Shown here piece by piece: positions 1 through 64,000 of a stretch of 64,000 nucleotides of DNA. The notes under the pieces were generated by a model. That model did no database searches and was not told where the DNA came from. It saw nothing but the letters and a program-made list of their open reading frames with translations. A program made the translations under genes and the position numbers. Position 1 is the first letter of the stretch; each line of letters begins with the position of its first letter. The stretch spans positions 1,240,001 to 1,304,000 of the forward strand of contig CAUYUJ010000114.1 in assembly GCA_963575745.1 (NCBI GenBank). The letters run 5' to 3'. Source of the stretch: Prorocentrum cordatum (Eukaryota).

Positions 1-175
1 GGGTTCGAACCGGTAGTGACCCCCCCCCCTTTTCATGATGAGCTGGGGGGGGGGGGGGGGGAGGGGTTCGAACCGGTAGTGACCCCCCCCGGTTTTCCGG
101 AGGGGGGGGGGAGGGGTTCGAACCGGTAGTGACCCCCCCCGGTTTTCCGCCAGCAGCGGTAGAACACGCTCTTTC
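1..175 (-). mobile_element. End of a TIR DNA element (same family as 30186-31333), truncated by the window edge
   Basis: Near-exact reverse complement of 30186-30370. Carries three GGTTCGAACCGGTAGTGACCCCC subterminal repeats and ends ...GCAGCGGTAGAACACGCTCTTTC at 175, followed by (CAT)n. Confidence 0.8.
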
Positions 176-389
176 CATCATCATGATCCTCATCATCATC
201 CTCATCAGCATCATCATCGCCAGGGAGCGTGCACTCTGGCTGTTGGCCCTCGTTTTCAAATTCTACCACAAGCTTCGAGCGCGAAAACCTGGAACGCCCA
301 TTTCGCATCCCGAACACATCGAAGTGCTTTCAGCAGCCGTACACTCTCTCGAGGTATTAGACAACACCGTGGCGCCCCAAGCTACATAA

Positions 390-414
390 TCTCATCATCA
401 TCATGATCATCATG

Positions 415-479
<65 letters not shown>

Positions 480-825
480 GTTCATCATCATCGCCATCAT
501 CATCAACCTTTTCATCATCAGCATCATCATTATCAGTATTGTCATCACCACAATCATGGTCACCATCCTCATCATCACCATCATCACTGTCACCGTCATC
601 GTCATCATGATCCTCCCTCTCCAGATCTTCCTCCTCGTGTTCCTCCTCCGTTCTTCTCCCTTCTTCCCTCCTCTCCTCCTTCACCTCATCATGAGCATCA
701 TCAGAAACAACAGCAACAACATGATCATCATTCCTTCTCACTCCCTCCTCCCCCTCCGCCTCCACCTCCCTCTCCTCCTCATCTTCCTCCCCCCTCCTCC
801 CCCCTCCTCCTGCTCCTCCCCCTCC
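390..825. repeat. (CAT)n and (TCC)n microsatellites
   Basis: Directly visible; explains the poly-I/M/D ORFs. Confidence 0.95.
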
Positions 826-2559
826 CTGGGAAGCTTCTGAGGGAGGGCCTTCTAGGAAGGCAGGGCTTCATGGCAGTGATTGCGCAAGGCTCGAGGAAGA
901 AGAAGCAGCATGAGCATGTGCGTTCTGAGGTCCGCGAAGACCTCCGACAGTTCATGTGCCTGCCGTCTCCTTTATGATCCACAGGACGGATCGTAGCCCT
1001 CATCACGTCGCCCACGAAGGCGCGAAGGTTACCGCGCGTAGCGGTCTGGACCAGATCACATGCCCTTTTTCCAAAGGGACCTCGCGAGGGTGCGGTGACG
1101 CGGAGACAGTCGCGCATCGCAGGGCGCGGTGCACGAAGGTGCGCTTCGGAGTAGGGCTTTTCGAAGGGCATCGCAGCATCGCAGGACGCGGTGCACGGAG
1201 GGCCCTCTGGAGTTTCGACCAGGCTTCTGGTAGGGCTTTTCGAAAGAGGCCGAGCCTGGGACGCTCAAACCGTTCAAGAGGATGAAGGGGAGGAGCAGCA
1301 GGAGCGAGGGAGGATGAGCAAGAGGAGGAGGAGGAAGAGATCATCGAATGGTTTCCGGCCCATCCCTCCACCGTGCCCAGGCCGTGGACATTAAGGAGGA
1401 GAGGATGGTGGGAAGAGGAGGAGGAGGAGGAGGAGGAGGAGGAGGAGGAGGGGGAGATTCGAATAGGCGGGCAGCAGAGTCCTTCTCTCCCGCGGCCCGT
1501 GTCTGGCCGGACTGCTCACGGCCCGAGTCGGTCGGATCCGGTCCCACCTCCGCAGGCGATCTCGAGCCCACCCGACCTGGCACGAGCGCGATCCCTCGCC
1601 GGCCTGCAGGGGCGGAGCCCGGCAGGCGGCCCCCGAAGAGGTCGACCCGATTCTCTGCGACGAGCCGGGCGCGCGGCCCGAGCCGTTCTTGCGATGCGGT
1701 GCGGCCCCGCGGCCCGATCCAACGTCGGAGGGTGGTCCCCAGACGTGGTGGTGAGAACACCCGGTGGTGAGTTTTGGGCGATGTGAGTAATGTTTTTCGA
1801 GCGCTGGCTGGCCCAGGAAGCGCAAAACCTCGTGGCGACCGCGTGTCCCCAAACCCGGTGGTGACCCAGATTTTTTTTTGAATCGGGGTCACCACCGGGT
1901 GTCCCTCCACAGACCACCAAGTCGGGCCCGTCTCCCGAGCAGTTTCTTCTTTGGGCGGAGGGCAGAGGGTGAAATCTGAAATGCCGTTTCGATGTGTTCG
2001 AGGTTCGAATCTGCAAAAAACGTGGATCACAATTAAAACGCGTTCACAACATACAACAAAAGTAATACGGAACCATTACGAAAACAATCTTTCATTTACG
2101 TCCCTCTAGAATTAAAACATAACACCTATCATCATCAACGTCATCCTGCTCGTCCTCAAGGGACTGATTTTCGAGGTGCCAAAAAGCCCATATGGATTTC
2201 ACCCGGAGCCCTCCACCCTGAGAGAATGCTCAGGTCTTGGGGCGCTCCTGGGGGGCGCGCCTCTGGCCAGGGCCACCCTTGCCTCCGCGCCTGCCCGCCG
2301 CTCTCTCCGGGCGACGAGGGCCACGCACGATTCGTCACGCTTCGCGCATGCCCACCAGCCCGTTCAGAAACGATGCCCATGAGAGCTGACGGGAGAAGGG
2401 ACGAAGAGACACAGATAGCGAAACAAAGCGGGCAACCAGGATAAGCAGAGAGATCCCTGGGAGCAAGGGGGTGGCTGTGGAGGGCCTCTTCGGGCCATAC
2501 CTGGGGCCCGCCGGGGGGCGAGGGGAGGAGGGGGAGGAGGCAAACCGCCTCCTGGGTCA

Positions 2560-3100
2560 TGGACGCTCTTCGGGCGCTCTTTGGCGCCTTGGGGGCCGTC
2601 TTAGGGGCCCTCTGAGAGCTCTCTTGGGGCTCTCTTGGGGCGCTCCTGGGAGCCCTGTAATTAAGTCCTCTTGGGGTCATCTTGCAGGGCGTCGATCAAA
2701 AGAGGTGGGCGGTCCTCGACTTCCCTGCCCCGCCTCCCTCTGGGGCTGTCAAAATCGCCTGTTGGGCATTAGGGCCGTCTGGGGGGCTTCTTGGGGCGCT
2801 CTTGGGCCTCTCTTGGGCCATCTTGGATCTTCGGGCCATCTTAAAGCCTCAGAAGCGCATCGGAAGCGAAAATGCGAGAAGTCAAACATCATTTATGTCT
2901 TGTATCTTTGAAGAATGCTGGCCTACTGGGGAGATTATGAGGGGGCTCCGAGGGCACTTGGAACTGTCTTGTGGCCCTCGTCGGGACTCTTGGATGTATG
3001 TCGAAAGCTATATTGAACCAGTTTCAGCTATTTTGGGCCGCCCTGGACGCCATCTTGGAGCATCGGAGGCCCTGGTGGAGCCATATCGGGCGAAAAAGGA
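2560..3100 (-). repeat. CCAAGA-family dispersed repeat (reverse orientation)
   Basis: Recurrent TCTTGG motifs with an AT-richer core; same family as 7030-12240. Confidence 0.75.
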
Positions 3101-3489
3101 CCCTCTGACACATCGGGAAGCCTCCAAACCTCCCCTCCCTGCAGGGAAGAGGGCTTTGGAGGGGGAAAGAAACGTACTGGTAGACTACCTTGGCCCAAAG
3201 GGCTAGTGTGATTATCCACTGCACCTGGCCAGGCCCATCCTGGGCCCAGGAGCGGTGTCCTCGTCGCCCTGCAGTCGAGACGCCGAAACGAGGACCACTC
3301 TGGGTTCGGGCGGGGCTCTGGCTTGGTCGGGGGCCCGCCTGTCTGCCCCCCCCCTCTTTGTTCATTCGAGCTTCGCGCGGCCCGCTGAGCTTCGACCGGG
3401 AGAGGTACGCTCTCGACCCGCGATTTTTTATGTTTTTTTAAGTTGCCGAGGCTCGCCGTGGCCCGAGAAGCGCCCCTGTGTTCCTCGTC

Positions 3490-3840
3490 GTGCGCTCCCC
3501 ATTGGCAGCACGACGGCCCCGCGCGTCCCTCGAGGCACGAAGCGCACCATCAGTTCACGCAGACTTTGCGAGTTTTCGCGCGGATTTCTCGGATCCGCGC
3601 TGGAGCCCCCGTGGCGGCGCCTCTGGCGCTCCCCATGGCAGCACGACGGCTGCGTGCGTCCCTCGAGGCAAGAAGCGCACCATCAATTCACGTAGACTCT
3701 GGGAGCTCCGCGCGGATTTCTCGGATCGGCGCTGGAGCCCCCGTGGCGGCGCCTCTTGGCGCCGCTCTCGGCGCGCTCCGCGCGCCGGGAAGGGGGCTCT
3801 GTAGCGCCGACCCGAGAAGTCCGCGTGGGCCTCCGAGAGT
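3490..3840. repeat. ~134-bp tandem duplication overlapping a ~38-bp inverted-repeat element; relatives near 18770 and 41520-41650
   Basis: CGCTCCCCAT..GGCAGCACGACGG..GAAGCGCACCATCA occurs twice. ACTCTGGGAGCTCCGCGCGGATTTCTCGGATCGGCGCT (from 3696) is inverted to about 3803-3840. Confidence 0.65.
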
Positions 3841-4339
3841 TGGCGTGTGTGCCCTTGTGTGTGTCCCTCGACATCCGGCCCCGTGCACGAAATTGACGTG
3901 CGGCTCCTGGCGAGGAATCTCTCGCCGGCGCGGCGCGGCCCGTCGGTCGGGCGCACGCGCGCGTGTGCGCGGCGCGGCTCCCCCATCGGCCCTCCATGAG
4001 GGCACGCAGGCGCCAGAGGCGCGCCCCACCATGAGGGCGCGCAGCGGCCCGCGCTGTCCCGGGCCGCGGAGGCTCATGCGCGCGGCGCGCTCCTGAAAAG
4101 GGCCTCGCCTTCGGTGCATCCTGCCGTGCTTTGCCTCACCTCGTCCTCTTCCTCTCCCTCCTCCTCCTCCTCCGCCTCCTCCTCCGCCTCCTCCTCCGCC
4201 TCATCCCACGTGCGTTCCTCCTGCTCGTCCTCCCTCCTCCCTCCTCATCATCATCCCGCCGGCGCTCCTCCTTTTCCCCCAGCCCTTTTCCTTATTACTA
4301 TCTTCTCCCTGTCACACTCCGAGACGTGTCGGTAGAGCG

Positions 4340-5130
4340 GGAGGGGCGTTTCGCTTGAGGTTGTCGCCTCAGCGCCGCGCATATTCGTCTTTAGTTTGCA
4401 ATAACTTCACGGTGGAGGGCGGGTGGTTTCCGCCTTTGCGCCGCGAGTGCCACAGGTGGTTGGTGGGTGTTTTTTTGAATGTGGATCTCGCTTTAGCGCC
4501 ACGCACATGTGTTTTAAAAGGTGCGAGGGCTTCAAGGATGGAGGGCGGCTGGTTTTCAGATTGTTGTTCTCGTCATAGCGCCGCGCATATTCATTTCTAA
4601 AGTTCGCAAGAGCTCCGCGGATGGAGGATGGGTGGTTTTCAAATTGTAGTTGTCGATGTAACGCCGGGCACATTTGTTTTTTTAAAGTTTGCAAAGAATT
4701 CACAGAGGGAGGGCGGCTCTTTTTCAAAATGTTGTTCTCGTCATTGCGCCGCGTACTCTGTTTAAGTTCGCACGAATTTCATTGGTGGAGGGCGAATCGT
4801 TTTCAAATGGCCGCGCGTGCTTTTCTTAAAAGTTTGCAAGAGTCTTTCGGATGGAGTGCGGGTGGCTTTCAAAATGTGGGTCTTGCCACAGCACAGCGCC
4901 GCGCGCATTCATTTTAACTGCGAGTGGCAGTTTAAAGGAATTGTCTGGCTGACGTCCCAGGGACGGCATTCTGGCACGATGTCGGATTGTCAGGGCGCAA
5001 CAGTCGCGTTGATTCTCAGCGTTGAAGTCCCAGCAATGGCGTTCTGTCACGATTCAGGGACGTCAGGATGCAACAGTAACGTTGATTCGCGGCGCTGAAG
5101 TCCCAGGAAATGCGTTCTGGAGCGATTGAA
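4340..5130 (+). repeat. Diverged ~80-bp tandem array element; inverted homologue at 21490-21880
   Basis: GCGCCGCGC..TTT..AAAGTTTGCAA..GGAGGGCGG..GGTTTTCAAA units recur about 8 times; reverse-complement units at 21690-21870. Confidence 0.75.
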
Positions 5131-5548
5131 GATTCTCACGCGGTCGACTTCCAAGAGGGCATTCCCCGCAATGCAGACATATTCTTGTAGAGACCGAGGA
5201 AGAGGGAATTTGGAGGGAACGTTTACGGTAACATCGTTAATGCGTCTTGGGCTTCCATTGGTCTTGTTTCTCTCCATCTTCCTTCTCCTCCTCCTCCTCC
5301 TCCTCCTACTCCTCCTCCTCCTCCTCCTCCTCCTCCTCCTCCTCCTCTTCGGCCCGACGGCGCACGCGGGCGATCCAGACGCGGGAGGCGTTGCGAGGCG
5401 GCGCTCCCCGTCGCTTGCCTGGCACCGCCGCTTTCGCAGGCGCCGCGCCAGCGCGCGGCAGACGCTGCGCGGGGTGCAAGGCGGTTCCTGACGGCTCACT
5501 TAGGCAGCATTCCCGCAGGCTCCTGGCGGCTCACCACGGGCATGCCAG

Positions 5549-6400
5549 ATGGTGAAGCTTGGCCTTGCACGGCCACAAGGCAATCCGAATTCTGTAATCA
5601 TTACCTTTCGCGGAACACGTGACGGCCGAAACCGTGACGGCAAGCCCACGGCAGTTCCCAAAAGGCCACCCAGCGCCAGGCGTTCGGCGTCCAACGGTCG
5701 CGATCCACCCTGGCACGATCGTGGTCCTCCTCTTGCACTTGATGGTCAGTTTGGTGCTGACGCTTCCCAGAAGAGCAGCAACGCTGCCAAGTCCAAGCGT
5801 GCATGGTTGGCCCTACGGCTCATCTACGAGGACGGCCACGACATGGTCATCGCCATTGAAGCCAAGTTGGACAAGGCCGAGTCCGCCCTCCGTGCCCAGA
5901 TGGACCCCTCGGGCCTGTCGCGGAGCGTCAAAGACAGATGGGCCGCGAAGGATGCGGAACGTTTCGGGAAGGTTGTTGTCATCGCCAAGCTTGAGACCGA
6001 CCTCGCCGAGGCCAGGAAGCAGATCGCCAAGCTTGAAGCTGACACCTCAGCCCTTTAGGCAGAAGTTGCCCAGGCCCCGGCTGCGGTTGCAGCAGAAGCG
6101 GCAGGACCACATGATCCGGGGAGGGCGAATGTCTCGGCAGCAGACAACCAGTATTTCAAGTTGGACGAGCGGGGTCCGCGTCCTTGGATGGCAATCAACT
6201 TTTCACCACCATCGAGCAGCAGGTCGCGAACCACCCCCAGCCGGCAGGCCTGAACCCCATGCAGACCGAAAGTCCAGCCGCCTGGGAATACGCAGGGGGC
6301 GCCTCCGAGACGAAGGGCACAGAGAGGTTCTCACCGCAAAGATGTTGGAACTGCTACCTTCAGCGGACCTTGTTGGGACATTTGCAGGACGTTTTTTCCC
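5549..6400 (+). pseudogene. Decayed coiled-coil ORF, possibly ORF1 of a non-LTR retroelement
   Basis: Coding-like frame with heptad pattern (IEAKLDKAESALRAQ; KLETDLAEARKQIAKLEAD) continues past a TAG at 6056-6058 (AEVAQAPAAVAAEAAG). Assignment to ORF1 is inference. Confidence 0.35.
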
Positions 6401-6494
6401 CCATATCCTAAGATGGGGTTCTTGTTATTACGTGGACGCCTCCTACTCCTCCTTTTCCTTCCTCTTCTCGTCCCCTCCTCTTCTCGTCTCCTCC

Positions 6495-6790
6495 TACTCG
6501 GACTCACTCATACTCAGACTTACTCATGCCCAGACTCACTCACACACAGACTTACTCATACTGAGACCTACTCATACCCATACTTATTCATACCCAGACG
6601 TACACATATACAGACTTACTCATACACAGACTTACTCATGTTTAGATTCATACCTAGACGTACACATACACAGACTTACTCATACACAGATTTACTCATA
6701 CTCAGACTTATTCATACCCATACGTACTCATTCACAGACTTACTCATACTCAGACCTACTGATACTCAGACCTTCTCATAGTCTGACTTT
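6495..6790. repeat. CAGACTTACTCATAC minisatellite
   Basis: Motif repeated more than 10 times. Confidence 0.9.
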
Positions 6791-7029
6791 CTCAACACAC
6801 ATCAGATTTGGAGGATGTCTCAGGCGGGGCGCTGGTTTCAGCACCCCTTTGGGGAGCCACCAGGGGTGTTTGCACGGGCCCGTTCGTGGCCATTGTGTGG
6901 GGATGTCTCAGGCGGTTTGCCTGTTTCGGTGCTCAGCACCCTTCGCTTGGAGAGCAGATTGTGAGGACGTCTCAGGCGGGGCGCTGGTTTCAGCACCCCT
7001 AAGGGGAGCCGCCAGGGGTCTTTGCACGC

Positions 7030-10000
7030 CCAGGAGGCCCCCAAGAGGCGTCCCAAGAGGCCACCAGAAGGCCAAAATCATTGATTTCCTATGGGGAAAA
7101 AGGTACATGTTTAGCATACATTGCTTTTCGGCTTTCACGGCGTTGAAGACGGTCCAAGAGGCCCCCAAGACCGCTTCAAGACGGCCCAAGAGGCTCCCAA
7201 GAGGCCCCCAAAACGGTCCAAGAAGGCCCCAAGATGGCCCAAGAGGCGCCCAAGACGGCCCAAGAGGGCCCCAAGACGGCCCCAAGAGGGGGACCACGAA
7301 CCGAAAAGTCCAGCTTTTCGCCCCAAGACTTCCCCCAGGAGGCCCCGAGAGCCCCCCAAGAAGCCCCAAGAGGCCCCCAAGAGGCCCCCTACGGGGCTCG
7401 AAAAGGGCCCCAATGGGACTCCAAAGAAGGCCCGGAGAAGCCAAAAAAAGAGCGATCGGTAACGCGAAAAGCTCTTCACACCAAGGCTCCGTAAACAAGC
7501 TGATCAGACCAAGGCTTCCAGCAGGGAGCGGTGACGCAACAAGTTCCTGACACCAAGGCCCAGTCAAGGTTCAGGAACGGGCGGCAACGCAACAATCTCT
7601 GAATGGCCAAGGCTCCCAAAAGCGCGGGGTGACGTAACAAGCTTTCAACGCCAAGGCTCCCAGTACGAACGGTGTTGTGAGTACTTTTGGTTTCTGTTTC
7701 TTGAGCGCTCTTTCCGTTTCTGTGCCGGGCCAGGTAACGGAAAGAGCGAGCGAGGTACGAGTGATGACGTTCTGGTGTGGGCGAAGCCCTAAAGGGAGGG
7801 GTTCCAGGGAAGGGGGGTAGGGCGGGGGAATGAGTGTTAATGGCCGTTTTCGGGTTTTTCCTTCGGGTTTTTGTATGTTTTTCGGGTTCTCCCTTTTTCC
7901 GTCCCAGAAGAGCCCAAGACCGCCCAAGACAGCCCCGAGACGTCCCAAGAGGCCTCCCAGACGCCCCAAGAGGCGTCCCAAGAGGGCCCCAAGAGGCCAA
8001 AATCATTGATTTTCCCTAGGAAAACGTGCATTTTTAGCATTAGGCTTTTCGGCTTTCACGGCGTTGATGACGGCCCAAGAGGCCCCCAAGACCGCCCCAA
8101 GACGGCCCAAGAGGCTCCCAAGAGGCCCCCCGAACGGCCCAAGAGGGCCCCAAGACGGCCCAAGAGGCGCCCAAGACGGCCCAAGAGGGCTCCAAGACGG
8201 CCCCAAGAGAGGGACCACGAACCGAAAAGTTTAGCCTTTCGCCCCAAGAATTCCCCCAGGAGGCCCCAAGAACCCCCCAAGACGCCCCAAGAGGCCCCCA
8301 ACAGGCGTCCCAAGAGGCCACCAGAAGGCCAAAATCATTGATTTCCTATGGGGAAAAAGGTACATGTTTAGCATACATTGCTTTTCGGCTTTCACGGCGT
8401 TGAAGACGGTCCAAGAGGCCCCCAAGACCGCCTCAAGACGGCCCAGCTCCCAAGAGGCCCCCAAAACGGCCCAAGAGGGCCCGAAGACGGCCCAAGAGGC
8501 GCCTAAGACGGCCCAAGAGGGCCCCTAGAGGGGGACCACGAACCGAAAAGTCTAGCCTTTCGCCCCAAGAAGCTCCCAGGAGGCCCCCAGAGCCCCCCAA
8601 GAAGCCCCAAGAGGCCCTCAAGAGGTTCCCAAGAGGCCTCCAAAAGAGTTCTAAAATGGCCCCAATAGGACTCCCAAGAACGCCCAGAGGCGCCAAATAA
8701 AGAGCGATCGGTCACGCAAAAAGCTCTTCACACCAAGGCTTCCAAGAGCGAACGGTGACGTAAACAAGCTGATAAGACCAAGGCTTCCAGCAGAGAGCGG
8801 TGACGTAACAAGTTCCTGACACCAAGGCCCAGCCAAGGCTCAGGAACGGGCGGCAACGCAACAATCTCTGAACACCAAGGCTCCCAAGAGCGAGGGGTGA
8901 CGTAACAAGCTCTCAACGCCAAGGCTCCCAGTGCGAACGGTGGTGTGAGTACTTTCGGTTTCTGTTTCTGGCGCGCTCTTTCCGTTTCTGTGCCGGGCCA
9001 GGTAACAGAAAGAGCGAGGTACGAGTGATGACGTTTTGGTGTGGGCGAAGCCCGAGGGGTTCTAGGGGAGGGGGGTAGGCCGGGGGAATAAATTCTAATG
9101 GCCGTTTTCGGGTTTTCCCTCCGGGTTTTTGCATGTTTTTCGGATTCCCCCCCAAGACGGCCCAAGAGCGCTCCAAGAGAGCCCACGACCGCCCAAGACG
9201 GCCCAAGAGGCCCACAAGAGGCGCCCAAGGGGCGTCCCAAGAGGGCAACATCTTCGATTGCCCATAGGAGCATAACGGTTTTTCGGCCTGCACGGCGTGG
9301 ACGACGGCCCAAGAGGCCCCCAAGACCGCCCCACGACGGCCCAAGAGGCTCCCAAGAGGCCTCCAACAGGCCAAGAGGGCCCCAAGACGGCCCAAGAGGC
9401 GCCCAAGACGGCTCAAGAGGGCCCCAAGACGGCCTTAAGAGGGGGACCACGAACCGAAAAGTCTAGCCTTTCGCCCCAAGATGCTCCCAGGAGGCCCCCA
9501 GAGCACCCCAAGAAGCCCCAAGAGGCGTCCCAAGAGGCCACCAAGAGGCCAAAAGCGTGGATTCCCGATGGGAAAAGGTACATGTTTAGCATGCACGGCT
9601 TTTCGGCTTTCACTGCGTTGAAAACGCTCCAAGAGGCCCCCAAGACGGCCCAAGAGGCTCCCAAGAGGCCCCCCGAACGGCCCAAGAGGGCCCCAAGACG
9701 GCCCAAGAGGCGCCCAAGACGGCCCAAGAGGGCCCCAAGACGGCCCCAAGAGGGGGACCACGAACCGAAAAGTTTAGCCTTTCGCCCCAAAATCGCCCCA
9801 AGGAGCTCCAAGGAGGCTCCCAGAGCCCCCCAAGAAGCCCCCAAGAGGCCCCCAAGAGGTTCCCAAGAGGCTTCCAAAAGGGCCCCCCACAAGGACCCAA
9901 TAGGACTCCCGAGAAGGCCCAGAGACGCCACATAAAGAGCGATCGGTCACGCAAAAAGCTCTTCACACCAAGGCTTCCAAGAGCGAACGGTGACGTAAAC

Positions 10001-12240
10001 AAGCTGATAAGACCAAGGCTCCCAGCAGAGAGCGGTGACGTAACAAGTTCCTGACACCAAGGCCCAGCCAAGGCTCAGGAACGGGCGGCAACGCAACAAT
10101 CTCTGAACACCAAGGCTCCCGAGAGCGAGGGGTGACGTAACAAGCTCTCAACGCCAAGGCTCCCAGTACGAACGGTGGTGTGAGTAATTTCTGTTTCTGT
10201 TTCTGGAGCGTTCTTTCCGTTTCTGTGCCGGGCCCAGGTAACGGAAAGAGCGAGGTACGAGTGATGACGTTTTGGTGTGGGCGAAGCCCTAGAGGGAGGG
10301 GTTCCAGGAGAGGGGCGAAGCGTGCGGACTTGCGTGTTAATGGCCGTTTTCGTGTTTTCCCTTCGGGTTTTTGAATGTTTTTCGGGTTCCCCCCCAAGAC
10401 GGCCCAAGAGCGCTCCAAGAGAGCCCAAGACCGCCCAAGACGGCTCAAGAGGCCCCCAAGAGGCGCCCAACGGGCGTCCCAACAGGGCCCCAAGAGGCCG
10501 AAATCTTAGATTTTCCATAGGAAAACGTATATTTTTAGCATATGCGCTTTGTCGGCTTTCACGGCGTTGACGACGGCCCAAGAGGCCCCCAAGACCGCCC
10601 CACGACGGCCCAAGAGGCTCCCAAGAGGCTTCCAAAACGGCCCAAGAGAGCCCCAAGACGGCCCAAGAGGCGCCCAAGACGGCCCAAGAGGGCCCAAGAC
10701 GGCCCCAAGAGGGGGACCACGAACCGAAAAGTTTAGCCTTTCGCCCCAAAAAGCTCCCAGGAGGCCCCCAGAGCCCCCCAAGAAGCCCCAAGAGGCCCCC
10801 AAGAGGTTCCCAAGAGGCTTCCAAAAGGGCCCGACAAGGGCCCCAATAGGACTCCCGAGAAGGCCCAGAGACGCCAAGTAAAGAGCGATCGGTAACACAA
10901 AAAGCTCTTCACACCAAGGCTCCCAAGAGCGAACGGTGACGTAAACAAGCTGATAAGACCAAGGCTCCCAGCAGAGAGCGGTGACGTAACAAGTTCCTGA
11001 CACCAAGGCCCAGCCAAGGCTCAGGAACGGGCGGCAACGCAACAATCTCTGAACACCAAGGCTCCCGAGAGCGAGGGGTGACGTAACAAACTCTCAACGC
11101 CAAGGCTCCCAGTACGAACACTGGTGTGAGTAATTTCTGTTTCTGTTTCTGAAGCGCTCTTTCCGTTTCTGTGCCAGGCCAGGTGACGGAAAGATCGAGG
11201 TACGAGCGAGTGACGTTGAGTTGGGGCGAAGCCCTTCTTAGGGGGGGTCCAGGGGGGGGGGGGCGAGGCCCAGACGTATGGTCTAATAGCCCGTTTCCTT
11301 CGTATTTTCTCGAGTGAAGCGGCTCCCGGGCGGCTCCCATGGCCCGTTTTTTGTATTTTTCCAGGTGAAGCGGCCCAAGGGCCCCAAGACGGCCCAAGAG
11401 GGCCCCAAGACGGCCCCAGGAGAGTTTCAGATGGCCGCTGGACGGTCCAAGAGGGTCTCGAGACGGCCCCAGAGGCCCTCCAGAGGGCCCCCGAGAGGGC
11501 CTCAGGAGGCGAAAAACCTTAATTTTCCTATGATTTTTGCAAGGTTTTCGGGCTCTCCCCTTTTCCGTCCCAGAAGGGACCCAGACGGCCCAAGAAGCCC
11601 CAAAGATCGTCCCAAGACAGCCCCAGAGGCGCCCCAAATTGCCCAAAACGGTCCAATAGAGCCCCCAGACGGGCCCAAGACGGCCCAGAGGCCCCAAATA
11701 TCGTCCCAAGACGGACCCGGAGGCGCCCCAAACGGGGCCAAAACGGTCCAAGAGGGCCCCCAGACGGGCCCAAGACGGCCTCAGAGGCCCCAAAGATTAT
11801 CCCAAGACGGCCCCAGAGGCGCCCCAAAGGGGCCCACAACGGCCCCAGATGGCCCCCAGTCGGCCCCAATACGGCCAAGAGGGCCCCGAGGGCTCTAAGA
11901 GAGCCCAAGAGGGCCCCAAGAAGGCTCGGAGAAGCCAAATAATGAGCGATCGGTACCGCAAAATGCTCTTCAAACCAAGGCTCCCAAGAGCGAACGGTGA
12001 CGTAAACAAGCTCATAAGACCAAGGCTCCCAGCAGAGAGCGGTGACGTAACAAGTTCCTGACACTAAGGCCCAGCCAAGGCTCAGGAACGGGCGGCAACA
12101 CAACAATCTCTGAACACCAAGGCTCCCAAGAGCGCGGGGTGACTTTCAAGCTCTCAACGCCAAGGCTCCCAGTACGAACGGTGGTGTGAGTAATTTCGGT
12201 CCAGTTGTTGAAGCGCTCTTTCCGTTTCCGTGCCGGCCCA
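7030..12240 (+). repeat. Higher-order tandem array: five ~0.95-1.25 kb units, each with phased CCAAGA arms and a conserved ~340-bp CCAAGGC core
   Basis: Core GAGCGATCGGT...GGTGACGTAACAAG...CCAAGGCTCC starts at 7450, 8702, 9937, 10883 and 11944. Confidence 0.92.
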
Positions 12241-12242
12241 GG

Positions 12243-12780
12243 TCTAATGGCTTTCGGCCCATCCCGCCATTGGGTCTTTTCGGAGGCTTCTCGGAAGCTT
12301 CTGGGAAGCGGCTTCGGGGTGTCTTGGGAGCCTCTCGGGGGCTTCTCGGGGGATTCTAGGGGCCGGCCTGATTTGGGCCTCCTGGAGTTTCTGAGGTGTT
12401 CTTTGAAGCCTGCTGGCGGTCTCGGGGGTCATCTCGGGGTGGAGGGCTCGAAATGTCCGTTCGTGTTCCCCCTCTGGGGCCCCTCTTGGGGCTGTTTTGA
12501 TGTCGTCGTGAAGCGCTGTTGAGGGCCTTTGAAGCCGTCTTGGGGCGATATTGGTGGCCTCCTGGGCCGTCTTGGAGCGTGAAAAGCCCGAAAAGGTGAG
12601 AACGCCAAAAATCCTTTGAGCCCTCTCAGGGCGTCTTGGGGGCCTCTTGATCCCCGTCTAGAAGCCATCGTGGGCATCTTGGAGCGCTCTTAGACCGACT
12701 CAGGGCCCTCTTGGACCGTCGTCTTAAAGGCCCCCCCCTTGGAGCCTCTTGGCTCGTCTTGAACCGATCTGGCCTTCCAA
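12243..12780 (-). repeat. CCAAGA-family element in reverse orientation, with its terminal hairpin abutting the array
   Basis: TCTTGG arms; 12243-12269 is the reverse complement of the terminus seen at 43641-43676. Confidence 0.7.
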
Positions 12781-13430
12781 AAAAGCGACCACACGCGGGA
12801 AGCTCCAAATAACCCCAGAATTCTATCATACATTCCGGGAAGGCTGAGAAGGGCGATGGGCAGACCTTGTGCAAGAAGAACGTGCTTGGAGGAAACACGT
12901 GAGTGCGCTACAGTAGCGCCTGCCGATGCGCCCCCGGGCGTTTGGCCCTCTGCTCTGCTCTCTGCTGAGGCTGGAGGTCAGAAGGGACTTGAGGACATTC
13001 CAATTCGCGCCTCAAGGCGCGATAAGCGGGGGCCCAGGCCAGGGGCCCCCGCCTCTACAACGGTGGAGTGGCACAGGCTTCCCTGCCAGCGTGCCGTGTC
13101 CTCCCGGCCAGCGTTCCGGGTCCCCACAGAGACACCAGGAAGCCCCAAGCGGGCACAGAAAGCGACAGGAGGCCCAAGAGAGCCTCAGGACATTTCAGAA
13201 GCCTCCACAGCGGCTCAGGATGGTCCTACGCGGCAGCAGGCCCGCCCCCAGAAAGGGCTTATGGAGCTCGACGAGGGCCCCTCAGAGGCTCCCGAGACCT
13301 CCCAAACCATTGATGTTCTTTAGGCTTTGGTATGATTTAGTGTAGTTGACGCTTCGCGTATCCCCACCAGCACAGCCTGCCCCTGCTTGTCCGGCGTTCG
13401 ACCCGCTTCGCGCGCCCGCGTACCAAAAAT

Positions 13431-13621
13431 CTGGACGCCCGACATGGGTACGGAAAAAATGGGTACAATGCCCAACAGCAGGTCCTGTTCATTTTGAACA
13501 GGACTCGCTGTCCGCGCCGCCGCGGCCTGTGTCCATTCGAGACAGAAGGCCGCCTGCCAAACAGCGAATTTTGTTGTTGGGCAGTGTACCCATTCTTTCG
13601 GTACCCATTTCGGGCGTCCAA
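13431..13621. mobile_element. MITE with ~49-bp TIRs and AAAAT flanking repeat; second copy inside JMJD6 intron 4 (~16690-16900)
   Basis: TGGACGCCCGACATGGGTACGGAAAAAATGGGTACAATGCCCAACAGCA matches the reverse complement of 13572-13620. AAAAT at 13426-13430 and 13622-13626. Confidence 0.8.
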
Positions 13622-14607
13622 AAAATGTACCCCCACCAGCCCATCTAGCAGCGATGCGTCGGCGAGTTGCGTTCATCAGGGAAGTACGGGGGCGCGCAGT
13701 GAAGCAAAGAGGCGGATGCAGCCGTCAAACAGAATATCGGGATCTGCTTGAACAGGCTCAGGAGTCAACCATGAATGCCTTCACGGATCTGTCGACACGG
13801 GAGCTTATTGGCAGCTTCCCTGCGCCATCTTGGGACCACGTCGGGGCAATTTTGCGACCATTGGTGCCGTTCGGGGCTCTCTTGGGTCTCTGTTGGGGGC
13901 CACAGGGGGCCACTTGGGGCCATCTTGGAGGACACCGATCAAATAAGTCGGGTCCTCGATCCGCCCATCCTGAGGCCCGAAGGTCGCGTTCTGGGGTCAT
14001 CTTGCAGCCCTCTTGGGCCTCTCTTAGGGGCCTCCTGGGCCATCGTAGGCCATCTTAAATCGGATGTGGATCGACCTCCTGCCCTGACACGTCGGTTAGT
14101 GAATTGGCCGTTTTCGGTTCGCGAGAGGGCGTCGCGGCCGTTATTTTTGTGGGTCTAGGTCCGTCGGTTTCGGTCCTAGGCCGTTTTCACTAAAGGGAGG
14201 TTTACTAAAGGGAGGCTTGTCCACCGCCAATTAAGGTCTCGGCACCCATCGGGCGCGAGAAGACACGGATGGCCTCTTGGGGGCCTGGAGGCGAGCGGGC
14301 GAAACGCCACCGCGGCGGAAGATGATTGGGCCCGCGCCCCTGGCAGGCGGAGGAGCCGCGGGAACGCGACAGGGAGCATGGCCGGGGCACCAAACGGATA
14401 GGCTGCGCTGCCAAGGACGCACCGGATTCGTAGTTGCTCCGCCCTGCTCGACCGACGCTGCTTGCCAGTTGCTACAATTTGAACGCCCGAGGGCCCTGCA
14501 TCCTTCTCTTGCAGCCTCGTGACGGGCCCCGACTGCACTGACGGGGACTGCCTCAGGGCACGGGCTCGAGCTCGTGGCGAGCCGGCTGGCGCCCGCGGCT
14601 CGATGGC

Positions 14608-17600
14608 ATGGACCCGGGCGGCGCTGCGCCACTTGCCCATGCCCCGGGCGGGCGGCCGAGCGGCTTCCGGCACAGGCGCACGGCGAAGGAGGTGTGGCGC
14701 TGCAAGAGGGCACACCGGACCGACTTGGCTCCCAACGCGTGGGGCCGGTACGGCTACGCGCACCGCCCGAGCCCCGCGCTGGCCCCCGAGCTGCCGCTGG
14801 GCGGCTCGCCCGCCAGCCTGCCGCTGCCTCGGGTGCGCTGGGGCGAGGTGGCCGCCGCGGAGTTCTTCGAGCGCTTCGCGCTGCCTGGCCGGCCGTGCAT
14901 AATCGAGGGGGCCGTGGACGGGTGGCCCGCAATGCACCGCTGGGATATCGTCAGGGCCCCCTCAGCGGGGACATTGGATGAGCCAGGGCACCTGCGCGCC
15001 CCAGCAGACTTCGGCCGTGGGTCGGAACTTTCGCCACTCCTCGGCCCCTCCAGCCGGGATTCTCAGAAAGCCCTGGTCAGCAATGTCCTGGCCCAGGGGG
15101 CCCGGTATCGATTCTCTGCTCGCGCGGTGCGGCCAGGCAGAGTTCAAGGTCGGCGAGGACGACAAGGGGCGGAGGCTGCGGATGAAGCTCAAGTACTTCG
15201 TCGACTACATGCGCCACCAGCAGGACGACAGCCCCCTGTACCTCTTCGAGGGGGGGGTGGAGAGCGAGCCCGTGGCCCGCCAGCTGCTGGAGGACTTCGC
15301 CGTGCCAGAGGCCTTCCCGCACGACCTGTTCGACCTCGTCAACTCCAAGGCGAAGCCACCGCACAGGTGGTGGAGCATAGGCCCCCGACGATCCGGCACG
15401 TCCGTGCACATCGACCCGCTGGGCACCAGCGCCTGGAACGCGGTCACGCACGGGCAGAAGCGTTGGGTGCTGTTCGAGCCGTCGGTTCCCAAGAGGCTCG
15501 CCAGGGGTGCCGACCTGATCGACAAGGGGAGGGAGGACGACGAGGCCGTCATGTACTTCGACTTTATCTGGCCGCGCTGCCCGGCGGATCCGCCACCTCG
15601 CTTGCCTGGGGGGGGCGGGGGGCGCATCGGGGAGAGGGCGCGCCATGGAACTCACCATCCACAGCGTTGATGTGGATGCCAACTTTGCGTGGAAGGCAGA
15701 AGAAGAACGAGCAGAAAAAAAAAAGAAAATGAGAAGAATACGAATAATAATAAGAAGAAGAAGAAGAAGAAGAAGAAACATAATAAGAATAAGAAGAAAA
15801 AGACAAATAATAATAATGATATCGGTCATACAGATTTCGGCGCGCCGGGCAGAACTTGCGCGGCATCTGCTTTCGTTTTTGGTGACAAGCACAAGCTCGC
15901 CATGGGAGGCACATTCCTCGAGACTCGGACCGACTCTTTTTCCGCGTAGCGCGTAGAATGGTTGAGCGGTTTGCGCATGCATGATGTGAACGCAATCTGA
16001 AGCGTTTGGCTAGTCCAGGTAGGATTCAGGCCGCCGTGCGAAACGAGACGAAAGAGGAAGAGCAATAATAATCAGAAGTAGAAGTAACATGTAGGCAGCA
16101 CGTGGAGTTGGCCGAAAGAACACGCGCCTTTGGCTCGAGGCGTGCCCTGCGCACTGCGTCTCAATGAGCAGATCTCACTAAAATAACAAGGACACCGCAC
16201 GCCAACAGTCGCAGAAGCGGTGGCGGATTCTGCCGCGGATCAAGCGCATGCACCCTGACGTTCGGGTCTACGAGGCCGTGCAGAACCCGGGCGAGGTCAT
16301 ATTCGTGCCCAGCGAGTGGTGGCACGGTGCTCTGAACATGGAGGCAGAGCTCATTTCGGTTCTTCCGGCTCGATTTGATTCGATGTTGATCGATTCCGAT
16401 TCGGATCCACTTTGATTTTGGATTCTGATGCGGATTCCGGTTTCTGAATTGAAACCCACGCGAGCCTACTGACTCCCGCCGATTCGGCTTCTCCCGACTT
16501 GGCTGCCGCTCTCCGCCGATCCGGTTCATTTCGATCGCCGATCCGACTCGTCGATTGAGTTCTGGGCCCTCCTGCCCGCAGGACACCGTGGCCGTGACGC
16601 AGAACTATTGCGGCTACGACAACTTCGACCTCGTCTGGGCGCGCACCCGGCGCGACCGAGAGAAGCTGGCCTTCCTGTGGCTGCGGAACTCGGCACGAAC
16701 GAGACGGGTACGGAAAGAAGGGGTACGCTGCCCAGCAGCAGCTCCTGCTCACTCTGAACAGGACTCGCTGTCCGCGCCGCCGCGGCCTGTGTCCACTTGA
16801 GACAGCAGGCCGCCTGCCCAACAGCGGCCGCTGTTGGTTTGGGACAACATTTGCTGTTGGGCATTGTACCCATCCTTTCCGTACCCATTTCGGACGTCCA
16901 AATCCTCCTCCCCCTCCCTCCCCCTCCTCCCCTCCTCCCTCCTCCTCCTCCTCCTCCTCCTCCTCCTCCTCCTCCTCCCTCCTCCTCCCTCCTCCTCCTC
17001 CTCCTCCTCCTCCTCCTCCTCCTCCTCCTCCTCCTCCTCCTCCTCCCCCTCCCCTCCCCCTCCCCCTCCCCCCTCCCCCTCCCCTCCTCCCCCTCCCCCT
17101 CCCCCCTCCCCCTCCCTGAGGAACATGCGCAGGTTCGCCCCCGCCCTGCACGCGCGGGCCCTCCAGCTGAACCGGCGGGACGGCGCCCTCATGCGCCACG
17201 AGCGTGCCGGCGGCGGGCGGCGCCGCGAGGCCGGCGCCGCCTCGTCCTCGGCTTAAGTCGGGCGCGTCTTTCTACAGGGGGAAGGTTCAAGAATAGTCAA
17301 GAAATACCCATCGGTCGTTGAAAGTAGGCATTTTTGGATTCCCAGATTCCAATCTACTTTCAGCGCCTTCCTACTTCAAGAGTCGAGTGGTTTTCCCTCT
17401 TCCTTCCTCTTCAGGAGGCGTGCGGAAACCCAATCTATTTCCAACGCCTTCCTACTTCATGTTTCTACCTATTTCTTCCGACCGATGGGTAGTCAAGAAC
17501 TAGTCTGGGCACTTTTTTTGACTGTTCTTGACCATCTTGGGGATACATTTTTGCGCGCATGTTCAGGCTTTCGTCCCAAAGTCCCCCCTGTAGGAGGACG

Positions 17601-17762
17601 GGCCCGACTTAATCCTCGTCCTCGTCCGCGGGCAGCTCCTCGAGCGACTCGTCCAGCGACGAGGAGTGCCACCTGGACCTGGCGCGGGTGCACGCGCGGC
17701 CCGGCGGCGCGGGGGTGGTGCCGCCGTGGCTGCGCCGCCCGGCGCCCCCCTGGCCGGCCAAG
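14608..17762 (+). CDS. JMJD6: JmjC-domain 2OG/Fe(II) oxygenase, JMJD6 type; exons ~14608-14950, 15111-15576, 16238-16343, 16582-16685, 17121-17250, 17619-17762 (possible further exon 19492-19647)
   Basis: Translation follows JMJD6 colinearly: EFFERFALPGRPCII..GWPAMHRW, FKVGEDDKG..MKLKYFVDYM..DDSPLYLF, GPRRSGTSVHIDPLGTSAWN (HxD), GQKRWVLF, QNPGEVIFVPSEWWHGALN (distal His), DTVAVTQNY..NFDLVW, and a C-terminal poly-Ser (SSSSDSSSDEE). Intron 3 is GC-AG (16344-16581) and intron 4 is GA-AG (16686-17120). Junctions 1, 2 and 5 are uncertain. Confidence 0.92.
14951..15105. mobile_element. MITE-like insert forming JMJD6 intron 1 (candidate Introner)
   Basis: TATCG direct repeat at 14946-14950 and 15106-15110; imperfect TIR 20/26 (14951-14976 vs 15081-15106). 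Confidence 0.75.
17251..17612. mobile_element. TIR element forming putative JMJD6 intron 5
   Basis: TIR 26/29 (17253-17281 vs 17584-17612); TCCTCG on both flanks (17245-17250, 17613-17618). Confidence 0.8.
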
Positions 17763-17776
17763 GTTGGCGCCAGAGG

Positions 17777-17944
17777 TCGGGTGTTGCTAGAAGGACCCCT
17801 GGCCCAAGGTGCCCCCAGGATTCTCAGGGCGGCCCAGGCGGCCTCCAGGGCACCACTCGCGAGGCCCAGAGGACCCCACGGGCTCCAAAATGGAACGAAA
17901 AGTTGGGGGCACCGTGGGCCCGGGGCACTTCTAGCAACACCCGA
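17777..17944. mobile_element. MITE, 41-bp TIR, 5-bp TSD AGAGG
   Basis: TIR 37/41 starting TCGGGTGTTGCTAGAAG; AGAGG at 17772-17776 and 17945-17949. Confidence 0.88.
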
Positions 17945-19059
17945 AGAGGGGAAGCAGAAACGGTGGGGGCGTTTGTTGAGGAATTTGCCCAGGAGGCTTC
18001 AGACCCTGGAGCCTTCCTCATCTCCCCCAGCGTCGAGCATGTACATATCCACGTACTCGCGGTCTGCATTCCGGGGCGCGATCCCGCGGAAACGTTGTCG
18101 CACGCATTTCGCCCACGACAAAGGAAACGATGGGGGCGTTCGTTGAGGAATGTGCCAGGAGGCTTCAGACCCTGGGGGATTCCTTAGCTGGTCAGGGTGG
18201 TGGTGATGTTCATGGCCACTCCACGATCAGTGTTCCACAGGTTTCCAGACCCTGGACTCCTTATCCGACGGCTGCTCGCCCTGGAGAGCAAGCGTTGCCA
18301 CGGCTAGATTATCCTCGGCGTTCTGGTCAGAGTGCACCCAGGGAGAGGTCCCGGGAGAACGGGTATCGGTACCTTCTTGTGTCTCTGCACGGAGGAACGC
18401 GCACGGTGGGTTGCGCAAGGGGGGGGGCGGGGGGGGGGGCCTTCTGAGGAGGCAGGGGGGCTTCTCAGGGGGGCCCTCCTGGCTTCCGGGAGGCCTTCTC
18501 TGAGGCACCAGGGCCGTCTCTAAGAAGCCACAGTGCCTTCCAAGAAGCCACCCCCTCCTGCCTTCTTAGAAGACCGTCCACCTCGCGGCAAACCCTTGCG
18601 CGCGCTGGGATCGAAGAAAAGCAAACGGCATGGTCAAATTGTTCTTGAGACCTCATTTTCTCCGTGACGCGTCTCGATCAAATCTCTTAATCAGTGGTGT
18701 TGGGCTTCCCCCAGTCCCTCGCCGTTGGTCCCTGCCTTGGTGCGGTGGGTGCCTTCAGACTTGTTTGCCGATCCCAGAAATTCGCGCGGGCCTCCGAGAG
18801 TTTCAAGTCGTGCCCCTCTTTCTGAACCTCGAGAGGAGCGGCTGCCGCCCTGGCCGAGGCCCCCAGCGGCAGCCCCTCAGGCAGGGCCCATCTCGACCCG
18901 ATCGATCCCATGCGATGTCGATTTCGGCCCTACTCCAGTCGGCTCCGATCCGAGCTCGAATCGACCCCATGCCGACGCGGGCTGACCGGATGCTGACAGA
19001 TCTACCGGTCCGATGCCGGCAGACCTTGCCAGACGCCTGCGCAAGCGCTGGACCTGCGG

Positions 19060-19062
19060 GGA

Positions 19063-19112
<50 letters not shown>

Positions 19113-19681
19113 GGAAGGAGGAGAAGGAGGAGGAATAGGAGGAATAGGAGGATAGGAGGGGAGGAGGAGGGAGGAGGAGGAGGAGGAGAGGAGGAGGAGG
19201 AGAGGGAGGAGAGGAGGGAGGAGGAGGAGGAGAGTAGGAGGAGGAGGAGGAGGAGAGAGAGGAGGAGGAGGAGAGGACAGGAGGAGGAGTAAAAGGAGGA
19301 TGAGTACAAGTAGGAGGAGGAGGAGGAGGAGGAGGAGGAGGACAAGGAGGACAAGGAGGACAAGGAGGAAGAGGAGGACAAGAGGAGGAGAGGAGGAGGA
19401 GGAGAGGAGGAGGAGGAGGAGGAGGAGGAGGAGGAGGAGGGAGGAGGAGGAGGAGGAGAGGGAGGACAGATCCCGCCGGGTGCACGCGCAGGCGTTGGCC
19501 ACGGTGCCCGCCAGCCGGGGCCCGCCCGCCCTCGGCGCCGGGCAGCCGCCGCCCGCCCCCGCCGGGGAGAGGCGCCCGGCGGAGGGCGCCCGTGCCTGGG
19601 AGGCGTTCCGGGTGCCCCGCGGCGGGTGCGCGGCCCGGGCCGTCCAGGACTTATCCTGGGGGGAACTTGGGGAGGGGGGGA

Positions 19682-19712
<31 letters not shown>

Positions 19713-19817
19713 AGGAGGAGGAGGAGGAGGAGGAGGAGGAGGAGGAGGAGGAGGAGGAGGAGGAGGAGGAGGAGAGGAGGGAGGAGGAGGAGGAGGAGGG
19801 GAGGAGGGGGAGGGGGA

Positions 19818-19850
<33 letters not shown>

Positions 19851-20020
19851 GAGGAGGAGGAGGAGGAGGAGGAGGAGGAGGAGGAGATGGAGGAGGAGGA
19901 GATGGAGGAGAGAGGAAGGGAGGAAGAGGTGGGTGGGGAGGAGGAGGAGGAGGAGGAGGAGGAGGAGGAGGAGGAGGACGGGGAGGAGGAGGAGGAGGAG
20001 GAGGAGGAGAAGGAGGAGGA
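19060..20020. repeat. (GCA)n and (GGA)n microsatellite field with a unique GC-rich island at 19465-19660
   Basis: Directly visible. Confidence 0.95.
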
Positions 20021-20259
20021 CCAGTGTAAACCCAAGACTCATCAATGATGTTGGGATATACCCTCCCTCTTCACAGGCCGCTAATTACAAGGATCGACGT
20101 CCACTGAGGGAAGTGCCCCGTTGGGAGACAATCGTTTTTCCCTACCTAGGCTCTGCCTAGAAGGGTTCTTACTCTCTGGGTTTAAAGGGGCCGGGCAGTG
20201 GAAAGCGCCCCGGGCGGTTCCCCCAGTATCCGCCCCGCGGTTCCCCCAGTTGCGCCCCC

Positions 20260-21425
20260 TTAGCCTAGCTTTGCTTATCTCATCTTAGCTTAGCCTAGCT
20301 TAACTTTAGCTTCGCTTAGCCTAGCCTAGCCTGGCTTGGCTTAGCTTAGCCTAGCCTAGCCTAGCTTAGCTTAGCTTAGCTCAGCTTAGCCCAGCTTAGC
20401 TTAGCGCAGCGCAGCATTAGCAGAGCATGTCATAGCATGGCATAACATATCATAGCATATACTAGCATAGCATAGCATAGCGCATCATATCATAGCGCAT
20501 CATAGCATAGCATAGCATGGCATAGCGCAGCATAGCGTATCATACCATAGCCTAGCACAGCATAGCATAGCGCAGCATAGCATAACATCTCATAACATAG
20601 CGCAGCATAGCATAGCATAACATAGCATAGCGCAGCATAGCAAAGCATTGCCTAGCATAGCATAGCATGGCATAGCGCGGCATAGCGCAGCATAGCGCAG
20701 CATAGCATAGCATAGCATAGCATAGCATAGCATAGCATAGCGCGGCATAGCATAGCGTAGCATAGCAGCAAAGCAAAGGCAAAGCAACAGCAGCAACAGC
20801 AACAGCAAAGCACAAGCAACGCAAAGCCGGACCTGCAGTGCTGAACAGCCTGCAGCTCTTGCAGGAGCCGCGAGCAGTGCTGAACAGCTTGCAGCTCTTG
20901 CAAGCAGTGCTGAACAGCCTGCAGCTCTTGCAGGAGCCGCGAGCAGTGCTGAACAGCCTGCAGCTCTTGCAGGAGCCGCGAGCAGTGTTGAACCTAGTGC
21001 AAGCAGTGCTGAACAGCCTGCAGCACTCGCAGGAGCCACGAGCAGTGCTGAACAGCCTGCTGTCGCTGGGTGCACAGCAAAGCAAGACAAAGCAAAGCGC
21101 ATCATAGCATAGCATAGCTTAGCTCAGCATAGCACAGCGCAGCAAAGCATAGCATAGCATAGCATAGCATGGCACAGCTTAGCTTGGCTTAGCTTAGCGT
21201 AGCTTAGCTTAGCTTAGCTGTAGATGTGGATGTGGATGTAGATGTAGATGTAGGTGTAGCTGTAGCTGTAGATGTGGAATGCTCGTGTTGATGTTGATGT
21301 TGATGTAGATGTAGGTGCTGGTGTAGCTGTAGATGTAGGTGTAGGTGTAGCCGTAGATGCTGATGTAGATGTAGATGCAGGTGTAGATGTTAATGTAGCT
21401 GTTGATGTAGATGTAGATGTTGCTT
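20260..21425. repeat. Compound satellite: (CTTAG)n, (CATAG)n, a 39-bp GCAGTGCTGAACAGCCTGCAGCTCTTGCAGGAGCCGCGA minisatellite (20835-21060) and (GATGTA)n
   Basis: Directly visible tandem units. Confidence 0.92.
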
Positions 21426-21989
21426 TCCTAGATGCTCCAACTCCTAGGTAGGGTCGCACTGGGATAATGCCGCGGTGGGAGACAATCGTTTGAATATCCT
21501 GAAGCGTGCCAAAACACCGTGCCCATGACTTCAACCCCACGGGTCAACCTGACTGTTGCGTTTTGACGATCCTGAATCGTGCCAGAACATCATTCCTGGG
21601 ACTTCAGCACCGCGAATCATCGTAACTGTGGCGCCCTGACAATCTTGAATCGTTCCAAGCCACCATGTCTAGTGCGTTCACCATGAAAAGCAGCGAAACT
21701 TCTGCAAACTTGTAAAGCGAATGTGCGCGGCGCTAGGGCAAGAGCCACATTTTGAAAACGAACCGCCCTCAATCCGTGAAGCTGTTTCGCAAATGTTAAA
21801 AACGAGTGCGCGCGGCGCTGGGGCGAGGGCCACAGTTTGAAAACCACCCGCCCTCCATCTGTGAAGCTGTTTCCGTTCTTACGTAAGCTTGAAACTTACA
21901 AATGGTAAGGAAGTGTCAGGCAAAACGACCGGCCCGCCCTTCGGACTGGCCTCGGAGGAGGGGGGGGGAGGTCTCCTGGGGAGGCCTCC

Positions 21990-22490
21990 TGCGGCGAAAA
22001 GGACCCACGTGTTTTCACGTTTGCTCCGCTCTGGGACGAAAGGGACATCCCACACATGTTTTCGCTTTCGCTCCGCTCTGAGGCGAAAAATATATGTGAT
22101 CCCGCTTGTGCCGTTCTGGGACCAAAGGAACCAACGTGTTGTTTTCACGCGTGTCCCGCCCTGGCGCGAACGGGACCCACGTGTTTTCACACTTGTTCCG
22201 CTTTGGGGCGAAAAGGACCCACGTGTTTTCACGTTTGTCCCGCTCTGGGGCGAAAGAGACACACGTGTTTTCCCATGTGTTCCGCTCTGTGGCGAAAGGG
22301 ACCCACGTGTTGTTTCCACGCGTGTCCCGCTCTGATGCGAACTGGACCCGAATGGTTTCACATTTGCTCCGCTCTGGGGCGAAAGGGAGACCCGTGTTTT
22401 CGCGTTTGTCCCGCATTTGGGCGAAAGGGACCCATGTGTTTTCACGTTTGTTTCGCCCTGGGGCGCAACGGACCCGCAGCGAAAGTCTCC
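21990..22490. repeat. ~42-bp minisatellite CCGCTCTGGGGCGAAAGGGACCCACGTGTTTTCACGTTTGTC
   Basis: About 11-12 diverged tandem units. Confidence 0.9.
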
Positions 22491-24045
22491 CCCTGCAGGA
22501 TGTGTTGAGGATGCCTCTCGCGAAACGTTAGTTTTGCATTGTTTGAGGAGACGTCGTGCGGGATCCTGGTCGTCGTCTGGATGCGTTGCGTTTCGGTTCG
22601 GAGTCGCCTCCCAGTCGGTTCGCCCCACTTTGGAAGTGAATCGGATCTTGAGCTCGAGCTGGTTGAACGCCCCACACGTTTCAACTGCGGCCACCTTTGG
22701 GCGACCCAGATCACTTCGGACAGGATTGGGGCGCCAGGGATTGCTTGATCCACAACGCAACAGAAAACAGCACAGTTCAACACAGCATGACGCAGCACAT
22801 TTCAGCACAGTTCGTACCAATCGCAATTTACACTAAGTCGCCGCCCTGGCCAGGATGATAGTGATGGTAGTAAGTTTGTCTTGTGTCGGTTCGAGTCGGG
22901 TCGGTTCGGCCTTCGTATCGTTTCGGTTCGTGTTGATGCAGCTTGTCGCGTCTTGGTTCGCCGTGCTTCGGTCCGTCCATCCTCGGTGCGTTTCGCGTCG
23001 GTCCGGATTCGCCCCCTCTTGGCCCGTCCCGCTATGGAACTGAATCACAACTTGAGCCCGAGCTGGTCGAGCAACCCGCGTGGTTCGATTGCAAGCAGCT
23101 CGAGTTATGCGTTCAGGCAATTCGGGCTTAAGATTTAGATCTGTCCGGTCAGGATTCTGACGCCAAGGATGACCTGAGCCACAATGCATAGAGCATAGCA
23201 CAGGTCAGCGCGGCATGGCGCATTCCAATTCATCGCAACACAGCACAGCACAGCCCCTGGCACGGTACATCACCATCGTTGCATTGAGCATTGCAAGTGC
23301 CCGTCGCCCAAGCCTGGTGTTTCGAAACATCACCACGCTTTACATGTTTACGTCCCTTTGTTCTGGGTTCGTGGGTATCATGTTTATTGATCTAGTCATG
23401 ATCGAGGAGTCCGGCATGGAGAACATCGCCGTACGTTTCATCATCTCGCACATATCGGCCCTTCCATCGGGAAAGGCCCTCACTGTTTCCGGCTACGTCC
23501 CAGAGCACAAGAAGGCGCATCGGCGATCTTTAGGGAGCAAGTTGGCTCCTGAAGCGCACGTGGCGTTACAACATATCATTTGCACACATGTTAGAAATTT
23601 AACGTCACTGCTGTCAGGGTGGCTAAGATCGCTCACTCCTTACCAGCTTAGCCTGGAGCTCATCGCATCACGCTGAGCTACTACGATAAACGACGTCCAG
23701 TCACGCTTCCAGTTTGTTTCGAATCCGCCAACACTTCCTTCAACATACGCGATACGATAGGTAGCAATCACGCTCGACTGACACAGTGCTTCTCTCCACC
23801 AGATCAGTTCACTCGTTCGACGAGGAGCTCGTGATTCCCAGGCTTGGGCCGATAGACTGCGGGAGCGCGACGAACGCGGAGGACGCGAACCTCCCCGAGA
23901 GTCGTGTGGAATCCGAAAGACATGGTGGCCGTCGATCCACTACCGAAGAAAGCGAGGACGAACGAGAGAAAGACATGGTGGCCGTCGATCCACGATCGAA
24001 GAAGGCGAGGATGAACGCGGAGACGCGAACTTCCCCGAGATTCGT

Positions 24046-24759
24046 ATGGAATCCGAAAGACATGGTGGCCGTCGATCCACTACCGAAGAAGGCGAGGACG
24101 AACGAGAGAAAGACATCATGATCATGCGCGACCTGGTACCAGAGTTGATGGACGCCAAAGCACGTGCCTTGTCGGAACAACTTGAGCACCTTTTTTTTTC
24201 GCCTTTCTCTCCACGCATGCCGACCAATAGGGTAGTGGTTTGTTACGAGCACGATATCCACATGTTCAGATTGGACAGCATAGAGCTGCGGGAACACGCC
24301 CAGTACGACGCATTCTTTTCCACCAAAGGTCAGGTGTCCGTGGTATGGCCAATGAGCGATTTATTTGCGCAGATACAAATGGTCATTGCGACTTCGACAT
24401 CGACGCACACGTAAACAGTACTGGATGAGCCTCAATGTAATGTCATGCACCTTGATGAGATAGCTACCATGCGCGCATACGTCGCTGAAGAAAACAAGCG
24501 AGCCGCTGTCGTAAAAGAAAATGCTTGCTTACCACCAAAAAGGACATCCTCAATCATCCCAAACAGGTGTCAAATGCGCTTCTGGCCGAATTTAATATGG
24601 CTGGACAACCGGCGTTTCACTGAGAAGTTGTTGTCCCAAGCCTACAACGTCATGACCTCCAGGTGGAAGTTCGTAAAGACGGAATCCGGTAAGACCGAAA
24701 GGATTCTACGATCTCTCCCAATACTGAAAGGGTTTTGGACCAAGAAGCATTATCTTTGA
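24046..24759 (+). pseudogene. Unique-sequence reading frame of unknown function with one internal stop
   Basis: ORFs 24046-24414 and 24445-24759 share a frame, and composition is globular-protein-like. No family recognised. Confidence 0.3.
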
Positions 24760-25789
24760 AAAGATTCTCGGGAACGGCTAGGCGCACTGCCCAACGCTTT
24801 TTAGCTAGCGAGGCGGCCTGCCACCGAGACTGGATCCTAGTCGGCCTGGACGTAGACAGACCTTGTCTTGTCTGAAAGGCCAAACGTAAGAGGAACTGGC
24901 AGAGGCTACGGGAAAATAGGAGCGTAGCGCATGGTGTATTCTACCTCCTGGAAGTGCCGCAGTCCTACGTGCGTCGCCTGGCCTTGAGGACTACGACGAG
25001 CCCGGGCATTGCCCCGCATGTCTTAAGCCGGGCACCGGTACAAAGGATGCCCCCAGATGACATCAGCACGTGCGGCAAGGAGGCCAGCGCAGGCGCCTAC
25101 GATCACAAAATCGAACAAGTGTTTGGCAAATGCGAGGTCAATAAGCACATGCGCACGAACCGAACTGTGCCGCGAGGTACAATTAAACAGCGAAGGGCGA
25201 CGCGATCATGGACCAAGATAACATGCCGCAGGGGCCCAAGAGGATCACGCACCGCGCGATGACTCCTAACGGCGCAGTGGGCCTGCACAGCGAGCGCGGT
25301 ACATATAATTCACTGGAGAGGAGGACGACAAGACGAAAGGCCACGTTGCTCGTGGGCGTATTTTTCTGCGCCGTGGAGACGCGAGCAGCAAGAAATAAGT
25401 TATGCTCATGTAAATCTCACCGCCTCCAAGTCCGATCCAATTACGCTACCGAAGCACTCGCTGCTGCGCATAGCGCCGACGAGTGCTGTCCCACCTTAGT
25501 GGCACTACGCGCGCTCATGAATGGACCACTGACTCCCCCTGGGCTCCTAACATATTGGCGAACAAGGTAGCCTCTGTATCAAGGTATCCCTTACGACCGA
25601 TGCCAGTTCGGTCGTTCGGACCTTTCGCGGCAAGACTCCCATCGCCGATAGTTGATTGCCGTTGCTGTTCAAACGCCCTGATGGGCAAATGAGGTCTCAG
25701 GGATTGCTCAGCTGGGGCCGTTCTGCGCATGGAGGGTGGGCCCTCTTTCTGGCCCATCTCAGAGCTTACAGTGAGCGGCTTGAATAAGG

Positions 25790-26295
25790 AACGCTTGCTT
25801 TTCAAAAGGGGTTCGGCCGTTCCTTAGGCTTACATGCGTTATGCACAGTTCCTTTTGCGTTATGTATTATTTATCATTTCTTATGCGTTATCCCTTGGGA
25901 TGAAAAAGGGGCTTCGTTCCTCATTTACCGTTCCTTTGGTCAGGCCGATGACTGTACGTGGAACGACGACTGCTCGGAAACGAGCGCGCTCCCGCGCGCC
26001 TCCAGCCTGCCTTCCGTCGCGGAGCCACGACTGCCGGGAAGCGAGCGCGTGCCTGCGCGTTCCTTCAGCCTGCTTTGTTTTTGTTATGGAATCGAGCCTT
26101 TTCGCTCTGCCATACCGTCGGGGCGTTGACCTAAGGAACCCAAAATAAGGAACGAGGCCCCTTTTTCCCATAAGTTAAACTCCGATCTTCCATGGAAGAC
26201 CTAAGGAATACCTAAGACAAGCTGCGAGACAATTAAGGAACACCGAGCCCCTCCCCAACGAAAAGGGTTCCTTCTTCAGGGCCCCGACTGTAGTG
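25790..26295. mobile_element. Fold-back element with long imperfect inverted arms; one arm recurs inverted at 34270-34440
   Basis: GAAAAAGGGGCTTCGTTCCTCATTT..GTTCCTTTGGTCA is inverted to TGACCTAAGGAAC..AAATAAGGAACGAGGCCCCTTTTTC. Confidence 0.65.
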
Positions 26296-26739
26296 GCGCG
26301 GCCACGCGGCCCTAGAAATCTGTCTGCGCCGACGCGTGATCAGCCCCATCGACCCCTGCCAGGACTTTCCGGGCTGCCCTTTTCGGCGCATGTCCAGCAC
26401 CAGTTGCGTTGCTTCAGCTTGCCGATGCCCTGTTGCACTTTGGCGTCAGGCTGGCTGGCGCGTGGCAATATGCCCCAATGTTTCACACGTTTCCGAACCA
26501 GCTCCGCCCGCACTTAGACACACGCAGATTCACCCACAGCCGCCTATATGAAGGCTCAACCGCACGTGCATGCACTCACACATACCCAAGCTCACTTCCA
26601 TTCAGATTCACGCACACCCAGGCCCCCTTCCCACTCAGACTCGCAAACATTCAAATTATAGAACCACACGCACCAACCAACATTCGTTCACACTCCGACT
26701 CGCGCACACGCAGACCAGTTGGCCAATGATACCTAGGAG

Positions 26740-27870
26740 GCATGGCACGGAGGCACCCCAAAGGGGAAGCCGCCAAGTGGTGTACCACGGGCCCGTTCGC
26801 GCCCAGATTTGTGGGATGTCTCGGGCGAGACGCCTGTGTGGCAGAGTAGGCGCTTCTCCTTTCCATAGCCTCATCACCACTACGATGTAACAGGCATGCC
26901 ATTTGAGCCGTCCGAGGGGTGCCGATCGATCAGGGGTGCACGGCATTCGTGCCATCCGAGGGGGGCGGTGCACGGGCCCGTTCGCGCCCAGAGTGTGGGG
27001 ACGCACGAGTCTCCCATTCATAGCTTCAGGACCAACGCGATGCAGCAAGAGTTCCATCTTGGCCATCCGAAGGGGGTGCGACCGACCAGGGGTGTTGCAC
27101 GGCCCGTGCGCTCCCAGATTGGGGGGGGGGCGGGCGAAACGCTGGTTTGGCCCAGCGGGGGCGAGTTAGTCTGTGTTCGTAGCCTCATGACCACCGTGAT
27201 GTAGCACGCATGCCACGTTGGCCATCCGAAGGGGGGGGGTTCACGCGCCTTTCCGCGCCCGGATAGTGGGGATGGTTTGAGCGAAACGTTTGCTTGGCCC
27301 AGTGAATGAGCTTCTTTTCGGAGCCCCATGGTCGCAGCGATGTAGCAGGCATAGCACCATTTGGGCTACCCCAAAAGGGGGGCCGACCAGCGATGTTACA
27401 CGGGCCCGTTTGCGCGCCGATTGTGGGGATGATTCTGGCGAAACGCTTGCTTGGCCCAGTAGACGAGTGAGTCTGTTTGCATAGTCTTATGTAGACGAGT
27501 GAGTCTGTTTGCTATAAAAACAGATTCACTCATCGAACAAAAAAGACGAGTGAGTCTGTCTTCACAGCCTTATGGCCCCCGCGATGCAGCAGGGGTAGCG
27601 TGTCGGCCATCTTGGGGGGGTGCTGCACGAGCCAGTTCGCGCCCCGACTGTGCGGACGCCTCGGGCGAGAGTGCTGCGTGGCTCAATCGGACGAGTCTCG
27701 CTTCAGAGCCCCACGGCCCCCGTGATGTAGCAGGCGTGCCATTTGGGACGCCCAGTGGGGAGCCCTCCAGGGCGTTGCACAGGGCCCGTCACGCACAGAT
27801 TGTGGGGGGGTATCCAGCGAAACGCCTCTTTGGCCCATTGGTCGAGTTTGTTTTCAGAGCTTCTTAATCA
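26740..27870 (+). repeat. Diverged ~130-230-bp tandem array (GGGCCCGTTCGCGCCCAGATTGTGGG core); relatives at 6800-7030 and inverted at 36220-36460
   Basis: Core recurs at about 26790, 26974, 27100, 27403, 27630 and 27782. Confidence 0.75.
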
Positions 27871-28644
27871 CCTCAGCGAAGCTAGTGATCTTTACACTTC
27901 GCCAGGGAGGACAATCAGGGGCTCCTTCGCAAGCAGGTTGCGGAGACTCGCTGATGGCCGGATTCTCGCAAAGGGAAGTGCAAGACAATCAGGTGCACAT
28001 ACAGAGACCTCCGCGCCGGCCGAGTACTCTAGCGTGCACTCGCTAATGGCCAGATTCTCGCAAAGGAAAGTGCAAGACAATCAGGTGCACATACAGAGAT
28101 CTCCGCGCCGAGTACTCTAGCGTGCATTGTGGTAGTCGTTTGATTGCATGTGGGCGCTGGCCAAAATTTCGATCGACTGAGGTTGCATTGGGGACGTCGT
28201 GGTCGGCGTTTTCGGGGGAACGCGGCGATCTCGGACAGACGGTAGAGGGAAATAATTATTGAACACCCCCCCTCTCCCCCGAACTCAATGTTGGCACGCG
28301 CGGGGGAGATTGCGGTCGAAGTGCATCTCATCAGACCCACCGCCAATTTTGAACATGGGGGGAAGGGGGAGGCGTTGATGGATGAATGTGGCGTGTCTTC
28401 GCTAATTTGTTCCGAGGCCTGGATTTGGAGCCCAGGAGGGGCCCAAGGCCCTCGTGTCCCGCGCACATGTGCATAGCTGGAGCTCGCTTGCAGGACACCG
28501 GCTCGGCCGACTTCCTCGCGTGGACGGGCATGGCGTTCTGAGATCAGCGCGCGCGTGCCCGGGCTCCGATCTCGCCGCGGCATCGCCGCCTGATACGCTG
28601 CATTGCCAGCTCGACAGCATCCCTCTTCTGAGTCAAGCCGCGTA

Positions 28645-29548
28645 TCTGCGTGGTGTGTGTATGTGTGAATTTGTGTGTGTGTGTGCGTGCGTGCGAGCGT
28701 GCGTGTGTGTGTGTGTGTGTGCGTGCGTGCGTACGTGCGTGCGTGCGGTGCGTGCGTGCGTGCGTGCGTGCGTGTGCGTGTGCGTGTGCGTGTGCGTCTG
28801 CGTGTGCGTGTGCGTGAGCGTGTGCGCGTGCGCGTGTGCGTGCGCGTGCGCGTGCGCGTGCGCGTGCGCGTGCGCGTGCGCGTGCGCGTGCGCGTGCGCG
28901 TGTGCGTGTGCGTGTGCGTGTGCGTTGCGTGTGCGCGTGCGCGTGCGCGTGCGCGTGCGGCGTGCGCGTGCGCGTGCGCGTGCGCGTGCGCGTGCGCGTG
29001 CGCGTGCGCGTGCGCGTGCGCGTGCGCGTGCGCGTGCGCGTGCGCGTGCGCGTGCCCGTGCGCGTGCGCGTGTGCGTGTGCGTGTGCGCGTGCTTGTGCG
29101 CGTGTGTGCGTGTCGCGTGCGCGTGCGCGTGCGCGTGTGCGTGCGCGTGCGCGTGCGCGTGCGCGTGCGCGTGCGCGTGTGCGTGTGCTGTGTGCGTGTG
29201 CGGGTGCGCGTGTGTGCGTGTGCGTGTGCGTGTGCGTGTGCGTGTGGCGTGTGCGTGTGCGTGTGCGTGTGCGTGTGCGTGTGCGTGTGCGCGTGCGCGT
29301 GTGCGTGTGCGTGTGCGTGTGCGCGTGCGTGTGCGTGTGCGTGTGCCGTGTGCGTGTGCGTGCGCGTGTTGTGTGCGCGTGGTGTGCGCGTGTGTGTGCG
29401 TGTGTGTGTGTGTGGTGTGTGTGTGTCTGTGTCTGTGTCTGTCTGTGTCTGTGTCTGTGTCTGTGTCTGTGTCTGTGTCTGTGTCTGTGTCTGTGTCTGT
29501 GTCTGTGTCTGTGTCTGTGTCTGTGTGTGGTGTGTGTGTGCGTGTGTG

Positions 29549-29588
<40 letters not shown>

Positions 29589-30148
29589 TGTGCGCGTGTG
29601 TGTGTGTGTGTGTTTGTGCGCGTGCGTGTGTGTGTATGTTTGTGTGTATGTTTGTGTGTTTGTGCTCGCGCTGGACCTGCTGCCTCCCCCCTTGGGCGCG
29701 TGCCCGGCAGCCTCCTGGTTGCCTCTCCCCACCCAGCTGCTGCTCTGCCGCCGCTGCTGGCCCCCGGCCCCGGCGCCCGCCCCGCCGCCGCCTGGCCCTG
29801 CTCTGAGCGGGCCCGGCTTCCATCTCCTTGCCGCCCGCACTGGGCGTCCTTCTCTCTTCCCCGTGCACCGCGGCTTGATTGGCGGTTTACACATGAATGC
29901 TAGATCGCCAGAGCAGTCCTTCTCCCTAGCCGCCGACGCGAAACAAATAGTGTTTGCGTTTGTGCGTTTGTGTGCACGTGTGTATGTACGTATGCATGTA
30001 TGTGTGCATGTGTGTATGTGTGTATGTATGTACGTATGCATGTATGCGTGCATGTGTGTATGTGTGTACGTATGTATGTATGTATGTATGTATATACGTA
30101 TGTATGTATGTACGTGTATGTATGTGTAAATGCATGTATCTATGTATG

Positions 30149-30182
<34 letters not shown>

Positions 30183-30185
30183 TGT
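28645..30185. repeat. Long alternating purine-pyrimidine microsatellite complex (GT, GCGT, GCGCGT, GTGTCT, TATG)
   Basis: Directly visible; interrupted by unique sequence at 29660-29950. Confidence 0.95.
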
Positions 30186-31333
30186 GAAAGAGCGTGTTCT
30201 ACCGCTGCTGGCGGAAAACCGGGGGGGTCACTACAGGTTCGAACCCCTCCCCCCCCCCCTCCGGAAAACCGGGGGGGGTCACTACCGGTTCGAGCTCCTC
30301 CCCCCCCCCCCCCCAGCTCATCATGAAAAGGGGGGGGGGTCACTACCGGTTCGAACCCCTCCCCCCCCCCCCTCTCGAAAACCCAGTGGGGGTGCGGACA
30401 GAGGTGGGGACGGTGTTGGTGGGACAGTGGTGAGGGGACAGCGGGACAGTGGTGGGGACAGTGGGACAGTGGGACAGTAGAGGGCCGGTAGTGGTGGGGA
30501 CAGTGGTGAGGACAATGGTGGGAACAGGGGGGACAGTGGACAGTGGTGGGGACGGTGGTGGTGGTGACAGTGGTGTGGGCACAGTGGGAATGAGGTGGAA
30601 ACAATGGGACAGTGGAGGGTACAATGGTGGTGGGGACAGTGGTGAAGGCGGTGGCGAGGACGGCGGTGGGACAATGGGACAGAGGTACAGTGGGGACAGT
30701 GGTGGGGACAGTGGGGACAGTGGTGGGAACAGTGGGACAGCTCAGTGGGACAGCGGCGGAGTCGGTGGGACAGTGGGGACAGTGGGGATAGTCGGGCAGT
30801 GGTTGGGGCCGTGGAGACAGTGGGGAGAGTGGAACCGTGGTGGGAACAGTGGTGGGGACAGTGGGGACAGTGCGACAGTGGTGGGGGCACTGGTGGGGAC
30901 ACAGTGGGGACAGTGGTGGTGAGGACAGTGGTGCTGGGAACAACAGTGGAGGATGTGATGCGGACGGTGGTAGGGACCGGGAGTCGTTTGCTGGCGGTGA
31001 GTGGGGGGGTAGGGAGGGGTTCGAACCGGTAGTGATCCCCCTCCGGTTTTCGAGGGGGGTGGGGGGGTTCGAACCGGTAGTGACCCCCCCCGGTTTTCCG
31101 GATCCGGAGGGGGGGTGGGGGGGGGTTTCGAACCGGTAGTAACCCCCCCTGGTTTTCGAGGGGGAGGGGGGGGGGGGAGGGTTAAGGAGGGGGGGGTTTG
31201 CCGGGAGGAGGGGGGGGGGGTCCAGCAGGGGGAGGGGGGGGGGGATTTTCGGAGGGGGGGGGGGCGACCCCGGGTTCCGGAGGAAAAGGTTGGCAATTTT
31301 CCACAGTAAAGCGGCGGTGGATCACGCTCTCTC
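30186..31333 (+). mobile_element. Complete non-autonomous TIR element with 8-bp TSD AAATATGT
   Basis: TIR 20/24 (GAAAGAGCGTGTTCTACCGCTGCT vs reverse complement of AGCGGCGGTGGATCACGCTCTCTC). TSD at 30178-30185 and 31334-31341. Three subterminal repeats per end in inverted orientation; internal GGGGACAGT minisatellite. Confidence 0.88.
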
Positions 31334-31406
31334 AAATATGTACGTATGTGTGCTGCTATAAGTATGCGCGCGAAGCGCGCGCGTGGTTCTGGTACATATA
31401 TACGTA

Positions 31407-31455
<49 letters not shown>

Positions 31456-31969
31456 CGTGTGTCTATATATTATATATATATATATATTATAATGCGTGTA
31501 TAGACATATATGTATATATACTGCAGATTACGATTGTTGCATGATACGTATTGCAGCTTAGGGGATGGGCTTGTACTCATACACCACAAAAGGGTGTAGT
31601 TTGCTGACTTGATATGCTTTAGCTGCCACGCGCACGTATATTATCCAGGCCTCTCTGCATAGACGTATATGTATGTATGTATATATATATAGAGAGAGAG
31701 AGAGATACTGCCAAGTGTCACGTTTGATTGGAAAGAGCGCGTGCTCCCATGACGGAAGGGGTGGTTCGAACACCTCCCCCCCTTTTTTCCTTCCTCATCC
31801 CTCCCCCCCTGTCTCCCTCTCCCTGTGGCCCGCGCCAGCATCGGCGGCGGCTGGCGGCGGCGGCGGGGAGCGTCGACAAGCAAAACGAATTATTTTTCTG
31901 GGCGGGCGCCGGCGCTTGCTGCGGCTGGCGGCGGCGGCGGGGAACGTCGACGAGGACGACGTCGACGGC

Positions 31970-32670
31970 TGTGGTGGTGGTGGAGGTTGTGGTGGTAGGT
32001 TGTGGTGGTGGTTTGTGGTGGTTTTGTGGCGGTGGTGGTGGTGGTGGTGGTGGCGGTAGTTGTGTGGTGGTTCGTGGTGATGGTGGTGTGGTGGTTTGTG
32101 GTGGTGCTGGTGGGCTGTGGTGGTGCTGGCGGGTTGTGGTGGTGGTGGTTGTGGTGGGTTGTTGCGGTGATGGTGGTGGTGGTGGTGTGTTGTTGTGGTA
32201 GTGGTGGTGGTTGTGGTGGTGGTGGTTGTGCGGTGGTCTGTGGTGATGGTTGTGTCAGGTTGTGGTGGTGGTTATGGAGGTGGTAGTGGAGGTGGCGGTG
32301 GTGGCTGTGGTGGTGGCGGTGGTGGCGTGATGGGTTGCCGTGGTGGTGTTTGTGCTGGTGGTGGTGGTAATGGTGGCGGTGGCGTTGTGGTTTGCGGTGG
32401 TTTGTGGTGGTGGTGGTTGTTGTGGTGGGTTGTGGTGGATTGCGGTGGTGGTGGTGGTGGCGGTGGTAGGTTTTGGTAGACTTCGACGACGTCGACGTCG
32501 ATCTGGTAGGTAGGTCGTGGTGGTGGTGGTGGCGGTGGTGGTTGCGGCGGCGGTGGTGGTGGTTTGTGGTGGTTTGTGGTGGTGGTGCTGGACTGGCGAT
32601 GGTGCTGGTAGTGCTGGTGGGTGGTGGGTGGTGTTGGTGGTGGTGGCGGTGGTGGTTGTGAATTGGTGGC
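31970..32670. repeat. (GGT)n degenerate microsatellite
   Basis: Directly visible. Confidence 0.95.
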
Positions 32671-32684
32671 GGGTTTCTTGTTGG

Positions 32685-33500
32685 GCAGGCTTCAAAAAAG
32701 GCGGCGCTAAAAAGCGACTCGCATCAACCCAATTTGGCTTCAGGCGGAAACGGGGGACGTCCGACGCCGTTCATGCAGCGCGCCGGCACGTTGAGCTTAC
32801 GCACGCCGACGAATGGCGACACATTGCACTATGGGCAAACATTCAGCTCGATCGCGTCATTGTGGGAAGCGTTGGGGAACTTCGTGGTGCCATAAGATAT
32901 GCTTGCAATCGAATATTGATACAAAGAGGCTTTTGTGTGACAGAGGGGCCCAAATATCGCAAGTAAGAAAGCAGTTGTCTGGTATTGCACAGGGATGTCC
33001 ACTATCACCATTCATATTTGTCATAGTAACGAATGAGTGTCAACAACGCTGAAGAGAAGCTGGGGGGAGTTGCGCTCCAATCGTTTGCTAGTAGAATATT
33101 ATGTTTTCCTCGACGCAGGTGACATCCTTCTGGTTGGCCGCAGTGAAACACGCATACAACGCATATTGGATGCAGTCGCAGTGGCCAGAGCAGATGTTGG
33201 AACATAATTACATTGGAACACATTCGAATTATTCCAACACGGATGCAATGTGCGATTGCGAACTTTTGCAAGAAAAAATATTGGGCCAAGCGGGCACTTG
33301 GGAGCAAATCTTTAAGAACATGAGACTATAAAACAAGAGTTCCGTAGAAGATTTGGCGCAAAATGCTGATGGAATAGAACCGAAAGTTGTTTCAGCACAA
33401 GGGCCGATCTCTCGCAGTGCTTCGCCGATGATTAAAAACGGATCGAATTGATTCATCTGTCGTTTTTCTTTGATCCGCAATCCTGACGACGAAGTCTGGT
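32685..33500 (+). pseudogene. Degenerate non-LTR (LINE-type) reverse transcriptase fragment
   Basis: STQFGFRRKRGTSDAVHAARR and SGIAQGCPLSPFIFVIV match the LINE RT QxGFR and QGxPLSPxLF motifs; the frame is broken by shifts and stops. Confidence 0.85.
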
Positions 33501-33764
33501 TGTGAGTTTTTGTGCTTTCAGTGTGCTGGCAGGTTCATTGTTCATTATCGCTGTCTCCTTCATAACCCCCAACGCGCGCATTCGGCGCGTCTGGATTGTC
33601 AAGACCCGCGTTCGGCGCGTCCCTCTGCAATTTCGGCACGTAATTGACGTGCTCGTTTTCTGTTAGCCGATGTCTTTGGCTCGCGCGCGTTTTGCGCATG
33701 GCTGTTTACGTTCGCTCGTATGATGGGGCGAATCCCAGCTGTACGCTTGGGGCCCAGCGGTGGA

Positions 33765-34132
33765 TCAGGAGGGAAAAACGCAAAGACACACTGAATCGTC
33801 GATCCCCCAGAACAGATGGGAAAATATGGGAAGTGGGGGGGAGACAAAGACCCCCAAAAAATTGGAAAATGTGGAGTCTGTGTCTATTTATTCAATCGCT
33901 TCGCTCACCCCGCCGGCCCGTATTGCATGATCGCTACTGCTTCGGCGCGGGCTCGGGGCCATTGCGGCGCCGCCGGAAGGAGGAAGATGAGGATGGGGAG
34001 GAGGAGGAGGAGGAGGAGAAGACGAAGAGAAGGAACGGAGGAGGAGGAGGAAGAGAAAAAGGCGGAGGAGGAAACCTCTCGATGGTCCTGCTATCTGTGT
34101 CTATTTATTTGGGTGTCCCGGGGCCCCTTTCA
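33765..34132 (+). mobile_element. Insert flanked by GTGGA direct repeats; homologous to the intron at 61586-61794 (-)
   Basis: Shared TCAGGAGGG..TGAATCGTCGATCCCCC..AATATG and 3' GGGCCCCTT; GTGGA at 33760-33764 and 34133-34137. Confidence 0.6.
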
Positions 34133-37100
34133 GTGGACCGCGCAACGGCGGCGGGCGGCGACCGAGGGTCCGGCGCCGGGATGGCGCCAGCCGCGGTGCG
34201 GGGGGGCCCAGCGGCGTGAACAGCCCAGTGGCGGTGATGTGACATGTTGCCATCTGTTGGGGCATACGATCGGGGCGCTGAAGAGGAACCCTTTTCGTTG
34301 GGGAGGGGTTCCGTGTTCTTTGATTGTTTCACAGCTTGCCAGTTTAGGTTTCCGATGGGGAATTGTATTTTAACTGATGGGAAAAAGAGCCTCGTTCTTT
34401 ATTTAGGGTTCCTTATTTTGGCATATGGTAGAGGGAAAAAATTCTTGACGCTTCGCGTATCCCCACCAGCCCATCCTACACCAGGCACTCGAACGAAGAG
34501 CGCCGATGATCGGCAGCTGGTCTCCTCCCCCTCGTCCTCCTCCTCCTCCTCCCTTCCTCCTCCTCCTCCTCCTCCTCCTCCTCCTCCTCCTCCTCCTCTT
34601 CCTCCTCCTCCTCCTCCTCCTTTTCTTCCGCCTCTTCCTCTTCCCTCGTGGCGCCTTGGAGGTATTTTCGAAAGTTTTGGTAGGCTCTTGGGCCTCGCGG
34701 GCGGGCGGGCGGCGCTCCGCCCGCCCGCGCGCAGGGCGCAAGAGGAGAGTCCGAGACGTCTCTTGAGGCCGTCTTGGAGGACATCGATCGATCTTAGAAG
34801 GGGGAAGCATTTTTTAGCGTCGCCCCTTTTGGGGGGCACGATCCTCGTGAAGGGTGTCGAATTTTAGCCCTCCAAGGGGTTGTTCTTGGAAGCTCTAACT
34901 ACCCGCGGCCACCTTTGTCCAGGTCAATGGGGAGGGGGTAGGGGGAGAGGTAAACCCCTTCCTGAAGGGGAAGAAGGAGGGGTGGAAGAGGAAACGCTCT
35001 AAACCACCGACGCCCAGAGGTGGTGGGATTACTGAACACCCCCCTTCTCTCCGAACTCAATGCTGGCACGCGCGGGGGGATTGCAGTCGCCGCCACGTTT
35101 GAACATTGAATGTGGCGTGTAGTCTCTAATTTGTTCCGGGGCTTGTATGGCTGGTGCGGTAGGATTTCAGGATGCACGCATATATCGGGTATGATTGCGA
35201 CACCTGATGCCCGGCGCCGCCGACCTTGAAGAAGGCCGCGATGTCGGCGACAAAATGGGCAGAGATGGAGGCCATGAGGAGGAAGAGGATGCACGCATAC
35301 GGGTACGATTACGATGTCTAAAAGGTTGCGACGTCCTAATCCAAATCCGAAGCCCTCCTGTCTCAGAGTGCGACGCCAAATCAACACTGAGTCGGGCAAT
35401 AAACTGAAAAATAATATTGCACCAGATCAAATATGTTTTTTTGTTGCTTTGCTCATACCGAACCGTGCAATCTCGATCGTGGGAGGCTCCGACGCCGGCA
35501 CTACCGCCGACCTTGGAGGCAAACCGCATCGAGAGTTTTACCGTAATGTCCGTTTCCAATGTTTCACCCCGCCATTCGCAGCACCCTCGCCGAGATTAGG
35601 AATCGTACAATTTCTTGATGCACCATCTTGTTTTCTTCATCCGGTTCCCGCCCAAAAAACGGATGAGGCGGAGGGAGCGCGAATATGAGAGAATGGAATG
35701 GGGAAGGGCTGGAAGATGGATCAGCTTGGATTCATAAGGAGTGGAGGAGTACGCGAGGAGTTCGAGGGGAAGGGGAGATGGAAGTGATATTGAGGTGAAT
35801 AGGCAGGGAGGATGGCATTCGGGAGGCGTGGGGGAGAACGCGGATGAAGCGAAAAGAACGTGGATTAGCGTGGAAAACGCTGTGCGCATGAGCGGGGAAG
35901 GACGGGAAGGTTTACATTCAAGAAGCGTCGGAAGAGCACGGAAAAAAAAAACAGCAGAGCAAGGATAGTTGAATTGGAAAAACGTGGAAAAGTTGAGTTC
36001 GGGTGAAAAGGATCGATTGTACGGACCTCTCGTATGCGCATCTCTTTGCATTGGTATTTCCTCTGTGAACGTCTAGGCGCAAGAAATTTCAAATATAAAC
36101 GAGACGGTCTGGGAGAGTCTAATTGTGAATGATTTTGAATGCGTATGAGCCCCATTGCGCGTGAACTTAACCCCAAACCGCTCGAGACACTCTAAAATTT
36201 TGCTTTGAACGCAGACAAATTTTAGCCACCGAAATAAGCAAACTGCTCGTGACATCTTCGTACTCTATGCCGCCTAGGGCGTGATAGCTAACACCTCGCA
36301 CGAATCATCCTTAGAATTTAGTTCGAAAGTGGGTGATGGTCGCGACCAAAACAGGCAAACCGCTTGAGACATTTCCGCAATTTGGGCGAAAATTTCCGCG
36401 ACCAACACAAGCAAACCGGCTGAGATATCCCCGCCATTTGGGCACGAACGGAGGCCGTGAGATACCGCCCTCGTAAAACGAGCAAGCCATTGGAGATACA
36501 TCATGATTTGCTCATCGTAAACATCATCATTATCATCATCGTCTTCATCATCGTCAGCATCATGATCATCGTCAGTGTCAGCGTCGTCATCAGCATCATA
36601 CATTCATTATCATCGTTTAATGCAGAGAAGGAGGAGGGAGGAAGAGGATGATGATGAGGGGTCCGGCGCGGTCAAAGACCCTCATTCTTTGGCTATGGGG
36701 GATAAACAAATCCAACGAGTGGCGAAGAGGCTAGGGGGACGGGAATTATTAACTCAGGGTAGAAGCGGAGAGAACACAAGAAAATTGATTGGGCGTGGGT
36801 GGCGTTGGGCCGGTCGATTCCGGAAAGGTGCAGAGGAACGCAACAGAAGCCGAAACAGCAGGCAGGGAAAGGGAAGGATCTGAATTATTCTTCGAATATT
36901 TGCATTTTTTCTTTAAATATTTTTACAAGGCCTAAGAATAAGCAACCCAGAAGAACACTAGATTTTCCTCCTTACGAGGCAAGCGACAAGACGGGGTTGT
37001 CATTTTTACATAAACGCCTTGGTTTTGAAATTTTACATAGTTCTAAACACACGTAGTTTTTTTTAGGGAGACGGGAAAGGTAGAGAAATATTTACATGTT

Positions 37101-37699
37101 TCTGAAATGGCACGCCTAAGTTTTTTTTTCCCTCCCCCCCAACACTCAACAACCCATAAAGCATTGCAAAACCCATGTAATGGAATATGAATCGCAAGGA
37201 TCAATAATATAACCATGTTTCACGAAACCAAAAAATGACAATTGGGTCTATTTTTAAAATAATCGGGTCTTCTGCTTGCATTAAGAAAGATCATGATTAC
37301 AATAATGTAAACACCACTTCTATTACCAACCGTTTTCTTTTCCAATATGTGTGTATGTATGTATATATATATAAGATATATATATATATATAATTAATAT
37401 ATATATATAAATGTGGAAGATGTCTCAATAAATCTGACAAAACACGAACATATCGGAAAAAGATAGAGGACCAAAAAAAGAAAACTGGCAAGCACATTAC
37501 AAATAAGAAATTCGCAAGACCGGTTGCTGGTACGCACGCAACGCATTAGTTACATTTTTGTACTCCAATCCAAGCGCGGCCCGTGCTCTTTCTTTATGTG
37601 CCACGGGGTTGTTTCCAACAATATCTCGGCGAACGGCCCAATCATAAGAAATTGTGAGTGCCACAATTATGAATATCTTTTTCAATTGTGATGAACTAT

Positions 37700-38380
37700 T
37701 TCGCTGGGCGGCGGGGGAAGCATGCGGGCGGTAACACCGGGGCTGTCGGTAAAACCCATCATGAGGCGCACTGGGCGGGTGAAAATATCAAATTAGCTCC
37801 CTCTGGGGCTAGTGGGTGTACATGCGCAATTGGACACATGCGGGGAAATCGCATTGGGGGTTTCGAAGCGTTGTACCGGGTCGGCGAAAATGCCAAATTT
37901 GAAATGAGCGGTGCATGCGAGTTATTCCACTGGAAGCCTCGGTGGGACTCCTTATGGGGCCATGGAGCGCTGGATTGGGTGGGTGACAATGCCAAATCGG
38001 GTGCGCAGTGTGCATGACGCTGCACTGGGCGGGTGGCAATGACAAAATAGGTGCGAGGGAGCGTTTCGCGGCCCAGTAGGAGCCCCGCCGAAACGCTTCA
38101 ATGGGATTGCCCGCATGCGTCCCTTTCACACAAGCATTTTCACCCGCCTAATACAGCGCTTCGTGGCCCAATATGGTATTAGGTAGGTGAAAATGCCAAC
38201 TTAGATGTGGTAGACGATCCCCGCACTGGGAGCTTCGGTGGAGCTCCCTATGGGGTCACAAAGCACTGAACTGGGTGGGCGAAAATGATGGGGACGCACG
38301 CGAACGGTTCATTGGAGGTTTTGGTGGACTTTATGGGGCGACGAAATGCTGCACTGGGTTGGTGGAACACATGGAAGAAG
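37700..38380 (+). repeat. Highly diverged tandem array (GCACTGGGCGGGTGAAAATGCCAAAT core)
   Basis: Core variants at about 37768, 37870, 37970, 38023, 38180, 38270 and 38351. Confidence 0.65.
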
Positions 38381-39897
38381 GTGATAAAAGAAATAGAAGG
38401 GAGGGAACGCGGGAATCATCTCATGAAAGTCATTGTCATGACGCTCAGAAACAAGAATAAACGGGCACCCTAGCGATATCCCGGGACGTTCTGGCTTCGA
38501 CAATGAAGTCGCCTGCAATCTCTTACCTCGAAATGCTGGTTTCTGTATATTACGTACGAAACGTCCACCATGTGTTCCAGCAAATTGAAGCGTTTCAGCC
38601 GCTGCAGCATAGCGGAGAAATTGATAAAACCAACCGTTTTTTCCAATCCCAAACCGCTGTGATCAAACTGCCGTTCAATGTTCGAAGCTCCGAACCGATT
38701 CACGGAACAAGAGCACAAATAATTTCTGATGTCCGTTTCTTCAATTGCGATCCCGTCAGCCTGGATTCGGCCCCCGCCTCCGCAAGGCCCACGGCGCCAG
38801 CGCAATAGAAATGCGAAGCTTGTATATCTGACGATGAGCACGCTGACTGGCCGATAATTTGCGCAATGGTTTGTCTTTCTCTTTTTATGTATGATTGAGA
38901 CGCCCGCTTGTGGCCATGCTTTCGAAGTGTTGGATTTGCAAACTCATAGACGCGATGGGTATTTTCATATCTTGCGTCATCGGCATCATTGCATTTACAT
39001 ATAAAGATAACACGTGGCAGTGAACCGGGGATTGTACCGGGTGAATGTGTTTTTAATGTTGCCAACAAAAAAGAAAATCTCTTTTTTTGTCCCTCTCTCT
39101 CTATATATATACATACACACACGCTTCCGCACGAATGCCACCTGCAATCCATGATACGGCTATATTTGAGGGAGACGTTCTCTAGCAATTACACAACAAT
39201 GATTCCTAAACGTGTCATAATAACGCCAAGGGTTCCACCCCTAGCCGTGTCATGGGGGTGGCATGAAATAGTGACGATGATGATGTTATGTTTGGCCAAT
39301 AGTGCCCAGTCGTACGGTTTCTGTAAAATTTGTCACGCATAATGGAAGAAGAAATATGTGAAGGGAACCGGTAACATATTACCGAAATTACGTTTCGGAA
39401 GGAAAGGTACAACAAAAACGTGATAGAAACTTGCAGTCCAAGTAGGGTATCTTACTTGACGCTTTGTCAACTAAAATCCGGACGTTTCTCCCAAACGTGG
39501 TTCCAACCAGTCACGATCGGTGCATCTTTGACAATGGGCAATCGGGAATATGAGCGTTACGCTTTTCACGATCGAATGATGATAATAATGTTGATAATGA
39601 CGATGATGATCAACATCCAATCGGTCTCCATGTTTTTGCCACGCGTTCATGACTCGGGAACATGTGAGAAAATAATAATCACATGGCCTAGCCGCGCCAC
39701 ATTCGTGGCTTTGGCACATAGAAATGGTGAGAACCCTATAGCCCTGCCGCGCGCTCGCGACTTCGATTCGCAAGTTCCCCCTTCGAAAAACCAATATACC
39801 TAAAACACAACCCATAGGCAAATTCAAGAAACGGCGATTTCATCCCGAATGCAATTTCCGTCTTTGTATCGATAATTGGTCCCAATTCTGATTCAAA

Positions 39898-39938
<41 letters not shown>

Positions 39939-42074
39939 TTCTAGCGGTAAAATCACTGGGGCCAGAAAGAATTCAATAGTTTTTGGCCAACATGATATCG
40001 TTTCTATTGCGTGAGGCACGATCATAATTATAACCCCTGCTTCTCTCTCCTCTACTCCTACGACGTAATGCTACCCCTCCCCCGTGCGTTCCAAGCATTT
40101 CGCCATGCGCATTCGGATTCGCGTAGGAATCCGCATAAGAGTCCGCAATCGTCGTCTTCGTCATCGTCGCTGTTTTGCACATGGACTGTTGCGGTGTACA
40201 CAACACACAAGTTTTTTAGTGTACGCGAATGTTGGGTCGGCGCAACTGTGCGCGGTCTTGCGGTGTACGCAAGCGCTGTAGTGTGCACGCGCGCTGTGGT
40301 GCACGCGAGCGTTGTGGTATATACAAGCGCAGTGGGGCAAATCCACCTACATCGTCGTCATCGTCGCTCGTCGCGTCGTGCGCGCGCAGGCGTGGCTGCG
40401 GTTCTGGAGCCACACGGCGAGAGGGGGGGGCGTTACGTCATAATGTCACACCCTCGGCTGGAACGCCAGCTCTGGAACGCATCGGCGAACACAGACATTC
40501 AAGACCGCCAGATACGCAGCAAAGCCCAGCAGAGCCACCAGAGTCCAGGACAATCGGCAGGGAACCGAACACGAGCAATGTCCGTCCTTTGCACTGGTGC
40601 GGCCAGCAGATGCACAGCTGCAGAGGCCGAGACGCCACGTCGGGAGCCCAGAAGCAGAAGAGACGCATCCAGGATCGCCCGATACGCAGCCAGGTCAGGC
40701 ACACCCAGCATAACCTTGTAAACACAAAAAGACGACCGAGAACCGAACATTATTAGCAATTTTCGTCCTTTGCGCCAGCCGGCAATTTAAAAGGCTCCAA
40801 GGGTCGGAACGCCAGCTCTGGAGCTCAAAATTACTAGAAGCACACTGTACACCCCACAGACATGCAGAATCTGGAATAGACGGCCGAGAACCGAATGTTA
40901 GCAATTTTGGCTCTTTGCGCCGGCGCGGCCTGCAAATCCAAGGCTCCAGGGGCCGGAACTCCATGACCAACGCTGGAACGGGATTCGTGGCTACCTTGCG
41001 CTGCCGGCTTCTATCAAGGGCTCCCAACTTCGCGCTTCGCGCTGCGCGAAGCGCGAAGTGCGAATAACTTCGCGCTCCCGCGCCGCCTCCCAGGGGAGAA
41101 GAGGAGGATGAGGAGGAATCGGAGCCGAACCGCGAAGCGCGAATAACTTCGCGCCCTCGAGAGCGCCCTTGCTAATCTGTGGCTCTCTTAGACTTCCTGC
41201 TCCTCATCCAGCCCCCCTTTGTTTCGCTGCGCGCTCCTTGGGGGCTCCAACGCCCTCCTCGGCATGCTGTTCAACATGTCTATCGCTTCCGCGCACTTCC
41301 CCTGCGAGCCAGCGAGTTTGAGTCGGGTGCTCCGAAACGGGGGGGAATAAAAGCGGGATGCAGCAAGGTGCACCTCTCGTGCACCTCTCGTGAACCTTCG
41401 GGCCCCAAGAGGGCCCCTTTTCCTGCAACCCTCGATGTTCCCTTTTGATCGTCCCCCCTGGAACGCCCGAGAGTTGAGGAAGAACAAAGCTGCCTTTGCG
41501 GCATAAGCTTATTTTTTTTCCGGAGCCCCGCACGGATCTCTTGGATCGGTGCTGGACCACCCTCCTTGGTGCGCGGAACGCGCCAGAAGCGGCACCGGAG
41601 GCGCGCCGCCAGGGGGGCCCAGCGCAGATCCAAGAATTCCGCGCGGAGCTGCGAATGTTTATGTTTATGTTTTTTCTTCTTTGAAAGAGTTCTGTGGCAA
41701 CGCATGGGAGCTTCCCATGCCATGTTGCTGGCTCTGGAAAAAACGACGCTAACCGACGCAAATCGACGCTGAATCGACGCTACATCGGCGCATTCTCATC
41801 GATTAACGTTACCAGACGCTACCGCACGTTCACGCATTCCCAAGATTGAATTTCGAGGGCATAGAATGGGAAGCTGGGCGAGAAAAAACAACTTCCCGGA
41901 ATGAGGCGTGGCACGCGGAACTGTCAACGGGCTTCTTCCCGGAAGGACGAAGACAACTTCCCGGAGGTCGATCTCAGCAGCCACGGATTCAGCAGCCCTT
42001 GCCCGGCTTCCGATGGAAGGCTCCCATGAGTTTACACCGAACGAGAGCAGGTTCCCTCGTTCCCTGGTGCTGCA

Positions 42075-42290
42075 GCCAGGTGCGCCAGGCGCGCCAGGTG
42101 CGCTAGGCGCGCCAGGTGCGCCAAGTGTGCGCCAGGCGCGCCAGGCGCGCCAAGTGTGCGCCAGGTGCGCCAGGTGTGCGCCAGGCGTGCGCCCGGTGTG
42201 CGCCCGGTGTGCGCCCGGTGTGCCAGGTGCGCCCAGCGCGCCAGGTGTGCCAGGTGCGCCAGCTGCGCCAGGTACGCCAGGTGCGCCAGG
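42075..42290. repeat. GCGCCAGGT 9-11-bp minisatellite
   Basis: Directly visible. Confidence 0.9.
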
Positions 42291-42859
42291 GCCCTGCAGC
42301 GGTGCATCGGCGGAACAGGGCGTGCACCGCGGGCGGCGCGGGCCGCGGCGGGCGCGGGCCACCAGCGGGGCGCACGGTCGGTCAAGGAGCCGGTCAGTCA
42401 GTCAGTCAGTCAGTCATGCCATGCGCCTGAGCGCATGGGCGACAGAGAGATACTGCCGGCCCTTAGCTGCCCCGATGCGCAGCACGGAACACGCACCGTA
42501 TGGATACGGAGCTCCACGCGTGGACTGAACACGTAGGTCCGACGCGATACACTCAATCGCCCAAACGTGGGCCGATGCGTCGCGCCAGCACGCAACGTAT
42601 CGACACGTGCGTTTTGAGCACGGTGCGTGTTGCAGGCAGCTACGTGCCAGCCTGTTCTCTCCATCCTGCGGGAGCGGAAACGCGTCGGGTGCCACAGACG
42701 ACGCGCTCTCCCCAGATCCGCTGCACACCAGGCGCCCGCGAGCGGTGACTTCGGTTAGACAAAACGAGCGGAGTCCTGGACTGGTCGCGGGGGGCGGGGC
42801 ACGCGTAATGTTTATCTCATCGTAATCCGCCACCGTGCCTCTGGGCACGGAGTGGGCGT

Positions 42860-43676
42860 GATCTCAGGTCCTTTGCCTGATCCTCTGAGCCTTAATCCTC
42901 ACTCCTGAGGAGTCTTCTAAGCGCCCAGACCCCAAATTGCCGAATCTCCCGGGACTTGTCGCGTGACCCCTGGGCTCGGGCCGAGGGAAGTGTTGCCGCA
43001 TCAATTTCTTCGGGCCCAAGAAGGCCCCAAGACGGACCATGAGGGCCCCAATAAGCCCCCAAGACAATCCAAGAAGGTCCCGTGTCGCTGAACGATGGCC
43101 CCAAGAAGTTCAAGATGGCCCCCCGGCGGTCCAAGAGGCTCCAAGACGCCCAAAGAGGCTTCCAAGAGGCCTCCCAAGAGGGCCCCAAGAGGCCCAAATC
43201 ATTGATTTTCATTTGGCTTTTGAAGGATGTTGGCGTTCTCGCCTTCTCGGCTTCCCTCCCAACGCTCCCAGACGGCCCCAGAGGTCCCCAAGACCGCCTC
43301 AAGACGGCCGAAGAGACCTCCAGGGGGCCCCCTAAGCGGCCCAAGAGGGCCCCAAGACGGCCCGAGGGGCGCCCAAAACTGCCCGAGGGGGCCCCCAAGA
43401 CAGCCCCCAATGGAGTCAAAAACTGGAAGCACGAACCGAAAATCAGAGCCTTCCGCCTCCCAGGAGGCCCCAAGAGGCGCCCAGGAGGCCCACAAGGGGC
43501 CCCAAGAGGCCCAGAAGAGGCCCAAACGAGGCCACCCAAACGCCCCTATGAGGCCTCCAAACTGCCTCCTAGAGGCCCTCGAGAGGCCTCCCACAGATCC
43601 CAACGAACATCCAACATGCTCATACCCATACCCACAACCCAGGCACGGTGGCGGGATGGGCTGAAGGACATTAGAT
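42860..43676 (+). mobile_element. Monomeric CCAAGA-family element with defined 3' terminus
   Basis: Phased CCAAGA arms, AAATCATTGATTTTC core, terminus CCCAGGCACGGTGGCGGGATGGGCTGAAGGACATTAGAT. Confidence 0.65.
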
Positions 43677-43769
43677 ACAAGCATACTGCCGAAGGTGCCG
43701 ACTGCAAGTATTGAAAGCAATATAGTGGTTGGGTCGAGGGGCTGGCCGTCGGGGTGTGGCACGGGTGGG

Positions 43770-44310
43770 CCGCGGGTGGGTCGCTTGGCGGGTTGCGGTG
43801 TGGGTCGCGGGGCTGGTCGCTTGGCAAAGTCGCTTGGCAGAGAACCGCTTCGCCTGTGAACCGCTTGGCACTGACTGACCTCGGACCGCTCCGCTCCGAC
43901 CGCTTAGCCCCTGGTCCAACCCCGAACCCGCCAGTCAAGGTCCACCTGGCTGGCCCGCCTGCTAAGGTCTGCTTGTCCGACCTGCCAGTTGGGGCTTGCC
44001 CGCTCACTTTCTTGAAAAAAACGCCCGCCTGTCCCGCAGCCCCGACCCACTGGCAAAGCGGTCTGAGACGATGGGGACCAGGAAGACGGAGAGCACGACG
44101 AGGCGTCCCGCTGGCGAAGCGGCCCGCCCACAGAACGGCCCCCGGCGAGGCGGTACGCTGGCGAACCGGTTCGGGTGACCCGATCCGCCGGTGAAGCGAT
44201 TCGAGCGAAGCGGTCCTCGGCTAAGCTACTCGGACGAAGCGGTCCGCTGGCGAAGCGGTCCGGTACTTGCCAGTCGCGGGCGAGTCGCGGAACGGGTCGG
44301 AAAGCGGCGG
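43770..44310. repeat. Fold-back repeat with arrays of CCGCTT(C/G)GC on the left and G(C)GAAGCGG on the right
   Basis: Multiple inverted short motifs. Confidence 0.5.
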
Positions 44311-44620
44311 CCACATGTGCCACTCTGCGGTGTGGCGCAGGGGCAGCGGCCCAGTGGCCTCCCCGGAGCTCGTGCCCGCCGAGCCGCACGCTGCTTGGCA
44401 CCGAGCAGTCTTTCTCGCGCGCGCGGGGCCGGCCCCGTCTGCCGCGCACTCCTCGCCGTGCTCGCTGCCTGCACCACAGCCCACTCGGCATGGAGAGCCC
44501 CGGGGGTGTCGAGTGCTCCGCCAGCCCCCGGGGCGCGCCTGCCCGGCCGCGAGGCCGCAAGCCACGCGGGCACCCGCAGTGGTGTGCGCCCCGCCTTCTT
44601 CCGCAGGCGCTCCCGCTGAG

Positions 44621-45583
44621 CTACGCGGGCCACGCGGGCGCCGCGGTGGCGTTTGCGCTCCACCTCCACAGGCGCTCCTGCGCCTCCACGCCGCAGTGGG
44701 GCGCCACGGACTCGTGCAGCGTGCCGAACGTCGGGCGCATCAGCCGCACTGGCCACCACCACGCATACTTCGGCAGATACCGGCTCACTGGCGAGGAGAA
44801 CAGCAGCCGCGGGAACGCGTAGGGGTAGAGGAACTCCGGCGCAACCGTCTCAGAGACAAACGCGCTCTCGAACACCAGCCTTCCGCTTGTCTGGGGATCA
44901 CCGCACCAATCCAGCCATTTCCTGCCCCTGCACCAATCCAGCTCGGGACCTAGCAGTGCCGTGGCGACCCGGCCGGGGGCCATCGCCACCGCCCTCAGCG
45001 CTGGTCGCCGGCGTCGCAGCGCCTTCACGAAGCACAGCTCGGCCAACTTGCTGTTGGCGTATGCCATGGGGCGGGGCTGGCCGTACACCCACTTATCATA
45101 CCTGGGGCGCGTCTTCGGGGTGAGCTGGTGGAGCTTGCCCTGCCACATCGCGGCGCTCCCTACCGCCACCAGCGAGGCATTTGGGGCGAGCAGCTCCAGC
45201 AGAAGCCTCACGAGCAGGAAGTGCCCGAGAAAATTGGTAGCATAGGCTAGGTCGTGGCCGCTGTTGGCGGTGGTGTTCGTCGGCCACGTGGGCCCGTAAC
45301 CCATGCCCGCGTTGAGCACCACCACATCCAGTCTCCGGAAGAGCTTCTTCGCTTCCCCCGCGAAGCGCCTGACGTCGTCGAAATCCGACGTGTCCAAGAC
45401 CATCGGTGTGACCGCTTCATGCTGTCGCCCCGCCATGTCCGCGAGTTCGCGGGCGGCCCTGGACGCCTTCGGCCACTTCCGGCTGGTCACGGCGACGCGC
45501 GACCCCCTGCGGCAGAACTCCGCGGCCGCGTGGAACCCGATGCCCTGGGAGGCCCCCGTGACGAGCGCGGCCTGGCCATCCAT
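44621..45583 (-). CDS. Short-chain dehydrogenase/reductase, retinol dehydrogenase/WWOX-like subgroup
   Basis: Uninterrupted ORF with TGASQGIG (TGxxxGxG), LDVVVLNAG, ATNFLGHFLL, AYANSK (YxxxK), APGRVAT and C-terminal QERLWRWS. First ATG is at 45583; the frame stays open upstream to a possible AG|G acceptor near 45666. Confidence 0.93.
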   Translation of the reverse strand: MDGQAALVTGASQGIGFHAAAEFCRRGSRVAVTSRKWPKASRAARELADMAGRQHEAVTPMVLDTSDFDDVRRFAGEAKKLFRRLDVVVLNAGMGYGPTWPTNTTANSGHDLAYATNFLGHFLLVRLLLELLAPNASLVAVGSAAMWQGKLHQLTPKTRPRYDKWVYGQPRPMAYANSKLAELCFVKALRRRRPALRAVAMAPGRVATALLGPELDWCRGRKWLDWCGDPQTSGRLVFESAFVSETVAPEFLYPYAFPRLLFSSPVSRYLPKYAWWWPVRLMRPTFGTLHESVAPHCGVEAQERLWRWSANATAAPAWPA

Positions 45584-45717
45584 CGAGGCTGGAGCGTCCA
45601 CGCCGCGCCCCTGCTCGGGGGGCGCCAACAGTAGGCACCCACGCAGATTCGCTGTCAGACCACGCCTGGGCCCAGGCTCGGTGTGCGTATGTGTGAATCT
45701 TTAGTTATGTACACATA

Positions 45718-45758
<41 letters not shown>

Positions 45759-45959
45759 AAAGATACAAGACTGCAGTGGCGCTTCGCGCCATGCACCTTG
45801 GTCCTAGTTTGGTATGCACGCGGAATGGCAGGAAAGTCAAGCCGACAATTTAGCGATAACTCCTGTTTGCCTTTTTATCCTTCTTCCATGCTTACTGTTC
45901 CTTATTTTCGCCATACCCTGCGCACCTGCGCATTCTCCCCATCCTCCTCAGCTCTTTTT

Positions 45960-46560
45960 TGCGGAGGCTTCTCCTTGGAGAGCCTCTAGGGACCTCACAA
46001 AAGTTGTGTCGGGTTTTCTTAAGGCCTTCTGGAGGCCTCCTGGGCGTATTCTGGGGGCCTCTGGGGGCTTCCTCGGGCCACCCTGCCTCCAACCGCCGTC
46101 TCCCTTAACGACCGAATCACGATTTGGAATTCTTCGGAGGGTGTCTTTGGGCCATCTTGGGCCGCCATGGGGCTCTCTGAGCGCCATCTTGGACCCGTGT
46201 TGTGCCGTTTTGGGGTTCTCTTGGACTGCCTGGAAGCCCTTTCGGATGGTTGTGGGGCGATTTGGGAGCCTCCCAGGCGGCTTCGGACGCCCAGAAGACC
46301 GCCGTCTTGGAGCGTCGGGAAGCCGAAAAGAGGAGAACCCCCAAATTCACCAAAAACCAACAGAAAATCAATGATTTTTGCCTCGGGGGGCCTTCTTGGG
46401 AGTGCTCTTGGAGGCCTCTTTGGGGCCGTCCTGGAGGCCTCTTGGACCATCTTGAGGTCACGTCGGTCACTCTTGGAGCGCTCTTGTGCTGTCTTGGGGG
46501 TCTTTGGGACGTCTCCGATGACCCCCCTGATCGCCCTAAGTGTGCTGGGAAGGCTTGGCA
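45960..46560 (-). repeat. CCAAGA-family element (reverse orientation)
   Basis: TCTTGG arms plus GAAAATCAATGATTTTTG core. Confidence 0.75.
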
Positions 46561-47849
46561 AAACGCCTTGCGAGGCCCGGTGGCCGCTTCGAGGCCCGTT
46601 CGGAGGGCCCCAAAACCCCAGGTCCCGGGAGTCCGGTTTTGGGGGGGTGACGGGTTTTCCCCCCGCCCGGGCTTATAAAAATATAGGAAGAGGAATAAAT
46701 GAACCCTCGATGGACCCTGATAGTGGTGCGATGGCGGAGAATAGGGAGGCGGTGACAGTGATGCCTTTTTTTCTGGGTGGCGATTCTGGGGGCCCTGGCT
46801 CAAGGGCCCTGCAAACCCAAGAAATTTGATGCCCCAGGGTGGTGGGCTCGTTTTTCCGAAACGGCCGATCGTCGTAGCCCAATGGCCACAATCGTCGGGA
46901 AATAAAGGAGGATACACGTACGTGTTGGCACATGTAGGTGTGTCCGCGATGGGCCCTAATAGCGGTACGATGGCGGGAAAGAAACGAAGTGACGGTGATG
47001 CCCCTTTTTTGGGCGGATGTTCGGGGGGCCCTGGCTCAGGGCCCCTGCCGTTCCTAAGAACTTCATGCCCTCTCATGCGATGGGAGTGAGGCACCAAGAG
47101 AAAGAGGGAAAGGATACCCCAAGGTGAGGAAGAGAATGCTGGGCCCCCCTCTGGACGCTGCGAACGTAAGGGGCTAATCCGCCTTTCTCTCACCCCTTTC
47201 CTTCTTCACCTTTTCATGTCGGTGTCGCCAATGCTCGCAAATCGCACGTGCGCAGGAACCGAGACGCGCTGTCTCGAAATCCTGCCCATCCTCCAAGGGG
47301 TCCTCCGCGGTCGAGGCCCCCCACCCCACCCTGGACTCCCGCCCCCGCCCGCGGCGGAAACATGCCGGTCCCGTGCGCAGGAGTCGCGCCCCCGCCGTTG
47401 AGTAGCCCGCCGGATGGCGGGAAGACAAGGCGATCCCGGAGGCGCGCCAAGCAGCCGCTCGGAGCCTCTCCCTGCTTGGGGGGTCGCCGCCGAAACCCGC
47501 CCGGACACGTCCCCAAGGCGAGCGGCCGACGGCCTCCAAGCGCGGGGGACTCCTGCGCGGACGTGGAACGGAGCCGCTACCGCGGCTCGAGGCGCACGCA
47601 GCGGGCGCGGCCTCCTGGGCCGCCTCGCGGGGCCCCCCTCTCCTCGAGGATGGTCTCGCGGAGCTCCTGGGAGGCCTTTGTCGCGTCGTCCATGACGTGC
47701 CCCCTCGGAGCCTCGGGCGCCGCGTGGATCCTGGAGGTTTCGTCGAAGTCCCGCGCCTTCGTGCCGCTGAGGTCGTCCGCCTCCTGATTATCGTCGCGGG
47801 GGCCCCGTCCGATCCAATCGCCATCCTGCGCGACCTCAGCTCATCGGAG

Positions 47850-50800
47850 GGCTCGAAGAGGAGCGCGGCCCAAGGCCGATAGGTCGACCTGGCGCGGGAC
47901 GCCGCGCGAGCGTTCCCCGGGTTGTGCGTCGACCCCGTCTTCCTGAGGCTCGCCCGCTGGCGGGACTTCCCCAGCCTCGAGAACAGCTTCGCGAGGCGGC
48001 ATCATGCTGGGGAGCCCCTGCGCCGCGCCCGTGCCGATGGGATATGCTCATCGGAGATGCCTCGCAGATGCATAATTATCCAGCAGCGCCCCGCATTGGC
48101 CTTCGCGTCCGAGCGACGCTGCACAGTGTTCTCGCCGTCGAACTAGATCGGCGCCGCGAGCCTGTGTTCGCGGCCCAGTCGCATGCCGATCGCCGCCAGC
48201 GCGAGTTTGCCCGCCCCTGGCCAAGAGGCCCTCTTCTTGCCAGACCTGTCGACTGGATAACAAGGTGTGCGCGGGCCCCAGGAGCTTTCTTTCCCAGACG
48301 AGGAGCGTCGCGGAGATGCCCGGGCGCCCCAACAAGCCGCCACCCCACTTGCGTGAACGGCGCTGCGTTCGACCATCTCCAAACACCGGTTGGCTAGCCA
48401 AGCCGCTCACACCTCGGAGAGACTCATGGCGTGGGTGGTAGTCGCGGCGGAGGCCGATCCAGATCAACTCGAGGCCGCCGCGCTTCCTAGCCCTCTCTGC
48501 TCCAGGAAGCCGAAGCCGCTGGCGCGGATGATCCCGATGAGTGCAGCCCGCCTCCCGCGTCGCTCCGAGCTGATCGCCTCTGGGCCGTTGGCGTTGGCGG
48601 GCCGCCCCGCGGGCCGGGCGCCGCTGGGGAAGCGGGCCGCTGCGCGCGTGCCCGTGGCGTCGGCGGCGAGCGGTAAGAGGACTTCGTGGCGTCCCTGGTG
48701 GTAGCTCAGGGCGCAGGACTTCCCCGCTGGACTCTGCGTCCTCTGGCGGTTCCTGCTTCGGATTGGATTGTTCGCGGCGACCTCGCGCGCGCCAGCGCGC
48801 GCGAATCGCCTCTTGCCGTCCGCGCCCTCGAACGCCGCCAACACTGCCATGTAGCTGTTGCCGTTGAAACGGTAGCGCGAATGCTCCATGCGAGCCCGTG
48901 GGCCATCCTGCCCGACTTTACATCGTCCGCGGGGCGTTCCAGGGGCCGATCGCGGCGGTCCTCCACGCAGCTGTATTTGCCGCTTCTGGGATGGCCCAAA
49001 TGGCCGCCCCCTGGTCGAGGTGCGCGGCCAGGGGGGCGATGCACCAGGGCGCGAGCTGGGCTCCGAGGGCGCGCGCCCTTGTGCCGCGCTGCGATGGCGG
49101 TGTCCGCGTGGCCGCCAGAGCCCATCCGAGCTGCGGCGACCCCTGATGGCGTTGCCGTCGACTTCCGAGGGCGCCTCGATGAGGTCCGGCCGCAGCGGAG
49201 CCAGTCCGCGAAGGCCGCGGTGGCGCCCTTCCTGCCGTGGCGCCCCGCGGGGGTCTGCCCCGCCTGTTTGTCGCGGCCTTGGCCTTGCCCCCGCCGGCGT
49301 CGATCTCGCCTCCGCCGAGCGGGCCGCCGTGTATAGGAGGGCCTCTCTTCGGTGCTCCTGAGTGCTCGTCCTGCGCCGCGCGTGCGTCAACCGACCGGCT
49401 CCAGGTAAGGTCCCTCCCGATGCTGGGCGCTGGGCCGCTTGGCCAGCGCGCCGATGCCCTGCGCCGCCCGCTCGCGCAGCTGCGGGTGCCAGGCTGCGGC
49501 GCGCCTGTCGTCGAGGCCGAGGGGCCCCCGCTCATCGTTTTGGCGGCTGCCGCGCGCTGGCAGGTACGTGTTTGCGAATGCCGCCCGCCTGGGCGTCGCC
49601 GAAGTCCTCGGACTGCTCGAGGGAGCCAGCTGCCTGCTCGCTGTTCGCTGCCTGCTTGTTGTGCGCCAGCCGCTGGAGGGAATCGCCCTGCCGCGCCGCG
49701 GTGGAGAGGTCGGCGCAGTCCGACCTCGCCGAGCCCGCCTTTCCCCGAGCGCGCGGGAGCACCGAGACGGCGCGCGAAGGCTGCGGCGTCTGTCTGGCGC
49801 TTCTGCCCCAAGGAGATTCCGAGCACCGCCGGCTGCATCTGCGCCCTCGTCCCGAGGCTTCGGGGCGCGACTGCGCGGGCGAGGGCCGCGCCGCGGGCGC
49901 TGGCCCCTGGCGATCTCGGGCAGGGCCGTCGGGGGCGCGTCGTTGCGTTCCTGGCCGCGCTCTGTCGCTCGACGGAGGTGGCCGCTGGCCTCCGAGCAGC
50001 CCTCTCCGTCCTCCAACGCGCGGGCGACGGGAGAGGCAGTCTGTCTTCGCTGGCTCCTGGCCGACGGCCCCGTATCCCCTCGCCCCGTCTCCTCCCGGTA
50101 CTTCCCCCGCGCGCGCGCGGCGGCGCCCTACTGTCGGCTCCGAGCGGCCGTCAGGATGACCTCGCGAGGTCGCGGGTCCTCCAGCGCTGCGGTGGCGGCT
50201 CGCTGGGGCGGGGCCCTGGCGCCCGTGCGTGGCGGCGCGGGGCCGCTGGGTCTGTCTGCCGGCGGCGGCCGCGGGGCGCGCGGCCCCCTGCTGTGGCTTC
50301 GTGCGGAGCGGAGCGGTGGGCTCTCCATGCCTGTGTAATGACTTTTGGCGTCGCTGGCGTTTCTCCTGAGTGCGGCGCGGCCCTGTCGACGGGGCTCGCC
50401 TCTGGCCCGGGCGGCCCCGCCCAGCTGGATGCTGCTCCGCGGGGCCCTCGCCTCAACTGCATCTCGCGCGGTGCGCTGAGCTGCTGCGCCTTCGCCCGGG
50501 GTTTTCCGTAATCCTCTGGTGTGCGTCGGCGCCCCAGCAGCTCCTTGTAGCTGCGCGACCTTGGGGGCCTCCCAGCGAATGTCCACGCTCGGCCCTTGCT
50601 CGAGCATCGCCTGGTGCCTCCTCAGCCACGCGCCAAAGCGGCCTTCGAACTTCCTGACCCCCTCCAACTCTTGCTCCTGGATCCGCTGCGCCTCCCCCAT
50701 CAAGTCTCGGTCTGGCATGACTGGCGCCTGCCTGCGGGCGCCCAGCGTCGCGCGACACCAGCGCGCCCTCCTGATGAGCAGCAGCATTTGCCAACGTTGC

Positions 50801-53800
50801 CCGCGTCGCCGCGCCTACTATTCCTCCTCCTCTGGCGGCGCCGTCGGTCATCCCATGCCGAAGGGCGCCGCGACCTCTGGCTGCCTCGGGCTGGGCCGCT
50901 GATCTGGGTCGTTGAGCGGGCGCGTGGGCATCCTCCATCTGCGCCTCGATATCGTCCCATTCCACCTCCGTCGGTCCTGCCTGCTCCCCCCCCCCCCTTG
51001 CCTTGCTTCGCCCCCTGCGTCGCCTCGACTCAGGGATGGGGGGGCGCGTCCCCGAGCTGGTCCGCCGCCTCCTGCACTTCCATGTTCGACATTCACTGCG
51101 CGCCGTTGTTCGTCTTCGGGGTTGCCCCCGCCTGGTGCTGCTCCTGGTGGTGCCTCGGCCGCGCCCCTTTTCTCTGCGCGGCTGGGGCGGGGTGGGCGGG
51201 TTGGGTCGGCGCGTCCTCGATCTCGTCCGCCAGTGCCCGCATCTACTCGCTGGCCATTTTGAACGCGCCGTTATAATCACCCTCCCGGTCTCGAGCCAAC
51301 CGCGAGCTGGTCGGCGGAGAGCGGAGTCGTGGGGGCAGCTGCTCGACCTGGTCGCGCGCGGCGGCCAGCTCTCTCGCTGGCGTGCCGGCGAGGCCCCCGT
51401 CCCAATGGGTCGCGTGGCATCCCGCCGCCGACGCTCGCAACTGCCTTGCTACTGTGCGGATCCTCGTCTCCCTCGGCTGAGTCGGCTGACGTGGGCGCCT
51501 CTGCCCAGCTGTCGCTGCGCTCGATCTCCGTCTGCCTGGCCAGGTACTAATAGGATCGCGCTTGTACCTGGCCCTCCTCAGATGCCCTCCTCGGGCATGT
51601 CCCCCGTTTCAGGCCGACCTCGTCGCCTGGTGGTCGGTGGCGCTCAGCGGCTTGACCCCCCGACGGGCGTCGCGTTCGCTCTGCCTCTTGCTGGTGCTGC
51701 TCGGCCCTCGCGCATGTTGCCGCGCGCGTGTCAGCGCTGCCGCCTGCGCGCGCTGCCCGCGCCCCGCCTGCGCGCTGACTTCGGGCTGGTCTTTTTCTTC
51801 GACGGACATGCTTGCCTCTGCCCCTGGCCCCCCTTCAGGCGGCGCCCCGGCGCTGCCGGGCATGTCCGCCTGAAGATCAGCCTGGGGGCCTCTCTCGGCG
51901 CCCTCGCCGACGCCTCCGCGCGAGCGCTGACCATCTCGAACCCGAGGTTCCTCTGGGCGCCCTCCTGCCGAGCCTCTCGCGGCGGTGCGAGCGCGCTATC
52001 CTTCTCGTCGTCCGCGAGGGCCCGCGGCGGAATGTCGGCGAGCCGCCCCTCGATCGTGGGCGCGCCAAAGGCGCCGCAGGCCAGGGCCCGCGCGACCAAA
52101 CGCGAAGGCTGCGAGCCTGGCGGGGGGGGGGGCTGCCTGCGAGGCCCGTCGCGGCGGGCCGCCGGGGTCCGGGTGTGGCTTCGGCTCTGGCTGAGCGAGG
52201 TTGGCATCCAAGTGGGGTGCGCAAACGTGGTCGCGGTTCGTGCGATGACCCAGCTGCCCCTATCGGCGATCGAGCAAGATGCGGACGTGCCGCGCGGCCC
52301 CGCAACCCCGCCCGCCCCCCGCGGGGCCACCCCGTCGCGAAGGCCACCCCTCGCCCAAGGCCCCCAGCCCCGCCCGCGGCGGAGCGGGGGGGGGTCAGCG
52401 GGCGGGGCGGGCGCCTTCGCGGCGGGGGGGTGCCCGCCCGTCGACGGGGGCTCGGGGCGGCCCCGGAGGCGCGCCAACGAACCCGGACGGAATCCCCTGC
52501 CAGGGCGGCCGTCGTCCGCCCGAACCCCGGGAGTCGCGGCCCGCGGGCTAGGCGACGCCGCGCCCCCTTGCGGGCGGGCCTGCGAGGCCGGGGGCGAAAA
52601 GCAGAAAAAGATTTTCAACCAGCGCGGCGCCCCTCGAACCGAACCCGGCGCAAGCTGCGAGCGCTCGCCCGCTCCAATCGTGCCCCGGGCCGCGCGGCGG
52701 CCAGTTCTCGAGTGCGCGCTGGCGAGGCCCCCGCCCCGAAGGGTCGCGCGAGGCCCCGCTGCTGCTCGCGCCAAAACTCGCGCTGGTGCGCTGGGAGTGC
52801 GTTGCCGAGGACCGCGGCGCGCCATCAGCTCCTCGGCGGCGCATTGTCGGCGCTGGCGCTTGGGCCCCTGCGGCTGCCGCCGCTCGCACTTTGGCTGGCG
52901 GGGCCGCCGGGCAATCGGGTTGCAGCGGGCGCTCCCAATGTTGAAGTGCGGGTGCGGGCGCGGGCGGACGGGGCGCCCTGCGAGTGGGCGGAAAGCGCAA
53001 TAAGTGCCTGTGAACTTGCCCTGGGAAGGGCGCGGCCCCTCGTGGTGGGGGCGCGTGGGCGCGTGCTTGGTTGGCTTCCTGCAAGCGTCCTCGCCGCTGC
53101 CGTCGGTGGCCCCCATGAAAGCGTCGATAAAGCCGCCCAATGAGATGTCAGCATGTGCGGGTGCAGGTGGTTGAGACCAGCTTGGCCGTCCTGAGCACGG
53201 TCAGGGTGCTCTTCTGCTCGACGTCACCATGGCCAAAGTGGACTGTCTCCGCCTGCTCGGACGGTTTGTCCACTCGGTCCGTTCAACGAGCTCGATCTCT
53301 CCGTTGCTGGCCCCCAGCGCGCCCCCATGCTAGATGGTGGTCTGGGCCGGGAAGGCGATGGCCCGATTCCACCTCGTGTCGGTGCCTGTCTCCCCGCATC
53401 TGAGCCGCTGTTCTTGCTGGCGCACCTCCAGTGGCCGCCTGTCGCGGTGGTGCCCCCAGCAGCGTGCTGCTGCGCTTGCTGCGCACATCGCGCCCGCTCT
53501 TTCTTGCGGCTAGAGGGGGGTCATCCTGCAGTGCGGGCAGACGTGCATGATGTGATATTTTCGCCGCCAAGAGCGGTCGTGAAATCAGCCACGGCACCCA
53601 GGCGCTCATATTTCCATCCGCGTGGCTGAGGTCCTGAAAGACCGATCGATCTCCACGCTTCGCGAGTTCCGCATGCATATCGAGACGGATGGTCGTGAGT
53701 TGCTGAAGCGGGGATTACTTCTTTTGCTTGCTCCTCACGTTGTGCGGCTCGGCTTTCATGCTCATGGTGCCGGGCCTGATCCAACAGTCGGGGTCATCGT

Positions 53801-53950
53801 GGCAATTGGTAACGCATGCAGTGGCAAGGGTTCGGAGGATCGGGGATCCTATTGACGAGCGTCTGCTTGACCCGCCTCAGCGCGGCGTCGAAGGCGCATG
53901 CTCCACTGGCCAGCTTCGGCGCCCAAATGTTTGTTGTTCTGAACGGTCGA
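47850..53950 (-). pseudogene. Large non-repetitive GC-rich block, probably a heavily decayed retroelement
   Basis: About 6 kb free of microsatellites, with short protein-like patches in shifting minus frames (EVEWDDIEAQMED, IQEQELEGVRKFEGRFGAWL, AFANTYLP resembling the APE-endonuclease NxYxP motif). No intact catalytic motif found. Confidence 0.3.
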
Positions 53951-54109
53951 GTGCCTGAGCGAAAATAGCTACAGACGTCGGGAATTTAAGGAGGATGCGT
54001 TACGTATTGGTACACGGACGCGTATACAAAACATATGAACAAGTACACACATGCGCCTCTCCCAAGACTCCGATTTGCACCCTCGGGAACATTTGCGGCA
54101 AATCCCCGG

Positions 54110-55460
54110 TGCCGCCCTCCCTGGCCTCCAAGAGACCGCCGGGGGGCTTCCTGAGGCTCCTTTGGAAGCCGAGGGCGCCTCCGACACAGCCCAATCGTGT
54201 TCCAGAGGCCTCCCGACGGCTCGAGAGACCCCCACGGGCGCCCAAAACAGTGCCAAGAGGCCGCCAAGAGGTCCCCAATGCTGCCCAAGAAGGCCCCAAT
54301 GGAGTCACCGAGAGGCCCAAATCATTGAAATGCCATGGTAAATTCAATGATTTGTGCCTTCTCGCTTTTGCGCTTTTGCGCCTCCGATGCGATTCCGAGG
54401 CTGCCGCGTGGTCCCTGCGAGGGCCACAAGATGGCCCCAAGAGGCGCCCCAAACGGCGACCAAAATGCCCGAAGAGGCACCCACGAGGCCCCCAAAAGGC
54501 TCCCACGAGGCTCCGGCGAGTCCCCAGGAGACGCAAACGAAACTCCCAAGAGGCTCCCAACAACCCCAAGAGCGCCCAAGAGGCTGCCCGAGAGGTCCCC
54601 GAGAGCCTAAGAGGCCCCCGAGAAGCCCCAAAAACGATGCGCCTCCAAGAGGCGCCAAGAAAGCTTTCAAGACGCCTCCAAACGCCCCCCAGGAACCTCC
54701 CATGGGACATCCTCAGATGACCGATCCGGAGCAAATCGGGAGAGGTGGGACGGCGGAGGAGGAGGAGGCGGATGCGGAGGAGGAGTAGGCGGAGAAAAGA
54801 GAGGCGGACGGAGAGGTCGAGCGAGGAAGTGAATGCGGTCCTCGTCCTTGATGTCGTCGCCGCCGCCGACGCGGTCGTCAGAACCGCCGTCCCCACAAGC
54901 ACTGCCGCCGCCGCCGTCGCCGCCATCGCCGTTCTGGCTCTCGCCGCCGCCCTCCTCGGTAGCGGTGTCGCTGGCTCGCGGCCAAGAGGACCCCCCAGAG
55001 GCCCCGACGACGATCGAACAACGCCGCGGTTCGCGAGCACTCAACAGGCCTCCAAGACGCCTCAAAATGCCTCCAAAAGCACGCCCAAAGTTCCAATAAC
55101 CACAAAGAATGGATTCTCATTTGTTCTCGAAAACGAATTTCAAATACCACTCTTTCCGGCTTCTCCACACTCCCAGACAGCCCAAGAGGCTCTCAAGGTC
55201 GCACCAGGACAGCCTCAGACGCCCCCAGGGTGCCAATGCAGCTCCTGGGTGTCGCAAGACTGCCCCCGAGGCGCCTTTGAGGCGTCCCAGAGGGCCCCCA
55301 GACAGGCCAATAGAGCCCCCAGGGCCCCAGACACTCCAAGAACGCCCCCAATCGCTAGGTGCTCAACACGCCCCAGACGGCCTCCCATCGGCCCAAACAG
55401 GCCTCCAAGACGACCCAACATGCCTCCAAGAACACTCCCACGAGGGCCAGCGCGGTCAAG
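54110..55460 (+). repeat. CCAAGA-family copies
   Basis: Phased CCAAGA/CCCAAA motifs and AAATCATTGA core. Confidence 0.7.
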
Positions 55461-56869
55461 GAAAGCTCCAACAGCAGTGCAACTGCGCGAGAGAGCTCTC
55501 ACGTGACGATGACGACGATGATAATCATGATGGTGACGATGGCGACGATGGTGGCGACGACGACGCGGATGATGAGAGTAATGATGATCATTGTGCTGTT
55601 GTTGTTGTTGTTGTTGATGATGATGATGATGATGATGATGCTGACGCTGTCTACGACGGAGTCATGCTGCTGATGGTGATGATGGTCATGATGGCGATGC
55701 TGATGCTGATGCTGATGATGCTGATGATGACGATGATGGCGATGATGATGATGGTGGTGATGATGATGACGATGAGGAGGAGGAGGAGGAGGAGGATCAG
55801 GTCAGAACCCATTGGGGCCTGCAGGATTCCCCCCATTCAGAAAGCGCCCACTGGGATCGGGCTACACCCGAGCGTCAGTGCGCGATGCGTGGCTCGTACA
55901 CCGTTGCGGCTCATCAGGCTGAGGGGCCTCTCTGCTGCCGCGGTGCTCCCAACAGTCGGAGGGCAGCGTCCATGTCGGACGAGCTCCAGCGTGAAGGAAA
56001 TACCCGAAAGGTCCGTGGGGCTTCACCTTTCACCTGCCCACGGCCTCCCTCAGAACGGAAAAGATTGTGTTGGAGAAGTGGGTCTACACCTTCCACGTGC
56101 CCACTCTGAGGATGAGGGTAAGGACGGTGATGATGACGACGATGATGATGATGATGGTGATGATGACGATGACGATGACAATGATGATGCTGATGATAAT
56201 GCTGATGCTGATTCTCATGCTGATGATGCAATGTTCTGAATGGCGTCGGTGACGATGACGGTAACGATCAGGACCTTGACCATGATACTGATTATCTATG
56301 AGTCGTTCTGCTCTTCGGTGCAGTGGCCGCACTCGCTTGTTAACCACTCCCCAGCATGCGCTATAACTTGGGCGCGCGACAAGAGCGATGTTCCTTGTAC
56401 ATCTCTCTCTTTCTTTCTCTCTCCTTCCCTCTTTCTCTCTCTGTTTGTTCTCTCTCTCTCTCTCTCTCTGACTCCGTGTATATGTATATATACATATACA
56501 TTTATATACACTTATATATGTATGTATATCTATATATACGTATATACACATATCATCATCATACGCACCTCTCCGAGGGAGTAAAGCTCAGAGGCGATTT
56601 ATGCATACGCGCCGCGTCGTTCGCGATTTTTCTTGCCTTTTCGCTGGGGACATCCTCGAAATTATGCAAATCGGTGGCGCCCCTCACACAGATCGTGACG
56701 TCAGGGTCCAAAAACATACAGGAATTTCAACATTATAACATAAAACCTTCAAAAACATATTGTAATTTCAATGATCTTAACCCCGATTCTCAGAGAATGG
56801 CGGTTTCGCCTGAGACATCCTCCCGAAATCGAGCCCCGACGTACCTTCTGGTACCTCAGACCCTGCCTC

Positions 56870-57080
56870 GGAACCTCCTGGGGGGCTCCTGGAACCTCCT
56901 GGGGCTTTCTGTACCTTCTGGTGCCCCAGACCCGGCCTTGGAGCCTCCTGGGGGTCTCCTGGAGCACCCTGGGGCCTCCTGGGGCCTCCTGCGGCCTCCT
57001 GGAGCCTCTTGGGGCCTCCTGGAGCCTCCTGGGGTCTCCTGGGGCATCCTGAGGCCGCTTGGGGCCTCCTGGGGCCTCAG
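56870..57080. repeat. 10-bp GGGGCCTCCT minisatellite
   Basis: About 20 units with strict 10-bp period at 56960-57080. Confidence 0.9.
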
Positions 57081-57619
57081 AACTACATGCACACACAGAG
57101 ACGCAAATCACACCCAACACATCACACGCTAGACAAACATAACACACACACACACCTACAACGCACAGAAGACACGCACAAACAGCATACATCACACACA
57201 CACACACACCCACACAACACTCAAAATCCTGGGGCTCCTGGAGTCTCTTCCGGTGTCCCAATCGGGCCTCCTGAGGCTTCCTGCGGGGCCCTGGTACACA
57301 CATCGCAAGGTGTGGCAACCCCACTTGCGCTCGAGTGCGACCTCGCTATTGCATGTCACTCCCAGCAGCTATCCTCCTCTTCTCCTCTCCACAAACTGTC
57401 TAGTGAAACAAATCGGCTGGTGGGAATCGTGCTTGCACTTCTTTTGTTAATCGCTTCGCTCACTCCGCCAGCCCATCTTGCATCACTTGTACGAGCCTGG
57501 GCACACACGTGCCACTTGTACATACACGCATCCGCCACCGTGCCGCGAAACACGAATCGGAATGTCCTCATGTCCCTTGTAGTCCTCAGTCCTCAGTTCT
57601 CTGGATGAAAAACTAAGTG

Positions 57620-58380
57620 GCCCAATTAAGTGGCCCGAGTCCGAGATTCTTGCATTTCCTGTGGCTCCCAGCGGCTCTCCCGCGGTTCCCCGCGTCTTGT
57701 CGCATGATTTTTCGGGCCAAGAGTACCCCAAGAGGACCTTCAGACGGTGCAAGAAGGCTCCGAGCTGTCGAATGTTCAGTCCAAGACGCTCCAGATGGCA
57801 TCCAGACGGCCCAAGGGGAGTCCAAGACGCCTCAAGAGGCCTCCAAACGCACTCTCAAGAGGGCCCCGAGATGCCCAACATCATTCATTTTCCAAGAAGG
57901 TTTTTGTGCGGACTGTCGTGTTCTCGCATTTTCGTTCTTCTGACGCTCCAGGACGTCCGTCCCCAGAGGTTCCCAACATCGATCCAAGACGGCCCAAGAG
58001 GCCCCCATGAGGGCCCCCAAACAGCTTCAGAAGGCCCCAAGATGACTCAAGAGGCCTCCACGACGGCCCAAGAGGGCCCCAAGACGGCACAAGAGGGGCC
58101 CAGAAGGGGGAACACGAACTTGATTTTCGCGCCCTACGCCCCAAGAGGGCCCCTGATACCGCCAGCAGGCCTCCAAGAGGCTCCAAGAGGTCTCCAAGAG
58201 GCCCGAAAGAGGCCCGAAAGAGGCCCGAAAGAGGCCCCAGAAAGGCTCCCAAAGAGTCCTCAAAACTGTGTCCAAGAGGCTCCTGAAGGCCTCCCAAGAG
58301 TCTCCAACAGACAAGCCCTGATGACACCGACCCACAATCCCCCAGGCACGGAGGCGGCCCGGGCCGCAGGCCAGTACGAT
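57620..58380 (+). mobile_element. CCAAGA-family element ending in a GGCC-GCA-GGCC hairpin
   Basis: Terminus CCCAGGCACGGAGGCGGCCCGGGCCGCAGGCCAGTACGAT is homologous to 43638-43676. Confidence 0.65.
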
Positions 58381-58500
58381 ATAACCATCCACGCCCTCCT
58401 GCCTGGGCCAAGAGGGCGTCTGGACATGGATCCTGGGCACTCAGGACTCGCCGACTGGCCCGACGAAAGACCGGTGTGGCTGTTCACGAGCGGCGAACGT

Positions 58501-58707
58501 TCGGCGACTCCGAAGGGTGTGGTTTGCAAAGGGTGTGGTTTGCAACTGGCGCCCTGTGGGGCACCCTGTGGGGCGGGCGGGGACCCCGACTGAGCTCTCC
58601 GCCGTGCCCCGAGGAGGCCCGACGAGGACAGTGTCGTGCCCCCCAGGTCCCCACGGCGCCGCTCGCAGACCACACCCCGGCGGAACCTCACCCCTCGCAG
58701 TCGCCGA
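58501..58707. mobile_element. MITE, ~60-bp imperfect TIR, 5-bp TSD AACGT
   Basis: AACGT|TCGGCGACT...AGTCGCCGA|AACGT (TSD 58496-58500, 58708-58712). Confidence 0.88.
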
Positions 58708-59389
58708 AACGTGCCCATATCCGCGCCCGCCGCGGTCTGGATTCCGGGGCGCCATCCCGCGGACACGCGGTCGCACGGACACGCTTCTCCGCGCGGGGCA
58801 CCCGCGGAGAAAAGCGCCGCGCATACCCACGGGGTCGCGGCCCAACGGGCCCGGCTCGCGAGGCCGCGGCTACGGATCTGCTTCTTGACCCTCGAGGTGC
58901 TTCCGCTGGCTACGACGACGACGACGACGGCGAAGACCTCGACGACGACGACGACGACGAGAACGAACTCGATGACGACGATGACGACGACCACGATGGC
59001 GACGTCGACGACGACGAGAGCGACCTCGACGACGACGACGCGAAGACTTCGGCGACGACGACGACGTCGGCGTACATGGGGTCGGAGGATCCCGCCGCAT
59101 CGCCGATGCATCGGCGATGCATCGGCGATGCACCAGCGATGCATCGGCGACGTCGGCGAGGCATCGGCGCCGTCGGCGTGGACAAAACATCGGGATCCAC
59201 ATCAGCGACGCATCGGCGAGGCATCGGCGATGCGGCGCGATCCTCCGGCCCACCCCCGTCTGCTCCGGCCCCCCTTCCGGGAGGCCCAGGCCGGCGCGGC
59301 CGCCTGCGCGCGCCCGCCCGTCCTCCGCCTGCCGCCGCTCGGACGTCCATTCCCTGTGCCCTTTTCGGCCTCGTGCGTTTATCATTCTG

Positions 59390-59645
59390 ATGATTATTAT
59401 TATTGTTCTTATCTTTATTCCAAAAATTATTATGATTACTATTATTGTTATTGTTATTATTATTCTTGTTATTATTAGATATGTTAGAATTATTATTATT
59501 AACATGATTATCAATTTCTACTATTATTACTATTTTTATTAGTATTATTATGTTTATTATTAATATTATTTCTATCATCATCATCATCATTACTATTATT
59601 ATTAGTATTACTATTACTACTACTACTATTATTATTATCATTATG
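59390..59645. repeat. (TAT)n AT-rich microsatellite
   Basis: Directly visible. Confidence 0.95.
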
Positions 59646-59829
59646 TCTCTCTCTATTTATATAATGTTTTGCTCGATGGTCCAGGATGGTCCTCGATGGC
59701 CCTCGCCGAGAATGAATGCACACGTCCGAGCGCTGCCGAGTCCGCCGACGCTCCGCGGGCGGGCCTCTCCCCGGCCGCCCTCTCGGGTCGGGCGAAAAGG
59801 GGGGGGATAGCAAAGGGGGGGTTTGAGAA

Positions 59830-61911
59830 TCAGCTCACGTAGCTGATCTTCCAGGCGCCGGAGGCGCCCATGCGTCGAGGAATGGGCCCCTCGGTGGGGC
59901 CGAAACCAGCTGCCTCCTCCAGCCCGCCCCCCCCCCCGCGCCCCGTGCGCCCGGCGCGGCGCGCCGGCTCCGCCGGGGCGCGCCGGCTCCGCCGACGCGG
60001 CGCTGCTGCCGAGAAGGCACGCTTTCGCGGGCGCCCCTCCGGCCTGCTCCAGCACGCGCCGCTCCAGCCTGGGCCAGGGCTCGAGTGAATCGGCGGCGCG
60101 CCCGGGGGGGGGAAACTGAGACGGGGCGGGCCTTCTCAGAAGGCTCGGAGGTCCCCCGGCCTTCTGAAAAGAAGTTCTCTAAGCCTGCCCCGAAAACAGA
60201 AAAGACTGCTCGGACAGAAGATTCGGCTGCACGCAGGAGTGACCCTGGGTAAGAGTGACCTCTGGTGCGCGGTGTTTTGGGGGGCCCCGCGACCCGGGGT
60301 CGAGTTAAGCGGTGCTGCCCCTTTCCGTGTTGTTTCTGGCCTCCTTCGTTCTGTCCTCGCGCTGCCGTGGCCGCGAGCCGACATGAAAACGAAGACGGTC
60401 CACGGAGCGCCAAAACACCGTGTAGCTCCATCCCTAGAGAGAAGGAGCAGGACACCGACCCTCATGATAAGCATCTCCACAAGCGAAGCCGTCTCGCAAA
60501 TGCGGCCAAGGAAGGAATCGAACAGGGCAGGGCTGTCCAGAAGTAAACGCTCGGGGCCGTTTCGTAAACGCCAACTCTCGAGGTCGGGGTGGTCGAGGAG
60601 CAGGGGGGGAGGGGGAGGATGGGGAGGGGAATGGGGAGGGGGAGGGAGGGGGCTCGGCTGGCAGGGGGGGGGTGGCGAGAGGGCTCTCGGCTCGGCTCTG
60701 TGCTCGGGGGTGCATACAGTCGGACGCCTGCTGCAGATGCCGCAGCCCTGCGTGGGACTCTGGCACGCCCCCTCTCGACACGCGCATCTCGCTTGCTTCG
60801 AGGGCACATGCTCCTGGTCCCACTCCCTAAGGGAAGCGCGTCTTTCTGTTTGGAGTCCCGAAACGGTGCGGTGACAGACCGTGCGGTGACCTCGAAATCC
60901 CCGAAGACCTCACCGTACGGTCCGTCAACGCACGGTTTTGGGACCCTGGAGGCTCCAGTCGCCCGAGACGTCCTCGGAGAACGACCCGAGTCCCAAAACC
61001 GTGCGGTGACCCCGAACCCCCACCGACTCACCGCACGGTGTGGTCACCGCCCCGTTTGGGGGCCCCCGATTCTGGTATCTTCGCCCAAGGGGCTCCCAGG
61101 ACGGCCCAGGAGGGGCCCCGCGAGGGCACATATGCCCACTGCCACGGCCCCACTCCCTTGGGGAGACGTGCCTGCTTGTGGCCTCTTCGCCCAGGGGGCT
61201 CCCAAGACGGGCCAGGAGGCTCCCAAGAGGGGCCACGAGGCCCCCCCCGGAGAGCTCCGAAACGGCATGCACGAGCCAAGAGGCCTCTAGGACCGGAGGC
61301 CTGTACAGCGGAGGCCTCCAAGACCGGAGAGCCAAGAAGCCTCCAAGACCGGAGGCCCCCCCAAAGAGCTCCGAAACGGCCTGCACGAGCCAAGAGGCCT
61401 CCAAGACCGGAGCCCCCCCCAGAGAGCTCCGAAACGGCCTGCACGAGCCAGGAGGCCTCCGAGACCGGCAGCCTGTACAGCGGCCAGGGCAGCAGCGCCG
61501 CCAGCGCCGCCGCCGCCGACAGGGGCGCGGCGCCGCACCCCGAGCAGCACCTCGGCGCCGCCGCGCCGCCCGGCCGCTCGCGGCCCTCACAGTGGCCCCG
61601 GGCAAGGGGCCCAGGAACCCACAAACAAGTATACATATTTCACAACATGCCACATCTTTTCAGATACTCTCACGTACTTTCACATAGCTCTTCTGGGTTT
61701 TCGTCTTCCCCCCCCCACCCTTTCACATATTCTCCAATACTTTCGGGGGGATCGACGATTCATTGTGCCTGTTTTTGTTTGCCCCTCCTGACTCCTCCGC
61801 AGCCAGGCGCCCGCGGAGGCGCGCGAGCTCGGCGTCCTGCCACCGCAGGTGGCGCTGCAAGCGCTCCGCGTACGCCTCCGCGGGCTCGCCCGGGCCCCTG
61901 TCCGGGGCCAT
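59830..61911 (-). CDS. Hypothetical multi-exon protein (coiled-coil N-terminus, CxxC); exons 61911-61795, 61585-61473, 60068-~59830
   Basis: High-GC3 frames join across a GA-AG intron (61794-61586) and a GC-AG intron (61472-60069), both AG|G: MAPDRGPGEPAEAYAERLQRHLRWQDAELARLRGRLAAE/GRERPGG..RCCSGCG..PWPLYR/LERRVLEQAGG. The 5' and 3' ends are uncertain, and a G-run near 59930 may shift the frame. Confidence 0.5.
60849..61069. mobile_element. MITE with imperfect TIR, 5-bp TSD TTCTG, inside an intron
   Basis: TTCTG at 60844-60848 and 61070-61074; CCCGAAACGGTGCGGTGAC is inverted to GTCACCGCCCCGTTTGGGG. Confidence 0.7.
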
Positions 61912-62916
61912 GGCTCCAGAGGCGGGGGCGGAGCGGGATGGGACGAAGCCTGGGCGAGGACACCGTCGGGGGAGGACCCACACAGAGAACCTCTGAGATC
62001 CGGCGGCTCGGGAGGAGGCCTTGGGCGCCGCGGCCTTCTCGGAGCGCGCCAGCATGCTCTGGAACGGAGGACACCTCATCCAGGTCCCGTCCGAGCTTTG
62101 GAGGCGGGGGAGGAGCGGGAGCCAGCGAGGCGCTCGGGGGAGCGCCCGTCTGTGGCTGCGCGCGCGCCGACGCGCACAAACATGCACGGGGTCCGGATCG
62201 ACGGCCAGCGGAGCTGCCTCTCTCCATTTGCAGTTCGCTCGGGCCAGTGCCCTTCCCACCTGCCTCCTAACCCCTAACGTGCACCCTCGAGTTCTTCCTG
62301 GCCTGCCGTGCAATCCCCTCATCGGTTCTCGTATTGCTTGACTTCGAACTGGCCCTGTGGCTCGCACGCTGACTTGTCGCACTACATCAAGTGGAGAGGG
62401 GGGATGATGGGGCGTGTTGTGGGACGAGAGAAGGGGATGGGCGGGGGGGATGTGTAGGTGAGAGCGGGGAGCCGGCCAAGGGGGGGCAGAGCGTGGTTTT
62501 ACGAAGCATGCTAGGCGGGCCCATGGAAAGCCGGTGCAGAGCAGGGCGAAGCAAGAGCGGGCAGATCAAGATGGCGCAGGCCAATAGAAGGAGAAGTACA
62601 AAGGCGTAAGGCATCGCGTGCGTCAAACTGTGGCAGCGCGGGGCAAAGTCGTGCCCATCACGTCGCAGAGCCAGGCCCCCCCTGGCAATGCACAGTGCGA
62701 CAAAGCAAGGCGTGGCAGCGCAGTCCTCGGCAGGGGCAGGGCAAGTGCCAATATTCCCTTTGAGCCTATTCGGCTGAGGCATTGGCAGCCGCCTGGCTTC
62801 GCTTCTGACAGGACGGCGGGAATGAACCTGGGCCGCTCGCCCGCCCAGTGGGCTCCATGCATGGCCCGTTGGCGGCCGACCGGGCTCGACCAACTGGGCC
62901 CCAGGGTGTCCCAAGG

Positions 62917-63480
62917 TGGAGGAGGAGGAGGCGGGGGAAGAGGAGGAGGAGGAGGAGGAGGAGGAGGAGAGGAGGAGGAGGAGGAGGAGGAGGAGGAGGG
63001 GGAGGAGGAGGGGGAGGAGGAGGAGGAGGGAGGGGAGGAGGAGGAGGAGGGAGGAGGAGGGAGGAGGGAGGAGGGAGGAGGGAGGAGGGAGGAGGGAGGA
63101 GGAGGAGGGAGGAGGGAGGAGGAGGAGGAGGAGGAGGAGGAGGGAGGAGGAGGAGGAGGAGGGGGAGGAGGAGGAGGAGGAGGAGGAGGAGGAGGAGGAG
63201 GCGAGGAGGAGGAGGAGGCGGAGGAGGAGCCCCCAGCTCCTGGACAACTCTGGAGCCTCGAGAGCCGCCCTGGGGCCTTGCCCCACGCGGCCTTGGGGTG
63301 GCCAACGGGGCCGCCCTGCCGGCTCTGGAGCACGCCTCCTCCGCCTCGGCCCGCAGGCCGCGGCTTCGAGGGAGAGTCCGTTATGACCAGCCTCGAGCAC
63401 ATCCCTACCACTCCTCCTCCTCCTCCTCCTCCTCCTCCTCCTCCTCTCCTCCCTCCTCCTCCTCCTCCTCCTCCTCCTCC
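62917..63480. repeat. (GGA)n and (CCT)n microsatellites
   Basis: Directly visible. Confidence 0.95.
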
Positions 63481-64000
63481 CCCTATCCCTAGAGCGATTA
63501 GCCAAACAGCGACGACAACCTCAGGGATGCGTCCTCAACGAAGGGCTTCGAGGGAAAGTCCGTTAACCAGCCTCGAGCACATCCCTACAGGGCAGTTTTC
63601 AATACATAGGATTTTTAAACATATAAGACTTTGAGTACATGATTAATTTATGGTTCAATTTATGCATGAACTCCTCGTTGTTTGGAATGCTAAATCCCTG
63701 CGTTTTTAATACATGATCCGCACGCGGAGCATGTATAAAAAAACGGCACTGTGTCCCTAGAGCGATTCGCCAAACAACGACGACAACCTCAGGGATGCGT
63801 CCTCAGAGCCAGAGGCAATCCTCGAGATCTCGCCCGCAATCCTGGGAGGTTGCTGCGTCAAACCTCCTGCGGCGACCCAATAGGAAGACCGCCGCCGCCA
63901 AGGAGATGTGGTTGGCCCAGCCCTCTTCTCGACCCTCGCGGGGGTCCTCTGGCCTTTGGCGAGGGGTGGCCCCGGTGGGCCCCCAGAGCATTTCTGGAGA

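What the first reader, a model, noticed from the sequence alone, without database searches (positions are those of the whole stretch)
14944..17624. JMJD6 gene interrupted by three TIR/TSD inserts whose precise removal needs a non-AG acceptor: candidate non-canonical Introner-type introns
Seen: interruptions 1, 2 and 5 are each bounded by a short direct repeat ending in CG (TATCG, GCCGCG, TCCTCG) and have inverted repeats at their ends (20/26; ATCCGCCACC/GGTGGCGGAT; 26/29). Deleting the insert plus one repeat copy restores HRWDIDSLLARC, YFDFIWPRIKRM and ASSS-SSSAGSSSSDSSSDEE, colinear with JMJD6. No register of these deletions ends in AG, although each can start with GT or GC. The exons keep HxD/K/H and have no other disablement, and introns 3 and 4 of the same gene are ordinary GC-AG and GA-AG. 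Established: Introner transposons create introns in dinoflagellates, and repeat-bounded non-canonical introns are known in Amoebophrya and euglenids. Inference: a structure-guided or relaxed-acceptor splicing route may operate alongside standard splicing in a core dinoflagellate.
Basis: partly seen in the sequence, partly recalled or inferred. Interest (0 to 1): 0.85.

Follow-up and report, generated by a model that had tools for sequence, protein, structure and literature searches.

The report
Non-AG hairpin introns, dinoflagellate JmjC gene
Three transposon-like hairpin inserts that break a dinoflagellate JmjC enzyme gene are missing, to the exact base, from its messenger RNA although they lack the usual intron end signals, which points to a second way of removing introns in these algae.

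Summary
A 480-aa JmjC/JMJD6-like gene (14608-18985, + strand, 7 exons) has six interruptions. RNA-derived contigs from four studies each carry one transcript that matches the exons with 0-2 differences and skips all of them. Introns 3, 4 and 6 are ordinary GC-AG, GA-AG and GT-AG. Inserts 1 (14946-15105), 2 (15566-16226) and 5 (17245-17612) are removed with no G[TCA]..AG register at all. That restores the conserved FDFILPRIK, not FDFIWPRIK. Only the three non-canonical inserts show significant pairing between their two ends (z -6.3, -2.7, -6.2, against -0.8, +1.0, -0.7).

Best reading (about 0.77): these are transposon-derived, non-canonical introns of the kind described in Amoebophrya, removed from RNA by a route that ignores GY-AG and is probably guided by end pairing. 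The enzyme is unknown.

Main rival (about 0.12): the mRNA comes from an insert-free DNA copy. I had no DNA reads or genome to exclude this.

In the library I could search, dinoflagellate introners outside Amoebophrya are all described as GH..AG.

The parts
14608..14945 (+). Exon 1 (ATG at 14608); ends ...HRWD(I)
   Evidence: RNA contigs cover 14555/14575..14945 with 0 other letters; Cupin_8 hit; translation
14946..15105 (+). Insert/intron 1, 160 nt, non-canonical. Registers +0..+5: TA..GG, AT..GT, TC..TA, CG..AT, GT..TC, TC..CG. 5-nt direct repeat TATCG at 14946-14950 and 15106-15110. Inverted arms 14954-14976/15081-15103. The whole element is a hairpin.
   Evidence: Joint 14945>15106 in 4 of 4 runs, both=5; registers; IR; fold z -4.13; end-pairing z -6.3, 0 of 300 shuffles
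15106..15565 (+). Exon 2 (JmjC core, HID at 15407)
15566..16226 (+). Insert/intron 2, 661 nt, non-canonical. Registers +0..+2: AT..GG, TC..GA, CT..AT. Only 2 nt of junction repeat. Decayed 11-nt repeat ATCTGGCCGCG (15566) / ATTCTGCCGCG (16227), 8 of 11. Perfect 10-nt inverted repeat 15588-15597/16219-16228. The intron 5' part 15574-15597 pairs with 16219-16247, reaching into exon 3. AAG/AAT-rich low-complexity core 15698-15824.
   Evidence: Joint 15565>16227 in 4 of 4 runs, both=2; end-pairing z -2.7, 0 of 300; whole-intron fold not exceptional, z -0.85
16227..16343 (+). Exon 3 (ILPRIK..., second Fe-binding His in WWHG at 16317)
16344..16581 (+). Intron 3, 238 nt, canonical GC..AG|G
   Evidence: Joint 16341>16580 both=3 in 4 of 4 runs; register; end-pairing z -0.8
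16582..16685 (+). Exon 4
   Evidence: pieces
16686..17120 (+). Intron 4, 435 nt, canonical GA..AG|G, flanked by the 5-nt repeat GGAAC. It is a hairpin transposon-like element (about 16687-16902, arms 16695-16740/16852-16897) followed by a (TCC)n microsatellite at 16903-17115.
   Evidence: Pieces 16580-16685 and 17121-... contiguous in the contigs (table 8)
17121..17244 (+). Exon 5
17245..17612 (+). Insert/intron 5, 368 nt, non-canonical. Registers +0..+6: TC..AA, CC..AT, CT..TC, TC..CC, CG..CT, GG..TC, GC..CG. 6-nt repeat TCCTCG at 17245 and 17613 (again at 17619). Inverted arms 17250-17281/17584-17615. Nested second inverted pair 17287-17304/17514-17531.
   Evidence: Joint 17244>17613 both=6 in X1 and X6; X5 shows 17247>17619 (371 nt); X16 contig ends at 17220; fold z -9.25; end-pairing z -6.2, 0 of 300
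17613..17762 (+). Exon 6 (poly-Ser, SDSSSDEE tail region)
17763..18835 (+). Intron 6, 1073 nt, canonical GT..AG|G; holds a nested inverted pair 17777-17817/17904-17944
   Evidence: X5 and X6 contigs run on after 17763 with 30 letters that occur once in the window, at 18837-18866; registers; repeats
18836..18985 (+). Exon 7 coding part; stop TGA at 18983-18985; conserved ...RPHA C-terminal motif

Best explanation
The locus is an expressed, intact JmjC/JMJD6-like gene of a GC-rich dinoflagellate that is not Amoebophrya-like. Three of its six interruptions are old insertions of non-autonomous inverted-repeat elements. Two are still clean terminal-repeat-plus-target-duplication elements; one has decayed. 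They behave as introns without spliceosomal end signals: each is removed from the RNA so that one copy of the flanking repeat remains and the conserved reading frame is restored.

Shown:
- The RNA junctions and the absence of any G[TCA]..AG register.
- Canonical GC-AG, GA-AG and GT-AG introns in the same transcript.
- Significant pairing between the two ends in only the three non-canonical inserts.

Inferred:
- Removal happens on RNA made from this very locus.
- The hairpin that brings the two ends together is what marks the segment for excision.

In the common register, the 3' cut lies exactly at the outer end of the 3' repeat arm (15105, 16228, 17612) and the 5' cut lies upstream of the 5' copy of the target repeat. 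This is the layout of known dinoflagellate introners, but without their GH and AG.

On the enzyme I lean about 55:45 towards a cut-and-ligate route independent of the spliceosome, as suspected for euglenid nonconventional introns. The alternative is a spliceosome that tolerates any terminal dinucleotide when the ends are paired, as proposed for Amoebophrya.
For: -: one contig per run (4 runs, 4 studies; one on record as polyA RNA, the others hold about 0.40 of the words, which is the exon share) matches the exons with 0-2 other letters. These contigs join 14945>15106 and 15565>16227 in 4 of 4 runs. 17244>17613 is joined in 2 of the 3 contigs that reach it.
-, table 2: depth is 0 in all four runs in bins wholly inside insert 2 (15648-15801, 15956-16109), while contigs join across it. 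So the inserts are not in the steady-state mRNA.
- 0 of 16 possible registers is G[TCA]..AG.
- the joined protein aligns without a gap at any junction to 14 homologues. F(I/L)LPRI(K/L) is conserved in 14 of 14.
- end-to-end duplex z is -6.3, -2.7 and -6.2 (0 of 300 shuffles each) for the three non-canonical inserts, against -0.8, +1.0 and -0.7 for the three canonical introns.
- 35 and 21 in-frame canonical alternatives lie near inserts 1 and 2 and are unused.
- the 5- and 6-nt junction repeats are rare by chance (P 0.012 and 0.0056).
- Against a recent insertion in a dead copy: X1 shows 0 differences in 1,314 exon nt. Yet the arms are only 83-88% matched and the repeat of insert 2 has decayed to 8 of 11. 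The three inserts are also unrelated to one another.
- Literature: Amoebophrya introner elements have the same anatomy (inverted repeats of 8-20 nt, direct repeats of 3-5 nt over the boundaries, no end consensus; PMC7789003, passages).
Against: - No DNA reads and no genome were available. An insert-free copy with identical exons is therefore not excluded directly.
- All RNA evidence is assembled contigs, which drop rare forms and cannot show precursors, lariats or circles.
- Only three non-canonical and three canonical introns were compared, so the link with end pairing rests on n=3 against 3.
- Insert 2 as a whole folds no better than shuffles (z -0.85), and its junction repeat (2 nt) is no more than chance.
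- I found no single cut geometry relative to the helix that fits all three. The distance of the 5' cut from the stem is 6-8, 8 and 20 nt.
- X5 shows a 371-nt rather than a 368-nt skip at insert 5. This may be imprecision or a strain difference in the Ser repeat.
- No other copies of the three inserts lie in the window, so a transposon family is inferred from anatomy only.
Confidence: 0.77

Rival explanations
1. DNA-level absence. The assembled copy is a silent or dead copy (paralogue, allele or strain variant) hit by three transposon insertions. The mRNA comes from a sister copy that lacks them and keeps only introns 3, 4 and 6.
For: - Removing 'insert plus one repeat copy' is exactly what an empty target site looks like for inserts 1 and 5 (both=5 and 6).
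- No DNA run was among the holders and no genome was held.
- A diverged paralogue is transcribed (loose ends at 15217 and 15564), so the family is multi-copy.
- Dinoflagellate genomes are rich in duplicates and active introners (PMC10666404 passages; preprint 10.1101/2020.10.14.339549).
Against: - The exons are identical to the X1 transcript at 1,314 of 1,314 nt. The sister copy would therefore be extremely young.
- Yet three unrelated elements with imperfect arms (83-88%) sit in 1.4 kb of coding sequence.
- Insert 2 has no clean target duplication (2 nt; an 11-mer decayed to 8 of 11), so it is not a fresh insertion.
[quoted passage not shown] This step is my inference.
- Four studies with two organism labels plus marine metatranscriptomes give the same junctions.
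Confidence: 0.12
2. Laboratory or assembly artefact. Reverse transcriptase jumps between the direct repeats across the hairpins (template switching), or the contig or genome assembler created the junctions or the inserts.
For: Short direct repeats at non-canonical junctions next to strong hairpins are the recalled signature of template switching (recalled, not read here). All the evidence is assembled contigs.
Against: - If the inserts were in the mRNA, random-primed reads from inside them would assemble at exon depth. Bins inside insert 2 have depth 0 in 4 of 4 runs while contigs join across it.
- The junction of insert 2 has only 2 nt of repeat, and its ends are 661 nt apart with a modest stem.
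- The same junctions appear in four studies.
- Retained inserts would shift the frame (160, 661 and 368 nt), yet the downstream exons keep the frame, the catalytic residues and colinearity with homologues.
- Elements with terminal repeats and target duplications are not a pattern that assemblers invent.
Confidence: 0.03
3. Ordinary spliceosomal splicing at nearby canonical sites. These are the reader's own refuters: 14950-15070, an acceptor at 16217, 17244-17635.
For: 35 (insert 1) and 21 (insert 2) in-frame G[TCA]..AG pairs exist within the ranges searched.
Against: None is used. All four contigs carry the exact non-canonical junctions. No in-frame canonical pair exists for insert 5 in the range searched (0). 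The alternatives would add or remove conserved residues.
Confidence: 0.01
4. Programmed DNA excision. The elements would be cut precisely out of the DNA in some gene copies or cells (ciliate IES-like), and only the excised copies give mRNA.
For: The outcome (element plus one repeat copy gone) is the same as precise transposon or IES excision. There are no DNA data to test it.
Against: No nuclear dualism or DNA elimination is known in dinoflagellates (general knowledge). Insert 2 lacks clean ends. The closest parallel (Amoebophrya) is an RNA phenomenon defined on RNA-seq against the genome (PMC7789003).
Confidence: 0.02

Closest known systems
Amoebophrya introner elements / non-canonical introns (Farhat et al. 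2021, PMC7789003; passages read)
   Same: RNA-supported introns without any end-dinucleotide consensus. Inverted repeats of 8-20 nt near both ends can form a hairpin that joins the exon borders. Short direct repeats overlap the boundaries. No transposase inside. They coexist with canonical introns.
   Different: Amoebophrya is a parasitic, early-branching syndinian in which more than 60% of introns are non-canonical and U1 snRNA was not found. Here the host groups with core dinoflagellates and away from Amoebophrya. The same gene holds GC-AG, GA-AG and GT-AG introns with the AG|G signature. Repeated families and snRNA content could not be tested. The direct repeats are 5 and 6 nt (2 nt for insert 2).
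Introner-like elements of Symbiodinium and Polarella glacialis (Roy et al., preprint 10.1101/2020.10.14.339549; parts 1-2 read)
   Same: Same architecture: a DNA-transposon-like element with inverted repeats ending at the 3' junction, flanked by a target duplication whose upstream copy lies at the 5' junction. Intron 4 of this gene (GA..AG, 5-nt repeat GGAAC, second element copy at 13427-13622) fits this class.
   Different: All classes described there make GH..AG introns, with splice sites taken from the element or the duplication. Inserts 1, 2 and 5 have neither GH..AG nor any register that gives it.
Introner elements counted in Prorocentrum cordatum and other free-living dinoflagellates (Dougan et al. 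2023, PMC10666404; passages and supplement passages)
   Same: Introns with inverted repeats of 8-20 nt and direct repeats of 3-5 nt within 30 nt of the ends, reported in 2.4% of P. cordatum introns. That genome is GC-rich (59.7%), like this window.
   Different: Those were searched only inside annotated introns, and the mapping and gene-finding tools were set to GT/GC/GA donors with AG acceptors. Non-AG cases could not be seen. Whether this window is from that species is not known.
Nonconventional introns of euglenids (as summarised in the review PMC11282704; passages)
   Same: Non-canonical borders, pairing near the ends that brings them together, repeats like target duplications at the junctions, suspected MITE origin, coexistence with conventional introns. 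Excision is suspected to be non-spliceosomal, with circular products.
   Different: The characteristic +4..+6 / -8..-6 CAG/CTG pairing is not present here (read from the sequence of insert 1). Circles and order of removal are not testable here. The lineage is unrelated.
Non-canonical MITE-derived introns of the tunicate Fritillaria borealis (as summarised in PMC11282704; passages)
   Same: Transposon-derived introns with non-canonical ends that are removed efficiently; there, by an evolved U2 spliceosome.
   Different: The Fritillaria introns have their own preferred end motifs. Here no motif is shared by the three inserts.

Membership tests
Amoebophrya-type introner elements (non-canonical introns with IR+DR) | Absent from RNA, present in the genome sequence (RNA-supported junction) | tested here: met
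   Joints in contigs of 4 of 4 runs for inserts 1 and 2, and in 3 of the 3 contigs that reach insert 5
Amoebophrya-type introner elements (non-canonical introns with IR+DR) | Boundaries not GT-AG (nor the dinoflagellate GC/GA-AG), with no common dinucleotide | tested here: met
   0 of 16 registers is G[TCA]..AG
Amoebophrya-type introner elements (non-canonical introns with IR+DR) | Inverted repeat of 8-20 nt or more near both intron ends, able to form a hairpin | tested here: met
   23-nt, 10-nt and 32-nt arms; end-pairing z -6.3, -2.7, -6.2
Amoebophrya-type introner elements (non-canonical introns with IR+DR) | Direct repeat of 3-5 nt overlapping the exon/intron boundaries | tested here: inconclusive
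   Insert 1: 5 nt. Insert 5: 6 nt. Insert 2: only 2 nt at the RNA junction
Amoebophrya-type introner elements (non-canonical introns with IR+DR) | Repeated in the genome (families of similar introns) | not testable with these tools
   No genome held. 0 other copies in the 64-kb window. Short RNA contigs that match part of insert 5 (for example 17439-17493) hint at relatives elsewhere.
Canonical dinoflagellate introners (Roy et al.) | Element with inverted repeats plus a target-site duplication | tested here: met
   Inserts 1 and 5 are clean; insert 2 is decayed
Canonical dinoflagellate introners (Roy et al.) | Creates a GH..AG intron, with splice sites supplied by the element or the duplication | tested here: not met
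   No such register for inserts 1, 2 and 5. Met only by intron 4.
Canonical dinoflagellate introners (Roy et al.) | Many near-identical intron-forming copies | not testable with these tools
Euglenid nonconventional introns | Pairing of +4..+6 with -8..-6 (CAG/CTG type) at fixed distance from the ends | tested here: not met
   Read from the sequence. Insert 1 in register 0 has CGU at +4..+6 and GGG at -8..-6. The stems start at variable distances.
Euglenid nonconventional introns | Excised as full-length circles, after the conventional introns | not testable with these tools
   Contigs cannot show products or order
U12-type (AT-AC) minor introns | AT..AC or GT..AG ends with a conserved 5' site and branch site | tested here: not met
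   The AT-start registers end in GT (insert 1) or GG (insert 2). The 5' consensus is recalled, not tested with a model.
tRNA-type bulge-helix-bulge introns (endonuclease plus ligase) | Two cuts placed symmetrically around a 4-bp helix formed by the intron start and the 3' exon start | tested here: not met
   In insert 1 the only 4-bp helix of that topology (14947-14950 with 15109-15112) would give a 162-nt, not a 160-nt, excision. No such helix exists in insert 5. The motif definition is recalled.
JmjC / JMJD6-like hydroxylase (the host gene) | JmjC/Cupin_8 fold with the HxD...H iron-binding residues | tested here: met
   Pfam hits on exons 1-3; HID and WWHG; 995 homologues at E<=1e-10, some named JMJD6 by their sources

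The most novel reading that the evidence does not exclude
A core dinoflagellate has, beside its GY-AG spliceosome, a second RNA-excision pathway that does not read splice motifs at all. Any segment whose ends are clamped by an inverted-repeat hairpin would be cut at the base of the stem and the exons ligated (an endonuclease-plus-ligase route, as suspected in euglenids). A hairpin transposon landing in an exon would then become an 'instant intron' whatever its target site. That would make non-canonical introners an ancestral dinoflagellate trait rather than an Amoebophrya oddity. It would also mean that current dinoflagellate gene annotations, built with GT/GC/GA-AG-only tools, systematically miss or break such genes.
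Probability: 0.35. Interest if true: 0.9.

Novelty: new member of a known kind. Interest (0 to 1): 0.72.

Why it matters
If removal is on RNA, three consequences follow.

1. The hairpin-bounded, motif-free introns known from the parasite Amoebophrya also exist in a free-living-type, GC-rich dinoflagellate, next to normal GC/GA/GT-AG introns in one gene. The trait is then wider and probably older than thought.

2. It gives a small, concrete substrate set for asking which machine removes such introns: three non-canonical and three canonical introns in one 4.4-kb transcript unit. That question is open for Amoebophrya and for euglenids.

3. Dinoflagellate gene models are built with aligners and predictors restricted to G[TCA]..AG (PMC10666404). 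Genes like this one would be mis-modelled, and the true share of transposon-made introns underestimated.

It also bears on how new introns arise. Elements that carry no splice sites could still be neutralised at once.

Tried and rejected
- Whole genome of the window: not held, so no genome-wide survey, no copy counts and no search for an insert-free copy.
- DNA runs: none of the 24 listed runs holds more than 0.42 of the words, so no DNA control could be laid. Only 4 of the 24 runs were laid (X1, X6, X5, X16).
- JGI metagenome scans found nothing. I tried a 30-nt exon-2 end and an IUPAC pattern of the insert-5 repeat arm: 0 loci each.
- The listing of cluster members, to name the closest transcriptome proteins: the query was not sent because the database is switched off.
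- Earlier findings of the scan: nothing for this genome, this sequence or these words. The hits for 'dinoflagellate intron' concern other things.
- Rfam: 3 weak hits, all far below gathering score. Phage BLAST of insert 5: no match.
- Other copies of inserts 1, 2 and 5 in the window: none. Only the element in intron 4 has a second copy.
- Bulge-helix-bulge geometry: off by 2 nt for insert 1 and absent in insert 5. Blunt or 2-nt-staggered cuts across the stem: no register fits all three.
- Pairing between the exon flanks (a palindromic target site): not exceptional. The fraction of control windows pairing at least as well was 0.26-0.95.
- Further non-canonical introns in other genes of the window: a GC3-based scan gave only one other clear gene, a single-exon short-chain dehydrogenase. 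No second test case.
- My first reading of intron 6 as GG-AG or GT-GG was an indexing slip. It is GT-AG.
- A single-gene tree places the protein with dinoflagellates other than Amoebophrya, but in a clade of unnamed transcriptome proteins only. It does not name the species.


Full report
**What is there.** The stretch 14608-18985 (+ strand) encodes a 480-aa JmjC/JMJD6-like protein in seven exons.
- Exon translations hit Pfam JmjC and Cupin_8.
- Exon 2 alone finds 995 homologues at E<=1e-10. The best are 75% identical and unnamed; named dinoflagellate proteins score 57-64%.
- In a single-gene tree the exon-2 protein falls inside a 100/99-supported group of 20 dinoflagellate rows that excludes Amoebophrya.
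- The window is 44-72% G+C in 2-kb steps and full of microsatellites.

**The observation.**
- Junction repeats of 5 and 6 nt are uncommon for random position pairs in this window: P(>=5)=0.012 and P(>=6)=0.0056 over 200,000 trials.
- Insert 1 is a near-complete 160-nt hairpin (fold z -4.13).
- Insert 5 is a 368-nt nested hairpin (z -9.25).
- Insert 2 as a whole folds no better than shuffles (z -0.85). Its 5' part (15574-15597) does pair with 16219-16247, which runs into exon 3.

**RNA evidence.**
- One search for public runs listed 24 runs. 15 hold 0.40-0.42 of the sampled words, which equals the exon share of the query, and none holds more.
- I laid four runs from four studies (X1, X6, X5, X16; X16 is on record as polyA RNA) on 13800-18400.
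- Each run has one contig that covers the gene from 14555-14777 onward with 0-2 other letters.
- The joints are:

| Joint | Skip | Junction repeat | Runs |
|---|---|---|---|
| 14945>15106 | 160 nt | 5 letters | 4 of 4 |
| 15565>16227 | 661 nt | 2 letters | 4 of 4 |
| 16341>16580 | 238 nt | 3 letters | 4 of 4 |
| 16685>17121 | 435 nt | 5 letters | from the pieces table |
| 17244>17613 | 368 nt | 6 letters | X1 and X6 |
| 17247>17619 | 371 nt | 2 letters | X5 |

- The X16 contig ends at 17220.
- The X5 and X6 contigs run on after 17763 with letters that occur once in the window, at 18837. This defines a sixth intron.
- Bins lying wholly inside insert 2 have depth 0 in all four runs, while contigs join across it.

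**Registers.** I listed every cut pair that gives the observed mRNA.
- Intron 3 is GC..AG|G, intron 4 is GA..AG|G and intron 6 is GT..AG|G.
- Insert 1 allows TA..GG, AT..GT, TC..TA, CG..AT, GT..TC and TC..CG.
- Insert 2 allows AT..GG, TC..GA and CT..AT.
- Insert 5 allows seven registers, from TC..AA to GC..CG.
- None of these 16 is G[TCA]..AG.
- In-frame canonical pairs lie nearby (35 for insert 1, 21 for insert 2, 0 for insert 5) and are not used in any of the four contigs.

- For insert 2 the RNA junction is 6 nt upstream of the GCCGCG repeat.
- The mRNA reads FDFILPRIK. An alignment of the joined protein with 14 homologues has no gap at any junction and shows F(I/L)LPRI(K/L) in all 14.
- A diverged paralogue's transcript reads LLPRIKQAHP at the same place (loose end at 15564 in 3 runs).
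- The upstream 11-mer ATCTGGCCGCG is therefore an intronic, decayed copy (8 of 11) of the exonic ATTCTGCCGCG.

**What separates the two kinds of interruption.**
- I paired 57 nt around the 5' junction with 69 nt around the 3' junction and compared the result with 300 dinucleotide shuffles.
- The three non-canonical inserts give z -6.3, -2.7 and -6.2 (0 of 300 shuffles as good).
- The three canonical introns give -0.8, +1.0 and -0.7 (65, 258 and 66 of 300).
- The pairing comes from the inserts themselves. The exon flanks do not pair unusually well.
- Intron 4 is also a hairpin element with a 5-nt flanking repeat and a second copy at 13427-13622. Its hairpin sits at the 5' end only, and it has a GA..AG register. 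It looks like an ordinary dinoflagellate introner.

**Reading.** The inserts are not in the mature mRNA, and the gene needs their exact removal to keep its frame and catalytic residues. The choice is therefore between removal from RNA and an insert-free DNA copy.
- I favour RNA-level removal, for these reasons:
  - The X1 transcript equals the exons at 1,314 of 1,314 nt, so any sister copy would be very young.
  - Three unrelated elements with imperfect arms (83-88%), one of them without a clean target duplication, sit in 1.4 kb of coding sequence.
[quoted passage not shown] This step is my inference.
- Reverse-transcriptase jumping is rejected by the zero depth inside the inserts and by the agreement of four studies.
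- Direct proof is missing: no DNA reads, no precursor reads, no excision products.

**Mechanism.**
- In one shared register the 3' cut lies at the outer end of the 3' repeat arm (after 15105, 16228 and 17612), and the 5' cut lies upstream of the 5' copy of the target repeat.
- I tested a tRNA-type bulge-helix-bulge geometry and simple blunt or staggered cuts on the predicted helices. None fits all three.
- I therefore commit only to excision linked to end pairing and independent of terminal dinucleotides. I lean slightly towards a non-spliceosomal cut-and-ligate route, because insert 2 has no G at either end position that the spliceosome normally requires (general knowledge).

**Comparison with what is known.**
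- Amoebophrya introner elements match in every feature I could test (PMC7789003, passages).
- The reviews I read list non-canonical, hairpin-bounded introns among dinoflagellates only for Amoebophrya (PMC11453091; PMC11282704).
- The introner study of Symbiodinium and Polarella describes only GH..AG classes.
- The P. cordatum genome paper counted inverted-repeat/direct-repeat introns in 2.4% of annotated introns, but with tools limited to GT/GC/GA-AG.
- Six full-text searches found no report of non-AG, hairpin-bounded introns in a core dinoflagellate. The final Current Biology version of the introner study and most subscription papers are not in that library.

**Verdict.** I file it as a new member of the Amoebophrya-type class of non-canonical introner-like introns, in a different dinoflagellate lineage. 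Family copy number and the enzyme remain untested.

Noticed in passing
window 16686-17120 and 13427-13622: Intron 4 (GA..AG) is a hairpin element (arms 16695-16740/16852-16897, 46 nt, 80%) plus a 213-nt (TCC)n array, flanked by the 5-nt repeat GGAAC. A second copy of the element (78% by BLAST; 85% mean column identity when aligned) lies upstream of the gene, outside any exon seen here.
   Followed up: partly
window 17247/17619 (run X5): One run removes 371 nt instead of 368 nt at insert 5, giving five instead of six Ser codons. This is either imprecise excision or a strain difference in the TCC/TCG repeat. Unexplained.
   Followed up: no
window 15217-15564: Transcripts of a paralogue match this part of exon 2 at 95% or more and then diverge on both sides (loose ends at 15217 and 15564 in 3-4 runs). 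The paralogue's contig depth is about 1-3 times that of this gene. Possibly a gene-conversion tract.
   Followed up: no
window 14073-14228: Short contigs at high depth (up to 653 in X1), with variant joints (14098>14179 with 8 replaced letters), cover a repeat just upstream of the gene. It looks like an abundantly transcribed dispersed repeat.
   Followed up: no
window 17763-18835: Intron 6 (GT..AG) holds a nested inverted pair (17777-17817/17904-17944, 41 nt, 90%) and a direct pair (17957-18018/18124-18184, 89%), i.e. further small elements inside a canonical intron.
   Followed up: partly
window 44630-45590, minus strand: A single-exon open frame for a short-chain dehydrogenase/reductase-like protein (TGASQGIG..., YANSK motif), with no interruption. 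I read it from translation only and did not search it.
   Followed up: partly
window 52-149, 30212-30310, 31003-31177: A 48-59-nt palindromic unit built around GGTTCGAACC, flanked by G and C runs, recurs at three places and on both strands.
   Followed up: no
window 19116-20020, 20259-20767, 28653-29664, 31971-32660: Long simple-repeat arrays lie downstream of the gene: (AGG/GGA)n of about 350 nt twice, pentamer arrays CTTAG/TAGCA, about 1 kb of GT/GC-rich hexamers, and (GTG)n of 690 nt.
   Followed up: no
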